Assembly: GCA_043754215.1 (NCBI GenBank)
Contig: JAYUVF010000002.1
Span: 42,317-106,316 of the forward strand
Direction: 5' to 3'
Origin: Chthonomonas sp.
Lineage (GTDB): Bacteria; Armatimonadota; Fimbriimonadia; Fimbriimonadales; Fimbriimonadaceae
DNA: 64,000 nucleotides
Below are positions 1-64,000 of the stretch, piece after piece. Position numbers and translations under genes: made by a program. The notes beneath the pieces were generated by a model, which did no database searches, was not told where the DNA came from, and worked only from the letters and a program-made list of their open reading frames with translations. The stretch's first letter is position 1. Each line of letters starts with the position of its first letter.

Positions 1-80
1 CGGCATTCTTGCTGAGCGACAAGGCAGATTATTTGAGCGGCGTCATCATCGACATCAATGGCGCGAGCTACTTCCACTAA
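1..80 (+). CDS. SDR-family oxidoreductase, C-terminal fragment (5' part outside window)
   Basis: Reading from nt 3 gives AFLLSDKADYLSGVIIDINGASYFH, then TAA at 78-80. This is a typical short-chain dehydrogenase C-terminus. Confidence 0.45.
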   Translation, partial: AFLLSDKADYLSGVIIDINGASYFH

Positions 81-82
81 CT

Positions 83-1204
83 ATGACGGCTCTACTTTTG
101 ACCGGCCTGCTTGCGGCGCAAGGCACCGAAGCCCCGCGCACTCTCGAACGCCTTTCCAACGGCTCGCTGCTCTATGTCGAGCGGATGGAAAGCGCGGATC
201 GCGTGTCAGTGCAACTTTGGATCAGCGCTCGGGGAACTGAAGAACGTCTTGAAACGAACGGTCGCCGACACCTGCTCGAGCACTTTCTCGCCAAAGCCCA
301 GGACAAGTTTTGCGATGAGAGCGGAGTGTTCATGTCCGCCGAAACGACCCGCGAAGCGATGGCATTCAAGGTAGAGGCGTCTCCGCAGAAACTCTCGTTC
401 GCCGTCCAAGCCGTCAAGCAACTCTTCCAACCGCTGAAGATCACGCAGGCGGAGATTGACCGCGAGGTTGCGACCATTCGACACGAGGAAGCCCTGACAC
501 CGGTGGCGCGTCAGTTCAGTCGAACTGCGTGGGCGAGAATTTTTGGCGGCCTGCGCCCGGATCCACTTGGTGACCCCGAGGTGATGCGAACAACGACTCC
601 AGAAATGCTGGAGTCCCTCCGGAAACGAATGTTCGCCTCCTCGAACATCGTGATCACCGCCTGCGGATCGATCACGCCATCCGCGGTGCTAAGGGATCTT
701 TCGCCGTTCCTCCTCGCGCTGCCTCCTGCGCCCCCATCCATGACGCCCGCTGATGCGGCAGTCACCGCCCCCGCCCTGAGCGTGGGTGCCCAAGGCGTCG
801 CCTTGGCGGTCAAGGTTGACGGACTGGAGGAACGCGAGACGATGGGCGTGTTGGCCCTTTCTTTCGCCGCCGACCAAGCGTTTCCCGACGTGCAATTGAT
901 GTACACACCAAGCAGTCTGCCCGGCTTGGTGATGATGGTGAGCAGCGAGCGCGGCATGGTAGATCGAGTGAGGGGCATGTCCGACCGGCAACTTCAAGCC
1001 GGAATCGTGCTCGCTCAGCGTTGGGTCGCGGGAATTCAGCAATCCCCCTCGCGCCTGGCGTCCCTCCGAGGGGCGATGCTCGCCGAAGGCTCGGGCCTGC
1101 AAGTGCAAACCCTTGAACGCTCGGCCAAGAGCCTGACCCCAGCCGATATGACCCGGGCGATGGACGAAATTCGGCAGTGCCCCGTCATTGAGGGTCTGCA
1201 ATGA
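83..1204 (+). CDS. M16 (pitrilysin/insulinase) family zinc peptidase
   Basis: 373-aa ORF with the inverted zinc motif HxxEH (RRHLLEHFL) near the N-terminus. Its stop overlaps the next start (ATGA at 1201). Confidence 0.75.
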   Translation: MTALLLTGLLAAQGTEAPRTLERLSNGSLLYVERMESADRVSVQLWISARGTEERLETNGRRHLLEHFLAKAQDKFCDESGVFMSAETTREAMAFKVEASPQKLSFAVQAVKQLFQPLKITQAEIDREVATIRHEEALTPVARQFSRTAWARIFGGLRPDPLGDPEVMRTTTPEMLESLRKRMFASSNIVITACGSITPSAVLRDLSPFLLALPPAPPSMTPADAAVTAPALSVGAQGVALAVKVDGLEERETMGVLALSFAADQAFPDVQLMYTPSSLPGLVMMVSSERGMVDRVRGMSDRQLQAGIVLAQRWVAGIQQSPSRLASLRGAMLAEGSGLQVQTLERSAKSLTPADMTRAMDEIRQCPVIEGLQ

Positions 1205-2358
1205 AGCTATATAGTGCGTGCCTGATTTGGATGGCGGCGGTGGCATCTCAGGCGCAAGGCATTCGCGTGATCGAAACCCCGCTAGGACCCGACGGGCTGG
1301 AGATTCTGCAAGCGGTGGCAAGCCCACCAGAGGGTATGAATGCCCGCGAACTTGGTGCTTGGCAATTGCTGTGTGCCGGAATGCTCGACGGAACCGATGA
1401 CTTTGTCCGAGAAGACATTTTCGGCTTTGGAGGCCAAGCGGGCGTTGCCCCACGGGCGATTTGGAGCAACGATCTCTTGCGTCTCCAGTTTGCCGCCCCA
1501 AAAGGCGGAGAGTCCACCATTGTTCGCCTGCTGGAGTCCGTACTCACCAAGCCGGCCATCACCGATGAGCGATTGGTTACGTTACGCACACGTCTGAGCG
1601 CGCAGTTTGCCGACGACTGGTCCGCAGCCCTCCGGGGTGATCGAGGGGACTACACCTTGCCAGCCGAGTTTGTGAGGCGCTTCAGCCGCCGCGCCTTTCG
1701 CCCCGAGACGTTAACGCTCGTCGGCACTCCCGGCGTTACGCGCGCCCTCAAGGGTAGATTTGACGATTGGCGACCCGAGCGTATAGGAGCAGACTTTCGG
1801 GTCAGTAACTTGAGTCGTTTCCGTGGGCCGGACCGGGCCAAAGTAGCCGTCCTCCATGCGCCGGTGCTGAAACCCACCACCGGCGAAGCCGCAAAAATGC
1901 TCGCGATGGTGGCCATTGGCGGCGGGAAAACCAGCCTCCTGCACCAAGTCGCCCGTGAACAAGAAGGTTGGAGCTACCGCCAAGAAGCCCTCCTCCTGCC
2001 ACAGCGATCGGGCTGGAAACCGACACTCATTCTCGCGGGCGCCGACCCGATTCCGCCGAGGGACGTTCTCTTGGAAGCCCTTAAAGCCCGGGTGTCCACC
2101 CTAGCTTCTCCCGATCTGGACCGCCTTCGACTTCTCTCCGAGACCGCCTTTGCGGGAACCAACCCGCTCACCCCGTTTTGGCTGAGCAATGACTCGGCGT
2201 ACTTGGGTTCATCACTCGATCGGACGGCATGGACCGCGCTCTGCGCCCACTGGGGCGTGGCCAATCAGTCGCCAGAGACAATCCAAGCCGACATGCGACG
2301 TGTGAGCTTGCTCGAGCTGAAGGAAGCACTAACCGAGCTACTCGAGTCTTTCCGATAG
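1201..2358 (+). CDS. M16-family peptidase-like protein, probable non-catalytic partner subunit
   Basis: 385-aa ORF translationally coupled to the upstream M16 gene, with a signal-like N-terminus and no HxxEH motif. The paired arrangement is typical of M16B. Confidence 0.55.
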   Translation: MKLYSACLIWMAAVASQAQGIRVIETPLGPDGLEILQAVASPPEGMNARELGAWQLLCAGMLDGTDDFVREDIFGFGGQAGVAPRAIWSNDLLRLQFAAPKGGESTIVRLLESVLTKPAITDERLVTLRTRLSAQFADDWSAALRGDRGDYTLPAEFVRRFSRRAFRPETLTLVGTPGVTRALKGRFDDWRPERIGADFRVSNLSRFRGPDRAKVAVLHAPVLKPTTGEAAKMLAMVAIGGGKTSLLHQVAREQEGWSYRQEALLLPQRSGWKPTLILAGADPIPPRDVLLEALKARVSTLASPDLDRLRLLSETAFAGTNPLTPFWLSNDSAYLGSSLDRTAWTALCAHWGVANQSPETIQADMRRVSLLELKEALTELLESFR

Positions 2359-3123
2359 CTCAAGTTCGACCCAGTCGGGGTGCTTGCGGCACAGCGGTTG
2401 AAAGTCGCAGTAGGGGCACGCGGGCTTTGGCATAGGCGCCAACTCCTCGTAATCTCTAGCCATAATCTCGTCGCCGAGAAGGACGATATCTCGTCGGAAC
2501 TCCTCCAGTTCTACCGCCGTCATCGCATGGGTCCCGGTGCTATTGGAGCGCAGGGCGATGATCTTGGCCCGGATGGGCCGGTCAGGAAAGTGATGGCTGA
2601 GAAGCAACTGGTAGCACGCCATAGCGATGTCGCTTTGAACGTGCTCGTCGGTCACCGACGAGCGCCCGGACTTGTAATCCACGACCTCGATGCTGCCATC
2701 TTCAAGTTCATCCACTCGGTCCAAACGACCAAGCAACACAAATGAACCCAGGTCCATGCGGAGCTGCTTCTCGACGTACAAAGTCTTGCCCGCCGAAGGC
2801 TCGATGATCGCCTGCTCCACATAAGACGCGACGATGGACTTGCCCTCGCTCCTCGCCTCCTGCATCTCCTGAGCGCTGTGGTAGCCTGCGTCGATCCAGC
2901 CTTCATCCAAGGCGGCCAGAGCTTGATCCACTGTCTCCACACCCGTATCGCCGGAATCGTGGAATCGCTGCAGGACTTTGTGCAAGGTCGTGCCGAAGCT
3001 GTAGTAGTTTTTGGCCCTCAAATACCACCGCCCTCGGTCATCCACGTACGTCCATTTGTATTTGGCTGGGCACGCCAAGTACGTCGTTATTTTGCTGGGA
3101 CTGAGGATGGGTTTTCGGGGCAT
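2338..3123 (-). CDS. PD-(D/E)XK nuclease superfamily protein (RecB/Cas4-like with C-terminal Cys cluster)
   Basis: N-terminal PSKITTYLACPAKYKW, core GRLDRVD...VVDYK, C-terminal CPYCDFQPLC. The 3' end overlaps the convergent M16-like gene by 21 nt. Confidence 0.65.
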   Translation of the reverse strand: MPRKPILSPSKITTYLACPAKYKWTYVDDRGRWYLRAKNYYSFGTTLHKVLQRFHDSGDTGVETVDQALAALDEGWIDAGYHSAQEMQEARSEGKSIVASYVEQAIIEPSAGKTLYVEKQLRMDLGSFVLLGRLDRVDELEDGSIEVVDYKSGRSSVTDEHVQSDIAMACYQLLLSHHFPDRPIRAKIIALRSNSTGTHAMTAVELEEFRRDIVLLGDEIMARDYEELAPMPKPACPYCDFQPLCRKHPDWVELELSERLE

Positions 3124-3175
3124 CTACGCCATACAGATTACTCTGCTAATGCCGCCTCAAAGGGCGGGAGAGCCG

Positions 3176-4045
3176 ATGTCGGCGGTAAACTTTCAATTAA
3201 TGTTGAAAATTCGACTCGGCCATTCTCCTGATTCCGACGACGCCTTCATGTTTTGGGGGCTAGCGAGCGGTTACGTCAAGACCGACTATGAGTTCGAGCA
3301 CATCCTGCGCGACATCCAAACGCTCAATGACTGGGCAATGGAAGGGAAGCTGGAATCCAGTGCGGTGAGCGTGCACGCGTTCGCCTACGTGGCCGATAAG
3401 TACGCCCTCCTGAGACATGGCGGAAGCTGGGGAGAGAACTACGGGCCCATGATCGTGGCGGCAACTCAGCTTTCGGACGAAGAGTTGAAAGACACTGTGA
3501 TCGCGGTCCCCGGCTTGCTGACCAGCGCCTTTCTGCAGTTGAATCTCTGGTGGACAGAGAAATTCGGCGATCGCTCTAGCCTCAAGTTTGAAGTCGTGCC
3601 GTTCGACGAGATTATCCCAGCGATCCAAGAAGGGCGCTACAAGGCAGGCCTGATCATCCACGAAGGCCAGCTCACGTACGAGCGCGACGGCATGAAGCTC
3701 ATTGCGAACATGGGCACCTGGTGGAACGCGCTTACCGGACTGTCATTGCCATTGGGCGTGAATGTGGTCCGAAAGGACTTGGGCGAGGACGCGGTGAAGG
3801 AAGTGAGCCGCTGCATGCGGGAGTCGATCCAAGGTGGACTCGACAATCGAGAAAAGGCTTTGGCCTACGCCCTCCAGTTCGCGCGAGGCATGGATATTGA
3901 AACCAGCGATGAGTTCGTGGGGATGTACGTGAACGAGCGAACCGTGGACATGAAGGATGAGGGAGTCGAGGCGATTCGGTTACTCCTCAAGAAGGGAGCC
4001 GAGATCGGCATGGTGCCGGACGTCGAGATTGTGGTGGTGGACTAG
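3176..4045 (+). CDS. MqnA/MqnD/SBP-family protein (futalosine-route menaquinone biosynthesis-like)
   Basis: IRLGHSPDSDDAFMFWGL resembles the HSPCPNDTF signature of MqnD-type proteins. The start is set at ATG 3176, preceded by GGGCGGGAG. The longer ORF from 3011 overlaps the divergent nuclease gene; ATG 3200 is also possible. Confidence 0.55.
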   Translation: MSAVNFQLMLKIRLGHSPDSDDAFMFWGLASGYVKTDYEFEHILRDIQTLNDWAMEGKLESSAVSVHAFAYVADKYALLRHGGSWGENYGPMIVAATQLSDEELKDTVIAVPGLLTSAFLQLNLWWTEKFGDRSSLKFEVVPFDEIIPAIQEGRYKAGLIIHEGQLTYERDGMKLIANMGTWWNALTGLSLPLGVNVVRKDLGEDAVKEVSRCMRESIQGGLDNREKALAYALQFARGMDIETSDEFVGMYVNERTVDMKDEGVEAIRLLLKKGAEIGMVPDVEIVVVD

Positions 4046-4194
4046 CGGCGGGAGGAGTACCAAATGTACCGACGTACCTCGTACTCTTTTGAAGTACTTC
4101 TGCAGTTTTAATCAGCGTGCATGATATCGGCGTCCTCAAGGATCGAAGTCAACGGGTTGAATGCTGCGAAATCGCCAAAGGGTGCCGCCAGCGT

Positions 4195-4848
4195 TCACGC
4201 CCTCTGGTTGACTGTCGGCGTAGCTGGGAGTCGGGTTGAGGCGAAACACAGCGCTGCCGCGGCGATCACTGCGGGCCAAAGGCTGAACGACAGTAGGCGG
4301 TCGTGCGCGAGCGCGCCGAGCGTCGCACCTGTTACTAGCCCCAGCCAGTGCAGAGCATAGGGCCCCCAGGTGTTTCGTGGGCCGCCGTTGAGCATTCCGG
4401 CGAGCTGTTGGCCGAGCTTTACTAGAGTGCCGGTCATATAGGTGAGTCCGATGCTGACGCCGCCATCTCGTTGGAAAACGGTGTTTTCCGCCCCCATGGC
4501 GACGACCATCAGCGCGGTGGCGGCGTGAGTTTGGTTAAGTCCGTAGCAAATCGCCGCCCCGAGCAAGCACGCGGTGACGAGGAGCAGCACCGCGGGCTTG
4601 CGTCGTTTGGCTCTCGAGGCGAGAGTACCGGCGATGACGCCGAGAACAAAGAGACAGAGAACCCCAAGAATCAACCCCGCGGTGGCGAAGGTCGCGGCGC
4701 TCAGAGTGACCCCGAGTCTCGTTGAGTTCCCGCTCATGAAGGAGACGAAGAGGCCGCCGGTGGCGAGAAAGCCGGTGGCATCAACATAACCCGCCAAGCA
4801 GGCCAAGGCGATGGCGAGGGCGATGTGGCGGCGGCCGTAGTCGATCAT
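4195..4848 (-). CDS. YoaK/DUF1275 family membrane protein
   Basis: ALACLAGYVDATGFLATGGLFVSFMSGNSTRLG signature with multiple hydrophobic helices. Confidence 0.7.
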   Translation of the reverse strand: MIDYGRRHIALAIALACLAGYVDATGFLATGGLFVSFMSGNSTRLGVTLSAATFATAGLILGVLCLFVLGVIAGTLASRAKRRKPAVLLLVTACLLGAAICYGLNQTHAATALMVVAMGAENTVFQRDGGVSIGLTYMTGTLVKLGQQLAGMLNGGPRNTWGPYALHWLGLVTGATLGALAHDRLLSFSLWPAVIAAAALCFASTRLPATPTVNQRA

Positions 4849-4879
4849 CGGATCAGTTTATCAAGTTAATGAAAAGTGC

Positions 4880-5851
4880 TTGCCGAATTCCCGAATGTTT
4901 TGTATACTTTTGAAGCTTCCCGCAATATTGATGATCTCGTTGGCGACGGTTGCGGCCGCGCAGGCCTCTTTCGACCTGGTATTCGTTCTGGACGTCACCG
5001 CGAGAAAGATCCACCGGCTCGATGGCGACAGCGGAGTCTATCTGGGCGCGTTCGACGTGAACTCTAACTCGGTTTCGATGGCGGTTGATTCTGGCACTGG
5101 CCGAGTGTATGTGGCGGAGGGTGGACTGGGATTCGCGGTGTACAACGGCTATACGGGCGCCTTGGTCGGCGCGAACTGGAATCCCATCCCGTATAATGCT
5201 TCTTATGGGTTTTCGAATAACCTGCTCTACGGGCAGAATAATGTTATCTATAGTTGTGCCGATCCATCCGTGAATCCCTTTGCTCCCTTCACTGTCTTTG
5301 CTAATGTAGCCAACGGCACAGCAGGAGGGACCTCTATGACTGCGCTAAGTCGCGTGGGGGATACGCTTCACGCTCTGGACAATAACAACAAGCGGATTGT
5401 CCGACTCAACCTCAATACTCCCTCTTCCCAATCGTTCGTTGCGATGTCCCCGGGGATTACGTATTCCAACCGACTCGCAGTTGACGGGGACATGGCCTAC
5501 AGTTTGAGTAGCGCGGGTGTCATTTATCACACAAACCTTACGTCTGGAGTGTCGGGTACAACGATACTTTCTCTGACGAACCCCGGCGTGGGATTTGCCT
5601 CTGTCAAGGGAATTGCGGCTGGGCATCTCGGGACGCAGTATTTGGTCGGCACCACAGCGACTGGTAACCAGATCATGCGTACGAACCGAAATGCCGCAGG
5701 TGTCTTGTTTTCCCGTCGGGAGTACAACGTGCCCGGTTTAGCTTCGACTAACGATGTCGCGGTCTTGGTAGCTCCGGAGCCGGGGACCATGGTGGCGCTG
5801 GCAGGTGGGGTGGCGGTGTTGTTGCGCCGACGGCGAATCAAGCGCGCGTAG
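4880..5851 (+). CDS. PEP-CTERM sorting-domain secreted protein (propeller-like passenger)
   Basis: Signal-like N-terminus. The C-terminus VAPEPGTMVALAGGVAVLLRRRRIKRA has the PEP motif, a TM helix and an Arg cluster. Confidence 0.8.
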   Translation: MPNSRMFCILLKLPAILMISLATVAAAQASFDLVFVLDVTARKIHRLDGDSGVYLGAFDVNSNSVSMAVDSGTGRVYVAEGGLGFAVYNGYTGALVGANWNPIPYNASYGFSNNLLYGQNNVIYSCADPSVNPFAPFTVFANVANGTAGGTSMTALSRVGDTLHALDNNNKRIVRLNLNTPSSQSFVAMSPGITYSNRLAVDGDMAYSLSSAGVIYHTNLTSGVSGTTILSLTNPGVGFASVKGIAAGHLGTQYLVGTTATGNQIMRTNRNAAGVLFSRREYNVPGLASTNDVAVLVAPEPGTMVALAGGVAVLLRRRRIKRA

Positions 5852-5912
5852 GTGTTTGGGCGCATAGGTGATGAAAGTGATGAACGTGATGAAGGTTTCT
5901 TAGGAATCCTCA

Positions 5913-6221
5913 TTAACCGCCCTTCTTTCGATACAGACTCACCCCAACGCTGTTGATGTGCTCGATCAGACTTAAGTGATCTAGGGCTTTGAACATGCTG
6001 AGGTCGATGGACTGGGGCAGGAGGAGGTCATCTAGCTCGCTCGCGATCTTGGCAATGATGTCGCCGTTGAGCTCATCTCCGTGGAGTGTGAGGTCAATGT
6101 CGGAGCCGGGGCGGAAGGTGCCGAGGGCGCGAGAACCGTACAAGATTCCCTGCTCTACTTCTGGGTGCTTTTGCAACACTCGAGAGATCTTGGCTATCGT
6201 TAGGTCGCTGAGTCCGCCCAT
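5913..6221 (-). CDS. Nucleotidyltransferase-domain protein (MNT/MntA-like antitoxin)
   Basis: GSRALGTFRPGSDIDL minimal nucleotidyltransferase motif. The start overlaps the upstream HEPN gene stop (TAATG). Confidence 0.8.
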   Translation of the reverse strand: MGGLSDLTIAKISRVLQKHPEVEQGILYGSRALGTFRPGSDIDLTLHGDELNGDIIAKIASELDDLLLPQSIDLSMFKALDHLSLIEHINSVGVSLYRKKGG

Positions 6222-6676
6222 TATTCCTCGGCTTGTGCTCTAGTTGAGAATTCTTGGTAGAAGGCGTCGAATTGCGGAGTAAAGAGGGTCAAGATGTCTT
6301 GGGTGATCTCCTGCGCCACCGTGAGATTGTAGGTGTGGGAGGTGAGGTTTCTCGATTCGATCATTTTCATCCAGGCGTCGCCGTCTTGGATGAGGCTGTT
6401 TTTGAAGGCTTCGCGGGTGGCGTCTTTGGATCCGATGAGGCCCGAGATGCCTTGGTGGGTGAGAAAGTCTTTTAGTACGTTCCAGGCGAGCTCGTGGGTG
6501 AACTCGAACCCCTGGATGAGGCCCTGCTTTTCGAGGTCGCTGAGTTCTCTTCTTTCCGCCAGTTCGGCCGCGCTCTGGAGAGTCGCAAATGCTCGCTGGA
6601 AATTTTCGAACCGCTGTATCCATCGCACGTCGGGCATGGGGTGATTATCCTCCATCTGCTTCGTTGATGGAAGCAC
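6221..6676 (-). CDS. HI0074-family nucleotidyltransferase substrate-binding protein (HEPN/HepT-like toxin)
   Basis: WIQRFENFQRAFATLQSAAEL N-terminal pattern, helical, paired with the MNT gene. The true start may be an internal Met (6655 or 6637). Confidence 0.75.
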   Translation of the reverse strand: MLPSTKQMEDNHPMPDVRWIQRFENFQRAFATLQSAAELAERRELSDLEKQGLIQGFEFTHELAWNVLKDFLTHQGISGLIGSKDATREAFKNSLIQDGDAWMKMIESRNLTSHTYNLTVAQEITQDILTLFTPQFDAFYQEFSTRAQAEE

Positions 6677-6950
6677 GCGCCGCTACTCTCGTAGCGCTTG
6701 ATCCTAATTCCTGCAATTCCCGGCAGTTCTTAACCGGAACTGTGGCGACTGCTCTGTCCTTGAGGTCCACGATTGATCGTCGCCGGCTGTGTAGGTTGTC
6801 AACTGACTATGCAAGCGCGGTGGAGGTGTTGGCCGAGTTGGCGGACTGGTAGCCAGCGCGCGAACGAAAGGGTTACAGACACGGTGAAGTTTTTGCCAAT
6901 TGCTGGGCTGTCCCCTTGTGGAAGCCAGCATTTGGTTGTAAGATTCTAGG

Positions 6951-7964
6951 GTGAGTTTGATTTTTGGGAGAGGGGCTACGGTTTTGGTCGTGGCGTTGGT
7001 GGCTGGGGTTGCCCACGCCAGCTTTGAGTTGGCGTTGGTGAAGCAGAACTTCACGCCAACCGGGAGCGTGAGTGGTACGCGAATCACGCGGTGGGATCCG
7101 ATCAGTGCAACCTTTCTGGGCTCGTTTGGCCAAGGACTCATTTCGCAGTCGGGTGCCATCGCGATCGACACTTTGACTCCTAATACGGTTGTCAACTTCG
7201 ACACGGCAGGTGGGCAGCTTACGCTGCGCCGTATTAACTACAACACGGGCCAAAATCTCGGGCTCACGACGACTTCGATCACTTGCACGGGCGTCAATGA
7301 CGCTCAAATTCTCTCCAACGGAAACATGCTGGTTTCTGGAACGCTGAGCGGCATTGTGGACACGAGAATGTATAACAGTTCCGGTGCGCTGCTGGTCAAT
7401 TACAGCATGCCGACGGGCACATTGGAGTGCCTATCTTCTGTTCAGGGTTCAGATGGGACCGTTTACGTGCTCACTCGGCAAGCCGGCACGACGGTGAATA
7501 GCAAATATACGCTGACTTCTTATGCCGCCGGGTCCGGGATTATCGCGCAAACAGCGGTGGTTTACGATGGTGTGACGACAGACAAGATGAGCCTGGCGAT
7601 AGGCGGGAACAAGCTGAGCATCCTGGCGGATACCTCGGTCCAGCGAAAATTCACGACTGTGGCTGGCACCTCTCTCGGCACGCTGATCGCGGCAAATTTA
7701 GGCTTCCGAATTGAGACCCAAGCGGCGGTATTCGGTCACGAGGACATTCTCCATACGTTTGGCTATGACACTGTGCAGTCCGAAATGCATTTATCTTCGT
7801 TCGCGGTCACCAGTATCACCTCCGGCCCCTACATATCCAATACGAGCAGCCAGTTTGGGAGTGTTTACGACGCCGCGATCGTTCTGGCTCCGGAACCGGG
7901 AACCATGATCGCGCTCGGGGCGGGGGTTGTCGCGTTGCTTCGTCGCCGAAGAGTTCGGGGCTGA
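6951..7964 (+). CDS. PEP-CTERM sorting-domain secreted protein
   Basis: Signal-like N-terminus and C-terminus LAPEPGTMIALGAGVVALLRRRRVRG. It resembles the 4880-5851 product in overall architecture. Confidence 0.8.
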   Translation: MSLIFGRGATVLVVALVAGVAHASFELALVKQNFTPTGSVSGTRITRWDPISATFLGSFGQGLISQSGAIAIDTLTPNTVVNFDTAGGQLTLRRINYNTGQNLGLTTTSITCTGVNDAQILSNGNMLVSGTLSGIVDTRMYNSSGALLVNYSMPTGTLECLSSVQGSDGTVYVLTRQAGTTVNSKYTLTSYAAGSGIIAQTAVVYDGVTTDKMSLAIGGNKLSILADTSVQRKFTTVAGTSLGTLIAANLGFRIETQAAVFGHEDILHTFGYDTVQSEMHLSSFAVTSITSGPYISNTSSQFGSVYDAAIVLAPEPGTMIALGAGVVALLRRRRVRG

Positions 7965-8157
7965 GGCACCTCGTAGCCGTTCGTTCACTCCCTTTGGTCG
8001 TTCACTCTCTTGTGGCGTTGACGTGATTTCGTAGTAACCATGCGGTGAACAGTTTCGGTTCTCCGGAACTTTGAAACAATGGTGGTCGCGGAGGCATTAC
8101 CCATGGATTAGCCTGATTGAACATACACTTTTCTATGATTAGCGATATAGTAATCCG

Positions 8158-9177
8158 ATGCGACGGACGGTTTTGGCTGGAGTTCTGCTTGGATCTTGCA
8201 GCGTGAGTTGGGGCGCTTGGGACGTGGCGGGTCAGTTCTCCATTCTTAATGGGAATCCGAATGGGGCGTGGAGCTACGGCATAAAGAGTCCGTCTGACCT
8301 CAGCGGACCCTTGGCACTTTTTCCCCACACAGGCAGTAGCACTGCGTTTGACTATTGGGTCAACGAGCAGAATTTGACGCTGGGGACGCCGACGGTCGCT
8401 CGGAACATTTCAAGCAGTTCGGTTTCAGGCATCGGACCGGGCGAAGCGACGATGCACCCCGGACCCAGCAATGAGATCGCGACGACTCGGTGGACTGCTC
8501 CGTCTCCAGGCTTGTACCGAATTTTTGGCAAGTTCGGCGCGGGTGACATTGGGGCGGTGGATGCCTTCATTTCTTCGCCCGGCGAACCGCTCTGGAGCAG
8601 GTATGCGGTAGTGGATGACCAAATTTTTGACTTCACGCGAGCATTGGAGGCCGGCGCCGGAGTTGACTTCATGGTCGGCAACGCGGGAAGTTTTTTCTAT
8701 GATTCAACTCCCATACACGCCACTATTGCGGGGCCATTAAATCCTATTCGCATTCAGCTGACCCTTGGTGATTGGGTGGGTGGCGATCCCGTGCAACCGT
8801 TCACGGTGAGCCTGTATCAAGATGCTTCGCTGGTTGAAGTGATGGTGGCGGTTGCGATCACCGGCGGGCTGTCGTTAACGACGGCGCGAACCGGGACTTA
8901 CACGATAAGGGTGCGCGGCTCGCATTGGGTTCAAAAGTCGCTGGGGCCGGTGAACCTTACACCTGCGGGGGTCGAGTTAACGGCTAACTTGACTAACGGA
9001 GATGCCGACGGCAGCGGCGAAGTTGACGCGGCCGACATTGACCTGGTCATTTCTGGCTTTGGTGGGACCGTCGGGGCCCCGGGATACCTCGTGAACGCCG
9101 ACCTGGACGGATCGGGCGAGGTTGATGCGGCAGATATTGATATCGCCATCGCTCGGTTTGGCTCCGTGGATGAGTAG
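8158..9177 (+). CDS. Secreted protein with C-terminal beta-sandwich plus twin dockerin-type (EF-hand-like) repeats
   Basis: Signal peptide and an NGNPNGAWSYG N-domain. The C-terminus is NGDADGSGEVDAADIDLVISGFGG...DLDGSGEVDAADIDIAIARFGSVDE. Confidence 0.75.
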   Translation: MRRTVLAGVLLGSCSVSWGAWDVAGQFSILNGNPNGAWSYGIKSPSDLSGPLALFPHTGSSTAFDYWVNEQNLTLGTPTVARNISSSSVSGIGPGEATMHPGPSNEIATTRWTAPSPGLYRIFGKFGAGDIGAVDAFISSPGEPLWSRYAVVDDQIFDFTRALEAGAGVDFMVGNAGSFFYDSTPIHATIAGPLNPIRIQLTLGDWVGGDPVQPFTVSLYQDASLVEVMVAVAITGGLSLTTARTGTYTIRVRGSHWVQKSLGPVNLTPAGVELTANLTNGDADGSGEVDAADIDLVISGFGGTVGAPGYLVNADLDGSGEVDAADIDIAIARFGSVDE

Positions 9178-9190
9178 GGGCAGTTTGGCT

Positions 9191-9258
9191 TAGCCCCCCT
9201 CGTTTCCGGAGCCCCGAGATATCGGGGCGCAGGACACGAGGGGGGTTGGGGGGAGAAA
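9191..9258 (-). repeat. GC-hairpin intergenic element (type 1), copy A, inverted relative to copies B-D
   Basis: The reverse complement reads TTTCTCCCCCCAACCCCCCTCGTGT...AAACGAGGGGGGCT, with a 10-bp perfect stem CCCCCCTCGT/ACGAGGGGGG. Confidence 0.85.
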
Positions 9259-9265
9259 TGACGGG

Positions 9266-9700
9266 CTAGGGCTCGTCGGTAGGCTTCCGCTTCCGCGGCG
9301 GCTTTTGGAAGGGCACGATGGGCTGCAGCCCGCGTTCGCTGAGCTTCTCTTGCACTCGCTGCCACACGCGTTGAAGCTGCCCTTCACGCAGATGAGGGTC
9401 AAACAGGTGGAGGCTGGGGATGCGCATCACTTCAATCCCCTGCGACGCGAGCCAGGCGTCGCGTCGGGCGTCGATTTCGGGATCGTGCTGTTCTCCGTCA
9501 ACTTCTACCGCGAGGTCAATTGCCGAGGCGAAGAAGTCAAGGGTGAGGCGTCCCTTGGGGACTTGACGGCGGAATCTTGTCCCGGTTTGATCGCCGCGCA
9601 CGGCGCGCCAAAAGACCCGCTCGGATTCGCTCATGCCGTTACGCAGTTCGCGTGCGCGGAGCATTTGCTGCTGATTCCACTCGCCTTTGCCTTGTGGCAT
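9266..9700 (-). CDS. DUF559 domain protein (Vsr-like endonuclease fold)
   Basis: ARELRNGMSESERVFWRAVR...FRRQVPKGRLTLDFF...AVEVDGEQH signature. The start is set at ATG 9700, 5 nt after a GGAG supplied by repeat copy B. The longer ORF to 9742 reads into the repeat. Confidence 0.75.
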   Translation of the reverse strand: MPQGKGEWNQQQMLRARELRNGMSESERVFWRAVRGDQTGTRFRRQVPKGRLTLDFFASAIDLAVEVDGEQHDPEIDARRDAWLASQGIEVMRIPSLHLFDPHLREGQLQRVWQRVQEKLSERGLQPIVPFQKPPRKRKPTDEP

Positions 9701-9702
9701 GC

Positions 9703-9771
9703 TTTCTCCCCCCAACCCCCCTCGTGTGCTTCGCTTCGGCATTCGCCTTCGCTACGCAAACGAGGGGGGCT
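9703..9771 (+). repeat. GC-hairpin intergenic element (type 1), copy B
   Basis: TTTCTCCCCCCAACCCCCCTCGTGTGCTTCGCTTCGGCATTCGCCTTCGCTACGCAAACGAGGGGGGCT. Confidence 0.85.
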
Positions 9772-9782
9772 TTTTTCGGTCG

Positions 9783-10385
9783 CTACTGCGGGGCGCTCCC
9801 CGACAGATACTGATCATATCCCCAAGTTTCGCTTTCAGTCATGACCGCTTTGTACTCGGAGACGCATTCTTTTTGGGCGGCCGTGAGCTGGGACCACTTT
9901 GCCCTTTCGCGTTGCTTTGTTAACCGCTCATAGCGCTCAGAGTAACGTTCGAAGAAGGGAAACTGGCCCTTAACCACCCAGTTTGGATACCCCATCATCT
10001 TGAAATCATCGTCACTCACAGCCTGTCGATTGAATTCAAACCGCAAGAGATCTTGGCAGGTTTGTAGCCCGCGAACCATGGCGGGAGCTAGATAGTAATG
10101 GAAGCCGATCGGATCAAGGATGTTGAATCCACCGTGAAGGACCTCCGGCCAAAAGTCTTCGGATTCGACGAGTTCTTCCCACGATGACTCCGTGTCTCGG
10201 CTCCGTGCCTCGGCACGTTGGTGCTCGGAAGTCTTGTAATCGTCAAGCGCGGAGGCTTCGGACCAAGAAATGCCACCGACCCGCGTCACGCCCTCGAAAT
10301 CTTGATAGATTCGGGCGATCAAAGACTCTCGCCGCACGCGGTGCGCCGCCAACTGCGCTTGAAATTGGGCGTCTGTGATACGCAC
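9783..10385 (-). CDS. Hypothetical protein (200 aa), no recognised domain
   Basis: Long ORF with composition matching its neighbours and a GTG start, flanked by repeat copies B and C. Confidence 0.55.
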   Translation of the reverse strand: MRITDAQFQAQLAAHRVRRESLIARIYQDFEGVTRVGGISWSEASALDDYKTSEHQRAEARSRDTESSWEELVESEDFWPEVLHGGFNILDPIGFHYYLAPAMVRGLQTCQDLLRFEFNRQAVSDDDFKMMGYPNWVVKGQFPFFERYSERYERLTKQRERAKWSQLTAAQKECVSEYKAVMTESETWGYDQYLSGSAPQ

Positions 10386-10403
10386 GCTGAGAGTTTACAA
10401 CGC

Positions 10404-10473
10404 TTTTCTCCCCCCAACCCCCCTCGTGTGCTTCGCTTAGGCATTCGCCTTCGCTACGCAAACGAGGGGGGCT
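10404..10473 (+). repeat. GC-hairpin intergenic element (type 1), copy C
   Basis: Differs from copy B by one substitution (TTCGG vs TTAGG) and one T-run length difference. Confidence 0.85.
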
Positions 10474-10480
10474 TTACGGA

Positions 10481-13400
10481 CTAACTACAGCCGCTGGTGC
10501 TGCCGCAGGTGTTGCACTTGAGGCAGACGCCGTTTCGGACTAGGGTGAAGGCTCCGCATTCGGTGCAGGGGTCGCCCTCGTAGCCTTTGATCTTGGCTTC
10601 GCGTTGGTGCTCTGACAGGGTTCTGGTTGCGGATTGGGCTTTAGGATTCTTTTCGGATTGAAGATTTGAGATTTCAGATTTCAGATTTTGCGTGGCTGGA
10701 GTTTCTGACCCTATTCCGAGCGGGCCGATGGCGGCAACACCCTCACCCCGGCCCTCTCCCTTGGAGGGAGAGGGAGAGTCGGAGGGGGACTCGAAGAGGC
10801 TGCGGTTGAAGCCGTTGGCCGTGCTTTCTGTCCTAGCGACGCCGGGCATTTTGCCTTCGATTTCGTCGCCTTCCTCTTCATCCTCGAAGTCGGGGATTTG
10901 GTTGGGGTTGCCGGTGGTGTCGGACCTTAGATCCTCCGGTTTGACTTGGACGAGGTCGTTTCGGCCCAGGTAGGAGAACGCGAGCTCGCGGAAGATGAAG
11001 TCGATGACCGACGTGGACATCTTGATGTTCTCGTGGCCGGTGACGGGGCCGTTGGGCTCGAAGCGGGTGAAGACGAAGGCTTCGACGAACTCTTCGAGCG
11101 GCACGCCGTATTGGAGGCCGAGGGAGATCGCGATGGCGAAGCAGTTCATGAGCGAGCGGTAGGCCGCGCCCTCACGGTGCATGTCAATGAAGACTTCGCC
11201 GAGCGTGCCGTCGTCGTATTCGCCGGTGCGGACGTACACCTTGTGGCCGCCGATGCGGGCCTTTTGGGTGTATCCCTTTCGCCGCGCGGGCATGGTGCGT
11301 CGCTTGGCGATGTAGCGGTAGACGAGCTTGGTGGCGACGCGCTCGATCTGCTCGTGTTGCGAGAGCGATGCGGCGACTTCACCCTCACCCCAGCCCTCTC
11401 CCGTCGAGGGAGAGGGAGTGTCGAGGGTGGCTTCCAGAATGGCGGCGGCGGCGTCGTCGGTGCTGGCGTTGAGGGGTTGGCTGAGCTTGGAGCCGTCTCG
11501 GTAGAGGGCGTTGGCTTTGATGCCGAGCTTCCAGCTTTCCATGTACGCCTTTTCGACGTCCTCGACGGTGGCGTTGCTGGGCAAGTTGATGGTCTTGCTG
11601 ATCGCACCGGAGAGGAACGGTTGGGCGGCGCCCATCATGTGGATGTGGCCCATGTAGTGGATGAACCGTTGGCCCTTCTTGCCGCACTTGTTGGCGCAAT
11701 CGAAGATGGGATAGTGCTCCAGTTTGAGGTGGGGCGCGCCTTCGATGGTCATGGTGCCGCAGACGAAGTCGTTGGCTTCGGCAATCTCTTCTTTGGAGAA
11801 GCCGAGCTCGATGAGCATGTTGAATGACCAGTCGTTGAGCTGGGCGTCGGTGAGGCCGAGGTAGTCGCGGCAGAAGTCTTCGCCGAGCGTCCACTTGTTG
11901 AACACGAACTGAATCTCAAATGCGCCTTGGAGGCCCTTTTCGATCTTCTCGAGCGCTTCGGGGGTGAAGCCTTTGGCGGCGAGGGTTTCGTGGTTGATGC
12001 TTGGGCAGTTCCGGAGGGTGCCGGTGCCGACGCAGTAGTTGATGATGTCCTCGACCTGCTCGGGGTTGTAGCCGAGCTTCTTGAGGGCGGGCGGGACCGA
12101 CTGATTGACGATCTTGAAGTAGCCGCCGCCAGCAAGTTTCTTGAACTTGACGAGGGCGAAATCGGGCTCGACACCGGTAGTGTCGCAGTCCATGATGAGG
12201 CCGATGGTGCCGGTGGGGGCGAGCACGGTGACCTGGGCATTGCGGAAACCGTGGGCTTCGCCGAGTTCGACGGCCTGGTCCCAAGCTTCGCGGGCGGCCT
12301 TAAGGAGGTCGGTGGGGCACTCGTCGGGGTCGATGCCCATCGGCTTGACGGCGAGCTGCTCGTAGTCGCTGACGGGGACGTTGTAGGCGGCGCGGCGGTG
12401 GTTGCGCATCACGCGGAGCATGTGTGCGCGGTTCTTGGCGAAGCCGGGGAAGGGGCCATGCTCGCGGGCCATGGCGGCGCTGGTGGCATAGCTGCCTCCG
12501 CCTAAGATCGCGGTGAGGGCACCGGCGATCGCGAAGCCTTGTGGGCTGTCGTAGGGGATCGCCATCTGCATGAGCAGCGCGCCGAGGTTGGCGTAGCCCA
12601 GGCCGAGGGTGCGGAAGTCGTAGCTAAGCTGGGCAATTTCCTTGCTGGGGAATTGCGCCATGAGGACGCTAATCTCAAGAACCATCGTCCACAGCTTAAT
12701 CGCGTGCTTGTAACCTTCGATGTCGAACTGACCAGTCTCTTGGTTGTAGAGCGTGATCAGGTTGATGCTGGCGAGGTTGCAGGCGGTGTCATCGAGGAAC
12801 ATGTACTCGCTGCAGGGGTTGCTTGCGTTGATGCGGCCGCTTTCCGGGCAGGTGTGCCAGTCGTTGATGGTGGTGTCGTATTGGGTGCCGGGGTCGGCGG
12901 ATTGCCAGGCGGCCTCGCAGATCTGCTCCCAAAGCTCTCGGGCGGGGAGGGTTTTGACGGCTTTGCCGTCGGTTCGGCTGGTGAGTTTCCACTCGGCGTC
13001 TTGCTCGACGGCTTCGAGGAAAGCGTTGCTAAGACGGACGGAGTTGTTGCTGTTTTGACCGGCGACGGTGACGTAGGCTTCGGATTCATAGCCGGTGTCG
13101 AAGGTGGGGAACTCGATGCCGGTGATGCCATTGCCGGCGAGCTGGATGGCGCGCTGGATGTAGTTCGGGCTGATCTCGTCGAGCTTGGCTTCGGCGATGC
13201 TTCGGCGGAGTTCGGGGTTGGTGCGGGGGTCCACGTTGGCGCGGTTTTCCTTCACCTGTTCTTCGGAGCGGGTGCCGGTCCAGCAAGCCTTGACGATGGC
13301 GTTGAGGTGGCGGTTATTGAGGATAGAGCCGGTGACCAGTGAGGCCACTTTCTGCTCCTCTTTAACCTTCCAGTTGACGAATTGCTCGATATCTGGATGA

Positions 13401-14206
13401 TCCACGTCCAGGCAGACCATCTTGGCGGCGCGGCGGGTGGTGCCGCCGCTCTTGATGGCGCCTGCGCTGCGGTCGCCGACGCGGAGGAAGCTCATGAGGC
13501 CGCTGGATCGCCCGCCGCCGCTCAGGCGCTCGTTGGAACCGCGGAGCTTGGAGAAGTTGGTGCCGACGCCGCTGCCGTACTTGAAGATGCGGGCTTCGCG
13601 GGTCCAGAGGTCCATGATGCCGCCTTCGTTGACGAGGTCATCTTTGACGCTGAGGATGAAGCAGGCGTGGGGCTGGGGTCGCTCGTAGGCGTTGGTGCTC
13701 TTGGTGAGTTTCTTGGATTTGGGGTCTACGTAGTGGTGGCCTTGGGCGGTGCCGGTGATGCCGTATGCATAGTGCAAGCCAGTGTTGAACCACTGCGGGC
13801 TGTTGGGGGCGGCGACTTGCATGGCGAGCATGCGCACCATCTCGTCGTAAAACGCTTGGCGATCTTCGGGGGCATCGAAGTAGCCGAATTGCTCTCCCCA
13901 ATGCGCCCAGCAACCGGCGAGGCGGTGGAAGACTTGGCGGCTGTCGGTTTCGTGATCAGCCTTCGGGTCGCCGTAGGGGCTGAGGTGGGTTTCGCCGTTA
14001 GTCAGGTCTTGGATGCCGGCCTTGCGGAAGTACTTTTGGGCGAGGATGTCGGTAGCGACTTGGCTCCAATGAGCGGGCACCATGACATCTTCCATGAGGA
14101 AAACGGTGCTGCCGTCGGGGTTGCGGATCTCGCTCTTGCGCGACTCAAATGGGATGCCTGCATAGGCGTCTTCGCCTGCCTTGGTGAAGTATCGGTTGAT
14201 TTTCAT
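10481..14206 (-). CDS. nrdJ: Adenosylcobalamin-dependent (class II) ribonucleotide reductase
   Basis: 1241-aa ORF with N-terminal [15 protein letters not shown]...[20 protein letters not shown], the NPCSEY active-site region, and a C-terminal Cys tail [28 protein letters not shown]. Confidence 0.9.
10662..10689. repeat. 7-bp microsatellite (AGATTTN x4) inside the nrdJ 3' region
   Basis: agatttg agatttc agatttc agatttt, a low-GC patch encoding [12 protein letters not shown] on the minus strand. Confidence 0.8.
10738..10786 (-). repeat. Palindromic element (type 2), copy 1, in-frame inside nrdJ
   Basis: CACCCTCACCCCGGCCCTCTCCCTTGGAGGGAGAGGGAGAGTCGGAGGGG, with stem CCCTCTCCC/GGGAGAGGG. It encodes [13 protein letters not shown]. 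Confidence 0.8.
11380..11429 (-). repeat. Palindromic element (type 2), copy 2, in-frame inside nrdJ
   Basis: CACCCTCACCCCAGCCCTCTCCCGTCGAGGGAGAGGGAGTGTCGAGGGTG encodes [13 protein letters not shown], in the same frame and orientation as copy 1. Confidence 0.8.
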
Positions 14207-14242
14207 GTGCCTTCCGTGCGTTCGATTATAGTATACAAAAGT

Positions 14243-14707
14243 CTAGTGCTTTTTGCGATTCTTTTTGATGGCATCGACGAGATTGCTGAATTCGGCCGGG
14301 GTTTCGAACTGCTCGTAGACGCTGGCGAAGCGCACATAGGCCACTTCGTCCACGTCGAGCAATCGCTCCATCACCATTCGCCCGATGGCGTCGGAGGCAA
14401 TTTCTAGCTCTCCTTCGTCCAGCAGTTTCCTCTCGATGTCATCAGCGAGTTCGAGGAGGCGGCGATGGTCAACTGGCCTTTTTCGGCAAGCCACGATGAC
14501 CCCTCGGAGGAGTTTTTCACGGGAGAATTCCTCTCGCGATCCGTCGCGCTTGACGAGAAAGACACGCGGCTTTTCCGGTTCTTCGAACGTCGTGAATCTA
14601 CGATCACAGCTGGTGCATTCGCGTCTTCGTCGGATCGCACGCCCATCGCGAGCTACTCTTGAGTCGAGCACTTTCTGCTCCTCAAAGCCGCAATACGGGC
14701 AAATCAA
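14243..14707 (-). CDS. nrdR: Transcriptional repressor NrdR
   Basis: ICPYCGFEEQKVLDSRVARDGRAIRRRRECTSCDRRFTTFE zinc ribbon plus an ATP-cone. TTG start with GAGGAG 5 nt upstream, 36 nt upstream of nrdJ. Confidence 0.9.
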   Translation of the reverse strand: MICPYCGFEEQKVLDSRVARDGRAIRRRRECTSCDRRFTTFEEPEKPRVFLVKRDGSREEFSREKLLRGVIVACRKRPVDHRRLLELADDIERKLLDEGELEIASDAIGRMVMERLLDVDEVAYVRFASVYEQFETPAEFSNLVDAIKKNRKKH

Positions 14708-14721
14708 TTCAACTCCTCGCG

Positions 14722-14737
14722 ATACAACATCTTGTAT
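14722..14737 (-). promoter_or_regulatory. Candidate NrdR box 1
   Basis: ATACAACATCTTGTAT lies within the inverted repeat CGATACAA..TTGTATCG and matches 12 of 16 positions of the NrdR-box consensus as I recall it (acaCwAtATaTwGtgt). It is 15 nt upstream of the nrdR start. Confidence 0.45.
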
Positions 14738-14753
14738 CGTGAGAGTATAGACG

Positions 14754-14769
14754 ACACTAAATAGGGGAT
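14754..14769 (-). promoter_or_regulatory. Candidate NrdR box 2 (weaker)
   Basis: ACACTAAATAGGGGAT has a good left half-site. Its centre is 32 bp from box 1, the usual tandem-box spacing. Confidence 0.3.
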
Positions 14770-14860
14770 TGCCGCACTTTTTTGTCCCACTTTTTTGCCC
14801 CGGTTTTCCCGGGGGATAGGCACAGATTTTCCAGGGGTTATCCCCGTTTTTGGGGGTCGG

Positions 14861-17800
14861 CTAGTCGCCGACAGCGCCGAAGTTGCCGATGACAATGTCA
14901 ATGTCGGCGGCGTCCACTTCGTGCGAATTATCTGGGTCAATGTTGGGTGAGTAGGTGCCGTCACCGGACACCGCGCCGAATCCGCTGATCACGAGATCAA
15001 TGTCGGCGGCGTCCACCTCACCTGAGCCGTCCGCATCACCGTTCACAAGCGTGAAGTTGATGTTGGTGAGGCCGGCTTGAGTAATGGCGATCGGTTGGGC
15101 CTGACTCAAGAATCCTGCCGATCCGGCCACGATCTGGTATGAGCCGGTTAGGTCGGTCTGGAAGCTGTAGCTCCAGGTTCCGTTCGAGGCAGGGAAGACG
15201 TTGGCGGATTGCACAACGGTGCTGCCCTGGCGCAAGGAGAGTTGAACCTGCCGCATGCCGTTGGCGTAGCTAAACTGGCTGAGAATGACGCGACCTGAGA
15301 TAGTTGCGACGTTGCCGCTGCCTTGTCGCACGACCTCGACGTAATTCGGGCCATAGATCACCGCCCATACCGATGGAGGTGGGACAGTGGCGAACGTGCC
15401 GGAAAGGGTGCCTGAAGTCTCAAGGATGCGGTATCGAGTCTGGGGTGGGATGAACAGCGCACCGGGGGCGTCGATCACCAAGTTTCCGCCGAGCGTCACA
15501 TTGCCCTGGACCTGCAACTTGTCAGCCGCTGCCGGGAGGGTGCCTTCAATTTCAGTTCTGAGCAACCCAGTGCTGGACTGGTTGTAGTTCCCGTTTAGGG
15601 TGAGGGTGCCGATGCCGACTCCTGCGTTCAACTCGCCGTTATTTTGAACTGTGGAATCAACTACGCCCGAGCCGCGCAAAGCACCTCCCGAGATATTTAC
15701 TTGGGGGGCCGAGAGCTCACCATCGACCGTGACCGATCCAGCTCCGATCGAAACTGGGGACATGATCGTTACCGAACCTTCCAGGACTTGGAGGGTGCCG
15801 AGGTTGGAGAAGGCGGCGGGAAGGGAGATGTTGGCACCTTGATCCACGATGAGATCGCCAAGGTTGGTTTGCAGCGCTCGAAGGAGAGGCTGTCCGGAAC
15901 TGTCCACCAAGTTGGATCCGGGGCCAATGAACTTCAGGGTCGAATTATTGACGAGCAGGCCATTAGAGATGTCGTTGAACTTCAGGACACCACCGCCGGT
16001 GGATTCGTAGGTGCCGCCGTTGATGCGGCGGGTGTTTCGATCCAGGTTGCCGAGGTTGGCAATGGCGAGCGTCCCAGAGGTTGATCGAATGGTGCCGCTA
16101 TTGGTGAGCAGCGCCGGCGAAAAACTGGCCGTATTCGTCCCGAGAAGTTTCGTGACGAGACCCGTGTTTGTGAAGTTACCGAGGATCCAGGGCAGATCGC
16201 CTAGGAATTCGAATTCCCCAGTATTAGTCCAGTTGCCACCGGTGGAGATGACGGAGCCTTGACTAAATTGCGTTCTCCCTTGAGCCGTGACAGGTCGTAG
16301 AATTTGCTTGCTCGCTGGGGTGTTAATGATCGCCGAGCTCCCCGGAGGAAGAATCAATCGGCCGGTGCCGGAGAAGGTACCGCCCTTGAGCTCGGCCAGC
16401 CCGGTCACTCGGATGTTATCTTCGCCGGTGAGGGTCCCGTTCACTACCTCCAGAGAGTTAACTAGCTTCTCCGCCCCAGTAGAGACGTTCAAGCGTCCCG
16501 TTACTGGCCCCTGCATCTGGAGTGGAGCTGTATAGCTTGAACCGGCAAGGAAGTTGACATCGGCCCCATCCACGACGAGGTTGCTCGCGAAGCTAGATCC
16601 GGATGTGAACTCGGAGACTCCGCTTTCAAAGCGGACGGTGCCCGCACCGCTGGTTTGAGATCCGGATCGGAAAATGGCTGGCGAGTTGAATGTCAGCGTT
16701 GCGCCGGATTGGACCGTGAAATCGCCGAAATGGCTGCCCCATCCGCCTAGTTGGAGGGTGCCGCCTTCAACGGTTACGGTGCCGCTGTTGCTGAATTGTG
16801 CGCCGCCTTGGGATTCTCCAAAGACGGGGTAGGCCATTCTCGTGACCGAGCCACCGGTCTTGCGGAGTGAGCCGAGGTTGTTGAAGATGCCGCCCGACCA
16901 CTGTGCAGAGCTACTCACGACAAAACTGCCCGATGCCTGGACGATTTTGCCGGCGGCGAGATTGATGGAGCCCCCGGTCCAACTGGAGTCAGAGCCCATG
17001 GTGAATCCAAGTTCAAAGCTCTTGATTGCGTCGGAGACGAGATTGAGGCCGCCGTTGAAGTTCATGGTCCCAGTTCCGACGACCTGCCCGGAGGAGAAAG
17101 TCGAGAGTTGGGTGGTATTTAGTGGGTGATTCGTGGTCAGGCTGGAGTTGGAGACATTGACCGAAGCTAACGTTAGTGGCGAGCCCGTGTTGAAAGATGC
17201 TGAGCTATTGAAGAGGCCGAGGCGAGAGCTCGCTGAAACAACGGCACCGGAATTGAAGTTGAGAGTGGAGGCATTTGCCACCAGTTCCGTGCTAAGGGTG
17301 CTGCCCGATTGGAAGTTCGTTGTGCCGTTGCTAACCTGGCTTTGCCCGGCGCCTTCAACTCGGCTTCCGCCGTTGAGATTGTGGCTGCCGTTGAGTCGCA
17401 ACGTGGTACTCGGGCTCGTCGTGAATCTGCCAGTGTGGCTGCCACCGGAAGCGATCTCCATCGTTCCGCTAGCCACGCTGACGGTGCCGTTATTCGAAAA
17501 GGTGGTCAGGTTGGTGAATAGCGAAGTGTCATTACCCGCCGACTTGGAAATTGAGCCAGTATTTGTCCAGGCTCCTCCTTGCCAGATTAAATCGCCAGCA
17601 ACCTGGAAATTGCCAGTGTTGGTGTACGCTCCACCTGTACCAAAAACCTGTCCTCCGGTCCAGTTGGAAGTGCCGCCGAATGTGATATCTCTCTGGAAAT
17701 CCTTCGTGCTCGTTCCGCTAATGTTCATGCCTCCAGAGGCAGTGAACCGTCCGCCGGGCTGGAATTGACCAGAACCAAAGGTGGTGAGACCTTGCACTTG

Positions 17801-19693
17801 GATCGTGCCCGTGCCGCTAACGATGCCGGAGAAATCAAACGACCCGGTGACCGACGTGGGGCTACCGACGGTGAAATTGCCGGATCCGGCTACGGAGCCA
17901 AGAGTGGAAGATAGACCCGAATTGGACTCGAATGTGCTGCCGATCAAGTTAATACGCGGTGACCCGGCCAGCTGTGCTCCGGGCGCGAGTCGGATGGTGG
18001 CCGACTCTGCGGCTGCATTACCAGGAGAAAACGTGGATCCGGATTGAAAAAGGTAAGTGCCGTAGGTGCCAAGGAAATTCCCGGTCCCCGCTAAGCTAGA
18101 GCCATTATTAAAAGTTGCCCCATTGAAAAGATTCAAGGTGCCGTTCGGCCCGAGGTTGAAATCACCAGTGTGACCGCCTGAGATTGAGGTGTCGATGCGT
18201 AGTGTGCCGGAATTGGCGTTGACCGTGCCTACGTTATTAAAGACAACCCCTGCATACCTGGCAACGCCGTTGCCCGCATTCCGATTCAAAGTACCGTTGT
18301 TCTGAATGGTGCCGGTGGAGCCCCATTCGCCATCGGCGCTGACGTTCCATGTGCCGCCGTTGGTGAAAGTACCCAGTGAAAAGACGGCTCCCGCCGTCCA
18401 CGAACTCGTATTTTGTTGTGTGACATCCCGCCTGATGTCCTTGGTACCGGCTGTGGTGAGTTGCAAGCCGCCTTGGGCGGTCATCGAGGCGCCCGGAAGA
18501 ATCTGGCCACCAGTGTATTCGGCTGAACCGCCAACCCACACCCCAGCAGGCCCTTGAATTGTGCCGCCAAAGCTGAGGTTTCCCGCCACCACGATCGGCG
18601 TGTTCGCGGTGAGAATTGAGCCATATCCCGTGATGGAGGCGAAGTAGAGTTCGCTAGCGTTCTGCACGACTGAGCTAGAGGTGAGGGCGACGCTCGGATT
18701 GAAAGTAGAGACGGAACCTGGTTCAAAGATGAAGGAGCCGCTTTGGCCCTGCAATCGGACGGCGCCGACGGTAGCCCCAGAACTCCAAGTCACCGTGCCG
18801 GCGTCAGCAAAGAGTGTTCCCGCGCCATTTACTGAAGCGGAACCCAGGAGCCTTGTATTGCCTTTCAGGCGCAACGTGGCGCCCGTCGAGATGTCAAAGT
18901 CGCCGCTTTGGCCAGCGATGGGACTGGATTCGAGAGTTAAGGTGCCAGATTGGACGTTCACCTGGCCCTGGTTAGTGAACTGACCGGTCGTAAACCGACT
19001 GTCGTTCGTACCCGATTTCGTGAGCGTGCCGAGGTTAGTCCATGGAGTATTCCACCATTCCACGCCGCCGGTGACTTGCATCGAGCCGAGATTGCGGAAG
19101 GGTCTTTGGTCGTCGTTGTAAATCGTTCCCGATTCCCAAGTTGAGTTGCCGCTGGCGTCGACCGCTTTACGAATCGTACTGGTGGTTGGGTTGATACGGA
19201 TTCCGCCGTTTGCTTGGAGGATTCCCGTGCCGCTGAGGGTACCGCCCGAGATGCTGGTTAAACCGCTGACCGTAATGTTGCCCGACCCTTCAAAGGTTGA
19301 GCCGGTCATGGTGAAATTGCCAGTGATCGTGCTGGTGCCGCTCGCCACGGAGAGGTAGCCGTTGCTGCCGAGCGTAAGGTTAGAGCGGGTGAAAAAGCGG
19401 TTCGCGACGATCCAGTTGTTGACCGTGACGGGCATGCTCAATGGAGCGGAGGCAGTGGGAAAGTTGGTGGAGTTGACGTGCACGTCTTGGGCTCCGCTTG
19501 TCCCAGTCGGGGGAACGCCCGTGGACCAATTGGTCGAGGTTCCCGTGGAACCGCCCACTGGATTGATCCAGATGAATTGGCCTTGAGACGATGCGGCGAT
19601 CAGCATCGCAAGGAGAGCGACACTAATCGGTTTGGTGTTGCTTGAGGACTCAGTTAGGGAAAGCATGGGGACGACGCAAAGACCAGGAAACAT
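14861..19693 (-). CDS. Giant secreted beta-helix/adhesin-like repeat protein with C-terminal twin dockerin cassette
   Basis: 1610-aa G/T/S/N-rich ORF with at least five ~220-260-aa super-repeats and a signal peptide (start may be Met at 19666). It ends NGDADGSGEVDAADIDLVISGFG...NSHEVDAADIDIVIGNFGAVGD. Confidence 0.85.
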   Translation of the reverse strand: MFPGLCVVPMLSLTESSSNTKPISVALLAMLIAASSQGQFIWINPVGGSTGTSTNWSTGVPPTGTSGAQDVHVNSTNFPTASAPLSMPVTVNNWIVANRFFTRSNLTLGSNGYLSVASGTSTITGNFTMTGSTFEGSGNITVSGLTSISGGTLSGTGILQANGGIRINPTTSTIRKAVDASGNSTWESGTIYNDDQRPFRNLGSMQVTGGVEWWNTPWTNLGTLTKSGTNDSRFTTGQFTNQGQVNVQSGTLTLESSPIAGQSGDFDISTGATLRLKGNTRLLGSASVNGAGTLFADAGTVTWSSGATVGAVRLQGQSGSFIFEPGSVSTFNPSVALTSSSVVQNASELYFASITGYGSILTANTPIVVAGNLSFGGTIQGPAGVWVGGSAEYTGGQILPGASMTAQGGLQLTTAGTKDIRRDVTQQNTSSWTAGAVFSLGTFTNGGTWNVSADGEWGSTGTIQNNGTLNRNAGNGVARYAGVVFNNVGTVNANSGTLRIDTSISGGHTGDFNLGPNGTLNLFNGATFNNGSSLAGTGNFLGTYGTYLFQSGSTFSPGNAAAESATIRLAPGAQLAGSPRINLIGSTFESNSGLSSTLGSVAGSGNFTVGSPTSVTGSFDFSGIVSGTGTIQVQGLTTFGSGQFQPGGRFTASGGMNISGTSTKDFQRDITFGGTSNWTGGQVFGTGGAYTNTGNFQVAGDLIWQGGAWTNTGSISKSAGNDTSLFTNLTTFSNNGTVSVASGTMEIASGGSHTGRFTTSPSTTLRLNGSHNLNGGSRVEGAGQSQVSNGTTNFQSGSTLSTELVANASTLNFNSGAVVSASSRLGLFNSSASFNTGSPLTLASVNVSNSSLTTNHPLNTTQLSTFSSGQVVGTGTMNFNGGLNLVSDAIKSFELGFTMGSDSSWTGGSINLAAGKIVQASGSFVVSSSAQWSGGIFNNLGSLRKTGGSVTRMAYPVFGESQGGAQFSNSGTVTVEGGTLQLGGWGSHFGDFTVQSGATLTFNSPAIFRSGSQTSGAGTVRFESGVSEFTSGSSFASNLVVDGADVNFLAGSSYTAPLQMQGPVTGRLNVSTGAEKLVNSLEVVNGTLTGEDNIRVTGLAELKGGTFSGTGRLILPPGSSAIINTPASKQILRPVTAQGRTQFSQGSVISTGGNWTNTGEFEFLGDLPWILGNFTNTGLVTKLLGTNTASFSPALLTNSGTIRSTSGTLAIANLGNLDRNTRRINGGTYESTGGGVLKFNDISNGLLVNNSTLKFIGPGSNLVDSSGQPLLRALQTNLGDLIVDQGANISLPAAFSNLGTLQVLEGSVTIMSPVSIGAGSVTVDGELSAPQVNISGGALRGSGVVDSTVQNNGELNAGVGIGTLTLNGNYNQSSTGLLRTEIEGTLPAAADKLQVQGNVTLGGNLVIDAPGALFIPPQTRYRILETSGTLSGTFATVPPPSVWAVIYGPNYVEVVRQGSGNVATISGRVILSQFSYANGMRQVQLSLRQGSTVVQSANVFPASNGTWSYSFQTDLTGSYQIVAGSAGFLSQAQPIAITQAGLTNINFTLVNGDADGSGEVDAADIDLVISGFGAVSGDGTYSPNIDPDNSHEVDAADIDIVIGNFGAVGD

Positions 19694-19859
19694 TTACAGG
19701 GGGCATCTACACGTTACACTAACCTAGTAAAAAAACGGCTTAAAATATTGCTGGGATTCATGGTGTTTTCGGTGTAAAGCATAAACTTTTCTAGTGAATA
19801 CATCAAAAAAGCATAAGATTCTCTAGGATTGCGTTGGCAGGTACAGTTAGTGGCACCAC

Positions 19860-21449
19860 ATGGCAGCGACGACTCCGGCTGAATCTCGACCTAACGTTTC
19901 AAGGGCGGGGGCGATCATGATGGTCAGCCTGTTTCTCAGCCGAGTCTTGGGCATTGCCCGTGACTCCATCATGACCGCGCAGTTCGGGAGGAACTCTCTC
20001 ACTGATGCCTATACCTTGGCCTTCATGATTCCGGACCTGCTTTTTTTCCTGGTTGCAGGTGGTGCGCTCAGTTCGGCCTTCATTCCAGTATTTTCCGAGT
20101 ACCTGCACACCGATAGAAAGCGGGAGGCATGGCGAGTTTTCAGTGGCGTGGCAACCATCATGTCAGCCGCCTTACTAATATTGATCACTTTGGCATGGGT
20201 GTTCACGGTTCCATTGTTGGGATTGGTCGTTAGTGCGGAACAAAAGGAAAACATTGGTCTAATTGCGGGCATGAGCCGAATCGTGTTGCCGGCGCAGTTT
20301 GCGTTCTTCATCGGTGGCCTCATGTTTGGGACGCTGTACGCTCACCAAAGATTTTCAATCCCTGGTTTAGGACCGAATATTTATAACCTAGGGATCATTA
20401 TTGGCGCTGTCGTTATTTCTCGTTACGTGGATCCTTCGATTAGCGGCATGGCGTGGGGAGCTCTGATCGGCGCGATCATCGGTAATTTGATCCTGCCCGG
20501 CCTCGAGATGAGAAAGATCGGGGTGCAGTTTCGGCCTTCGTTCGACCTATCCCATCCGGGGGTGAGGAAGGTGTTCATTTTGATGGCTCCGGTGGTGCTA
20601 GGCCTGTCTTTGCCGGGGGTTTATGGGCTGCTGATGCGCTCGTTTGGGTCGGGGTATCCGGGCGGGGTGGTGACTTCTCTAGATCTCGCGAACAAGCTGA
20701 TGCAAGCTCCATTGGGGGTGTTTGGGCAGTCATTTGCGATTGCGATTTTCCCGGCGTTGTCGCAGTTTTTTGCGCAAGAGCGGATGGACCTGTATCGTGA
20801 TCAAGTGGTCAAGACGATGCGGACGGTGATCTACATTACCGTGCCAATTTCGATCTTCATGGCGGTGCTGGCGCCGGACGTGGTGAACGCGTTGTTCGGG
20901 TACGGCAAGGGGCGCGACAGTGATCCGCAGGCGATGATTTTGAGCTTGCAACTGTTCTGTCTGGGGATACCGGCGTGGTGTCTGCACCCGATCCTGATGC
21001 GCGGGTACTTCTCGATGCAGCAGACGGTAAAGCCCATTGTTCTTGGAACCTTGACTACGGTCGTGTTCATCGGTATTTCGCTTGGGCTGATGGGGACGCC
21101 GATGAGTTACCTGGGACTGCCGCTGGCGAGTTCGATCTCGGCGATGGTGTTGGCGATCACCATGACGATCACCCTCAGTCGAGATTCCGGTGGGTTCGAA
21201 CTGCGAAAGATCATGGAGGCGCTTGACCAGTGTTTACTGGCGGGCGTCGCGATGACCGCGGCTTTGATTGGGCTGTGCCTTTTGTGGAGCCCAGGTACCG
21301 TCAACGGCGGCAACGTGGGCTCCTTTGTGCGGATTATTGGCTTCGGGCTAATCGGGGCTTGGATCTATGTGGGCATCACCAAGGCGATGAAGATGCCCGA
21401 GACGAGCACTATTGATCGTGCTTTGAACAAAGTCCGGCCTAAGCGCTGA
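19860..21449 (+). CDS. murJ: Lipid II flippase MurJ
   Basis: SRVLGIARDSIMTAQFGRNSLTDAYTLAFMIPDLLF signature in a polytopic membrane protein of 529 aa. Confidence 0.85.
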   Translation: MAATTPAESRPNVSRAGAIMMVSLFLSRVLGIARDSIMTAQFGRNSLTDAYTLAFMIPDLLFFLVAGGALSSAFIPVFSEYLHTDRKREAWRVFSGVATIMSAALLILITLAWVFTVPLLGLVVSAEQKENIGLIAGMSRIVLPAQFAFFIGGLMFGTLYAHQRFSIPGLGPNIYNLGIIIGAVVISRYVDPSISGMAWGALIGAIIGNLILPGLEMRKIGVQFRPSFDLSHPGVRKVFILMAPVVLGLSLPGVYGLLMRSFGSGYPGGVVTSLDLANKLMQAPLGVFGQSFAIAIFPALSQFFAQERMDLYRDQVVKTMRTVIYITVPISIFMAVLAPDVVNALFGYGKGRDSDPQAMILSLQLFCLGIPAWCLHPILMRGYFSMQQTVKPIVLGTLTTVVFIGISLGLMGTPMSYLGLPLASSISAMVLAITMTITLSRDSGGFELRKIMEALDQCLLAGVAMTAALIGLCLLWSPGTVNGGNVGSFVRIIGFGLIGAWIYVGITKAMKMPETSTIDRALNKVRPKR

Positions 21450-22878
21450 CGAGTTTGGCACCGCGCCGCGCGGAGATTGCATCGGAGTACATCTCAACAT
21501 ACTTTTCGGCGCTTTGAGTCCAACTAAAGTCGCTGGTCATGGCGCTCTGAACATGCGCGGACCAGGCGCCCGAGTCGGCCATTTGGGCGGAGGCTCGGCG
21601 GATGGTGTCGAACAGTTGGCGGGCGCTCTTCTGCTCAAACACAAAGCCGTTCTTGCCATCAACGATGGAGTCGGCGAGGCCGCCCGTGCTGCGGACGATG
21701 GGGAGCGTGCCGTATCGGCAGGCAATCATCTGGCCGAGACCACAAGGTTCAAAGGCGCTGGGCATCAGGAATAAATCGGAGCCGGCGTAAATGCGCTGTG
21801 CGAGGGGGGCGTCGTAACGCTCGATGAATCGAACGTGTCCAGGCCACTCCAGTTCCAGAGCTCGCAGTTGCGCGGCAGCACCAGGGTCTCCAGTTCCCAG
21901 GGCGACGAACTGAACTGGGCTGGCAAGCATGCCGTACGCTTGGCGCAGGATGAGGTCGAAGCCCTTTTGGTCGCTGAGGCGGCTGACGATGCCAAGGAGG
22001 GGAATCTTGGGGTTTTCGGGTAGGCCAAGTTCGCGCTGAAGGGCGGCTTTACACTCTGCCTTGCCCGCGGGATTTTCTGCCGAAAACTTGGCGGTCGTGA
22101 ATTCATCTGTCTCCGGATTGAAGAAGTCGTAATCGATGCCGTTGAGAATCCCACGCAGTTTGCCGAGTTCCATGAGGTCTTGCATGAGGCCCCACTGGCC
22201 CGCGCCGTACTCTTCGGTGGTGATCTCCTTCGCGTAAGTCGGGCTGACCGTGTTCACCATGTCCGCGAACACGCAAGCGGACTTGATGAAGTTGATACCG
22301 CCCCAGGTTTCGAGCTTGTCCATGGTGAATAGCTCGTCGGACAGGCCGGCTGCGGCGAGAGTGTCTTTGCCGAAATTGCCTTGATAAAGGAGGTTGTGGA
22401 TGGTGAAGACGCTGGCGGTTTTCTCCCACTTGGCCCCACCCTTCTCGCGGAGCATGACGGGGAGGAATCCGGTGTGCCAATCATTGGCGTGGATAACGTC
22501 GGGAATCCACCCTTCTGCCTCGCAGAGTTCAAGAGCGGCTTGGGCGAAGAAGAGGTAGGCGTCGCGGCCGTAGGCATAGACCTCTTCACTCTTGGTGGTG
22601 CCATCGAAAATCCCCGGAGTGTTGACCAGCCAGACCGGCGTTCCGTCCATGTCCTCTTGCCAAACATCGGCGGGGGCGGTCCAATTTGGATTCACGGGGA
22701 CGTTGAGTTTAGTGCGCACCGGTCGCTCTCCATTCACGTTCATGCCGTAAGCGGGCATGAGGACTTTCACGTCGTGACCCATCTCGGTGAGGGTTTTGGG
22801 GAGCGATCCAGCGACGTCGGCTAATCCTCCCACTTTGGCGAACGGAGCAACTTCAACAGATACAAAAAGGACTTTCAT
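21439..22878 (-). CDS. glgA: Glycogen synthase
   Basis: MKVLFVSVEVAPFAKVGGLADVAGSLPK N-terminus, 479 aa. Confidence 0.9.
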   Translation of the reverse strand: MKVLFVSVEVAPFAKVGGLADVAGSLPKTLTEMGHDVKVLMPAYGMNVNGERPVRTKLNVPVNPNWTAPADVWQEDMDGTPVWLVNTPGIFDGTTKSEEVYAYGRDAYLFFAQAALELCEAEGWIPDVIHANDWHTGFLPVMLREKGGAKWEKTASVFTIHNLLYQGNFGKDTLAAAGLSDELFTMDKLETWGGINFIKSACVFADMVNTVSPTYAKEITTEEYGAGQWGLMQDLMELGKLRGILNGIDYDFFNPETDEFTTAKFSAENPAGKAECKAALQRELGLPENPKIPLLGIVSRLSDQKGFDLILRQAYGMLASPVQFVALGTGDPGAAAQLRALELEWPGHVRFIERYDAPLAQRIYAGSDLFLMPSAFEPCGLGQMIACRYGTLPIVRSTGGLADSIVDGKNGFVFEQKSARQLFDTIRRASAQMADSGAWSAHVQSAMTSDFSWTQSAEKYVEMYSDAISARRGAKLVSA

Positions 22879-22907
22879 AGGGCGAGAGGGTTATTCCACA
22901 TAAATGC

Positions 22908-22922
22908 GGGGCCGGCGGCCCC
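22908..22922 (-). terminator. Possible terminator hairpin after the FKBP gene
   Basis: GGGGCC-GGC-GGCCCC, flanked by A/T-rich tracts on both sides. Confidence 0.35.
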
Positions 22923-22946
22923 AAATGCTAGATATAGATACGCGGG

Positions 22947-23660
22947 TTAGGCACGACCGATCTTTACAATTTCGAGGTCGAACACGAGCGTCGCGAATGG
23001 TGGGATCACCGCGCCGGCTCCCTTTTCTCCGTAGGCGAGATCGTATGGGATGGTTACGATGCGGCGCTGGCCCTGCTTCATGCCTCGGAGGCCCTGCTCG
23101 AAACCTTTGATCACTCGGTCGGTGCCGAGGGTAATGTTGAAGGTCTGGCCTCGGTCGCGGGAGCTGTCGAACTTCACGCCGTTCAGGAAAGTGCCGGTGT
23201 AGTGAATTTCGAGCTTGTCTCCATCCTTAGCGCCGAGGCCATCGCCCGCCTGCTTTTCCTGGATGGCGAGAACGGCCTTGTTGCCCTTCTTGTCCACGCG
23301 CAGAATTTGGATGTCAAAACCGAGGGTGGCGTTCGCTGGAATGGGACCGTTGCCTTCCTTGCCGTAGCCGAACGCGGGTGGAGCGAGGAGAATTCGGTGA
23401 GCGCCTTCGGTCATCCCGAGAAGCCCTTCTTGCCACGCTCTGATTACTCCGGCATCGCCGACACGGAAAGAAATCGGAGCTTTGGTCTTGGAAGAGTCGA
23501 ATTCGACACCTGATTCGTAAAGCCAGCCTCGGTATCCCGCGCTGATGACATCGCCCTTTTCGACCTTATCCTGCCCTCGCCCGGCAACAGTGTCGAGAAA
23601 CGACAGCTTGTCTGCCGGCGGGGCGGTGATCAAAAGTGAGGCGAGGGCGGCGGCTAACAT
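22947..23660 (-). CDS. FKBP-type peptidyl-prolyl cis-trans isomerase (two FKBP domains, exported)
   Basis: GDKLEIHYTGTFLNGVKFDSSRDRGQTFNITLG...VIKGFEQGL...IPPFATLVFDLEIVKI, plus an N-terminal second copy. Confidence 0.85.
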   Translation of the reverse strand: MLAAALASLLITAPPADKLSFLDTVAGRGQDKVEKGDVISAGYRGWLYESGVEFDSSKTKAPISFRVGDAGVIRAWQEGLLGMTEGAHRILLAPPAFGYGKEGNGPIPANATLGFDIQILRVDKKGNKAVLAIQEKQAGDGLGAKDGDKLEIHYTGTFLNGVKFDSSRDRGQTFNITLGTDRVIKGFEQGLRGMKQGQRRIVTIPYDLAYGEKGAGAVIPPFATLVFDLEIVKIGRA

Positions 23661-23670
23661 ACCGCGAACT

Positions 23671-24336
23671 TTACCCGCGAGCTCTCTTCTTTCGGACTAG
23701 CGCGGCGATACCAAGCCCGAGTGCGGACACTGTTGCGGGCTCTGGGACGACTTGGATGTTGTCAAACCCGGCGGCGGCGGTGACGATGGTGCCTTGGAAA
23801 CCGGGAGCGCCAGTTTGGTGGCGGAACATTACGCGGGTGACGTTCGCCATGGCGGCGTTGAAGTTTCCGTCACCGGTGACCGAGGTGAGGCCCGTGGGGC
23901 TGAACTCGAAGAAGCGGCTTGACCAGTCGGCGTTTGCGGCGATGATTTGGGCGTTGGTCGAAGTCCACATTCCGGCGAGACCATCGAAGATCACGAGGCG
24001 GATCGAGAGCTGCTGGCTGCTGAAGTTCTTGATGGAGGCCGTGAATCCGGTGGCTCCGGCGGCGAGGTAATCGCCAGTGTATCGGGGAGATTCGTTGTAG
24101 CTGGCGAGTCGATTGGGCGAGCCGGTGCTCCCAAATCCCTCAACTCGCAGGAATGGATCTGCTGCGCCACCGACTCCACCCGTACCTAGTGTAATGCCAG
24201 TGCCGCCGTTTCCGTTAGTCCACCCCTGGGTAGTGTTTGACGCAAAGGTGTCAGTCTCGAAAAGCGTTACCGCAGGGGCGATAGCGATTCCAGCTAGGAA
24301 AATGCCGCCAATCAGAAACTTGGATGGGATGCTCAT
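23671..24336 (-). CDS. PEP-CTERM sorting-domain secreted protein
   Basis: C-terminus VVPEPATVSALGLGIAALVRKKRARG. The start is set at the Met preceding the signal-like SIPSKFLIGGIFLAGIAIAPA. Confidence 0.75.
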   Translation of the reverse strand: MSIPSKFLIGGIFLAGIAIAPAVTLFETDTFASNTTQGWTNGNGGTGITLGTGGVGGAADPFLRVEGFGSTGSPNRLASYNESPRYTGDYLAAGATGFTASIKNFSSQQLSIRLVIFDGLAGMWTSTNAQIIAANADWSSRFFEFSPTGLTSVTGDGNFNAAMANVTRVMFRHQTGAPGFQGTIVTAAAGFDNIQVVPEPATVSALGLGIAALVRKKRARG

Positions 24337-24466
24337 ACCGTAAGTATAAGCTCGTTTCAGGCCAAAGGTGCCAACATCCCAGAACACCAGCATAAATGCC
24401 GGGAGACCCCTGGACCTGTGCGGCGCAACCGGTTCGAGATGGCTGCCGTAGCTCGTTCAACCGCCG

Positions 24467-24796
24467 ATGAACTTCTGGATTTTGCTCATGTTTTTGCTCT
24501 CCAATGCCGCGCTTTACGTGGTGAGCATTCCGCTGGTGCGCAAGAGGGTGAAACCGAATGGGCTGTACGGTTTCCGAACACCTAAAACTTTGAGCAGTGA
24601 GCGAATTTGGTATGCGGCGAACCGGGACTGCGGTCAGGCTCTGATGGCGAGTTCTGCGGTCGGGTCGGTGGCGCTGGTGCTTTGTTGGATCGTCGTTCGG
24701 GGGCCTGCGTTCATGTTTTGGGCGACTGTAATTTCCATGGTCAGTCTCGGGTTGGCGCTGGCCTATTCGTTCGCAAAACTCTCCCGGATGCGGTAG
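24467..24796 (+). CDS. SdpI-family small membrane protein
   Basis: KPNGLYGFRTPKTLSSERIWYAANR motif flanked by TM helices. Confidence 0.6.
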   Translation: MNFWILLMFLLSNAALYVVSIPLVRKRVKPNGLYGFRTPKTLSSERIWYAANRDCGQALMASSAVGSVALVLCWIVVRGPAFMFWATVISMVSLGLALAYSFAKLSRMR

Positions 24797-24809
24797 ATTT
24801 TCTGCTCAG

Positions 24810-25520
24810 ATGGATGTTTCAGCACTTTGGGATTTTGGTGATCCGGTGGGCTCCGAGGCGCGGTTTCGTGCGGCGATTGCGGCAAGCGAGGATCAGAATG
24901 AAGTCGGTGTGCTTTGGACGCAAGTTGCTCGTGGAATGGGACTGCAGGGGCAGTTTGCAGCGGGTCACGAGATTTTAGATGCCATAAAAACGGATTGCCC
25001 GGAAGTCGCCACCAGGGTGGCGTTGGAGCGGGGGCGGCTGGAAAATTCCTCGGGAAACCCTCAGGGGGCGGTACTTCATTTTCGGGCGGCGGTGGAACTG
25101 GCGGGTGAACTGGACGGGTTGCGGATTGACGCGTTGCACATGCTGGGGATTGCCGATTCTGAGAATTCGGAGGTTTGGAATTTACAGGCTATTGCGGAGG
25201 CTGAGGCCTCAAATCAGCCTGAGGGACGGCGGTGGTTGGGCTCGCTTTACAACAATTTGGGGTGGACGTATTTTGATCAGGGGCGGCTTGAGGAGGCGCT
25301 GGCGCAGTTCCAGATGGGGGTGGCGGAGCGGCGGAGGGGGACGAACGCCCAGGCGCTTCATATCGCTCGCTGGGCCGAGGCGCGGTGTCTGAGGGAAATG
25401 GGTCGCTTTGAGGAGGCGCTTAGCATTCAGCGGGAGCTCGCGGAAGGGCCAGAAGACAAGTACGTCCTGGAGGAATTAGCGGCTCTTCAAGCCGCGATGG
25501 GTGAACCGGGTACCTTTTGA
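24810..25520 (+). CDS. Tetratricopeptide-repeat protein
   Basis: Repeated A/L/G-rich helical pairs such as WLGSLYNNLGWTYFDQGRLEEALAQFQ. Confidence 0.55.
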   Translation: MDVSALWDFGDPVGSEARFRAAIAASEDQNEVGVLWTQVARGMGLQGQFAAGHEILDAIKTDCPEVATRVALERGRLENSSGNPQGAVLHFRAAVELAGELDGLRIDALHMLGIADSENSEVWNLQAIAEAEASNQPEGRRWLGSLYNNLGWTYFDQGRLEEALAQFQMGVAERRRGTNAQALHIARWAEARCLREMGRFEEALSIQRELAEGPEDKYVLEELAALQAAMGEPGTF

Positions 25521-26515
25521 GGGTGCCGACGAATGACCGCGTAGACGTGACGATTTTGGGGGGCGGGCCGGTTGGGCTATTCGCCTCGTTTTATGCGGGA
25601 CTGCGGCAGATGTCCGTTCGAATTATCGATTCGTTGCCGGAACTGGGGGGCCAACTGACGGCGCTTTATCCTGAAAAGTACATTTACGACATGCCCGGCT
25701 TTCCGAAGGTTTTGGCCAAGGATTTGGCCCGGGAGATGGCGGAGCAGGGCACGCAGTTTTCGCCTTCGCTTTGCCTTGAAGAGACCGCCGAGACTCTTGA
25801 AGACGATGGGGGTGAGGGCTGGACGATTGTGACGCGGGAAGGGAATCGGTATCCCACGCGCACGATCATCATTGCGGCCGGAGCGGGGGCATTTTCTCCA
25901 ACCAAGATCGGTCTTGAGAATGAAGCCGATTGGGTTTCGCGGGGGCTCCATTACGGGGTCAAGTCGAAGGCGGAATTTGAAGGGAAGAAGCTGGCGATTA
26001 TTGGGGGAGGCGATAGCGCGTTTGACTGGGCGTTAAATCTGCACGGTGTCGCGGGCAACATCACTCTGGTTCACCGGCGCGACCAATTTCGGGCGCATGA
26101 AGACACGATCGAGCGGGTGAAGGCGCTCCCGGTCGAGTTCAAACTGTGGAAGGTGGTCAAGGAGATTCATGGCGTCGGTTCCTTGACGGCAGTCACGCTG
26201 GAGGACACCCAAACGAAAGAGCTTGAGCACTTTGAATGCGACGCCGTGATCGTGAACATCGGGTTTAAAAGTAGCCTTGGGCCGATCAAGGACTGGGGGC
26301 TCGAGATCGAGAAAAACCAGATCAAAGTGGACCATGTGTTTCAGACCAATCGACCGGGGATCTTTGCCGTCGGGGATGTTTGCACGTTTGATGGAAAGCT
26401 GAAGCTCATTGCTACGGGCGTGGGTGAAGCGGCGACGGCGGTGTGCATCGCCAAGACGATGCTCGATCCCGGGGCGAAACTCTTCCCCGGGCACAGTAGC
26501 GACCGGGATAGCTAG
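25517..26515 (+). CDS. Ferredoxin-NADP+ reductase type 2 (YumC/TrxB-like flavoprotein)
   Basis: VTILGGGPVGLFASFYAGLRQMSVRIIDSLPELGGQLTALYPEKYIYDMPGFP. TTG start overlapping the upstream stop (TTGA). Confidence 0.8.
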   Translation: MRVPTNDRVDVTILGGGPVGLFASFYAGLRQMSVRIIDSLPELGGQLTALYPEKYIYDMPGFPKVLAKDLAREMAEQGTQFSPSLCLEETAETLEDDGGEGWTIVTREGNRYPTRTIIIAAGAGAFSPTKIGLENEADWVSRGLHYGVKSKAEFEGKKLAIIGGGDSAFDWALNLHGVAGNITLVHRRDQFRAHEDTIERVKALPVEFKLWKVVKEIHGVGSLTAVTLEDTQTKELEHFECDAVIVNIGFKSSLGPIKDWGLEIEKNQIKVDHVFQTNRPGIFAVGDVCTFDGKLKLIATGVGEAATAVCIAKTMLDPGAKLFPGHSSDRDS

Positions 26516-27018
26516 GGCAGCAGTCTGGAATCCCAGATGACGGGAACTGGTGACGTGCTTTTTAGCAGCGCGAAATCCGGGTGGTTTGGGTTGAGGATAG
26601 CGTTCCACTGATAGGGTCGAGCGAGCACGCCGGGGACGATGAGTATTACGGTCTCTCCTGTAGTCAACCACTGGTGACCCCACGCGGCCGTCTCGTCTGG
26701 CTTATCCCACCACTCTTTGATTTGTTCGTTTTCGAAACGGGTGGCAAGGGTCCCGACGGGAATGCCAATTTTTGTCACCTGCTGGTTCCCGATTTGTTTT
26801 GTGGTGAGGACTTGAGCCAGCTTTTCTAGCATCGCGCCTTCATAGTTGAGGCAACCGTAAATGGCCTCATCCCCCGCTTCATTCCATCGGCCAGGATACA
26901 TCGCCGCACCTTGACCGCTGAGGATCGGGTGCCTTGCATCGGCAATTCGATACACGGAATGTAGTCCCTCCAGCCGGTACGGGACCACTAGTTTGTGGTC
27001 CCGTAAAAAATTCGCCAC
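26512..27018 (-). CDS. RES-domain toxin (NAD+-targeting family)
   Basis: YRIADARHPILSGQGAAMYPGRWNEAGDEAIYGCLNYEGAMLE fits the RES pattern. It lies downstream of, and overlaps, the DUF2384 gene. Confidence 0.8.
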   Translation of the reverse strand: MANFLRDHKLVVPYRLEGLHSVYRIADARHPILSGQGAAMYPGRWNEAGDEAIYGCLNYEGAMLEKLAQVLTTKQIGNQQVTKIGIPVGTLATRFENEQIKEWWDKPDETAAWGHQWLTTGETVILIVPGVLARPYQWNAILNPNHPDFALLKSTSPVPVIWDSRLLP

Positions 27019-27413
27019 AGCAGGGATTCGACCTCACGAGCCCCTAGGTCAGTCAGGCTGGCCTCCAGCGGGGTGGCACCATCGAGCATTGGGTGGGGCT
27101 GGTGAAAAAAGTGCCTTGCCGACTCTTCGGAACCGAGGACGTAGGTTGCGGTGGCAAAGGTGAGCGCCAGACGGGCCGTGACGTTACTCGCGTGCGGCGA
27201 GAGCTTTTCTTGGCGCTGGTAAGTGGATTTGGGCACGATTTGGTGCACGAGCTTCATTGAGCTGCCAACCTGCATGATGTGCTTTGCCACTTCTCGCAAG
27301 CTCTTCTTGGGGAGCCCGAGGGCGACGCGCCTTCGAAGATCTCCAAGGCTGTGCACCGAAGCACCGTCCTTCCGATCTAGCAATAGGTCTGCGGCTTCCC
27401 GAATTCGCACCAT
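26988..27413 (-). CDS. Xre/MbcA/ParS-like antitoxin (DUF2384 toxin-binding domain)
   Basis: FHQPHPMLDGATPLEASLTDLGAREVESLLWRIFYG C-terminal signature. Confidence 0.75.
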   Translation of the reverse strand: MVRIREAADLLLDRKDGASVHSLGDLRRRVALGLPKKSLREVAKHIMQVGSSMKLVHQIVPKSTYQRQEKLSPHASNVTARLALTFATATYVLGSEESARHFFHQPHPMLDGATPLEASLTDLGAREVESLLWRIFYGTTN

Positions 27414-27454
27414 AAGTATTCATTTGATACCACATTGCGGCCCAAATGGTTCCA

Positions 27455-29074
27455 TCATTGGTTAGCCCAACGGTTAATGAGCCACCAGCAGGCTTGATCG
27501 TGCGGGACGAATTTGGGGTGGGTGATGATCTCCCACGCGGGGAGGTAGCCGAGGCTACCGTCGCCGTAGTGCCGAACGCGGTGCATGACCTTCTCCACCC
27601 ATTCGCGGGCGATTCGGCAACGCTCGATGTCGGCTAAAGAGCCTCCGATTCGTTGGTGATTCCACTTCGCGTACTTAGCTAAATCATCAAACACTTGGCG
27701 TGAGGCGGCGAGCTTTGCGACGGCGGCCTCGGTCCTGCCATAGCCGTATTCAAGGCGGGCTTCCTCGGCCATTCGGACGAAGTCCACTGCGCTTCGCAAG
27801 AGCATCGCCGGGCCCTTATAGCCTTCGTCGGGGGCGAAGTGGAGGGCTTCAGCGGCAAGCTCGGCGGCTTTTTCGCCTCGATCCGTACCGCATAGCTCGT
27901 CGGCGTGGTGCATCCAGCAGAGGAAGGGATTGCTCATGAGCAGGAGCCGGGTCTTGAGCGAACTTCGAATCTTGCCAGGAGTGAAGACTCCGCCGAGTTC
28001 GCTGAGCCGCTCGCTCATCACGCGCGCCCAGGCCTCATGGTGCGCGCTGACTCGGCCGTACTCTTCATAGAACGAGCCTTGACTGCCATTTAGAATGGCG
28101 GCGCTGGCCTTGAGTGCGGGGAACAGCGTGTCGTAGGCGCCCATCATCCCGCATTCCCAGGTGGTCACGCAGACGCCGTGGAGGTCTAGGTCACGGACAT
28201 CGTCGGCGACCTCACGCACATTCGCCTCGCTGGCCTCGACGTGAAGCCAGGTGGCGTTGTAGGTTTGTAGGGCCGGGCAACCGACGACTTCGAATCCGTG
28301 CTCCACGAACTGCGGCGCAGTCTCACGGATGCCCTTGAAGTACTGCCAGTCGAAAATAAGCGTCGAGGCGGGCATGAAAGTAAGGGCGGACGGGTGGTCG
28401 TAGTACATATCGCCCCAAACCGCGGGTCGGCGTCCTTTCTCAACCACGTAGTCGGCCAGTGGGCCGAAATGCGCCCCGTAGAGCAGCGCTTTACCGTCCA
28501 CCTCTTCGGCGGTCGTCTCCTTAACTTCTCCTTCGTAGAGTGCCTGGTCACTTTCGGTTGTTTTTGATGGTCCTGCGGTAGCACGATCTTGGTGGGTGTT
28601 GATCAGTTCCGCGATGCGCGCCTTGCTGGCTTCGCTCACTCCCAGTTGCCACGTCTCGTCGCCGCCGATGTGGATGATCTCGGAGTCGAAGATCGCGCAC
28701 GTGTCGTCAATGATGTTGCGGCAAAGTTGTACAAAATCCGGATTTGCAGGGCTAGCCTGGAGTCCGGCGAACATCTCTTCGCGGTATTGCTTGCCGGTTT
28801 CTGTGTAAAGAAATCCTTCGAAATGTCCCAATAAATTGATAAAGGGGATGAGGGTCAGACTTGGGAATTCTGAGCGGAGGCGAGCGATCATCTCCGGAGT
28901 GACGCACCCTTTCCCGTGACTCCAAGGGGTGCTTGGGTATGCGAACCGGTGCTCCATGTAAAGGCCGAGTGCGTTGAAACCAGCGTCTTGGGTCATGGAG
29001 GCGATTTGGTACAGGTGGTCGAGGGTCGGAGCCTGCTCTCGGGCCAAATCGTACATCCACATCTTCAGTTTCAT
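27455..29074 (-). CDS. Glycoside hydrolase family 20-like (beta-N-acetylhexosaminidase-like)
   Basis: IIHIGGDETWQLG catalytic D-E region in a TIM-barrel-like N-half. The start is set at MKLKMW because the longer ORF overlaps divergent pepA. Confidence 0.65.
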   Translation of the reverse strand: MKLKMWMYDLAREQAPTLDHLYQIASMTQDAGFNALGLYMEHRFAYPSTPWSHGKGCVTPEMIARLRSEFPSLTLIPFINLLGHFEGFLYTETGKQYREEMFAGLQASPANPDFVQLCRNIIDDTCAIFDSEIIHIGGDETWQLGVSEASKARIAELINTHQDRATAGPSKTTESDQALYEGEVKETTAEEVDGKALLYGAHFGPLADYVVEKGRRPAVWGDMYYDHPSALTFMPASTLIFDWQYFKGIRETAPQFVEHGFEVVGCPALQTYNATWLHVEASEANVREVADDVRDLDLHGVCVTTWECGMMGAYDTLFPALKASAAILNGSQGSFYEEYGRVSAHHEAWARVMSERLSELGGVFTPGKIRSSLKTRLLLMSNPFLCWMHHADELCGTDRGEKAAELAAEALHFAPDEGYKGPAMLLRSAVDFVRMAEEARLEYGYGRTEAAVAKLAASRQVFDDLAKYAKWNHQRIGGSLADIERCRIAREWVEKVMHRVRHYGDGSLGYLPAWEIITHPKFVPHDQACWWLINRWANQ

Positions 29075-29132
29075 AGGTTCAAGTATGCCCTCTCGGAACC
29101 TGCAAGGGCGCTGAGCAGGTAAGTTCCTTCTC

Positions 29133-30530
29133 ATGTTTGAAACAATTTCCGCTTCGGCGAAAGGAAAGTCAGAAAATCACCTCGTCTTCGTCGGTTCCGA
29201 CCTCGTAGTCCCCGACGGTGCTCCAGCATTGGATGCGGACTCCAAGTTTAAAGGTGGGCGGGGCGAAGTGCGGGAGCAGTCGACCGCGAAGGGTCGAGTC
29301 TTTTTCGCCGGTTTAGGATCGGAAAACGATAGTTTTCATGCCGCAGGGACCGCTCTCCGGCGTTTGGCTCAGGCCGAAGTGGCAGACGTCAAAGTGCATG
29401 GCCCAGTTGACGCCCGCGAGCTCGGATGCGCGGCGCAGGTGATTGCCTGGAATCCGGTGCAGTTTAAGGGCTCGGGTTCGAAACTAAAGGAGTTGGGCAA
29501 GCTCGAGCTGATTCTGGCGGACAAGAAGAGCGTGGAAGCGTTTGAGATGGGGCAGGGGATCGGTCGGGCCATGAACACCAGTCGCGATCTCAGCCTTACG
29601 CCGCCCAACATCGCTACGCCGATGTACATCGCCGATCTGGCCGAGAAGATGGCCAAGCAGTTCGACATGAAGTGCACCGTGATGCGCGGTAAGGAACTGG
29701 AGAAGGAGCGGATGACCGGGCACATCAACGTGGGCAAGGCTAGTGAAAACGAGCCGTGCATCATTCGGCTTGAGTACCGGCCCAAAGGTGTGAAAGGCAA
29801 GCCGGTGGTTTTGGTGGGCAAGACGATGTGCTACGACACGGGCGGACTCAGCCTCAAAATCAGTGGCTCCATGGTGGGCATGAAGCAGGACAAGGACGGC
29901 GGATGCGCGGTGCTGGGCGCGATGCAAGCCATCGCGGAAACCCTAAAGCCGAACGTGGCGGTGGTCGCGTTGCTCTGCGCGGCCGAGAACTCGGTGAGCG
30001 ATGAGGCTTACCGACCCGACGATATTCTCACGTTCCGAAACGGCGTGACGGTCGAGGTTACCAATACCGACGCCGAAGGTCGCTTGGTCTTGGCCGATGG
30101 GCTTTGCTGGGCGTGCGATAAGGAAGACCCCGTGCTCATCGTGGACATCGCCACGCTCACGGGTGGGGTAGTCACAGCGCTGGGCAAGGTGTTCGCGGGT
30201 GGATTTTCGAACGATGACGCCGCCTTTGCTGCAGTCAGCGCATCGAGCGCAGCGACGGGCGAGCGCGTGTGGCGATTGCCGTTGCACGACGAATATCGAG
30301 AGCTGATGAAATCGCCGGTCGCGGATATTTTGAACTCGAATCCGAATCGCCAGGCTCACCCGATTCAGGGAGCCGCGTTCCTAACTTACTTCGTGAAGGA
30401 GGGCACGCCGTGGGTTCACCTGGATATCGCCGGCGTGCACAACTCGGAAAAAGACAACGGACCGTTCATTAAGGGGCCAAACGCCTGGGGTGTCCGGCTT
30501 CTGGCGGACCTCGCCGCTCGCTGGAAATAG
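29133..30530 (+). CDS. pepA: Leucyl aminopeptidase (M17)
   Basis: NTDAEGRLVLADGL signature, VGKTMCYDTGGLSLK, 465 aa. Confidence 0.85.
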   Translation: MFETISASAKGKSENHLVFVGSDLVVPDGAPALDADSKFKGGRGEVREQSTAKGRVFFAGLGSENDSFHAAGTALRRLAQAEVADVKVHGPVDARELGCAAQVIAWNPVQFKGSGSKLKELGKLELILADKKSVEAFEMGQGIGRAMNTSRDLSLTPPNIATPMYIADLAEKMAKQFDMKCTVMRGKELEKERMTGHINVGKASENEPCIIRLEYRPKGVKGKPVVLVGKTMCYDTGGLSLKISGSMVGMKQDKDGGCAVLGAMQAIAETLKPNVAVVALLCAAENSVSDEAYRPDDILTFRNGVTVEVTNTDAEGRLVLADGLCWACDKEDPVLIVDIATLTGGVVTALGKVFAGGFSNDDAAFAAVSASSAATGERVWRLPLHDEYRELMKSPVADILNSNPNRQAHPIQGAAFLTYFVKEGTPWVHLDIAGVHNSEKDNGPFIKGPNAWGVRLLADLAARWK

Positions 30531-30559
30531 GCGCGGCGCGGGTAATCTCTGGGCTCGCC

Positions 30560-32596
30560 ATGAAACTGCCCGTTTCGATGCTTCGTGATCTTGTGACGAC
30601 TTCTCTAACTCCAGAGGAGTTGGGTGATCTGTTGACCATGGCGGGCTTCGAGCTCGAAGGCATTGAAGAGGTGGGTGGACAGCCGGTGCTGGACATCAAG
30701 GTCGTGGCCAACCGCGGCGACGGATTGAGCGCCCTTGGGCTGGCCCGCGAAGTGCTGGCGAAGAGTCCGGACGGGCAACCCACTGATCTGTACCGATCGC
30801 TCACGGGGCGGTTGGGTTCTGGCGGCGTTCAAGGCAATCGCATTACCATCGAGACCGACCACTGCACTCGGTACGCCTGCGCAATTTACGATCAGGTGGA
30901 GAATGGGACTTCCCCGGCTTGGCTTCAAGCCAGGTTGACCGAAGCAGGGCAGAGGCCGATCAGCTTGCTGGTGGACCTCACTAACTACGTCATGTTAGAG
31001 ACTGGGCAGCCGCTGCACGCGTTCGATCTTGACAAGCTCGCGAAAGAGAGGATCGTGGTTCGACTTGCCCAAGCCGGCGAGACTCTTACCACTCTAAATG
31101 GCGTCGACCACAAGCTTCAGCCAAATCAAATGATGATTTGCGATGCGAACTCCCCTGTGGCGGCAGCGGGAGTGATGGGCGGGGCGGCGACCGAGGTCAG
31201 CGGCACAACCACTCGAATGCTCCTGGAAAGCGCGCACTTCGTGAATACGAGCGTGCGGAAAACGCGGAAGCAACTCAACCTCAATACAGACGCGAGCTAC
31301 CGTTTCGAGCGCAGCGTAGACCCGAATGGAGTTGTCGCGGCGCTGGAACGATTCGCGGAGCTTTACACGCAGATCACTGGGAAGGCGGCTTCAGGGCCGA
31401 TCGAGGATCTTTATCAGGCACCGCCGGTGCAGACCGCGATCACGGTGCGGCCCGATCGCGTGCGCCGCATCTGGGGCATGGCGATTGATACCGAGGAGAT
31501 GCGCCGTTATCTTGGGCACCTTGGGTTTGAGGTCAGCGGTACTGACGATGCGCTTTTGGTAACGCCTCCGACTTGGCGACCCGATGTCACGCTAGAAGAG
31601 GACGTGATTGAGGAGATCGGGCGGGTTCACGGCTACGAGAAGATTCCCGAGTCGCTGCCGCAGGGCACGACGCCACGGGGCGGGACATTTGGGCTTTACA
31701 GCGTGATTGACACGGCGAAGAAGACGATGCTCCGTTGTGGGCTCGATCAGATGATCAGTCATTCATTGCGCGACGCCAGCATCTTGGATTTTAATCCGGA
31801 ACGACGCGTAAGCGTGCGCAATCCGCATTCGCCCGAAATGCAATTCCTGCGCAGCTCGCTCCTGCCGGGACTCGCCGAAGCGGCGCTCAAGAACGGTGGT
31901 CGGAACCTCCACCTGTTCGAGATCGGCAAGGTTTTCGTGAAGGGGGATTACGAGAACGACGAGTCGCCTGAGCTTGGCATTTTGATTTGCGGTGAGATGC
32001 AGGAGCCCCATTTTGGTCAGCGAAAGCCGCCGATGGCTGACTTCTGGACGCTGAAAGGCATCCTTGAAGAGTTGGGTAAGTTGGTGCGCGATGACATCTC
32101 GTTCGAGCTCCCACGGCTACCCGATCACCGATTCCACCCGACCCGTCAGGCGGGCGTGATGGTGGACGAAGGGCGACTTTGGGTTGGAACAGCGGGGCAG
32201 ATTCACCCCGACTACGCCGAGCAACTGGGGCTCCCGGAGGAGACTTACATGGCCGAAATTGACCTGCTCGTCTTCTTCCAAAACCCCGATGCCGAGGTCA
32301 AGGTGAAGCCGATTAGCCGCAATCCCGCGGTGAAGCGGGACATCGCTTTTGTAATCAGCAAGTCGGTGCCGTATGCCGAGATTCAGGCGGCGGTGGACCG
32401 GGCTTGCGGAGAGTTGCTCGAGAAGCAGACGCTGTTCGACATCTACGAAGGCGCGGGGATCGAGGCAGGGCAGCATTCGCTCGCGGTCAATCTTCAGCTC
32501 CGAAAGGTCGGGCACACGTTTACCGACGAAGAAGCGAACCAAGTTCGCGACGAGGTGGTCCAGGCCATCGAGAGTCTCGGCGGCGTGCTGCGTTAG
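30560..32596 (+). CDS. pheT: Phenylalanine-tRNA ligase beta subunit (short form)
   Basis: MKLPVSMLRDLV...ELGDLLTMAGFELEGIEEV N-terminus, B3/4, B5 and FDX-ACB-like C-terminus. At 678 aa it is about 115 aa shorter than the E. coli-type protein. Confidence 0.9.
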   Translation: MKLPVSMLRDLVTTSLTPEELGDLLTMAGFELEGIEEVGGQPVLDIKVVANRGDGLSALGLAREVLAKSPDGQPTDLYRSLTGRLGSGGVQGNRITIETDHCTRYACAIYDQVENGTSPAWLQARLTEAGQRPISLLVDLTNYVMLETGQPLHAFDLDKLAKERIVVRLAQAGETLTTLNGVDHKLQPNQMMICDANSPVAAAGVMGGAATEVSGTTTRMLLESAHFVNTSVRKTRKQLNLNTDASYRFERSVDPNGVVAALERFAELYTQITGKAASGPIEDLYQAPPVQTAITVRPDRVRRIWGMAIDTEEMRRYLGHLGFEVSGTDDALLVTPPTWRPDVTLEEDVIEEIGRVHGYEKIPESLPQGTTPRGGTFGLYSVIDTAKKTMLRCGLDQMISHSLRDASILDFNPERRVSVRNPHSPEMQFLRSSLLPGLAEAALKNGGRNLHLFEIGKVFVKGDYENDESPELGILICGEMQEPHFGQRKPPMADFWTLKGILEELGKLVRDDISFELPRLPDHRFHPTRQAGVMVDEGRLWVGTAGQIHPDYAEQLGLPEETYMAEIDLLVFFQNPDAEVKVKPISRNPAVKRDIAFVISKSVPYAEIQAAVDRACGELLEKQTLFDIYEGAGIEAGQHSLAVNLQLRKVGHTFTDEEANQVRDEVVQAIESLGGVLR

Positions 32597-32883
32597 TGGT
32601 TTTCGCCGAAGGTACTCGCGGGGTGCGGTGACTGAAGCATACGGTTGTATGAGCCCAAAGTCACCAGCGTCGGCAGCCATTTTCGTAGCGAAGCACCCTG
32701 ATCTTTCTTGCCGGTCATGTCGTACATGAGCGATAGCGCGAGTGCGCCGATCGCCGCCCAGAGGAACACGTCCGAGGGCAACGCCTCGGTTTGCTTGTCT
32801 ATGGAAGACGACATGTTCGTCTTGATTTCCTCGACCGGATTGGTGAAAGTGCTCTTGTTCATGGCTACCTTCACCAGACTCAT
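32593..32883 (-). CDS. Hypothetical small membrane protein
   Basis: 96-aa ORF with one clear hydrophobic helix (VFLWAAIGALALSLMY) filling the gap between pheT and the AKR gene. No recognised domain. Confidence 0.4.
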   Translation of the reverse strand: MSLVKVAMNKSTFTNPVEEIKTNMSSSIDKQTEALPSDVFLWAAIGALALSLMYDMTGKKDQGASLRKWLPTLVTLGSYNRMLQSPHPASTFGENH

Positions 32884-32943
32884 TCGACTCTCAAAATGCG
32901 GACGAAATAGCCCGCGCAGCCATCAGAAAACCGTATGAGCGCG

Positions 32944-33933
32944 TTACCATGCGTAATGCTCTGGCGCAGTTTTCACTGCCGGGAAGATCCCGTCGATCCG
33001 CTCCAAAAGCTCCGGGGTGAACTCCAGCTCCGTCGCGCGGACTGAGCCTTCGAGTTGCGCCATCGTTCGCGGACCGATGATCGGGGCTGTGACGAACGGG
33101 CGGGTGAGGGTCCATCCGAGGGCGACATTGGCCGGTTCCTCCCCGATGTCCGCACATAACGACTCCCAGGCCGTCAGTTGCGCGCCTTGCTTTTCGATGA
33201 TCGGCTTCGACTGGTCGCCGTTTCGCCGCTTGCCCTCTTGGTTCTTCATCACGCCGGCCAAAACTCCGCTCGCCAATGGCGACCAGGGGATCACCCCGAT
33301 TCCATACGCTAAACAAGCCGGGCCGACTTCCATCTCGATATCGCGTTGCAAAAGCGAGAACTTCGACTGCTCCGAAACAAGCCCGAGGAAGTGGCGTCGG
33401 TTAGCCGCTTCTTGGGCGCGCACGATGTGCCATGCCGCGAAGTTGCTGCTCCCGGTGTAGATGATTTTGCCCTGCTGGTGCAACAGTTCAAACGCCTCCC
33501 AAAGCTCTTCCCAGGGCGCGTCGCGGAAGACGTGGTGCATCTGATAGATGTCCAAATAGTCCGTTTGGAGCCTCTTCAGCGACCCTTCGCAGGCGCGGCG
33601 GATGTGCAGCGCGCTCAGGTTCGAGGTGTTCGGCCAGTCGAGTGTCGCTTCCTTGCCCATGCGACCGAAGAGTTTGGTCGCCAGCACCACGCGCTCGCGC
33701 CGCTGGCCGCCTTGGGCAAACCACTCGCCGATAATCGTCTCGGTGATCCCCTCGCCTTGCTTCCAGCCGTACACATCGGCGGTGTCGAAGAAGTTAATCC
33801 CCAACTCCAGCGCGCGGTCCATGATCGCGAAGGAATCTTCCTTCGTGGTGCTAGGGCCGAAGTTCATGGTGCCGAGGCAAAGCTGGCTCACCTTGAGCCC
33901 GGTGCGACCGAGGGATACGTAGGGGACGGACAT
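32944..33933 (-). CDS. Aldo/keto reductase
   Basis: LGRTGLKVSQLCLGTMNFG N-terminus, GINFFDTADVYG, 329 aa. Confidence 0.85.
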   Translation of the reverse strand: MSVPYVSLGRTGLKVSQLCLGTMNFGPSTTKEDSFAIMDRALELGINFFDTADVYGWKQGEGITETIIGEWFAQGGQRRERVVLATKLFGRMGKEATLDWPNTSNLSALHIRRACEGSLKRLQTDYLDIYQMHHVFRDAPWEELWEAFELLHQQGKIIYTGSSNFAAWHIVRAQEAANRRHFLGLVSEQSKFSLLQRDIEMEVGPACLAYGIGVIPWSPLASGVLAGVMKNQEGKRRNGDQSKPIIEKQGAQLTAWESLCADIGEEPANVALGWTLTRPFVTAPIIGPRTMAQLEGSVRATELEFTPELLERIDGIFPAVKTAPEHYAW

Positions 33934-34005
33934 ACCCGCCTTCTACGCCTCGAAACTAGGTTTTGTCGGTGCGATTTGGCGCGAACGGATGTTCATTCCT
34001 TTACA

Positions 34006-34533
34006 ATGAAGTCAATGAGATCAGCGTTCGGTGTGGTGGGATTGATGCTTTTTGTCGCAGGAGCATCGGGGGCAACTCTTCAAGAGGTGTTGCAGGGGCG
34101 GCTGAACAACTTTGGACGTGCGGTGGGCGCGTACGACAAGAAGATGGTCGCCCGTTTAGGGGAAAGCGATTTTGACCCCGAGTTCCGCGCCTACGGGTAC
34201 GGCCCCTACGGCCCCGGCAAGGGGACGACTTTCCAAACTTGGTCCCGCGGCATTCGCTTTTATCCCTCGCCAGTTGTATCTATTAGGAGTTTAAAGATCA
34301 AGCTCGATTCGGTGAAACCAAATGGCACCACGGCTTGGGGCGCGGCTTCGTGCGTAACTACATTTTCCTATTTCAGCCGGAAGCCCAGCACACCCGATGG
34401 AAAAATTGAGATTGTCGCGAAGTGGAGCTTGATGTACGTGCTGAGGAAAGGCCGATGGGTTATCAAAGAGGTTCACATAAGAGAGGCGTCCGAGTACTGG
34501 GACGGCAAACTGAAGTCCAAGAGTGGGATTTAG
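34006..34533 (+). CDS. Hypothetical secreted protein (possibly NTF2-like fold)
   Basis: Start set at ATG 34006 (MKSMRSAFGVVGLMLFVAGASGA signal). The upstream part of ORF 33346-34533 is antisense to the AKR gene. The tail KWSLMYVLRKGRWVIKEVH hints at an NTF2/SnoaL-like fold. Confidence 0.55.
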   Translation: MKSMRSAFGVVGLMLFVAGASGATLQEVLQGRLNNFGRAVGAYDKKMVARLGESDFDPEFRAYGYGPYGPGKGTTFQTWSRGIRFYPSPVVSIRSLKIKLDSVKPNGTTAWGAASCVTTFSYFSRKPSTPDGKIEIVAKWSLMYVLRKGRWVIKEVHIREASEYWDGKLKSKSGI

Positions 34534-34572
34534 GGAGAGGATTCCGAAGCCCGCGCGTGTTCGAAAGCGTGC

Positions 34573-34640
34573 TTTTCTCCCCCCAACCCCCCTCGTGCAC
34601 TTCGCGCGACTTGCGTCGGGCTCCGTGAACGAGGGGGGCT
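34573..34640 (+). repeat. GC-hairpin intergenic element (type 1), copy D
   Basis: TTTTCTCCCCCCAACCCCCCTCGTGCAC...GTGAACGAGGGGGGCT has the same termini as copies A-C with a different interior. Confidence 0.85.
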
Positions 34641-34649
34641 ATGAGAGCA

Positions 34650-35660
34650 CTACGGCCGAGTCACGCTCACCGACCGCGAGCCCTTCTCGTTCCCCGTCTT
34701 CAGCATCACGTACACCTTGTAGAACACCTTCGACCCGCTCGCCACGAGGCCTTCGTCGGTCTCGAAACGGCGTGGGTCGGCGTCGTCGGGGAGGGACTCC
34801 AACACCTGCTCTTCGTCGGCGCGGTAGCGCGAGCCGAAGCAGGCGCGGAGTTCGTATTGGTCGAGGTTCGGGTCGGAGGACGCGGTGAAGGTGATGACGG
34901 CCTTCGAAACCGTGAGGTCCCACGAGGCGGAGACGTTGACCGCGTCGGGGGTTGCGCCAGCCGGAGGCGACAGGGATGGGAGAGACGAGTAAGTTGCCGT
35001 CTCCACCGCGAACCGCCCTTGGATGGCGAGGCGGTATTGCTTCAAGCGCTGATAGATCGGGTTCCACACTTGGTCGCGCAGGTTGCGGGCGGATTCGGCG
35101 GCGAGGGCCGCGGAGGTCACGGTGGTGAATGAAGTCATCGCGGCGGTCTGGTCGGTGACGAAGGTCGCGCGCGTGTAGCCGCCGTTCAGCAGCAGCGGGA
35201 TCGGCGCGCCTGCCGGAACGGGCGTGATCGCGTTGATTTGCTGCCAGATGTCGGCGACATCTTGCAGAGCCTTCTGCCAAACGCCGAGCGAACTGCTGAT
35301 CGAGGGAATGCGAGGGAGTTGGCTGACATAAACCGAGTCGGGCCAAAAGCCGCGCACCACATTATTGAACTGTCGAATTCGCTCTTTGATCGCCGCGCGC
35401 AAGATGTCGCGATTCGCGCTCGCCGCTTGGTTCGCGTTCTCAGCGGTGACGACTGCGTTCAGGTTGGTGAGCAACACCGCGCGGTCGGCGGTCAGGTTGG
35501 CGACTGGGTAGTTGCCACTCAGGATGATGGCCGATCCAAAAGCGGTATTCGCGAGGGGCCAGTGGGCGAGAAATTCGTCGGCTTTGGCGAGATAGTTGCG
35601 GGGCGCGATGCTTGTCTTTTTCATTGATCCGTAGGTCTCCAAGATGTCTGGGACGGCCAT
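34650..35660 (-). CDS. Hypothetical protein with FN3-like C-terminal domain
   Basis: Long ORF with a helical N-part and a beta-rich tail (VNVSASWDLTVSKAVITFTASSDPNLDQYELRA...KVFYKVYVMLKTGNEKGSRSVSV). The start is uncertain (35720, 35660 or 35624). Confidence 0.6.
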   Translation of the reverse strand: MAVPDILETYGSMKKTSIAPRNYLAKADEFLAHWPLANTAFGSAIILSGNYPVANLTADRAVLLTNLNAVVTAENANQAASANRDILRAAIKERIRQFNNVVRGFWPDSVYVSQLPRIPSISSSLGVWQKALQDVADIWQQINAITPVPAGAPIPLLLNGGYTRATFVTDQTAAMTSFTTVTSAALAAESARNLRDQVWNPIYQRLKQYRLAIQGRFAVETATYSSLPSLSPPAGATPDAVNVSASWDLTVSKAVITFTASSDPNLDQYELRACFGSRYRADEEQVLESLPDDADPRRFETDEGLVASGSKVFYKVYVMLKTGNEKGSRSVSVTRP

Positions 35661-35714
35661 GAAAGAGAGACGTAAGAATGGTGTAATAAAGTGCCAAACC
35701 GTCCGGAAGTTCCG

Positions 35715-35924
35715 CAACATTGACTAATCTAGGTACTACAGCTACTAATCTTGTCGCTACAGCTACTGAGCTTTCCTCTACGCCTACTGATTTTGTTGCT
35801 ACGGTTACTAAGCTTGGCTCTACAGCTACTGGTCGCGTCGCTACGTCTACTAGGCTTGCCCCTACGGCTACTAATCTTGTTGCTACGACTACTAAGCTTG
35901 CAGCTAATGCGTCTAATCTTGCCA
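35715..35924. repeat. Tandem array of 21-bp direct repeats (9 clear units plus 1 degenerate)
   Basis: Units start at 35736, 35757, 35778, 35799, 35820, 35841, 35862, 35883 and 35904. Consensus is CTACnGCTACTnAnCTTGnnn, and GC is visibly lower than in the flanks. Confidence 0.9.
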
Positions 35925-35940
35925 CTCAGCGGCGTGAGCC

Positions 35941-35997
35941 AAAAGCCAAGAGGAACGAGGCCATAGTCCACTAACCGAAGCCGCCGCTCCTCTTGGC
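35941..35997 (-). terminator. Probable terminator of the methyltransferase gene
   Basis: On the minus strand, GCCAAGAGGA-(33 nt)-TCCTCTTGGC is followed by TTTT, 10 nt after the TAA at 36007-36009. Confidence 0.5.
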
Positions 35998-36006
35998 TTA
36001 CTCAGT

Positions 36007-37782
36007 TTATGCGTCGAAAAGCTCGTCTTGCTTGATCGTAACCTTTGCTTTCGCCGCCTTCTTGAAACTATCGAGGCTCCAGCGGGGGATGTCGGGGACT
36101 TTACCGGCGAGGACTTCGGCGGCGGTGAGGATCTGGATGCAGGGGTAGCTGCGGTCGGGGTGGAGTTTGGAGTTCCATCGGCCCGCGTCGGCGGCTTCCT
36201 TTTTCATTGGGCCGGTGGGCTCTTCGTTCGTGACCAAGACGCCGATCACCGCGTTCTCTCGTGTCATTGTGCCTTGCAGGTCGCGGATCATTGGCGAGTT
36301 CAGCTTGCCGCCCTTCACGCTGATGACGGCGCGCTCGTAGTCGCCCGCCTTGTCGCCAAAGGTGATGATGCCGTCAATGCCGCGGTCGGCTCCTTTCTTG
36401 AACTCCTTGCCCTGCGCGCCCATCATGCCGATGGCCCACCACTCGAATTGGTAGGGGTCGTTCTGGAATAGGAACCGCGCGTCGTCGGCGGTCTCGGGGA
36501 CGCCGAGGACTTCGAACGGTTTGAGGCCCGGTTGCAGGCCGATCATCAATTCGTCTTCGCCCTTCGCCCAATAGGTCTTCATCGCGTGCCGTCGCTTCTG
36601 CACGGGAATGTCAGCGAGTCGGGCGATAGAGGCGTCTGGCGTGTGGATGTCGATAAGCCGCCGCTCCATCAGGTCCACCGCGACGTAGGTGACGTCAATA
36701 CCGATCCATCGGCGGTTGAGTTTGTCGGCGACTGCGATGGTGGTGCCGCATCCGCAGAAGGGGTCGAGAACAAGGTCGCCTTCGTTGCTGCTGGCTTGCA
36801 GGATGCGTTCGATTAGTGCTTCGGGCTTTTGAGTTGGATATCCCAAGCGCTCTTGGGCCTGAGAGTTGATGGGGGGAATGTCATCCCATAAGTTTTGAAT
36901 CCGCTCACCCTTCGATTCGTCCAGGAAGCGTATCAAGCGAAGCCGCCCGTCTGGCGAAGTCGGATAGTAGAGTAGGTCGCGGTTGTCGTATTCCTGCATC
37001 TTCTCTTTGCTTACTGCCCACCCGTTTGGGTGCGGCTGGTAGGTTATGCCGTTTTTAGCGGTGAAGGGGTAGTGCAGATTTGGACGTACACCAGGATTTC
37101 GGAGGTCGGAGGTGGTGTAAAACCGTCCCTGAGAATCCACCATATTGAACTTTGTCCGAATGTGCTTCTCGTTATAAGGAACGTAAACTTGATTCCACAC
37201 GAATTGCTTTGACTTCGTATAGTAAAAGATGTTATCTGTCGCATCGCCGTAGCCCCGAGATACGTTGCCGTGAGAGCTGGTGCGTTGCCAAATGATTTCA
37301 GTTTGAAAGTTTGCGAATCCAAACACTGCATCGAGAATTAGCTTGATGTAATGACTCGCAGTTGGGTCGCAGTGCAGATAGAGCGAACCTGTCGGCTTCA
37401 GAACGCGGTGAAGCTCCACCAGTCGCAGGGCCATCATTGTGATGTAGGCCATCATGCTGTTCCCCTTCTTGCCCGTGTCGCCGGTGAGGAACACCTTGAG
37501 AGACGCCATGAGATTCTTGAGATTAGTGGGAATCTCGATGCGGGTCATCAGCTCGTGGTACGCCTCTGCGGCGGCTTCGTCCCACTCCCAAGTGTCCTTG
37601 AACGCGTGAGCTTGTGCGGCGTTGTCCTCGCCACTTTGGTTTTTGTAGAGGACGTTGTAGTCGGCCTTGGAATTGAACGGCGGATCGAGATAGATCAGGT
37701 CCACCGACTCGTCCTCGATCTCCTCGCGCAATACGCGGAGGTTGTCACCGAAGAAGAGCTTGTTACGCCAGTCCTGAGCCAT
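36007..37782 (-). CDS. Beta-class N6-adenine/N4-cytosine DNA methyltransferase fused to a C-terminal Mrr-like (PD-(D/E)XK) domain
   Basis: Motif IV DLIYLDPPFNS lies N-terminal and motif I LVLDPFCGCGTT later, which is the beta-class order. The C-terminal GADRGIDGIITFGD...AVISVKGGK resembles the Mrr_cat fold. Confidence 0.85.
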   Translation of the reverse strand: MAQDWRNKLFFGDNLRVLREEIEDESVDLIYLDPPFNSKADYNVLYKNQSGEDNAAQAHAFKDTWEWDEAAAEAYHELMTRIEIPTNLKNLMASLKVFLTGDTGKKGNSMMAYITMMALRLVELHRVLKPTGSLYLHCDPTASHYIKLILDAVFGFANFQTEIIWQRTSSHGNVSRGYGDATDNIFYYTKSKQFVWNQVYVPYNEKHIRTKFNMVDSQGRFYTTSDLRNPGVRPNLHYPFTAKNGITYQPHPNGWAVSKEKMQEYDNRDLLYYPTSPDGRLRLIRFLDESKGERIQNLWDDIPPINSQAQERLGYPTQKPEALIERILQASSNEGDLVLDPFCGCGTTIAVADKLNRRWIGIDVTYVAVDLMERRLIDIHTPDASIARLADIPVQKRRHAMKTYWAKGEDELMIGLQPGLKPFEVLGVPETADDARFLFQNDPYQFEWWAIGMMGAQGKEFKKGADRGIDGIITFGDKAGDYERAVISVKGGKLNSPMIRDLQGTMTRENAVIGVLVTNEEPTGPMKKEAADAGRWNSKLHPDRSYPCIQILTAAEVLAGKVPDIPRWSLDSFKKAAKAKVTIKQDELFDA

Positions 37783-37948
37783 GCGACATTTTAGTTGAGC
37801 GTGTGATGCTTTTGCACGTGCGACATCCGGGGTCGGGAATGGTGGCAGGGGTGAATAACTTCGTCTCCCGAAAGGTGCGGCATACGCAACGTGTTCTGAA
37901 ATCGAACTACCGCCGAGCGGCCTGCCTCCGAGGCGTCACAATAGGGGT

Positions 37949-40114
37949 ATGCCTAACCGACTCGCCGCAAGCTCTTCGCCCTACCTGAAGCAGCATCAAG
38001 ACAACCCGATTGACTGGTTTGAGTGGAGCGACGAGGCGTTTGAGAAGGCGAAGGCGGAGGATAAGCCGATCTTTTTGAGCATCGGCTACAGCTCTTGCCA
38101 CTGGTGCCACGTGATGGCGCATGAGAGCTTCGAGGATCCGATCGTCGCCGACTTTCTGAACAAGTATTTTGTGAGCATCAAGGTGGACCGCGAGGAGCGG
38201 CCCGATGTGGACGAGGTTTACATGACGGCGGTGCAGATGATCAGCGGGCGCGGCGGGTGGCCGATCACCGTTTTCATGACGCCGGACAAGAAGCCGTTCT
38301 TCGCGGGGACGTATTTTCCCAAGCAGGATCGGGGCAAGACGCCGGGCTTCGTTTCGCTGGCGGCGAATATCGTGCAGTTGTGGGTGAAGTCGCGGCCGGA
38401 CGTGATGAAGAGCGCGAACCAGATCGCGGCGGCGCTGGAGAAGACGCTCGGGCGGGCGATGGGTTCGCTGACGAGCACGATTCAGCCTGAGCTCTTCTTG
38501 GAGTGTTTTAATGCGCTGAAGGCGGACTTTGATGGTGAGAATGGCGGCTTCGGGCCGGCTCCGAAGTTCCCGGGGCACACGTCGTTGGCGTTCCTGCTGG
38601 ACTTCGCGATGATCCAACCGGAGGCCGCCCCCGAGGCGCTTTCGATGATCATGCAGTCGCTGGAGCGGATGGCTTTGGGCGGGATTTACGACCAAATCGG
38701 CGGCGGTTTCCACCGCTACAGCACCGACGCGGAGTGGCTGCTGCCGCACTTCGAGAAGATGCTGTGCGACAACGCGCTGCTGCTGGGGATGTACGCGCGG
38801 GTGGGGCGGATCGCGAACGAACTTGGCGCGCCGAGCGCGGAACTTTACGACCAAATCACGATCGGCGTGATCGAGTGGCTGAAGCGCGAAATGATGACGA
38901 GCGACGGCTTCTTCTGCTCGGCGCAGGACGCGGACAGCGAAGGGGAGGAGGGGCTGCACTATCTCTGGTTTGCCGACGAAATTCGGCTGGTTTTGGGCGA
39001 ACGGGCGGACGCATTTATGGCGGCCTACGGGTTCGAGGAGGAAGGCAATTACCTCGACGAGGCCACGCAGCAGAAGACCGGCCGCAACATCCCGCACTTG
39101 AAGGAGAACCGGCGCGGCGAATTCCGGCAGGAGATTCAGATGCTGTTGGAGGCGCGCTCGCTGCGCGAGAAGCCGATGCTGGACTACAAGGCGCTGGCCG
39201 CTTGGAACGCGATGACGATTCGAAGCCTGGTCGAAGCCGAGGAGATTTTGCTGGCAGAGCGGTGCCTGCGCGGCTGGATGAAGGCGACGGCGGAGTTTGG
39301 GCGGTTGCCGCATCAGGTGACACTTGGCAAGCCGAGCGGCGACGCGTTCCTTGATGATTACGCCCACATGGCGCTGGCGGCGGCGGATGTTCATGCTGCG
39401 AACGGGAATCCGGAGTATCTGGCGTTCGGCGAAAGCCTGGTGGCGCAGATGATCGCGGGCTTTTATGACGAGGAGAAGTCTGGTTTCTTCTTCACGCATC
39501 GGGAGTCGGAGACGCTGTTTGGTCGCTCGAAGCCGGCGCTCGACCAAAACATGCCGAGCCCGAACAGTGTGGCGATCGAGGCTTGTTTGGCGTTTGGGCA
39601 AATGGAGATCGCCGAGAAGTCGCTGATGGCGGTGATCGGTTGGGCGCAGAAGATGCCGAATGCGGCGGAATCCATGATCCGCACGGCAATGTTCTACATG
39701 CTGACCAAACTCGCCGAAGAGCGCGGTAGTTCGGAGGAGCCGATTTCGCTGATCGAAACTCCTAAGGCCGCGCCAATCGTGGGGAAGGTCACGGCGAAGC
39801 TCGCTTCGCGGGAGATTGTTGGGGGCAAGGGCGCGGTGCTAATTTCGGTGCCAGAGGGCTTGCACTTGAACACGAACACGCCGCCCGCGCGGTGGCTAGT
39901 GCCGACGGAACTGGTTTTCGAGGGGGCGCGGGCTACTGTGGTTTATCCCGCGGGCGAGAACGAGCAGTACGCAGGGGATTTTGAGATTCCGTTCGAAGTG
40001 TCGGTCAGCGAACCGACCGAGTTTGAGGTTCGAGTCAAGTTCCAGGCTTGCACCAACACCGAGTGTCTAGCCGCCGACGATATATTGCTCGATGGCGTGT
40101 TACTGCCTGGCTAG
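37949..40114 (+). CDS. Thioredoxin-domain protein of the YyaL/DUF255 (SSP411-like) family
   Basis: [48 protein letters not shown]-terminus followed by an alpha/alpha-barrel-like body, 721 aa. Confidence 0.85.
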
Positions 40115-40124
40115 TACAAAAAAT

Positions 40125-40145
40125 TGGCCCGCACAAGGCGGGCCA
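40125..40145. terminator. Bidirectional terminator between convergent genes
   Basis: TGGCCCGC-acaag-GCGGGCCA, with AAAAAA upstream and GTTT downstream. Confidence 0.55.
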
Positions 40146-40165
40146 GTTTGAGTTCAGTAGACGAA

Positions 40166-41530
40166 TTATTCGTCGGTGCCGCCGAAGTTGGCGATCACGA
40201 TATCGATGTCAGCGGCGTCCACTTCGGTGGAGCCATCCACGTCCGTGTCTTCATCGCCTGGGCCGGGGAAGATTGAGCCGAATGCGGCGATGACGGCGTC
40301 GATGTCAGCCGCGTCTACTTCACCCGAACCATCTACATCTCCGTTTTGGAGAACGAGGTTGACCCCGGTTTGAGAGACTCCGGCGATGGTGAGGGAAGCG
40401 GATTGCTTTTTGAGCCATCGGGTGCCGCGGGCTTTTACGCGGAGGTTGGTGCCGCGGGCGTAGGTTGTAAAGCTGTAGGGGACTGGTGTGCCTCCACTTG
40501 GAACCACGACGATGGCTTGGGTATCAAGCACTGCGTTGGTGTTGTCCACGACCTCCATCACGACCGGGCGGTTAGTGCCGGTGCCAACGTAATCGTTGAA
40601 GGTCAGCGTTCCAGAGACGACGGCCGGAACTTCAGTTGCCATCCCGATGCCGCTCAGATTCCAGTTCGCGGCAAAGAGACCCTTGTATTCGCCCGTTTCT
40701 GGGACGAAGCGGGCGATGTACTCGGTAGGAGAGCTGAATCCGCGGACCAGCATCCAGCCGTTGGGCATGGTGGCGATGGAGCGCACGAACGGAACGAAAC
40801 CACCCGTCGCAAGTGCGCCTTGGTAACTAGAATCGCTCGCGCGGAATTTGAGGACCGATCCAATTGACGAGCCGATACCGGGCATCAGCGTGTCGTTTCC
40901 GCCAACTGAGCTTATGGCGAGACCTCGGCCAGAGCTGAAAAATCCGGAACCGATGACGCCCAGGTATTCCCCGGTTTGGCCATTAAATTTTTGCACCGCG
41001 GTGCCGCTGGCACCGATGGCGTAGATGATGTTGCCCGGAGCGGTGGCGAGTGCGGCTCCAAAAACGGATGAACCTAGGAAGCCGTTCGCGATGATGCCGC
41101 CGTATGCGCCCGTCGTCGGGTTGAACTTCAAGATCGCAGAGCCAGCCCCTTTGAGGTCGGAGACGTACATGACGCCGTCCGTTCCGAACGCGATGTCATC
41201 CGGGTTTTCAAGGAAGCCATTGCCCACTTGCCCCAGGTATTCGCCCGTGTACGGGTTGAATTTTAGGACGCTACCGACGGTAGACGTGCCGGAGAAACGG
41301 CAGGCAACGTAGACAATGCCGTCTGCAGGATTCTGTTCCAAGCCGCGCACGCCTTGGACGAAGCCGGAGCCGAATACTCCTTTGTACTCGCCCGTTTGTG
41401 CGACGAACTTGTAGATTGAGTTGCTGTTCGAGTTGGCCACGAACACCAACGACTCCTCTGCCCTAACCAGGGTCGAGGCCGCAAAAATCAGCCCCAGCGC
41501 AACCCCACGCCCCAAACCAACGCACTTCAT
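40166..41530 (-). CDS. Secreted beta-propeller (NHL-like repeats) protein with C-terminal twin dockerin cassette
   Basis: About six repeats of the form IYKFvaqTGEYkGvFgsGF. It ends NGDVDGSGEVDAADIDAVIAAFG...DVDGSTEVDAADIDIVIANFGGTDE. The start is set at the Met before the signal peptide KCVGLGRGVALGLIFAAS. Confidence 0.8.
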   Translation of the reverse strand: MKCVGLGRGVALGLIFAASTLVRAEESLVFVANSNSNSIYKFVAQTGEYKGVFGSGFVQGVRGLEQNPADGIVYVACRFSGTSTVGSVLKFNPYTGEYLGQVGNGFLENPDDIAFGTDGVMYVSDLKGAGSAILKFNPTTGAYGGIIANGFLGSSVFGAALATAPGNIIYAIGASGTAVQKFNGQTGEYLGVIGSGFFSSGRGLAISSVGGNDTLMPGIGSSIGSVLKFRASDSSYQGALATGGFVPFVRSIATMPNGWMLVRGFSSPTEYIARFVPETGEYKGLFAANWNLSGIGMATEVPAVVSGTLTFNDYVGTGTNRPVVMEVVDNTNAVLDTQAIVVVPSGGTPVPYSFTTYARGTNLRVKARGTRWLKKQSASLTIAGVSQTGVNLVLQNGDVDGSGEVDAADIDAVIAAFGSIFPGPGDEDTDVDGSTEVDAADIDIVIANFGGTDE

Positions 41531-41659
41531 ACCTATTACTATAACCGCCTTTTTGTTTTGCGGGACAGAAGTTTTGACTTTTTTTTGTTTTCTGAATGAC
41601 CCACGGAAGTCAACCCGCTTCAAACACTACTCGTAGTGGCGGGTAGGCTCAAGAAGTTC

Positions 41660-45153
<3,494 letters not shown>

Positions 45154-45218
45154 ATCAGTTTGTTCTGCCGTATCGGGCGGATGAAGTCGACTTCGCGCGG
45201 CTGGTTTCGAGCGGACAG

Positions 45219-46028
45219 GTGTTTCGCTGGCAGGAGGTCGCGCCGGGGAATTGGCGCGGGGTGGATGGGGGCGTAGCGTCGGTGGTTTCGGTTCATGCGG
45301 ATCGCATTGAGGTGAGCTCTACCGGGACAGAGGAGGAGTTTCGAAGGTTTCTGAGGCTCGACGAGCCTCTCGACTTGGCTGCACACCTTTCGACCCTAGA
45401 CCCATCCTTTATTTCGGGCCTGACGGGGTTTCGGCTGTTGCGGCCCTATAACTCAGTAGAGGCGCTTTTTTGCTTTCTCTGTACGGCGAACAACCACCTG
45501 ATCCGCATCACATCGATGGTGCGGTGGTTGGAGAACCAGGGGGATCCGATGCCCGCGATTGGAGATTGGCAACCTCGTCATTTTCCACGACTTGAACGGA
45601 TCGCGGGTTTGTCCGAGGCAGAACTTCGTGGGGCGGGGTTTGGGTACCGGGCAGCCACGATTCCTGGGGCAGCGCAGACGATCTTGGCGCGGGGTGGTTT
45701 GGATTGGCTAGAAGAGCTGGCGGCAATGCCCCACTTGGAGACCCGGGCTAAGCTCATGGAGATCAAAGGGATTGGGCCGAAACTGGCCGACTGCATCGCG
45801 CTATATGCCTTGCATCAGACTGACGCGGTGCCGGTGGACACCCACCTTTGGCAGGGAGCCTGCCGGCTGTACTTCCCGGAATGGGCCGAGCAATCGCTGA
45901 CGGCCACCCGCTATGCGGCGATTGGAGAAGAGTTTCGGCGGCGATTCGGCATTTGGGCCGGGCACGCGCATTTGTTCGTGTACTACGGGAACATGTTGCG
46001 CGGTCGCGCTCGGCAGGAAGTAAAGTAG
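45219..46028 (+). CDS. 8-oxoguanine DNA glycosylase/AP lyase (OGG1-type HhH-GPD)
   Basis: FRWQ N-terminal motif. EIKGIGPKLADCIALYAL...AVPVDTHLWQ carries the catalytic Lys and Asp positions. The N-terminal boundary is uncertain. Confidence 0.75.
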   Translation: MFRWQEVAPGNWRGVDGGVASVVSVHADRIEVSSTGTEEEFRRFLRLDEPLDLAAHLSTLDPSFISGLTGFRLLRPYNSVEALFCFLCTANNHLIRITSMVRWLENQGDPMPAIGDWQPRHFPRLERIAGLSEAELRGAGFGYRAATIPGAAQTILARGGLDWLEELAAMPHLETRAKLMEIKGIGPKLADCIALYALHQTDAVPVDTHLWQGACRLYFPEWAEQSLTATRYAAIGEEFRRRFGIWAGHAHLFVYYGNMLRGRARQEVK

Positions 46029-46032
46029 ACCC

Positions 46033-46890
46033 ATGAAGCGTCTGCTATTCCCGGCCCTGTTGGGCCTCGTGGTTATTTCCCCTGCCTTGCAATCCGGTCG
46101 GAATTATGAACTCCCAGCTCTGTGGGCTCAGGTTCAAGATCGGAAATTAAACGAGAGTTCCGGCGTCGCGCCGAGCCAGGAATATCCTGGCGAATACTTG
46201 ACCCATAACGACAGCGGCGATACGGCGCGATTTTTCCGAGTGAACAACCAGGGCGCAATAACGGGAGAGTTTAAGCTGAAGGGCGTCCAGGCTCGGGATT
46301 GGGAAGAGATGGGTTCGGCGACCATCGGTGGCAAGAACATGGTGTACATCGGCGACATCGGCGATAACCCAAGCAAGAACGAGTCGGTGAAGATCTACCG
46401 CTTCGAGGAGCCGAGGGGAAGTAGCGGCGAGATTTCGACTTTTGACACCTTCACGGTGACGTATCCGGGCGGCTCTAGAAATGCGGAGGCGATGATGATC
46501 GATCCTAAAACCGGGGATATTTGGGTCGTTCAGAAGTCGAGCGGGCCGGGCGGGATATACCGGTTACGCAGTCCCAAGCGAACTGGGAAGTACAAGTTTG
46601 AATACATGGGCAAGATCGAATTCCCGGATGGACTCGCGCCGATGCGAGTGATCACTGGGGGCGCGGTCGCGCCATCGGGGTCGCACGTGGTGCTGCGCAC
46701 GTATGCATTCGCCTATGAGTTTCCCATTCCGGGGCGAGAGATGAAGAGCTGGCTGACGACGAAGGCAACTCGCATTCAAACTCCCCTCGAAATGCAAGGG
46801 GAAGCGATTTGCTACTCTGCGGACGGGCGCAACATCATCACGACGAGCGAAGGCACCCCATGCCGCATCTCAAGTATTCGGATCAAGTAA
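46033..46890 (+). CDS. Hypothetical secreted protein (propeller-like)
   Basis: Signal peptide with THNDSGD and IGDIGDN motifs, 4 nt downstream of the ogg gene. Confidence 0.55.
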   Translation: MKRLLFPALLGLVVISPALQSGRNYELPALWAQVQDRKLNESSGVAPSQEYPGEYLTHNDSGDTARFFRVNNQGAITGEFKLKGVQARDWEEMGSATIGGKNMVYIGDIGDNPSKNESVKIYRFEEPRGSSGEISTFDTFTVTYPGGSRNAEAMMIDPKTGDIWVVQKSSGPGGIYRLRSPKRTGKYKFEYMGKIEFPDGLAPMRVITGGAVAPSGSHVVLRTYAFAYEFPIPGREMKSWLTTKATRIQTPLEMQGEAICYSADGRNIITTSEGTPCRISSIRIK

Positions 46891-46971
46891 TGCTTACGCG
46901 CGGGCAATAGCCCCAGCATCGTCCGAGCCTAGGCGGGGAAAACGTACGAGTGAGCAGAGGCACCTCTGCTC

Positions 46972-47205
46972 ATGAAAATTGAATCCAGTAATCCCAACCA
47001 AGAAAATGAAGTCGTTATCGGCTCTGAACCGCAACTCAAAGACCGAGACAGTTCAACGTCGGTGAAGTCTGTTTTCGTGATTTTGCTTGTGATCGCGGTG
47101 CTCGTAGTAGTCGTAGCGATCTTTAGCTTTATGGCTGCTAACGGGCCAAAGCCGGCCACCACGACGACGACGACTTCGACCACGTACACCCCGGCTACCC
47201 CATAG
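46972..47205 (+). CDS. Possible small single-pass membrane protein with Thr-rich tail
   Basis: 77-aa ORF with TM helix VFVILLVIAVLVVVVAIFSFMAA and tail TTTTTTSTTYTPATP. There is no homology support. Confidence 0.35.
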   Translation: MKIESSNPNQENEVVIGSEPQLKDRDSSTSVKSVFVILLVIAVLVVVVAIFSFMAANGPKPATTTTTTSTTYTPATP

Positions 47206-47226
47206 CTTGTTTGATTGTGAACTCGT

Positions 47227-47254
47227 CGCCCTCTCCGATTTAGTGGAGAGGGCG
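47227..47254. repeat. GC hairpin related to the type 2 palindromic element
   Basis: CGCCCTCTCC-gatttagt-GGAGAGGGCG, a perfect 10-bp stem, lies between convergent genes. The stem sequence matches the CCCTCTCC/GGAGAGGG core of the nrdJ inserts. Confidence 0.7.
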
Positions 47255-47285
47255 GACGGCAAGCAGCGCCAGCCGAATCAGTTCT

Positions 47286-47822
47286 TCAGGAGGCCAATTC
47301 TTGAGTCTGGAACGCCTCAAATACCGGCAGGTAGAAGGTCCACTTATCCTGCCCTTTCGCCTTCAGGTAGGCCGGAAGCGAGATGTAGGGGATGAAATGG
47401 GGGCGTCGCGGGGTGGTTTTCAGCTTCATTTTGGCTTGCTGAGGGGTTTTGTCACCCTTCTTTAGATTGCATTTGCGACAGCAGGCAACGAGGTTATCCC
47501 ACTTGTGTGGACCGCCCATCCATCGGGGAACGACGTGGTCGATGGTCAAGTCTTTCCCCTTGAGGCCGCAGTACATGCAGGTGTAGCCGTCGCGCGCGAG
47601 AATGCTGTGTCGCGACAATCGGAGTTGCGGCAACGGGCGTCGGACGTGATAGCGCATTTTTACGACGCTCGGAGCCTGCAATTCGCCTCGCGTGGTGAAG
47701 AGGGCTCGCTCGTCGTGTTCAAGCACCTCGGCCTTGCCGAGCATGACCAAGGACATCGCCCGTCGGACGTGACACACGTTCAACGGTTCGAAGTCTGAAT
47801 TAAGCAATAGGACTTCTTGCAT
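47286..47822 (-). CDS. HNH endonuclease with PLMP-like N-terminal domain (IshB-like, no RuvC)
   Basis: N-terminus VLLLNSDFEPLNVCHVRRAMSLVMLGKAEVLE. HNH core CMYCG...IDHVVPRWMGGPHKWDNLVACCRKCNLKKG. 178 aa. Confidence 0.8.
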   Translation of the reverse strand: MQEVLLLNSDFEPLNVCHVRRAMSLVMLGKAEVLEHDERALFTTRGELQAPSVVKMRYHVRRPLPQLRLSRHSILARDGYTCMYCGLKGKDLTIDHVVPRWMGGPHKWDNLVACCRKCNLKKGDKTPQQAKMKLKTTPRRPHFIPYISLPAYLKAKGQDKWTFYLPVFEAFQTQELAS

Positions 47823-47857
47823 CGTCGTTTCTCTACTTTCGCACTGATTGGCCCAGG

Positions 47858-47902
47858 CGCAAAACAGAAACGGGGTCGGCAGTGCAAGACATGCCGACCC
47901 CG
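47858..47902 (-). terminator. Intrinsic-terminator-like hairpin in the leader of the HNH gene
   Basis: On the minus strand, CGGGGTCGGCA-tgtcttgcac-TGCCGACCCCG (11-bp perfect stem) is followed by TTTCTGTTTTG. The hairpin base is 48 nt upstream of the ATG. Confidence 0.6.
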
Positions 47903-48120
47903 TAGGGAACCGAAGCCCAGGCAGACGCTATCGCAGTGTCCGCCCAGGCCATCGGTCGGCGTATCAAGAAGTCCCGGTCCATCCAGTTTTGGCGCATGGC
48001 TCTGTTCAGTTTGACGATGAAAGGCTACAAAAGGAAGCATAGAATTGCTGGGTTTTAAGGAGAGTTAACTTGCCCCTGTGGAAAACGCGGGGACGGAGGC
48101 GGCTTTCCGGTACAATTTCG
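47858..48120 (-). ncRNA. Candidate structured RNA or cis-regulatory leader upstream of the HNH gene (5' boundary unknown)
   Basis: The 357-bp gap has no credible ORF. It contains the terminator hairpin, three GCCUGGGC motifs and a 7-nt duplicate of the terminator 3' arm. The class is undetermined. Confidence 0.25.
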
Positions 48121-48179
48121 CGTCTGTTACGGGTACATCGGCGGTCTTTTCGCCGTGCACTTTTTTAAGGCTACAAACT

Positions 48180-49481
48180 ATGAGCGTGCTTCGAATTCAA
48201 GGTGGCGTCCCGCTACGCGGCGAGGTGATGATTCCGGGAAGCAAAAATGCGGCTTTGGCAATCCTGTCTGCAGTGCTCTTGGCGAAAGGCCAAACGACGC
48301 TGCACAACGTGCCGCGAGTTCGCGATCTTGAAGTCAAGCTGCGCTTGCTGGAGAAGTTCGGAGTAGTGGTGAGCTGGGATCAGGATGCGTTGAACATTGA
48401 CGCCACTAACCTGACCGCATTCGAAGCGGACGAAGAAAGCGTCCGGCCCATTCGGACATCGTTCTATTTGTTGGGTTCGCTCTTGGCGCGCATGGGCAAG
48501 GCACGACTCCCGGCTCCTGGCGGCTGCAAAATTGGTGCGCGACCGGTTGATTTTCATCTCAAAGGGCTTGCCCTTATGGGAGCAACCGTCGAACTGGATG
48601 GCGGTAAGTACATCGCTGACGCCCCTCGCCTCCATGGAGCCACGATTTACCTTGATTTCCCCAGCGCAGGTGCCACGCAGCACCTGATGGCGACGGCGAC
48701 GCTTGCCGAGGGCATTACCGTGATCGAGAACGCGGCGATCGAGCCGGAAGTCACCACGCTTGCCGCGTTTCTGAAGCGGATGGGCGCCCGCATCGATGGC
48801 GATGGCACCAGTAAGATCACCATTGAGGGGGTTTCCGAACTCAAGGGTTGTACTTTTCGCGTGCCAGAGGATCGGATCCAAGCCGCGACTTACCTGATGA
48901 TGGGAGCTCTCCCAGGCGGCGATGTGAAGGTCACCGGCGTCATGCCGGAATACCAAACCGCGCTCATCAACAAGCTTAAGGAAGCGAATGTCGAGTGTGA
49001 AGAGGGCAACGATTGGGTTCGAGTTTCCGCTCCCGAACGACCCAAGGGGATCCGCGTCAAGACAATGCCTTATCCTGGGTTTCCGACTGACATTCAGCAA
49101 CCGATGGCGTCCGTTTTAGCGTTGGCAGATGGCCCAAGCGTGATAGAAGAAACCATCTATGAATCCCGTTTTGGCCACGTGAGTGAGCTCAACCGAATGG
49201 GCGCGAGCATGCGGATCGAGGGCCGATCCACTCTCATTGATGGAGTCACGGGACTCAGCGGAGCGATCGTCGAAGCGAGCGACTTGCGGGCAGGAGCTGC
49301 GTTGGTATTAGCGGGCCTTGCGGCCGAAGGCGAGACGATCGTGAAGAACGTTTACTGGATTGATCGTGGATACGAAGGATTAGAGGAAAGAATCACGCAA
49401 TTGGGCGGTACCATTGAACGCATCCCTTTTGATGAGTGGGAAGCGAGCCAAACCGCTTCCTCAGAGACACGACTGCGTTGA
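48180..49481 (+). CDS. murA: UDP-N-acetylglucosamine 1-carboxyvinyltransferase
   Basis: MSVLRIQGGVPLRGEVMIPGSKNAALAILSAVLLA, 433 aa from ATG 48180. Confidence 0.9.
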   Translation: MSVLRIQGGVPLRGEVMIPGSKNAALAILSAVLLAKGQTTLHNVPRVRDLEVKLRLLEKFGVVVSWDQDALNIDATNLTAFEADEESVRPIRTSFYLLGSLLARMGKARLPAPGGCKIGARPVDFHLKGLALMGATVELDGGKYIADAPRLHGATIYLDFPSAGATQHLMATATLAEGITVIENAAIEPEVTTLAAFLKRMGARIDGDGTSKITIEGVSELKGCTFRVPEDRIQAATYLMMGALPGGDVKVTGVMPEYQTALINKLKEANVECEEGNDWVRVSAPERPKGIRVKTMPYPGFPTDIQQPMASVLALADGPSVIEETIYESRFGHVSELNRMGASMRIEGRSTLIDGVTGLSGAIVEASDLRAGAALVLAGLAAEGETIVKNVYWIDRGYEGLEERITQLGGTIERIPFDEWEASQTASSETRLR

Positions 49482-50491
49482 GACTCGTTCCAGAAATCGG
49501 CATTGACCTAGGCACCGCGAATTTGCTCGTATACCGGCGGGGCAAAGGCATCGTTCTAATCGAACCTACGGTCGTCGCTATCAGCGTCAACAACGGCAAG
49601 GTACTCGCCGTCGGAAACGAAGCCCGCGACATGCTTGGTCGGACTCCGGGGAACATCAAAGCCATTCGCCCGATGAAGGATGGCGTCATCGCCGACTACC
49701 GCACCACGGTGAAGATGTTCGAGTATTTGCTTGACAAGACCTGTGGAACACGAAGAATTTTCAAGCCGGTCGTTTTGGTTTGTGTGCCGAGCGGGGTCAC
49801 CAACGTGGAGCGTCGAGCGGCGATTCAGGCGGCTAAAGCTGCCGGGGCGGGCCAAGCTATGACCATCGAAGAGCCGATGGCGGCGGCGATTGGGGCTGGA
49901 CTTCCGATCAGCTCACCGGGCGGCAACATGGTGATCGATATCGGCGGAGGAACGACCGATATCGCGGTGATTTCGTTAGGCGGAATCGTCATTAGCCAAA
50001 GCATCCGAGTAGGCGGGACAAAGCTCGACGAAGCGATTATCCGTCACGTTCGCAACACCTACAATTTGCAGATTGGCGAGCCCACCGCCGAGGAGATTAA
50101 GATTAAAATCGGTTCGGCTTTTCCGCTTGAGCAGGAACTGCGGTTAGAAATCCGCGGGCGAGACATGGTGGCGGGTTTGCCCAAGACGGTTGAGATCAGC
50201 AGCGAAGAGATTCGGGATGCGCTCAGCGATCCGGTGCGTGAGATCGCCGAGAAGCTTTGTACGGTGCTGGAGGAGACTCCGCCTGAGCTTAGCGCGGACA
50301 TCATCGAGCGGGGAATCACCCTTACGGGCGGCGGTGCTCTGTTGAAGGGCCTGGACCGCTTGCTGCAAAGCGTGACGGATATTCCGGTTCACGTCGCGGA
50401 CAATGCGATGAATTGTGTGGCGATTGGGACCGGTCGCGCGTTAGAACACTTGGATGATATTCGTGCAAGCGGGGCAGTGAGCGATATATGA
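49478..50491 (+). CDS. mreB: Rod-shape-determining protein MreB
   Basis: IGIDLGTANLLVY..., DGVIADY, IDIGGGTTDIAV. The start is taken as TTG 49478, which overlaps the murA stop (TTGA). An upstream ATG at 49436 is also in frame. Confidence 0.88.
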   Translation: MRLVPEIGIDLGTANLLVYRRGKGIVLIEPTVVAISVNNGKVLAVGNEARDMLGRTPGNIKAIRPMKDGVIADYRTTVKMFEYLLDKTCGTRRIFKPVVLVCVPSGVTNVERRAAIQAAKAAGAGQAMTIEEPMAAAIGAGLPISSPGGNMVIDIGGGTTDIAVISLGGIVISQSIRVGGTKLDEAIIRHVRNTYNLQIGEPTAEEIKIKIGSAFPLEQELRLEIRGRDMVAGLPKTVEISSEEIRDALSDPVREIAEKLCTVLEETPPELSADIIERGITLTGGGALLKGLDRLLQSVTDIPVHVADNAMNCVAIGTGRALEHLDDIRASGAVSDI

Positions 50492-50994
50492 GGAGGTCTT
50501 CAAGTTTAATCTTAGGGGTTTTGGCTTTGGTCGCGATTGCGGGTGCTCAAGAGGCCCCGGTCACGATCAACGAAGCTGACCTAAGCTTTAAAAAGGCTTA
50601 CGGCCACCTCCAACAAGTGCTGTCTGCGCCAGCGGCGAAATTTACGGTCAGCTCCTCCAAGGAGATTTTTACGCGTGACCAGTTCATTTCTCGGCTCGCG
50701 GCGATGTACGAGTATGTGAAGCCCAAGATTCAGCCTCGGTTCAAGCCCGTGGCGGTGGACGTCAAGAAGATGGCGCCGGGGTTAACTCGGGAGCGGCAGA
50801 AGCAACTCACGACCTTGATCAGCTTTGGCCTGGTGGCAAAAGACTCCTATCTGTACACGGGTACCAAAACCCGGTATTCCCCCCGCGAGTTTGGCAAGAT
50901 ACTTGGTAGCTTCCTGACTCGTGCGCTGGACCTGACACATGCACTAGACCCCAAGTACAGCCCCGAACGAATGGGGACTCGCAAGCGGTCTTAG
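50488..50994 (+). CDS. Hypothetical exported protein coupled to mreB (not MreC-like)
   Basis: ATGA overlap with the mreB stop and a signal peptide. 168 aa, basic, with no MreC or MreD features. Confidence 0.55.
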   Translation: MRRSSSLILGVLALVAIAGAQEAPVTINEADLSFKKAYGHLQQVLSAPAAKFTVSSSKEIFTRDQFISRLAAMYEYVKPKIQPRFKPVAVDVKKMAPGLTRERQKQLTTLISFGLVAKDSYLYTGTKTRYSPREFGKILGSFLTRALDLTHALDPKYSPERMGTRKRS

Positions 50995-51049
50995 GCATAC
51001 ACTTTCAGCCAAAGTGCTGTATAAAGTAGGTTCCGGACTCTATAAGATC

Positions 51050-53773
51050 ATGTGCTCGCGCAAATATTTTCAGGGGATCGCCGTGCTGGCGGGACTCGTC
51101 GCTTCTTCAATTTCTTTGGCTCAAGATTGGACTCGCCCGTTCGTTACTGAGCCGACGCCCGCAGAGGCGAATCCCATTCTCCGTTGGATCAGTTCTTACG
51201 AAACGGCCCGCGTGGACTACACTGAACTAAGATCGTTGCTGGCCGATGCGCCAAAGGAAATCCTTGGATTGGCCGATCAAGCAGGCGTGGAGATGCTCTT
51301 GCCTCTTCCGGACGGACGGCTGATTCGGTTCAACGTTTGGGAGAACAATGTGCTTGGACCACAGGTTCAACGCCAGATTCCTGACTTCAAACTGTACTCC
51401 GGTCAGGGCATTGACGATCCCACCTACTCGGTTCGATTTGAAGTGGGCTACGGTCGCCTTAGCGCGATGATTTCGACCCCGGAGGGCGCCTATTTCATTG
51501 AGCCCATGCGGCGAAAACCTGACGGCACCTACTTCCTTTACGCTCGTCGAGATTCACTGCGTGGGCCGGGTTGGACTTGCCGCGTCGTGGATGAGAAAGG
51601 CAACGACATCGTGGACACGCCGGGCTTCCTCAAGCCCGCTCCAGAAGAAGTTGAACCGGATTTGCGTATCACGGGAACAAACCTTTGGACGTTCCGAACC
51701 GCCGTGAATGCAACGGCTGAATACGTAACGTTCTGGGGCGGAAACACCGTCACGGCCACTTCTCAAATTGGAACTTCGGTCAACCGTGTAGACGGGGTCT
51801 ACCGGAAGGAAGCAGCGATCCGCCTTAATCTGACTTGGACCCAAGTTTTTACCAACGCCGCTACGGATCCCTATGACAACAACAATGGCGGAACCATGCT
51901 TGGGCAAAATCAGGCACGGATGGATGCGGCGGGAACGCCAGGTAGTGCCAACTACGACCTAGGGCACGTTTTCAGCACCGGGGGCGGTGGCATCGCTGGC
52001 CTTGGAGTCGTAGGCATTACTGGGCAGAAGGCTAGGGGCGTAACTGGAAGCGGATCACCAACTGGCGACACGTTTGACATTGACTACGTTGCCCACGAAA
52101 TGGGTCATCAATTTGCCGGAAACCACAGTTTCAACGGTATCACCGGGTCGTGCGCTGGGAATCGAAACGCCGCTACGGCCTGGGAACCGGGTAGCGGATC
52201 GACCATCATGAGCTATGCAGGGATCTGCGGCTCTGAGGATGTACAACCTAACTCGCACGACTATTTGCATATTGGCAGCATCCAAGAGTTCTTGACTGTC
52301 CGCACTGCCGCCCGTGGCGGCGTTGCGACGGCCAGCGGAAACGGTGTGCCCACGGTTAACGCAGGTCTGGATTACGCAATCCCAATTTCCACCCCCTTTA
52401 AACTCACGATGACGGCGACTGACCCGAATGGTCATGCGTTAACTCACCAGTGGGATCAGCAGAATGTCGGCACCTCTGGGGCGACCACGCTGACCACAAC
52501 CAACACCAGCCGGCCGCTTTTCCGCTCCTTCCTTCCCACGGTAAGCCCAACCCGGTTTTTCCCAAGCCAAGCCTTGGCGCTCGCCAACAACTTCACCAAT
52601 CAGTTTGAGTTCTTGCCGAATGTCGCCCGCACCATGCGGATGCGAGCCGTTGCGCGAGATAACCAGACTGCGGGTGGTGGCGTGAACGTGGATGATATGA
52701 CAATCACCGTTAGCGGGACCACCCCGTTTGCGGTGACGGCTCCGAACACGGCCGTGTCTTGGAATCGAAATCGGTTCTTTAACGTAACGTGGGATCCGGC
52801 CGGTACGACCGGAACTGCCTTTGCGGTGAGCACGGTGAAAATCTGGCTCAGTACCAACGGTGGTGCCAGCTTCTACTCCGGAACCGCGACTCAGCTCACA
52901 GCGAGCACCGCGAATGACGGGGCGGAACTGATCTCGATGCCACTTTCGACGGCGGCGAGTTCCACGGCACGGATCATCATCGAAGCGAATAACAACATTT
53001 TCTTCGATCATTCGAACGTGAACTTCTCGATCGCAACCGCGAACACCTTGCCGACTGGGCCAGTGATTTCAAATCAGACGATTACGGAGCAGAGTCTATG
53101 GACCCTCAGTGCCGCCGGATCTGACGCAGACGACGCACAGACCATCACCTACAGCCTGGTTTCACCGCCTACGGGAATGACCATCAACAGCACGACCGGT
53201 TTGATCTCGTGGACTCCTGACGAGGCTCAGGGCCCCGGAACCTACCCGGTCACCGCTCGGATCACGGATAACAACTTTGGCACCCCGGGCGTGTTCAACC
53301 GTACGTTCAACGTTACGGTTAATGAAGATGCTCCCAGGACTGTGGCCGGGACCGTGAACTTCCTTGAGTGGATTCCCAGTGAAGTTGGAGCGGGCGTGAC
53401 CGTTCGGATTCAGGCTTTGGCCGGCGGTACTATTTTGCAGACCGACACTCCGAACCTGGGTGCGGGTAACGCCTTCGCGGTCACGACTGCTTTGCCAGAC
53501 GCCACCTATAACGTTCTGGTTTCCAAGCCGTTCTTCCTGACAAGGAAGATCCCCAACGTGGTGGTCAACTCTGTTGGTGGTGTGGCAGGCAACTTTGATC
53601 TGATTCCCGGTGATGTGGACAACTCCAACGAGATCGATGCTGCAGATATCGACCTAGTTATTGCCGCTTTCGGCGGCAGCGCTGTCGGTGCGGACGTAGA
53701 TGGAAGTGGCGAGGTAGATGCCGCGGATATCGACATCGTAATCTCGTACTTTGGCTCAACGGGTGACATCTAA
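51050..53773 (+). CDS. Secreted zinc metalloprotease (HExxHxxxxxH, reprolysin/metzincin-like) with Ig-like domain and twin dockerin cassette
   Basis: HEMGHQFAGNH motif, a putative-Ig segment ITYSLVSPPTGMTINSTTGLISWTP, and the ending GDVDNSNEIDAADIDLVIAAFGG...DVDGSGEVDAADIDIVISYFGSTGDI. Confidence 0.8.
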   Translation: MCSRKYFQGIAVLAGLVASSISLAQDWTRPFVTEPTPAEANPILRWISSYETARVDYTELRSLLADAPKEILGLADQAGVEMLLPLPDGRLIRFNVWENNVLGPQVQRQIPDFKLYSGQGIDDPTYSVRFEVGYGRLSAMISTPEGAYFIEPMRRKPDGTYFLYARRDSLRGPGWTCRVVDEKGNDIVDTPGFLKPAPEEVEPDLRITGTNLWTFRTAVNATAEYVTFWGGNTVTATSQIGTSVNRVDGVYRKEAAIRLNLTWTQVFTNAATDPYDNNNGGTMLGQNQARMDAAGTPGSANYDLGHVFSTGGGGIAGLGVVGITGQKARGVTGSGSPTGDTFDIDYVAHEMGHQFAGNHSFNGITGSCAGNRNAATAWEPGSGSTIMSYAGICGSEDVQPNSHDYLHIGSIQEFLTVRTAARGGVATASGNGVPTVNAGLDYAIPISTPFKLTMTATDPNGHALTHQWDQQNVGTSGATTLTTTNTSRPLFRSFLPTVSPTRFFPSQALALANNFTNQFEFLPNVARTMRMRAVARDNQTAGGGVNVDDMTITVSGTTPFAVTAPNTAVSWNRNRFFNVTWDPAGTTGTAFAVSTVKIWLSTNGGASFYSGTATQLTASTANDGAELISMPLSTAASSTARIIIEANNNIFFDHSNVNFSIATANTLPTGPVISNQTITEQSLWTLSAAGSDADDAQTITYSLVSPPTGMTINSTTGLISWTPDEAQGPGTYPVTARITDNNFGTPGVFNRTFNVTVNEDAPRTVAGTVNFLEWIPSEVGAGVTVRIQALAGGTILQTDTPNLGAGNAFAVTTALPDATYNVLVSKPFFLTRKIPNVVVNSVGGVAGNFDLIPGDVDNSNEIDAADIDLVIAAFGGSAVGADVDGSGEVDAADIDIVISYFGSTGDI

Positions 53774-53810
53774 AGTCACCCGGTGGGTCGGACCCCCTTC
53801 GGTATTCAGA

Positions 53811-56492
53811 ATGAACAAAGCTCTTTTGGTGAGTCTCGCCGTCGTGTGCCTGGGTGCAGTTGCCCCAGCTCAAAATTGGTCAGCGCAGTGGATGCCCGAC
53901 CCGGTGGAGGGATTAGGGAATCCCGTCTTGCGTTGGGTTCGGGATTTTGACTCCTTCGTCGTTCAACCGGGCCACATTGAAGAGGCTTTTCAATCCGCCC
54001 CTCGCGAGAGATTTGCGGGTGACAACCCGACCGGCGTCATCGTCACCCTTCCGGTTCGAGGGGGAAGAACGGAGAGATTCCGTGTATGGGAAAACACCTT
54101 GCTTGGTGACCAAGTTCAGAATCAAATTCCGTGGTTTCGAACTTTCTCTGGGCAGGGAATTGATAGCCCCGCCTCGATCCTTCGTGCCGAAGTTGGGAAT
54201 GGGCGCCTGACGGCGATGGTCCTTGATCACAAGGGCGCGATGTATATCGAGCCGCTGTTCAATGAAGGAAATCAAGCGTATTTCGTTTACCGCGATGTGG
54301 ATTCAATTGAGCGACCGGACTGGCGTTGCGACGCCAATGGCGCAAATCCGTTCCAGCAGTACTTCCCCGTCTCGGATCCCGAAACACCCGAGCGGGTGAG
54401 TGGTTCGCAGTTGTACACCTATCGCCTCGCCATCAATACGACGGTGGAATACACCGCCGCCCGAGGCGGGATCGCCAATGCGCCGGCGGCAGTGGCGACT
54501 AGCATCAACCGAGTGGACGGGATCTACCGCCGAGATCTCGCGATTGGCTTCAATCTGGTGTGGGTGAAGAATTGGGAAGTTGAACCAGATGGGCTCACCA
54601 ACAGTAGCAACAGCACCGCACTGGGCGAAAATCCGGTTGTTCTGAACAACGTCGCCACTGGCCCTGGAATCGCCGCCTACGATTTGGGCCACGTCTTCAC
54701 CACCGCGGGTGGGGGCGTTGCGTATCTGGCCAGCGTTGGTGGTGCCAACAAAGCGGGAGCGGCGAGCGGTCTGAGCAACCCGGTAGGAGATGCGTTTGAC
54801 CTCATCGTGTCTCATGAGATCGGGCATCAATTCGACGGCTATCATGCCTTCAACGCCCTCGGCGGAAACTGCGCGTCCAACCGAATGTGGCAAGGCTCAT
54901 TCGAGCCAGGATCCGGCGCCAGCATCATGAGCTATGCCGGTCGATGTACGGGCGAAAACACCGAGTCCGACATGCGTGCTTACTTCAATGCAGGCACGAT
55001 CAGCCGCATGCTGAATTTCCGCAACGCGATCTCAACCGTTGCGGTGATTAGCAACGTGGTAAACAACTTGCCCACGTTCACCGTGGGTCCCAATCGGACG
55101 ATTCCTCAGGGAACTCCCTTCAAACTTTCGGGAGTGGGCGCCGATGCTGATGGCGACGCTATGACCTTCATCTGGGAGCAGATTGACTTGCCTGCATCGT
55201 CGAGCACGGTTCATGCGGGGCCAATAACGTCCACGACCACCAACACCAGCCGGCCGCTGTTCAGATCGTTCTTGCCTAGTTCTACCGGCAACGTTCGGTT
55301 CTTCCCTTCCTCCAGCTTGGTGCTGGCGAATAACTACACGAACACCCACGAGTTCTTGCCCAACGTGAATCGAACGATGCGCATGCGGGGCACGGTTCGA
55401 GACAACCGGGCCAATGCAGGCGGCGTCCGCGAATCTGACGTTGTGCTGACGGTAAGCGGGGCGCCGTTCCAGATGACCTCGTTCGGAACCGCCGCGACGC
55501 TGAACACCAACCAGACGCACGAGGTGACATGGAACGTGGGAGGCGGGAGCGTCGCGCCAACCGTGAACATCTTGATGAGCACCAACTCCGGGACGAGTTA
55601 CTTCAACGGTACCGCTACGATGGTGGCGGCGGGAGTGCCCAACACGGGGACCGCAACGGTGACCCTGCCCGCGGTGACGAGTAGCACAGTGCGGTTCTTT
55701 ATCGAAGCGGTTGACAACGTGTTTTTCGATGTGAACAACGCCACCATGACGTTATCGACGGCGAACCGTCCGCCAGTCCTCACGAACCCAGGCACGGTCA
55801 CCATTGACGAAGAAGCCGCATGGAGTTTCAACCCGGTGTTCACGCATCCGGATAACCTCCAGACGTTGACATGGTCGCTCATCGGCACCGTGCCCCCAGG
55901 CTTGACCGTGAACAGCGCAACTGGGCAACTCAACTGGACCCCGACGGAGGCCCAAGGCGCTGGCACCTATCCGCTCTCATTACGAGCGACGGACAACGGC
56001 ACTGCGCCTTTGAGCTCCACGGTGAACTTCAGCGTGAATGTGAGCGAGGTGGCCAAGTTGGTCACCGGCACTGTGCAGCTTTCGGGCTACGTTGCCCCGC
56101 TTGCTGACCAGCCTGTGACGGTTCAAATGCTTCCTGCAGTGGGTTCGACGCCCATTGAGACACGTAACTTGACCCTGAACGCCAGCGGTGAGTTCTCGTA
56201 CGATTCGAGCGCGGCTCCGGCGAGCGTCCGTTTCTTTGTCACCAGGCCATTCACTTTGCGCAAGCGAGTTGGCCCGGTTGCCCTTAGTGGAACTGGCGCG
56301 GCGCTTGGCAGCTTTGCGCTGGTCATCGGCGACGTGGACGGTTCGAACGAAATCGATGGGGCGGACATTGATCTAGTGATCGCGGGCTTTGGCGGCAGTG
56401 CCGCCAGTGCGGACGTGGACGGAAGCGGGGAAGTGGACGCGGCCGACATCGATCTGGTCATCGCTAACTTCGGGAGTGTGGGGGACAACTAA
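53811..56492 (+). CDS. Secreted zinc metalloprotease, tandem paralog of the upstream gene, with twin dockerin cassette
   Basis: HEIGHQFDGYH motif with the same domain order, colinear with 51050-53773 throughout. The start is set at the MNKALLVSLAVVCLGA signal peptide. Confidence 0.8.
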   Translation: MNKALLVSLAVVCLGAVAPAQNWSAQWMPDPVEGLGNPVLRWVRDFDSFVVQPGHIEEAFQSAPRERFAGDNPTGVIVTLPVRGGRTERFRVWENTLLGDQVQNQIPWFRTFSGQGIDSPASILRAEVGNGRLTAMVLDHKGAMYIEPLFNEGNQAYFVYRDVDSIERPDWRCDANGANPFQQYFPVSDPETPERVSGSQLYTYRLAINTTVEYTAARGGIANAPAAVATSINRVDGIYRRDLAIGFNLVWVKNWEVEPDGLTNSSNSTALGENPVVLNNVATGPGIAAYDLGHVFTTAGGGVAYLASVGGANKAGAASGLSNPVGDAFDLIVSHEIGHQFDGYHAFNALGGNCASNRMWQGSFEPGSGASIMSYAGRCTGENTESDMRAYFNAGTISRMLNFRNAISTVAVISNVVNNLPTFTVGPNRTIPQGTPFKLSGVGADADGDAMTFIWEQIDLPASSSTVHAGPITSTTTNTSRPLFRSFLPSSTGNVRFFPSSSLVLANNYTNTHEFLPNVNRTMRMRGTVRDNRANAGGVRESDVVLTVSGAPFQMTSFGTAATLNTNQTHEVTWNVGGGSVAPTVNILMSTNSGTSYFNGTATMVAAGVPNTGTATVTLPAVTSSTVRFFIEAVDNVFFDVNNATMTLSTANRPPVLTNPGTVTIDEEAAWSFNPVFTHPDNLQTLTWSLIGTVPPGLTVNSATGQLNWTPTEAQGAGTYPLSLRATDNGTAPLSSTVNFSVNVSEVAKLVTGTVQLSGYVAPLADQPVTVQMLPAVGSTPIETRNLTLNASGEFSYDSSAAPASVRFFVTRPFTLRKRVGPVALSGTGAALGSFALVIGDVDGSNEIDGADIDLVIAGFGGSAASADVDGSGEVDAADIDLVIANFGSVGDN

Positions 56493-57611
56493 ATGAAGCC
56501 TTGCTTGCTCGTCCTTTCGGTCCTTGTGGCCGCCGCCATGGCCCCCGCACAGGTTCTTCAGTCGGAGAACTTCGAAGCGGGATTTGCAACCGCTGACCTT
56601 GACGGGCAAAATGGCTGGCTAGCATTGCCCGGCGATGCGCTCCCCTTCGTGGAGCCAGGAATGGCGACCGTTTCTACGCTCCAGGCACGATCGGGCGCAC
56701 GGAGCGTGCGGTTGAATGCAGGTTTGCTTTTCGCTGGTGAGTCGCTGTTCGCGTTCAAGCCACTGGCGGCACCCGTCGCGTCTGGCACGAGCACTCTTGT
56801 CCTAAGTGAATTTTGGATGCGTTACGGCACGCCAGGTCCTGGGGCATTCTTTGGAGGTGCGAGTTACGATTCCGCCGGCGGCACGCTCGGTGGGCTCAAC
56901 ATCGACTCTCAAACTGGAACCACTTTTCCCACATGGTTAAGCGGAGCTTCGGGCGTGGCTACTCAATCCGCAAACTCCTGGATTCGGGTGTCGGCGGTGC
57001 ACAACATGGCCTCGAACCAGATGTTCGGGTACATCAACGGGCAAAGCGTGGCGGGCACCTCCGCAGCATTTACTTCACCCAACTTCAGCGATTTTGACTT
57101 TTTCGCTGATGGCTCGGGTAGCAACGACGCGTTCTTTGATGACGTCTTGGTTGAGCGTGTCCCTTTGGGCACGATCCGGGGCAAGGTAACCCTGAACGAT
57201 TTCGGGGTGTCTCCGGCCGGAATGCCAGTGCGGATTCGAGTGCTGGACTCGGTGACGAGCATTCCGCTACAAACCTTGAATACGACCCTCAACGCGGCAG
57301 GCGAATACACCGTCACCGCGGCTCCCAGGGGTAGCTACCGGCTGGAAGTGAAGCCGTGGCATTGGTGTTCAAAGTCGCTTTCTAACGTCAACATCACGGA
57401 CAGCGGCGTGTTCTTCCTAAGCACGGTGCACGCTAACGGTGACCCCGACCAAAGCAACGAAGTGGACGCCGCCGACATTGATTTGGTGATCGCCGCCTTT
57501 GGCAGCACGGGCTCGCCCACGAGCCTGATTGAGGACATTGACGGCTCTGGCGAAGTGGATGCCGCCGACATTGATGTGGTGATTGCGAACTTCGGATCGG
57601 TCGGCGACTAG
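56493..57611 (+). CDS. Secreted protein (jelly-roll/LamG-like N-domain?) with twin dockerin cassette
   Basis: The ATG directly follows the upstream TAA. It has a signal peptide and ends GDPDQSNEVDAADIDLVIAAFGS...DIDGSGEVDAADIDVVIANFGSVGD. Confidence 0.75.
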   Translation: MKPCLLVLSVLVAAAMAPAQVLQSENFEAGFATADLDGQNGWLALPGDALPFVEPGMATVSTLQARSGARSVRLNAGLLFAGESLFAFKPLAAPVASGTSTLVLSEFWMRYGTPGPGAFFGGASYDSAGGTLGGLNIDSQTGTTFPTWLSGASGVATQSANSWIRVSAVHNMASNQMFGYINGQSVAGTSAAFTSPNFSDFDFFADGSGSNDAFFDDVLVERVPLGTIRGKVTLNDFGVSPAGMPVRIRVLDSVTSIPLQTLNTTLNAAGEYTVTAAPRGSYRLEVKPWHWCSKSLSNVNITDSGVFFLSTVHANGDPDQSNEVDAADIDLVIAAFGSTGSPTSLIEDIDGSGEVDAADIDVVIANFGSVGD

Positions 57612-57802
57612 GCCTTGTCCGGTTCGGGCAGGTCTTCCGGCTGCACCATTTCGACCTTCTCCCCGTCCCAACTCGGTACGGGGTTTTTCATGACTTTGTG
57701 ACGGCCAAGGGCCTGGCGCACCGCCTCGCGCACGATCTCGTTGACGTGCTCAACGTTTTCAAAATCCAGCTTCGGATTCGGTTTTTTCACGCTTTCTTCC
57801 AT
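57608..57802 (-). CDS. Small protein partnered with the zeta-like ATPase (putative antitoxin/modulator)
   Basis: 64 aa from MEESVKK, with tail REAVRQALGRHKVMKNPVPSWDGEKVEMV. It overlaps the ATPase gene end by 16 nt. Confidence 0.5.
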   Translation of the reverse strand: MEESVKKPNPKLDFENVEHVNEIVREAVRQALGRHKVMKNPVPSWDGEKVEMVQPEDLPEPDKA

Positions 57803-58374
57803 TGTCGGCAGATCTCTTCGTATTTTTCCGGCTGGGGCGTGGATATCACTTGGCCCCGCCGCCCCCACGCGATCAGCTTTGGATCGGCAATGCTGGAGTT
57901 ATCGTACACCTTCCAGGTGTCCGCCAGCTCTTGATAGAGTGAAAAGAAGAGAGAAATACCTGCACGGTAGCGTCGGCGGATGGTTTCTTCGGGGACATCG
58001 TGGCCTCCCGCCCGCACGCGCGCCGCGACCCGATGCACCGCCATCTCGTCGCTCGGCATCCACAGAAAAATCAAATGCGTTTCGTATCCGGACTCCATCA
58101 GCCGAGCCAAACGCGGTCCCAGCTTTTTCGTGGCTAGGGTGGTTTCGATCGCGAAGTCCGCCCGATTCGCCTCTAAATCGTCGAGCCTCCCCACCAATAT
58201 TCGCCCGGCTTGCAGGTCGGCGGTGGTGCTGCGAGCGCCGCTCAGCTCTTGCGCGATCATATCTGCGTTGATAAAGCTCATTCCGGGCGGGAGCAACAAT
58301 TCGGCGCAGGTGCTCTTGCCCGAGCCATTGGGCCCGGCAATGACGACCGCTTGAGGGGGTTCGATTGTGTTCAT
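57787..58374 (-). CDS. Zeta-toxin-like / COG4185-type P-loop ATPase
   Basis: Walker A VVIAGPNGSGKST, with a kinase-like small P-loop fold. The start is set at MNTIEPP. Confidence 0.7.
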   Translation of the reverse strand: MNTIEPPQAVVIAGPNGSGKSTCAELLLPPGMSFINADMIAQELSGARSTTADLQAGRILVGRLDDLEANRADFAIETTLATKKLGPRLARLMESGYETHLIFLWMPSDEMAVHRVAARVRAGGHDVPEETIRRRYRAGISLFFSLYQELADTWKVYDNSSIADPKLIAWGRRGQVISTPQPEKYEEICRQWKKA

Positions 58375-58534
58375 AGCCGCGGGTGACGTATCGCACATTG
58401 AGATACGCCACCTGAGCCATTTGCGTTCAAATGAACGTAACTATAAAGGCGGCGCCAAAGAGGGAATCTGATAAGGCGCAAGATTGAAAGATGAATTGCC
58501 GATGCGAAGCGCGCGTAGAGGATAAAATCAGCTA

Positions 58535-60004
58535 ATGGCTTTACCTAGGATCATTCAAGGCGGCATGGGCGTCGGGGTGTCTGACTGGCGGCTTGCGCGA
58601 GCGGTATCTCAACGAGGGCAATTGGGCGTGGTTTCAGGCACGGCGCTTGATATCATGTTGGCGCGGCGATTGCAACTTGGCGACCTTGACGGGCGCATGC
58701 GACACGCGATGGCCCACTTTCCACTCAAGGAGATGGCCGACCGCATCCTCGAAAAATTTTATGTCGCGGGTGGAAAGTTGAAGGCCACGCCGTTCAAATC
58801 AAAGCCGATGCCGTCTGCCACGCCGGGTATGGCCGCGCTCGAGCTAATGGTCGTGGCCAATTTTGTGGAAGTGTTCCTAGCTAAAGAAGGGCACAAAGGA
58901 CTTGTTGGGGTCAATCTGCTCGTGAAGATTCAGGTTCCCACGGTGCCGTCGCTTTTCGGCGCGATGCTGGCTGGCGTGGATTTCGTTCTGATGGGCGCTG
59001 GAATCCCGAGGGCAATTCCGGGCATCCTGGATAAGCTATCTCGGCTTGAACCGGCTTCTTTACCAATCGACGTCAGCGGTGCTCAGCCGGGAGACAATTT
59101 CGCCGCGGAATTCGATCCTACGCCGTTTGTCCCCCCTGGGGTGACGGAGCTCAAACGCCCGAACTTCTTGGCGATTGTCACCTCAGCTTCGCTGGCTACG
59201 ATGTTGGCCCGTAAGGCCAGTGGCAAGGTCAATGGCTTCGTGGTTGAGGGAGCTACCGCTGGTGGACACAATGCGCCGCCTCGCGGTGCGCTGGAGTTGA
59301 ACGAAATCGGCGAGCCCATTTATGGACCCCGGGACGTGCCCGATCTTCAGGCATTCCGCGACTTGGGCCTGCCGTTTTGGTTGGCGGGTTCGTACGGTAG
59401 TCGGGAAGGACTCAAGGAAGCCCTCGGCGAGGGCGCTGCAGGAATTCAGGTCGGTACCGCGTTTGCTTTTTGCCAAGATTCGGGCATCGATCCGGCGGTG
59501 AAAGCCAAGGTAATTGACACGGTGTTGGCCGGCCAAGCACATGTTCGGACGGACCCACTCGCTTCGCCCACGGGCTACCCCTTTAAGGTGGTTGAGCTAC
59601 CGGACACGGTCTCGGATCCCGTCGAATACGCCCAACGGACGCGCATCTGCGACCTCGGCTACTTGAGAGAGCCCTACCGACTCGATAATGGGACGCTCGG
59701 ATACCGGTGCGCCTCAGAACCGGTCGAAGATTACGTGAAGAAGGGTGGCGATCCGGCGGATTGCGTCGGGCGCAAGTGCATCTGCAACGGCCTCGCCTCA
59801 ACAGTGGGCATCGCTCAGATGCGCAAGGACGGATATCTGGAGCAGGCCATTGTGACGGCGGGCGACCAGGTCACTGGCATCGGCAAGTTCTTGAAGCCCG
59901 GACAGCGCGAATACACGGCGATGGATGTATTGGATCAACTTTTAGGGGTCGAGTCGTTTTCAGAGCCAGAGGTCGAGCAGAACACACCCCAACACGCCCA
60001 TTGA
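58535..60004 (+). CDS. Nitronate monooxygenase (NMO/FMN-dependent 2-nitropropane dioxygenase-like) family protein
   Basis: IIQGGMGVGVSDWRLARAVSQRGQLGVVSG N-terminus, GFVVEGATAGGH, 489 aa. Confidence 0.7.
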   Translation: MALPRIIQGGMGVGVSDWRLARAVSQRGQLGVVSGTALDIMLARRLQLGDLDGRMRHAMAHFPLKEMADRILEKFYVAGGKLKATPFKSKPMPSATPGMAALELMVVANFVEVFLAKEGHKGLVGVNLLVKIQVPTVPSLFGAMLAGVDFVLMGAGIPRAIPGILDKLSRLEPASLPIDVSGAQPGDNFAAEFDPTPFVPPGVTELKRPNFLAIVTSASLATMLARKASGKVNGFVVEGATAGGHNAPPRGALELNEIGEPIYGPRDVPDLQAFRDLGLPFWLAGSYGSREGLKEALGEGAAGIQVGTAFAFCQDSGIDPAVKAKVIDTVLAGQAHVRTDPLASPTGYPFKVVELPDTVSDPVEYAQRTRICDLGYLREPYRLDNGTLGYRCASEPVEDYVKKGGDPADCVGRKCICNGLASTVGIAQMRKDGYLEQAIVTAGDQVTGIGKFLKPGQREYTAMDVLDQLLGVESFSEPEVEQNTPQHAH

Positions 60005-60853
60005 GACGTACCCGTTGAGGGAGAAGAAGGCGAGGTTTACCTTGCTGAGGTCGTCGGGCTTGACCAAGCTCTGTTCGTAGGCCAGTAGAGCCGCTGCGAG
60101 GGCGACTCCGGCCCAGGAGGCCCATCCGCCGCCAAAACTCCACACCGCCCCGGCTAGGGCGAATACCGCAGCTACGTGGCTGGCTCGACTGATTGCTAGC
60201 GCGCGAGTGCGACCGAACCGGCTGGGGATGCTCTTCAGCCCTTTCTCGCGGTCGAAATCGTCGTCTTGCAGGGCGTAGATGATATCGAAGCCCGCCGTCC
60301 AGAACGTGACGGCGGCGGTCAGTAGAAGCGGCACCAGACTGAGACTGCCCGTCACAGCGATCCACGCCGCGGCGGGGGCGATTCCGAGACTGAATCCGAG
60401 CACGTAGTGGCAGAGCCAAGTGAATCGCTTCGTGAGGCTGTATCCGAGCGTGAACAGAAGCGCGATTGGGCTCAGGGCCAACGTGAGTGAGTTCAGCATC
60501 GCGGCGGCCAGCAGGAAGATCGCAATGCTCACGACAAGAAACAGGTTGGCTTGGCGAAGCTGGAGCAGCCCGGCGGGCAGGGCGCGCATGATAGTGCGCG
60601 GGTTTTCGGCGTCGATGTTGCGGTCGGCGATCCGGTTGAACGCCATCGCGGCGCTTCGGCAGCTCACCATCGCCAGCACGATCCACCCGAACTTGGCAAA
60701 ACCAGGCCATCCACTGCCGCCGAGGCTGACTGAGCCCCATATCATCCCGATCATCGCGAAGGGGAGGGCAAAGATCGAATGCTCGATCTTGATCATTTCG
60801 AGAAAGACGCGGACGGCGGCCCACCCGCGAGCGGGGGCCACGCTCATAGGCAA
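59960..60853 (-). CDS. UbiA-family aromatic prenyltransferase (MqnP-like)
   Basis: IKIEHSIFALPFAMIGM, NRIADRNIDAENPRT and YALQDDDFDREKG Asp-rich motifs in a polytopic protein. Confidence 0.8.
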   Translation of the reverse strand: MPMSVAPARGWAAVRVFLEMIKIEHSIFALPFAMIGMIWGSVSLGGSGWPGFAKFGWIVLAMVSCRSAAMAFNRIADRNIDAENPRTIMRALPAGLLQLRQANLFLVVSIAIFLLAAAMLNSLTLALSPIALLFTLGYSLTKRFTWLCHYVLGFSLGIAPAAAWIAVTGSLSLVPLLLTAAVTFWTAGFDIIYALQDDDFDREKGLKSIPSRFGRTRALAISRASHVAAVFALAGAVWSFGGGWASWAGVALAAALLAYEQSLVKPDDLSKVNLAFFSLNGYVSMGVLGCVLLDLWL

Positions 60854-61620
60854 AAACCGCTGTCGGGCGGGAGAAACGCGACCGCCTTTGGAAACGGGCG
60901 GACATTCAAGAGCTTGTTGACGTCAAGGGGGGCGCCATCGGCGAATCGGACATCCGCGCCAATCTCTTGGGCGATGCAGATCGTCGCGGCGGCGTCGTAG
61001 AGAGCCGCTTTGTCACTTAGCATGGCGCGGTAAATGCCCTCCAGAAACATTGTCGAATCGGCCACGAATGCCCCGAGGTAGCGCATCTTCCCGGGGAGGT
61101 TGACGCTCCCGTATCGGGTAAGCGTAAGGTCGCCGTAGCTCACCAGCTCAGTAGCCTCGATTGGCCCGGGGCGAATGGGATCGAGCGGAATGCCATTCAC
61201 GGTTGCGCCGTGGCCTTTCATGCCGGCGTAAACCTTGCCGAGGTCCGGCATTGCAATGACACCGAGCTTCACTTGGTTGTCCAAAATTAGACCGAGCGAC
61301 ACCCCCCAATGCGGGGAGCCGTAGCGGTAGTTGCTTGTGCCGTCGATCGGGTCGAGGGCCCAAAGGCCGCCCGGCCCGGGTTCGCGATATCCTTCTTCTT
61401 CTCCCCAAATGGTGGAGCCAGGAAGGGCTTCGGGAAGACGCTCGCGGAAAAATCGTTCGATGCGCTTGTCGGCGTGAGTGACGATACTGCCGTCTGCCTT
61501 GAGCTCCGCACCGAGATCACATTTGATCTCTAGCGCCATCTGCGAGGCCTCGTGCATCCATTCAACGATCTGGGAAAGCAACTGAGGTCCAAGTTCCGGC
61601 ACAGGACAATTATGGCCCAC
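60844..61620 (-). CDS. Inositol monophosphatase family protein
   Basis: WALDPIDGTSNY motif with a downstream GAFVADS-type region. GTG start. Confidence 0.8.
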   Translation of the reverse strand: MGHNCPVPELGPQLLSQIVEWMHEASQMALEIKCDLGAELKADGSIVTHADKRIERFFRERLPEALPGSTIWGEEEGYREPGPGGLWALDPIDGTSNYRYGSPHWGVSLGLILDNQVKLGVIAMPDLGKVYAGMKGHGATVNGIPLDPIRPGPIEATELVSYGDLTLTRYGSVNLPGKMRYLGAFVADSTMFLEGIYRAMLSDKAALYDAAATICIAQEIGADVRFADGAPLDVNKLLNVRPFPKAVAFLPPDSGFCL

Positions 61621-61666
61621 CCTCTTGCGCCTCGTTTCGGAGCGGGGTATAACCTTGGGAACGCTA

Positions 61667-61741
61667 GCGGGCGTAGCTCAGTGGTAGAGCATCTCGTTGC
61701 CAACGAGAGGGTCGAGGGTTCGAATCTCTTCGCCCGCTCCA
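61667..61741 (+). tRNA. tRNA-Gly (anticodon GCC), CCA encoded
   Basis: Hand-folded cloverleaf: acceptor GCGGGCG/CGCCCGC, D-arm GCTC-AGTGGTA-GAGC, anticodon stem TCTCG/CGAGA with loop TTGCCAA, T-arm GAGGG-TTCGAAT-CTCTT (2 G-U pairs), discriminator T and CCA. Confidence 0.9.
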
Positions 61742-61750
61742 AATTTGAAA

Positions 61751-61778
61751 AGACACCCCGAATTGGGGTGTCTTTTTT
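61751..61778. terminator. Rho-independent terminator after tRNA-Gly, likely bidirectional
   Basis: AGACACCCC-gaatt-GGGGTGTCT is followed by TTTTT. An A/T-rich tract on the other side faces the convergent WG-repeat gene. Confidence 0.65.
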
Positions 61779-61792
61779 CTTCGGGCAGACCG

Positions 61793-62914
61793 TTACCTGC
61801 TCGGCTCCCAGACAACCTTTCCGGCACGATTGATGTAGCCCTGCTTGCGGTTGTTCACGGGACCAATCGTAATCGAGGCAAGACCTTTTGTAAAAGATCC
61901 GACTTGATCGTACTTCAAGGGGATAACAGTGGCACCCTTCTTATCAATAAATCCCCATTTCTCAGAGCCATTAACTGCTTTCATGACCGCAGCGAGTCCC
62001 TCCGAGAACCCAAGCGCAGCGCGGAACTGCGGCTTGATTACCATCGTGTTGCTTTTGTCGATATAGCCGTGCAAACCGCGCTCTTCCTGGGTTTGTGGCG
62101 CGACTGCGGCCAACCCTTCTGAAAATGCCCAAGCCATTTGAAATTGGGGATTGATTGTAAATTTGCCAGTCCGGTCAATGTAGCCCCAGAGAGACGACTT
62201 CCCCTGGGCCACCGCAACGGGTGCCCACTCTTCGTTGAATGGCCATCCGTTTTTGAACCTCGCATTAAAGGCCAGTTTGCCTGTCCTGTCCACGTAGCCC
62301 ACTCTCCTGTCTCGATCCTCACCAATCCAGACCAAGGCACGACCCTCGCTAAGGGGGTGGAGAAGCTTGAACGTTTGGGAGCTTACAGGCTCACCTGTTC
62401 GGTCGATCATCTGCGCACCGCGAGAGACAGTCTCCGGGTAAAAGGCCGCTCGGCCGTTCTTAAACGGGCTTCCATCCCCCTTACGAGGTTGAATGACATA
62501 CTTCCCGCTTCGATCGATATACCCAAAGGAGTAAGGAGCCTCTTCGCTAGTACTCACGCCAGCCAAGCCGTCAGAAAAGCTCAGTGCGAACTCGTAAGTC
62601 GTGGGTATCACGAGTTTGCCTTGGCGGTTAATGTAGCCCGCCTTGCGGGTCCTCTCATCGCCGACAGAGACCAAGGCTAAATCTTCAGAAAAGGGGTGGG
62701 CCTCATAGAATTGAGGTGCAATCGCCATTTCTCCTTTCTGGTTGATGTAGCCCAGCTTTCCGTTCACCGTGACCGGGAACAGGTGCGTTCGATCGATGGG
62801 CTGTGCTGCCCCGCAACCGGCGATAACCGTGGCTATCGCGGCCCAGATCAAAATCACAGCGGAGGTACGGCCGCCCTTTCCAATCGTTCTTGCCAGCTTC
62901 CCGATTTTCAGCAT
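61793..62914 (-). CDS. WG-repeat lipoprotein
   Basis: Eight repeats of the form (K/L)(W/L)GYI(D/N)xxGKxVIxPxFxxAxxFSEGLAxV. The start is set at MLKIGK, with lipobox-like IAGCG. The longer ORF overlaps the divergent dus gene. Confidence 0.75.
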   Translation of the reverse strand: MLKIGKLARTIGKGGRTSAVILIWAAIATVIAGCGAAQPIDRTHLFPVTVNGKLGYINQKGEMAIAPQFYEAHPFSEDLALVSVGDERTRKAGYINRQGKLVIPTTYEFALSFSDGLAGVSTSEEAPYSFGYIDRSGKYVIQPRKGDGSPFKNGRAAFYPETVSRGAQMIDRTGEPVSSQTFKLLHPLSEGRALVWIGEDRDRRVGYVDRTGKLAFNARFKNGWPFNEEWAPVAVAQGKSSLWGYIDRTGKFTINPQFQMAWAFSEGLAAVAPQTQEERGLHGYIDKSNTMVIKPQFRAALGFSEGLAAVMKAVNGSEKWGFIDKKGATVIPLKYDQVGSFTKGLASITIGPVNNRKQGYINRAGKVVWEPSR

Positions 62915-63011
62915 ACAACGGATAGAAACGTGGATATGCCACTTCTGGTTTCCGGACTTAGTGAGAGGGAGGACAGATAACGCCGCCCGGATACAATAGG
63001 GAACTCGGCCC

Positions 63012-63962
63012 ATGCTTCTCCTTGACCGACCCGCCCTTGTTCTAGCGCCAATGGATGGCATCACCGATGCCCCCATGCGCGATTTTCTGGGCGGCTTTGG
63101 GGCGTTTAGCTATGCGGTGACGGAGTTCATTCGGGTCAGCCAAGAAGCGCTTCCCGTCAAGGTCTTCCGTCGTGAGGTCCCCGAACTGGAATCGGGCGGT
63201 AAGACCAGCACTGGCATCCCCGTTCAGATCCAGCTCTTGGGGGGTGACCCGGACCGGATGGCGGGATCTGCGGTTAGCGCGGTGAAGGCCGGTGCGACTT
63301 GCATTGATATCAATTTCGGATGCCCGGCCCCGGTCGTAAATCGTCATGATGGCGGAGCGTCACTCCTCCGGTATCCGTGCCGAATCCGGGATCTAGTGCG
63401 AGCAGTGCGGGAGGCGGTTCCTTCGGATATCCCAGTCTCGGCCAAGCTCCGGCTCGGATGGGAGAGCATCGAGGACATTCACGAAAATGCCCAAATGGCG
63501 GCAGAAGGGGGTGCGAGTTGGTTGACTATTCACGCTCGAACGAGGACCCAGGGCTACCAGCCGCCGGTCTACTGGAAGCCCCTCGGCGTAGTGCGGCAGA
63601 ACCTGGACATCCCGGTGATCGCGAACGGGGATATCTGGACGCTGGATGATTTCAAGCTCTGCCAGGATCAGACCGGGTGCCGCCACTTCATGATCGGGCG
63701 TAGCGCCCTCGCGAACCCGAGATTGTCTCATGAGATCGCACAGGAGCTAGGGCTACCGGCACTTAATCCGCTCCCATCACTTGACTGGCTCATCAATTTC
63801 CAACGACTCGCAAATCACCTCGGCTCAGACAACGCCGCGAAGACCATCCTGCGCCTCAAGCAATGGATGAAACTGGGGGCCAAGCACGGGAACTTCGCCA
63901 GGTTCGACGACGTGAAGCTGGCGAAGACCGTGCCCGAATTGTTTGCGCTGCTAAGAGCCTAG
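63012..63962 (+). CDS. tRNA-dihydrouridine synthase (DusC/DusA-like)
   Basis: LVLAPMDGITDAPMRDF, IDINFGCP, LTIHARTR motifs, 316 aa. Confidence 0.85.
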   Translation: MLLLDRPALVLAPMDGITDAPMRDFLGGFGAFSYAVTEFIRVSQEALPVKVFRREVPELESGGKTSTGIPVQIQLLGGDPDRMAGSAVSAVKAGATCIDINFGCPAPVVNRHDGGASLLRYPCRIRDLVRAVREAVPSDIPVSAKLRLGWESIEDIHENAQMAAEGGASWLTIHARTRTQGYQPPVYWKPLGVVRQNLDIPVIANGDIWTLDDFKLCQDQTGCRHFMIGRSALANPRLSHEIAQELGLPALNPLPSLDWLINFQRLANHLGSDNAAKTILRLKQWMKLGAKHGNFARFDDVKLAKTVPELFALLRA

Positions 63963-64000
63963 TCCGTCAAACTTCGTAGGTGTAGCTCCGCGTGTGGGCG

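Follow-up and report, generated by a model that had tools for sequence, protein, structure and literature searches.

A tandem array of about ten 21-bp units, located at positions 35715 to 35924 of the window (the whole 64,000-nucleotide stretch of Chthonomonas sp. DNA analysed here), accompanies a family of genes: such arrays were found upstream of the family gene in 19 out of 20 distinct loci, the window included. From the comparison of these sequences we propose, with a confidence that we would place at about even, that the array does not code for protein and consists of operator- or iteron-like protein-binding sites belonging to the gene family. The sequence-only reading of this DNA had left three options for the array: an iteron or centromere-like site connected with a mobile element, a multi-operator and possibly methylation-sensitive control region for the downstream gene, or a heptad-repeat micro-protein. 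The second is the best supported if taken broadly, as several sites that control the downstream gene, whereas its link to methylation is not supported.

The array itself was confirmed by Tandem Repeats Finder (TRF), by a pattern search and by a unit table. Nine units and a degenerate one at 35715 agree in sequence with those listed earlier. They are arranged head-to-tail, with the plus-strand consensus CTACrGCTACTrAkCTTGyyn, and alternate between two types (A and B), producing super-periods of 42 and 84 bp. TRF detects arrays of period 21 at 35736-35906, of period 42 at 35736-35901 (4.0 copies, 75% matches, score 192) and of period 84 (2.0 copies, 81% matches, score 225). When the core pattern CTACNNCTACTNANCTTG was scanned over the 64 kb with up to two mismatches allowed, it matched seven in-register units of the array and one position elsewhere, against an expectation of 0.10; this total of 8 was reached in none of 100 shuffles. 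AGCT occurs seven times in the array, an enrichment of about 9-fold, and AAGCTT twice, so that the recurring sites reported previously are indeed present; GANTC and GATC are both absent from the array. Four of the six reading frames remain open across it, as had been claimed. CRISPR arrays also consist of direct repeats of about 21 bp or more. However, they carry spacers between the repeats, whereas the units of the window are contiguous, with a period equal to the unit length and no unique spacers, and no cas genes are found nearby. The earlier exclusion of a CRISPR array is therefore justified.

The gene preceded by the array (34650 to 35627, minus strand) encodes a protein of 325 aa. It had been taken for an orphan starting at 35660. 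Both points were corrected by its relatives: we found 107 close homologues of about 322 aa, which begin at the position corresponding to 35627 (MKKTSIAPRNY), the more likely start, and a profile search retrieved 1091 cluster representatives at 50% identity, nearly all of them single-domain proteins of about 320 aa. Close homologues with a named source come from Fimbriimonadales, Chthonomonas or Armatimonadetes MAGs, and the family is thus seen in Armatimonadota (Fimbriimonadales, Chthonomonas). AlphaFold2 predicts an N-terminal four-helix domain, in which two helices are about 53 residues long each, and an Fn3 domain at the C-terminus. The model is confident, with a pLDDT of 90.5 overall and of 95.1 when the N-terminal domain is taken alone. 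A Foldseek structure search matched the Fn3 part only; the N-terminal helical domain had no structure match below E = 0.3, and no recognisable DNA-binding fold emerged from the structure search. The protein has no sequence match in the PDB and belongs to no family of the four HMM libraries searched (Pfam, NCBIfam, PADLOC and PHROG).

We fetched 28 loci encoding members of this family, hereafter designated by L numbers, which represent 19 distinct loci or alleles besides the window. The proteins that they encode are 94% to about 39% identical to that of the window, with one additional, more distant member. An array was scored when the strongest autocorrelation lag within 100-450 bp upstream of the gene was 21 or 42 bp. 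By this measure a periodic region precedes the gene in 18 of the 19 distinct loci, and TRF calls an array of period 21 in most of them; L022 is the family member that has no array. Array length is 140-290 bp, and 16-260 bp separate the end of the array from the start codon. Over the roughly 255 kb that the window and the loci make up, TRF found period-21 arrays of at least 2.5 copies only upstream of the family gene, with the single exception of a short heptad-coding 21-bp repeat inside the L008 gene. The genes surrounding the module are unrelated from one locus to another (pheT and an aldo-keto reductase, TPR proteins, a MiaB-like radical-SAM enzyme, a glycoside hydrolase, ribosomal proteins and others), which indicates that the array travels with the gene. 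A full-text search of the literature retrieved no description of such arrays.

The repeat inside the L008 gene also raised the possibility that arrays serve as silent cassettes from which the helical region of the neighbouring gene is altered by gene conversion. We rejected it: in 16 loci the DNA similarity between array and gene did not exceed that of shuffled sequences.

Two loci, L005 and L008, are informative about the factor that might act on the arrays. They appear to represent two paralogous modules of one genome (MAG UBA6659); they come from one MAG and one metagenome at similar coverage, and their units are unrelated. One trans-acting factor therefore cannot serve both. An all-against-all BLAST of the neighbouring small ORFs, aimed at a conserved small regulator gene adjoining the module, revealed only Mrr-domain relatives, and no gene for a binding protein is consistently encoded near the arrays.

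The period is constant across lineages and the unit sequence is lineage-specific. Read on the gene strand, the units are CAAGATTAGTAGCCGTAGCGA in the window, CGACCGCAAAGCCGAGATGTG in L003, CCGCTGGAGCTCTTTACGCAA in L008, GTAG-N6-TTCGAG in L009 and TGTAG-N7-CTTGACG in L024; the cores of L025 and L027 are GCTCTGAATGTC and TAGGGCACCGTAA, respectively, and L028 contains GTTGA/TCAAC half-sites, with both orientations present. We compared units between lineages by cyclic profile comparison in both orientations against a null distribution. No motif is common to all arrays and most pairs of lineages are at the null level. The pairs exceeding 99% of the null are window-L002, L003-L011, L003-L007, L013-L024 and the inverted halves of L007 and of L024. 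In addition, a CTACAG core, whose background frequency is 0.22 per kb, is common to the window, L007 and L024 in either orientation. These few pairs above the null and the common CTACAG indicate that the arrays are homologous by descent and drift rapidly.

Within an array, each unit is built from one or two contiguous cores, 4-14 bp in length, and a free spacer; a pair of cores lies about one helical turn apart. This is the make-up, cores and spacers phased by helical turns, that an operator- or iteron-like array should have. The conservation profile is concentrated at a period of 21 or 10.5 bp, and this block structure is significant in L009, L024, L021, L023, L025, L027 and L001; variation within units is non-uniform with p <= 0.005 in five arrays, and the 10.5-bp component gives p of about 0.005 in our own Fisher combination, all these values being confounded by recent homogenisation of units within arrays. 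The autocorrelation of the array shows no sub-period of 7 bp. In six loci (L001, L007, L009, L024, L027 and L028) the distal units are reverse-complemented with respect to the proximal ones. Inverted units keep the cores and the core spacing, while their spacers are not complementary, and palindromes are not general among units. Conservation of the cores upon inversion fits recognition of double-stranded DNA and not a hairpin or a single-stranded RNA site.

Pairs of close relatives reveal how the arrays change. The genes of the window and L002 differ at 40% of their four-fold degenerate sites. The arrays are about 55% identical, whereas identity reaches about 90-95% in the distal terminator hairpin and the gene-proximal segment. 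Nevertheless, every one of the 17 units of the two arrays has a G at index 6 and an AG at 17-18, some one helical turn away. L015 and L018 show 9% divergence at four-fold sites and 3% in the proximal 70 bp, and their proteins are 97% identical in the first 108 residues, yet their arrays are only 48% identical; among L015, L016 and L018, one A is invariant in 21/21 units and a CA located 10 bp away is present in 17-19 of the 21, while the spacers differ. The opposite case is given by L016 and L017, with an array 98.7% identical for 16% divergence at four-fold sites. The number of units also varies, from 11 in L003 to 6 in L019 with flanks 100% identical, L019 being a low-coverage short-read contig in which collapse of the repeat is possible. 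These sequence comparisons indicate that units turn over by slippage and unequal exchange, with selection acting on a few core positions.

On the gene side, the array of the window is separated from the start codon by a non-repeat segment (35628 to 35714, minus strand), which presumably holds the promoter and/or the 5′ UTR and contains GGAG 12 nt 5′ of the ATG. A simple scan upstream of the gene found no sigma-70 consensus promoter, promoter consensus scans across loci were uninformative, and sigma-54 elements looked for by eye gave nothing consistent. In L001 and L015 the array stops only 16 and 51 bp before the start codon, respectively, so that some arrays must overlap the promoter or the leader. 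On the distal side, the array of the window is bounded by a hairpin followed by TTTT (35941 to 35997, minus strand). The earlier assignment of this element as the terminator of the methyltransferase gene, whose stop codon lies at 36007-36009, was borne out by folding and alignment: the hairpin has a predicted energy of -42 kcal/mol (z = -5.7), none of 200 shuffles was as stable, and UUUU comes next, which makes it an intrinsic terminator. It is kept in L002, where a different methylase (MT-A70) abuts it.

The gene upstream of the array (36007 to 37782, minus strand) had been described as a methyltransferase-nuclease fusion. Pfam agrees, with an N6_N4 DNA methyltransferase domain (PF01555, 3e-46) fused to an Mrr-type nuclease domain (PF04471/PF22722, 1e-8), and the gene matches type II/III methyltransferase models of PADLOC. 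The methyltransferase coincides with a local dip in G+C (0.46 versus about 0.60). Its Mrr domain is 60% identical to a stand-alone protein of 169 aa encoded directly upstream of the L009/L020 array and 35% identical to a remnant of 120 aa in L003-5. Further upstream, both L009/L020 and L003-5 contain N-terminal methyltransferase fragments, with other genes intervening: a C5 methylase and a GIY-YIG nuclease in L003/L004, and a 250-aa protein without assigned function in L020. The block formed by the methyltransferase-Mrr gene, the array and the family gene is thus ancestral in one sub-clade. L024 has an EcoRI-type methylase and GmrSD/HNH. The variety of restriction-modification genes upstream of arrays shows that this spot is a recurrent landing site for such genes. 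Most family loci have no adjacent methyltransferase, which is not required for the presence of the array; the array is therefore independent of it.

We propose that the array is a cis-acting, non-coding part of the upstream region of the helical-plus-Fn3 gene family. As 21 bp correspond to two turns of B-DNA, the cores would be displayed on one face of the helix over 140-290 bp. A sequence-specific DNA-binding protein would bind these cores cooperatively and coat that face, and the array so bound would control a promoter adjoining or overlapping the last units, in the manner of operators or iterons. Slippage and unequal recombination would add, remove and homogenise units and at times invert them; spacers, and eventually cores, would be replaced between lineages while the 21-bp register is kept. 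Binding of the array by a protein, the identity of that protein and the sign of its effect on expression are all putative. Since paralogues of one genome each have an array of their own, the product of the gene itself is a candidate for the binder. Against this candidate, the protein has no known DNA-binding fold, its N-terminal domain is acidic in some family members that nevertheless carry arrays, and the arrays of L015 and L018 differ despite the near identity of the first 108 residues.

The alternatives to a protein-binding array are discussed here in decreasing order of probability: a structural element, a repeat RNA, a micro-protein, methylation control and, last, a mobile-element remnant or minisatellite. 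The array could act as structural DNA independently of its sequence, with the 21-bp repeats summing small intrinsic bends in phase into a curved or anisotropically flexible upstream element. Such an element might serve as a part of promoter architecture, a target for nucleoid proteins, an insulator or a spacer with a variable number of units (phase variation), and would have no dedicated sequence-specific binder. We regard this as unlikely, albeit the foremost of the alternatives. It would account for a period of exactly 21 in every lineage with units that cannot be aligned between most of them, for the irrelevance of orientation, for the unrelated units of two modules apparently of one genome, and for the different unit numbers of the otherwise identical L003 and L019 loci if these do not reflect assembly collapse. 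However, it does not explain why variation within units is so strongly non-uniform in five arrays, nor why core nucleotides are invariant between diverged orthologous arrays; both observations point to base-specific selection and not to periodicity alone. A transcribed repeat RNA, either the 5′ leader of the downstream gene or a divergent non-coding RNA ending at the distal hairpin, with motifs recognised by a protein or RNA partner, appears to us quite unlikely. Part of the L001 and L015 arrays, 16-51 nt from the start codon, may lie in the leader, L009 has one promoter-like site that is located on the opposite strand and directed into the array, and many loci have a hairpin or an inverted-unit junction at the distal end. 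The gene-strand transcript of the window array is also unusually unstructured, as would suit a platform for single-strand binding. Yet array RNA does not fold better than shuffled sequences on either strand (z = +1.8 for the gene strand and 0.0 for the other), the strand composition is inconsistent across arrays, and in inverted units the reverse-complemented core would be a different RNA sequence. Known RNA families were rejected as well, the only Rfam matches being spurious ones of miRNA models to hairpins.

Since 21 bp are seven codons, the array could also encode a small heptad-repeat protein, coiled-coil or rich in Ser/Thr/Ala, on the strand opposite to the gene. In the window this would be the 84-aa frame of the ORF list that starts with TTG and reads the array as heptads (35720 to 35974, plus strand; TATNLVA...). 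We judged that it is not a gene, and the micro-protein proposed earlier is improbable. In its favour, the equivalent L002 frame is the only one of six to be open, over about 95 codons, L009 contains a 73-aa ATG-initiated ORF with a clean, leucine-zipper-like pattern of leucines at a/d positions, and L008 reads as LQRLRKE heptads; moreover, between the window and L002 the second codon positions of the frame are the most conserved (0.69 versus 0.43 and 0.52) and leucine codons vary at the third base. All systematic tests were nevertheless negative. A search of 5.8 billion proteins with the 84-aa peptide gave no homologue at E <= 10, and no family of Pfam or NCBIfam matched it. In L002, the closest relative, TCG stands in place of the TTG start, and the gene caller did not call the equivalent frame on the L002 contig. 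Comparison between units gives a dN/dS of about 1 (0.5-1.6) for every stop-free frame of 17 arrays, 1.01 for the 84-aa frame, with no value under the 5% quantile of a null obtained by column permutation; no array has a period-3 component of conservation (all p > 0.08; about 0.8 in our own Fisher combination). Neither are the frames maintained in relatives. No frame is open in all of L015-L018, L016 and L017 having stops in a frame that is open in L018 and the opposite being true of the other candidate frame, and L027 has stops in six of six frames. A 41-bp spacing in L007 shifts the frame, inverted units would encode unrelated peptides, and the L002 heptads include Pro-Pro and Gly. Such arrays thus yield long spurious heptad ORFs, which calls for caution with gene callers: at least one pipeline has called an 80-aa 'gene' within the L003 array. 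A methylation-sensitive operator, in which methylation of AGCT or AAGCTT by the adjacent methyltransferase would modulate binding as in Dam-dependent switches, is very improbable. It would be in keeping with the enrichment in these sites, with the methyltransferase-Mrr gene or its remnants being the ancestral upstream neighbour in three lineages, and with the recurrence of restriction-modification genes at that position. Against it, most arrays lack such a neighbour, the three lineages with the ancestral methyltransferase have unrelated units and the enzyme is fragmented in two of them, and the units show neither general palindromes nor, in the window, GANTC or GATC. The least probable alternative, which we consider barely credible, is that a mobile element left the array behind, as plasmid or phage iterons or as a partition centromere, or else that the array is a neutral minisatellite. 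Unit length and head-to-tail layout do resemble those of iterons and of parC/sopC-type centromeres, and the G+C dip of the methyltransferase could be a trace of such an element. However, no Rep, ParA, ParM or ParB gene lies nearby: genes for partition NTPases (ParA, ParM, TubZ) and centromere-binding proteins are absent between 32000 and 40000 and in the loci of relatives, and no neighbour of the array matched a Rep initiator family. The array sits among chromosomal genes (pheT, aldo-keto reductase, DsbH-like) in synteny with L001, no homologue of the family gene turned up in 72,556 plasmids, 50,697 phages or IMG/VR, and the unit pattern gives only single chance matches in viral contigs. The idea of a protein-binding array thus survives from this earlier option, but not that of a mobile-element iteron or centromere. 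As for a neutral minisatellite, it would not persist at one position down to about 39% protein identity.

Among known systems, the protein-binding array that we propose would work most like the heptad arrays of the omega repressor or the ParR-parC arrays. In inc18 plasmids such as pSM19035, omega repressor arrays comprise 7-10 contiguous heptad sites bound cooperatively by ribbon-helix-helix dimers. They are likewise long unbroken arrays of short non-palindromic sites upstream of regulated genes, and their sites function in direct or inverted orientation; cooperative binding, established for omega, is a proposal here. In contrast, the present unit is 21 bp long with no 7-bp sub-period, the locus is chromosomal and tied to one gene family, and no ribbon-helix-helix gene was identified. 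Type II partition centromeres (parC of R1 and pSK41) are bound by ParR, lie at the par promoter and mediate autoregulation. Their repeats, of 10-11 or 20 bp, are phased by helical turns directly upstream of the operon, as are ours, and coating of one face by a small DNA-binding protein would be a further, putative likeness. However, ParM/ParR and ParA/ParB genes are absent here, and the downstream protein is of helical-plus-Fn3 type, has no NTPase fold and is missing from plasmid collections. Plasmid iterons are direct repeats of 17-22 bp that bind Rep proteins at origins. The window array, with about 10 copies of 21 bp, has the unit length of iterons, their tandem direct layout and their cores with variable flanks, but it is devoid of a plasmid context or an adjacent rep gene in a plasmid or phage origin and is inherited with a chromosomal gene family; ten or more contiguous unspaced units are also atypical of iterons. 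Phase-variable (contingency) promoters contain units of 1-7 bp that alter promoter spacing or reading frame. They share with the present arrays a tandem repeat upstream of a gene and a unit number that can differ (11 versus 6 here, unless the assembly has collapsed), whereas each step here amounts to two full helical turns and preserves phasing.

The array and the gene could, more ambitiously, form a self-contained two-part module, in which the helical-plus-Fn3 protein would recognise its own array and nucleate or polymerise there, the array being a cis loading site. We consider this quite unlikely. Each paralogue may then possess a private array, and the module may sit preferentially in restriction-modification or defence neighbourhoods and have a role in defence or DNA organisation, which would set it apart from a simple regulated gene. 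If the gene product does assemble on its own array, this would be a newer kind of system.

The array of the window is not a one-off repeat: it is a family-wide signature. The genes of a large, entirely uncharacterised protein family (about a thousand clusters at 50% identity) are preceded by an array of their own, and this offers a practical way to the regulator of the family and, through the regulator, to what the protein does. Various restriction-modification genes have repeatedly arrived next to the array, which marks the site as a hotspot for defence genes. Finally, the arrays constitute a natural series in which to follow the co-evolution of multi-site DNA-protein assemblies under concerted evolution.

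Two modules, each a family gene (encoding the helical, Fn3-containing protein) plus its upstream array, are found in the MAG UBA6659, at the loci L005 (contig DKKT01000043) and L008 (contig DKKT01000069). They are paralogous and, with coverages of 5.8 and 5.2, apparently belong to a single genome; both are also carried by ERZ761602, on NODE_548 and NODE_920. The 21-bp units of the two modules, CGACCGCAAAGCCGAGATGTG and CCGCTGGAGCTCTTTACGCAA, are unrelated to each other. A short 21-bp repeat of 2.7 copies was also found within the coding sequence of the family gene itself, at 4146-4201 in L008 and at 3146-3201 in the locus L012, where it falls in the first long helix of the protein; we looked for DNA similarity between this intragenic repeat and the upstream array, and none was detectable. 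The public call of an 80-aa gene (MRDRKAEMCGRKAEMC...) at 4579-4821 of the locus L003 is only a reading of the 21-bp array along an open frame, and illustrates how such arrays can give rise to spurious ORF calls.

Other repeats and elements were observed in these loci. The upstream TPR-protein gene of L018 contains a 126-bp tandem repeat (1177-2498; 10.5 copies, 88% identity), that is, 42-aa coding repeats. In L001, positions 4628-4760, between the array and a PEP-CTERM protein gene, form an inverted repeat that is long and imperfect (CCCCAAAGGGGTAGCATATCTTAGCGAAGG ... CCTTCGCTAAGATACGCCACCCCTTCGGGG); it may serve as a large terminator or else represent a small mobile repeat element. Two distant loci, L021 (2907-3389) and L022 (7584-8111), have IS200/RAYT-like Y1 transposase genes, both weak Pfam matches, within a few kb of the family gene. 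At 10651-10688, away from the array, the window also harbours 5.4 tandem copies of the 7-bp unit TTTCAGA.

Orthologous pieces of the methyltransferase-Mrr fusion of the window (36007-37782) are located upstream of the arrays in two further lineages, represented by L020 (1526-1872 and 2736-3245) and L003 (1929-2264 and 4126-4488). Identity to the window is 60% (L020) and 35% (L003) for the Mrr domain, and 71-76% and 46%, respectively, for the N-terminal methyltransferase fragments, one of which carries a frameshift. Within the methyltransferase gene of the window, G+C drops to 0.46 (37050-37350) against about 0.60 around it, as would fit a gene acquired horizontally.

The methyltransferase and Mrr pieces are separated by inserted genes, encoding a C5 methylase and a GIY-YIG nuclease in L003 and an unknown 250-aa protein in L020. 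The same array-upstream spot is occupied by an MT-A70 methylase gene in L002, and by genes for an EcoRI-type methylase and GmrSD/HNH in L024. Taken with the methyltransferase-Mrr pieces and the genes inserted between them, these occurrences indicate that restriction-modification genes have reached this spot independently at least four times.
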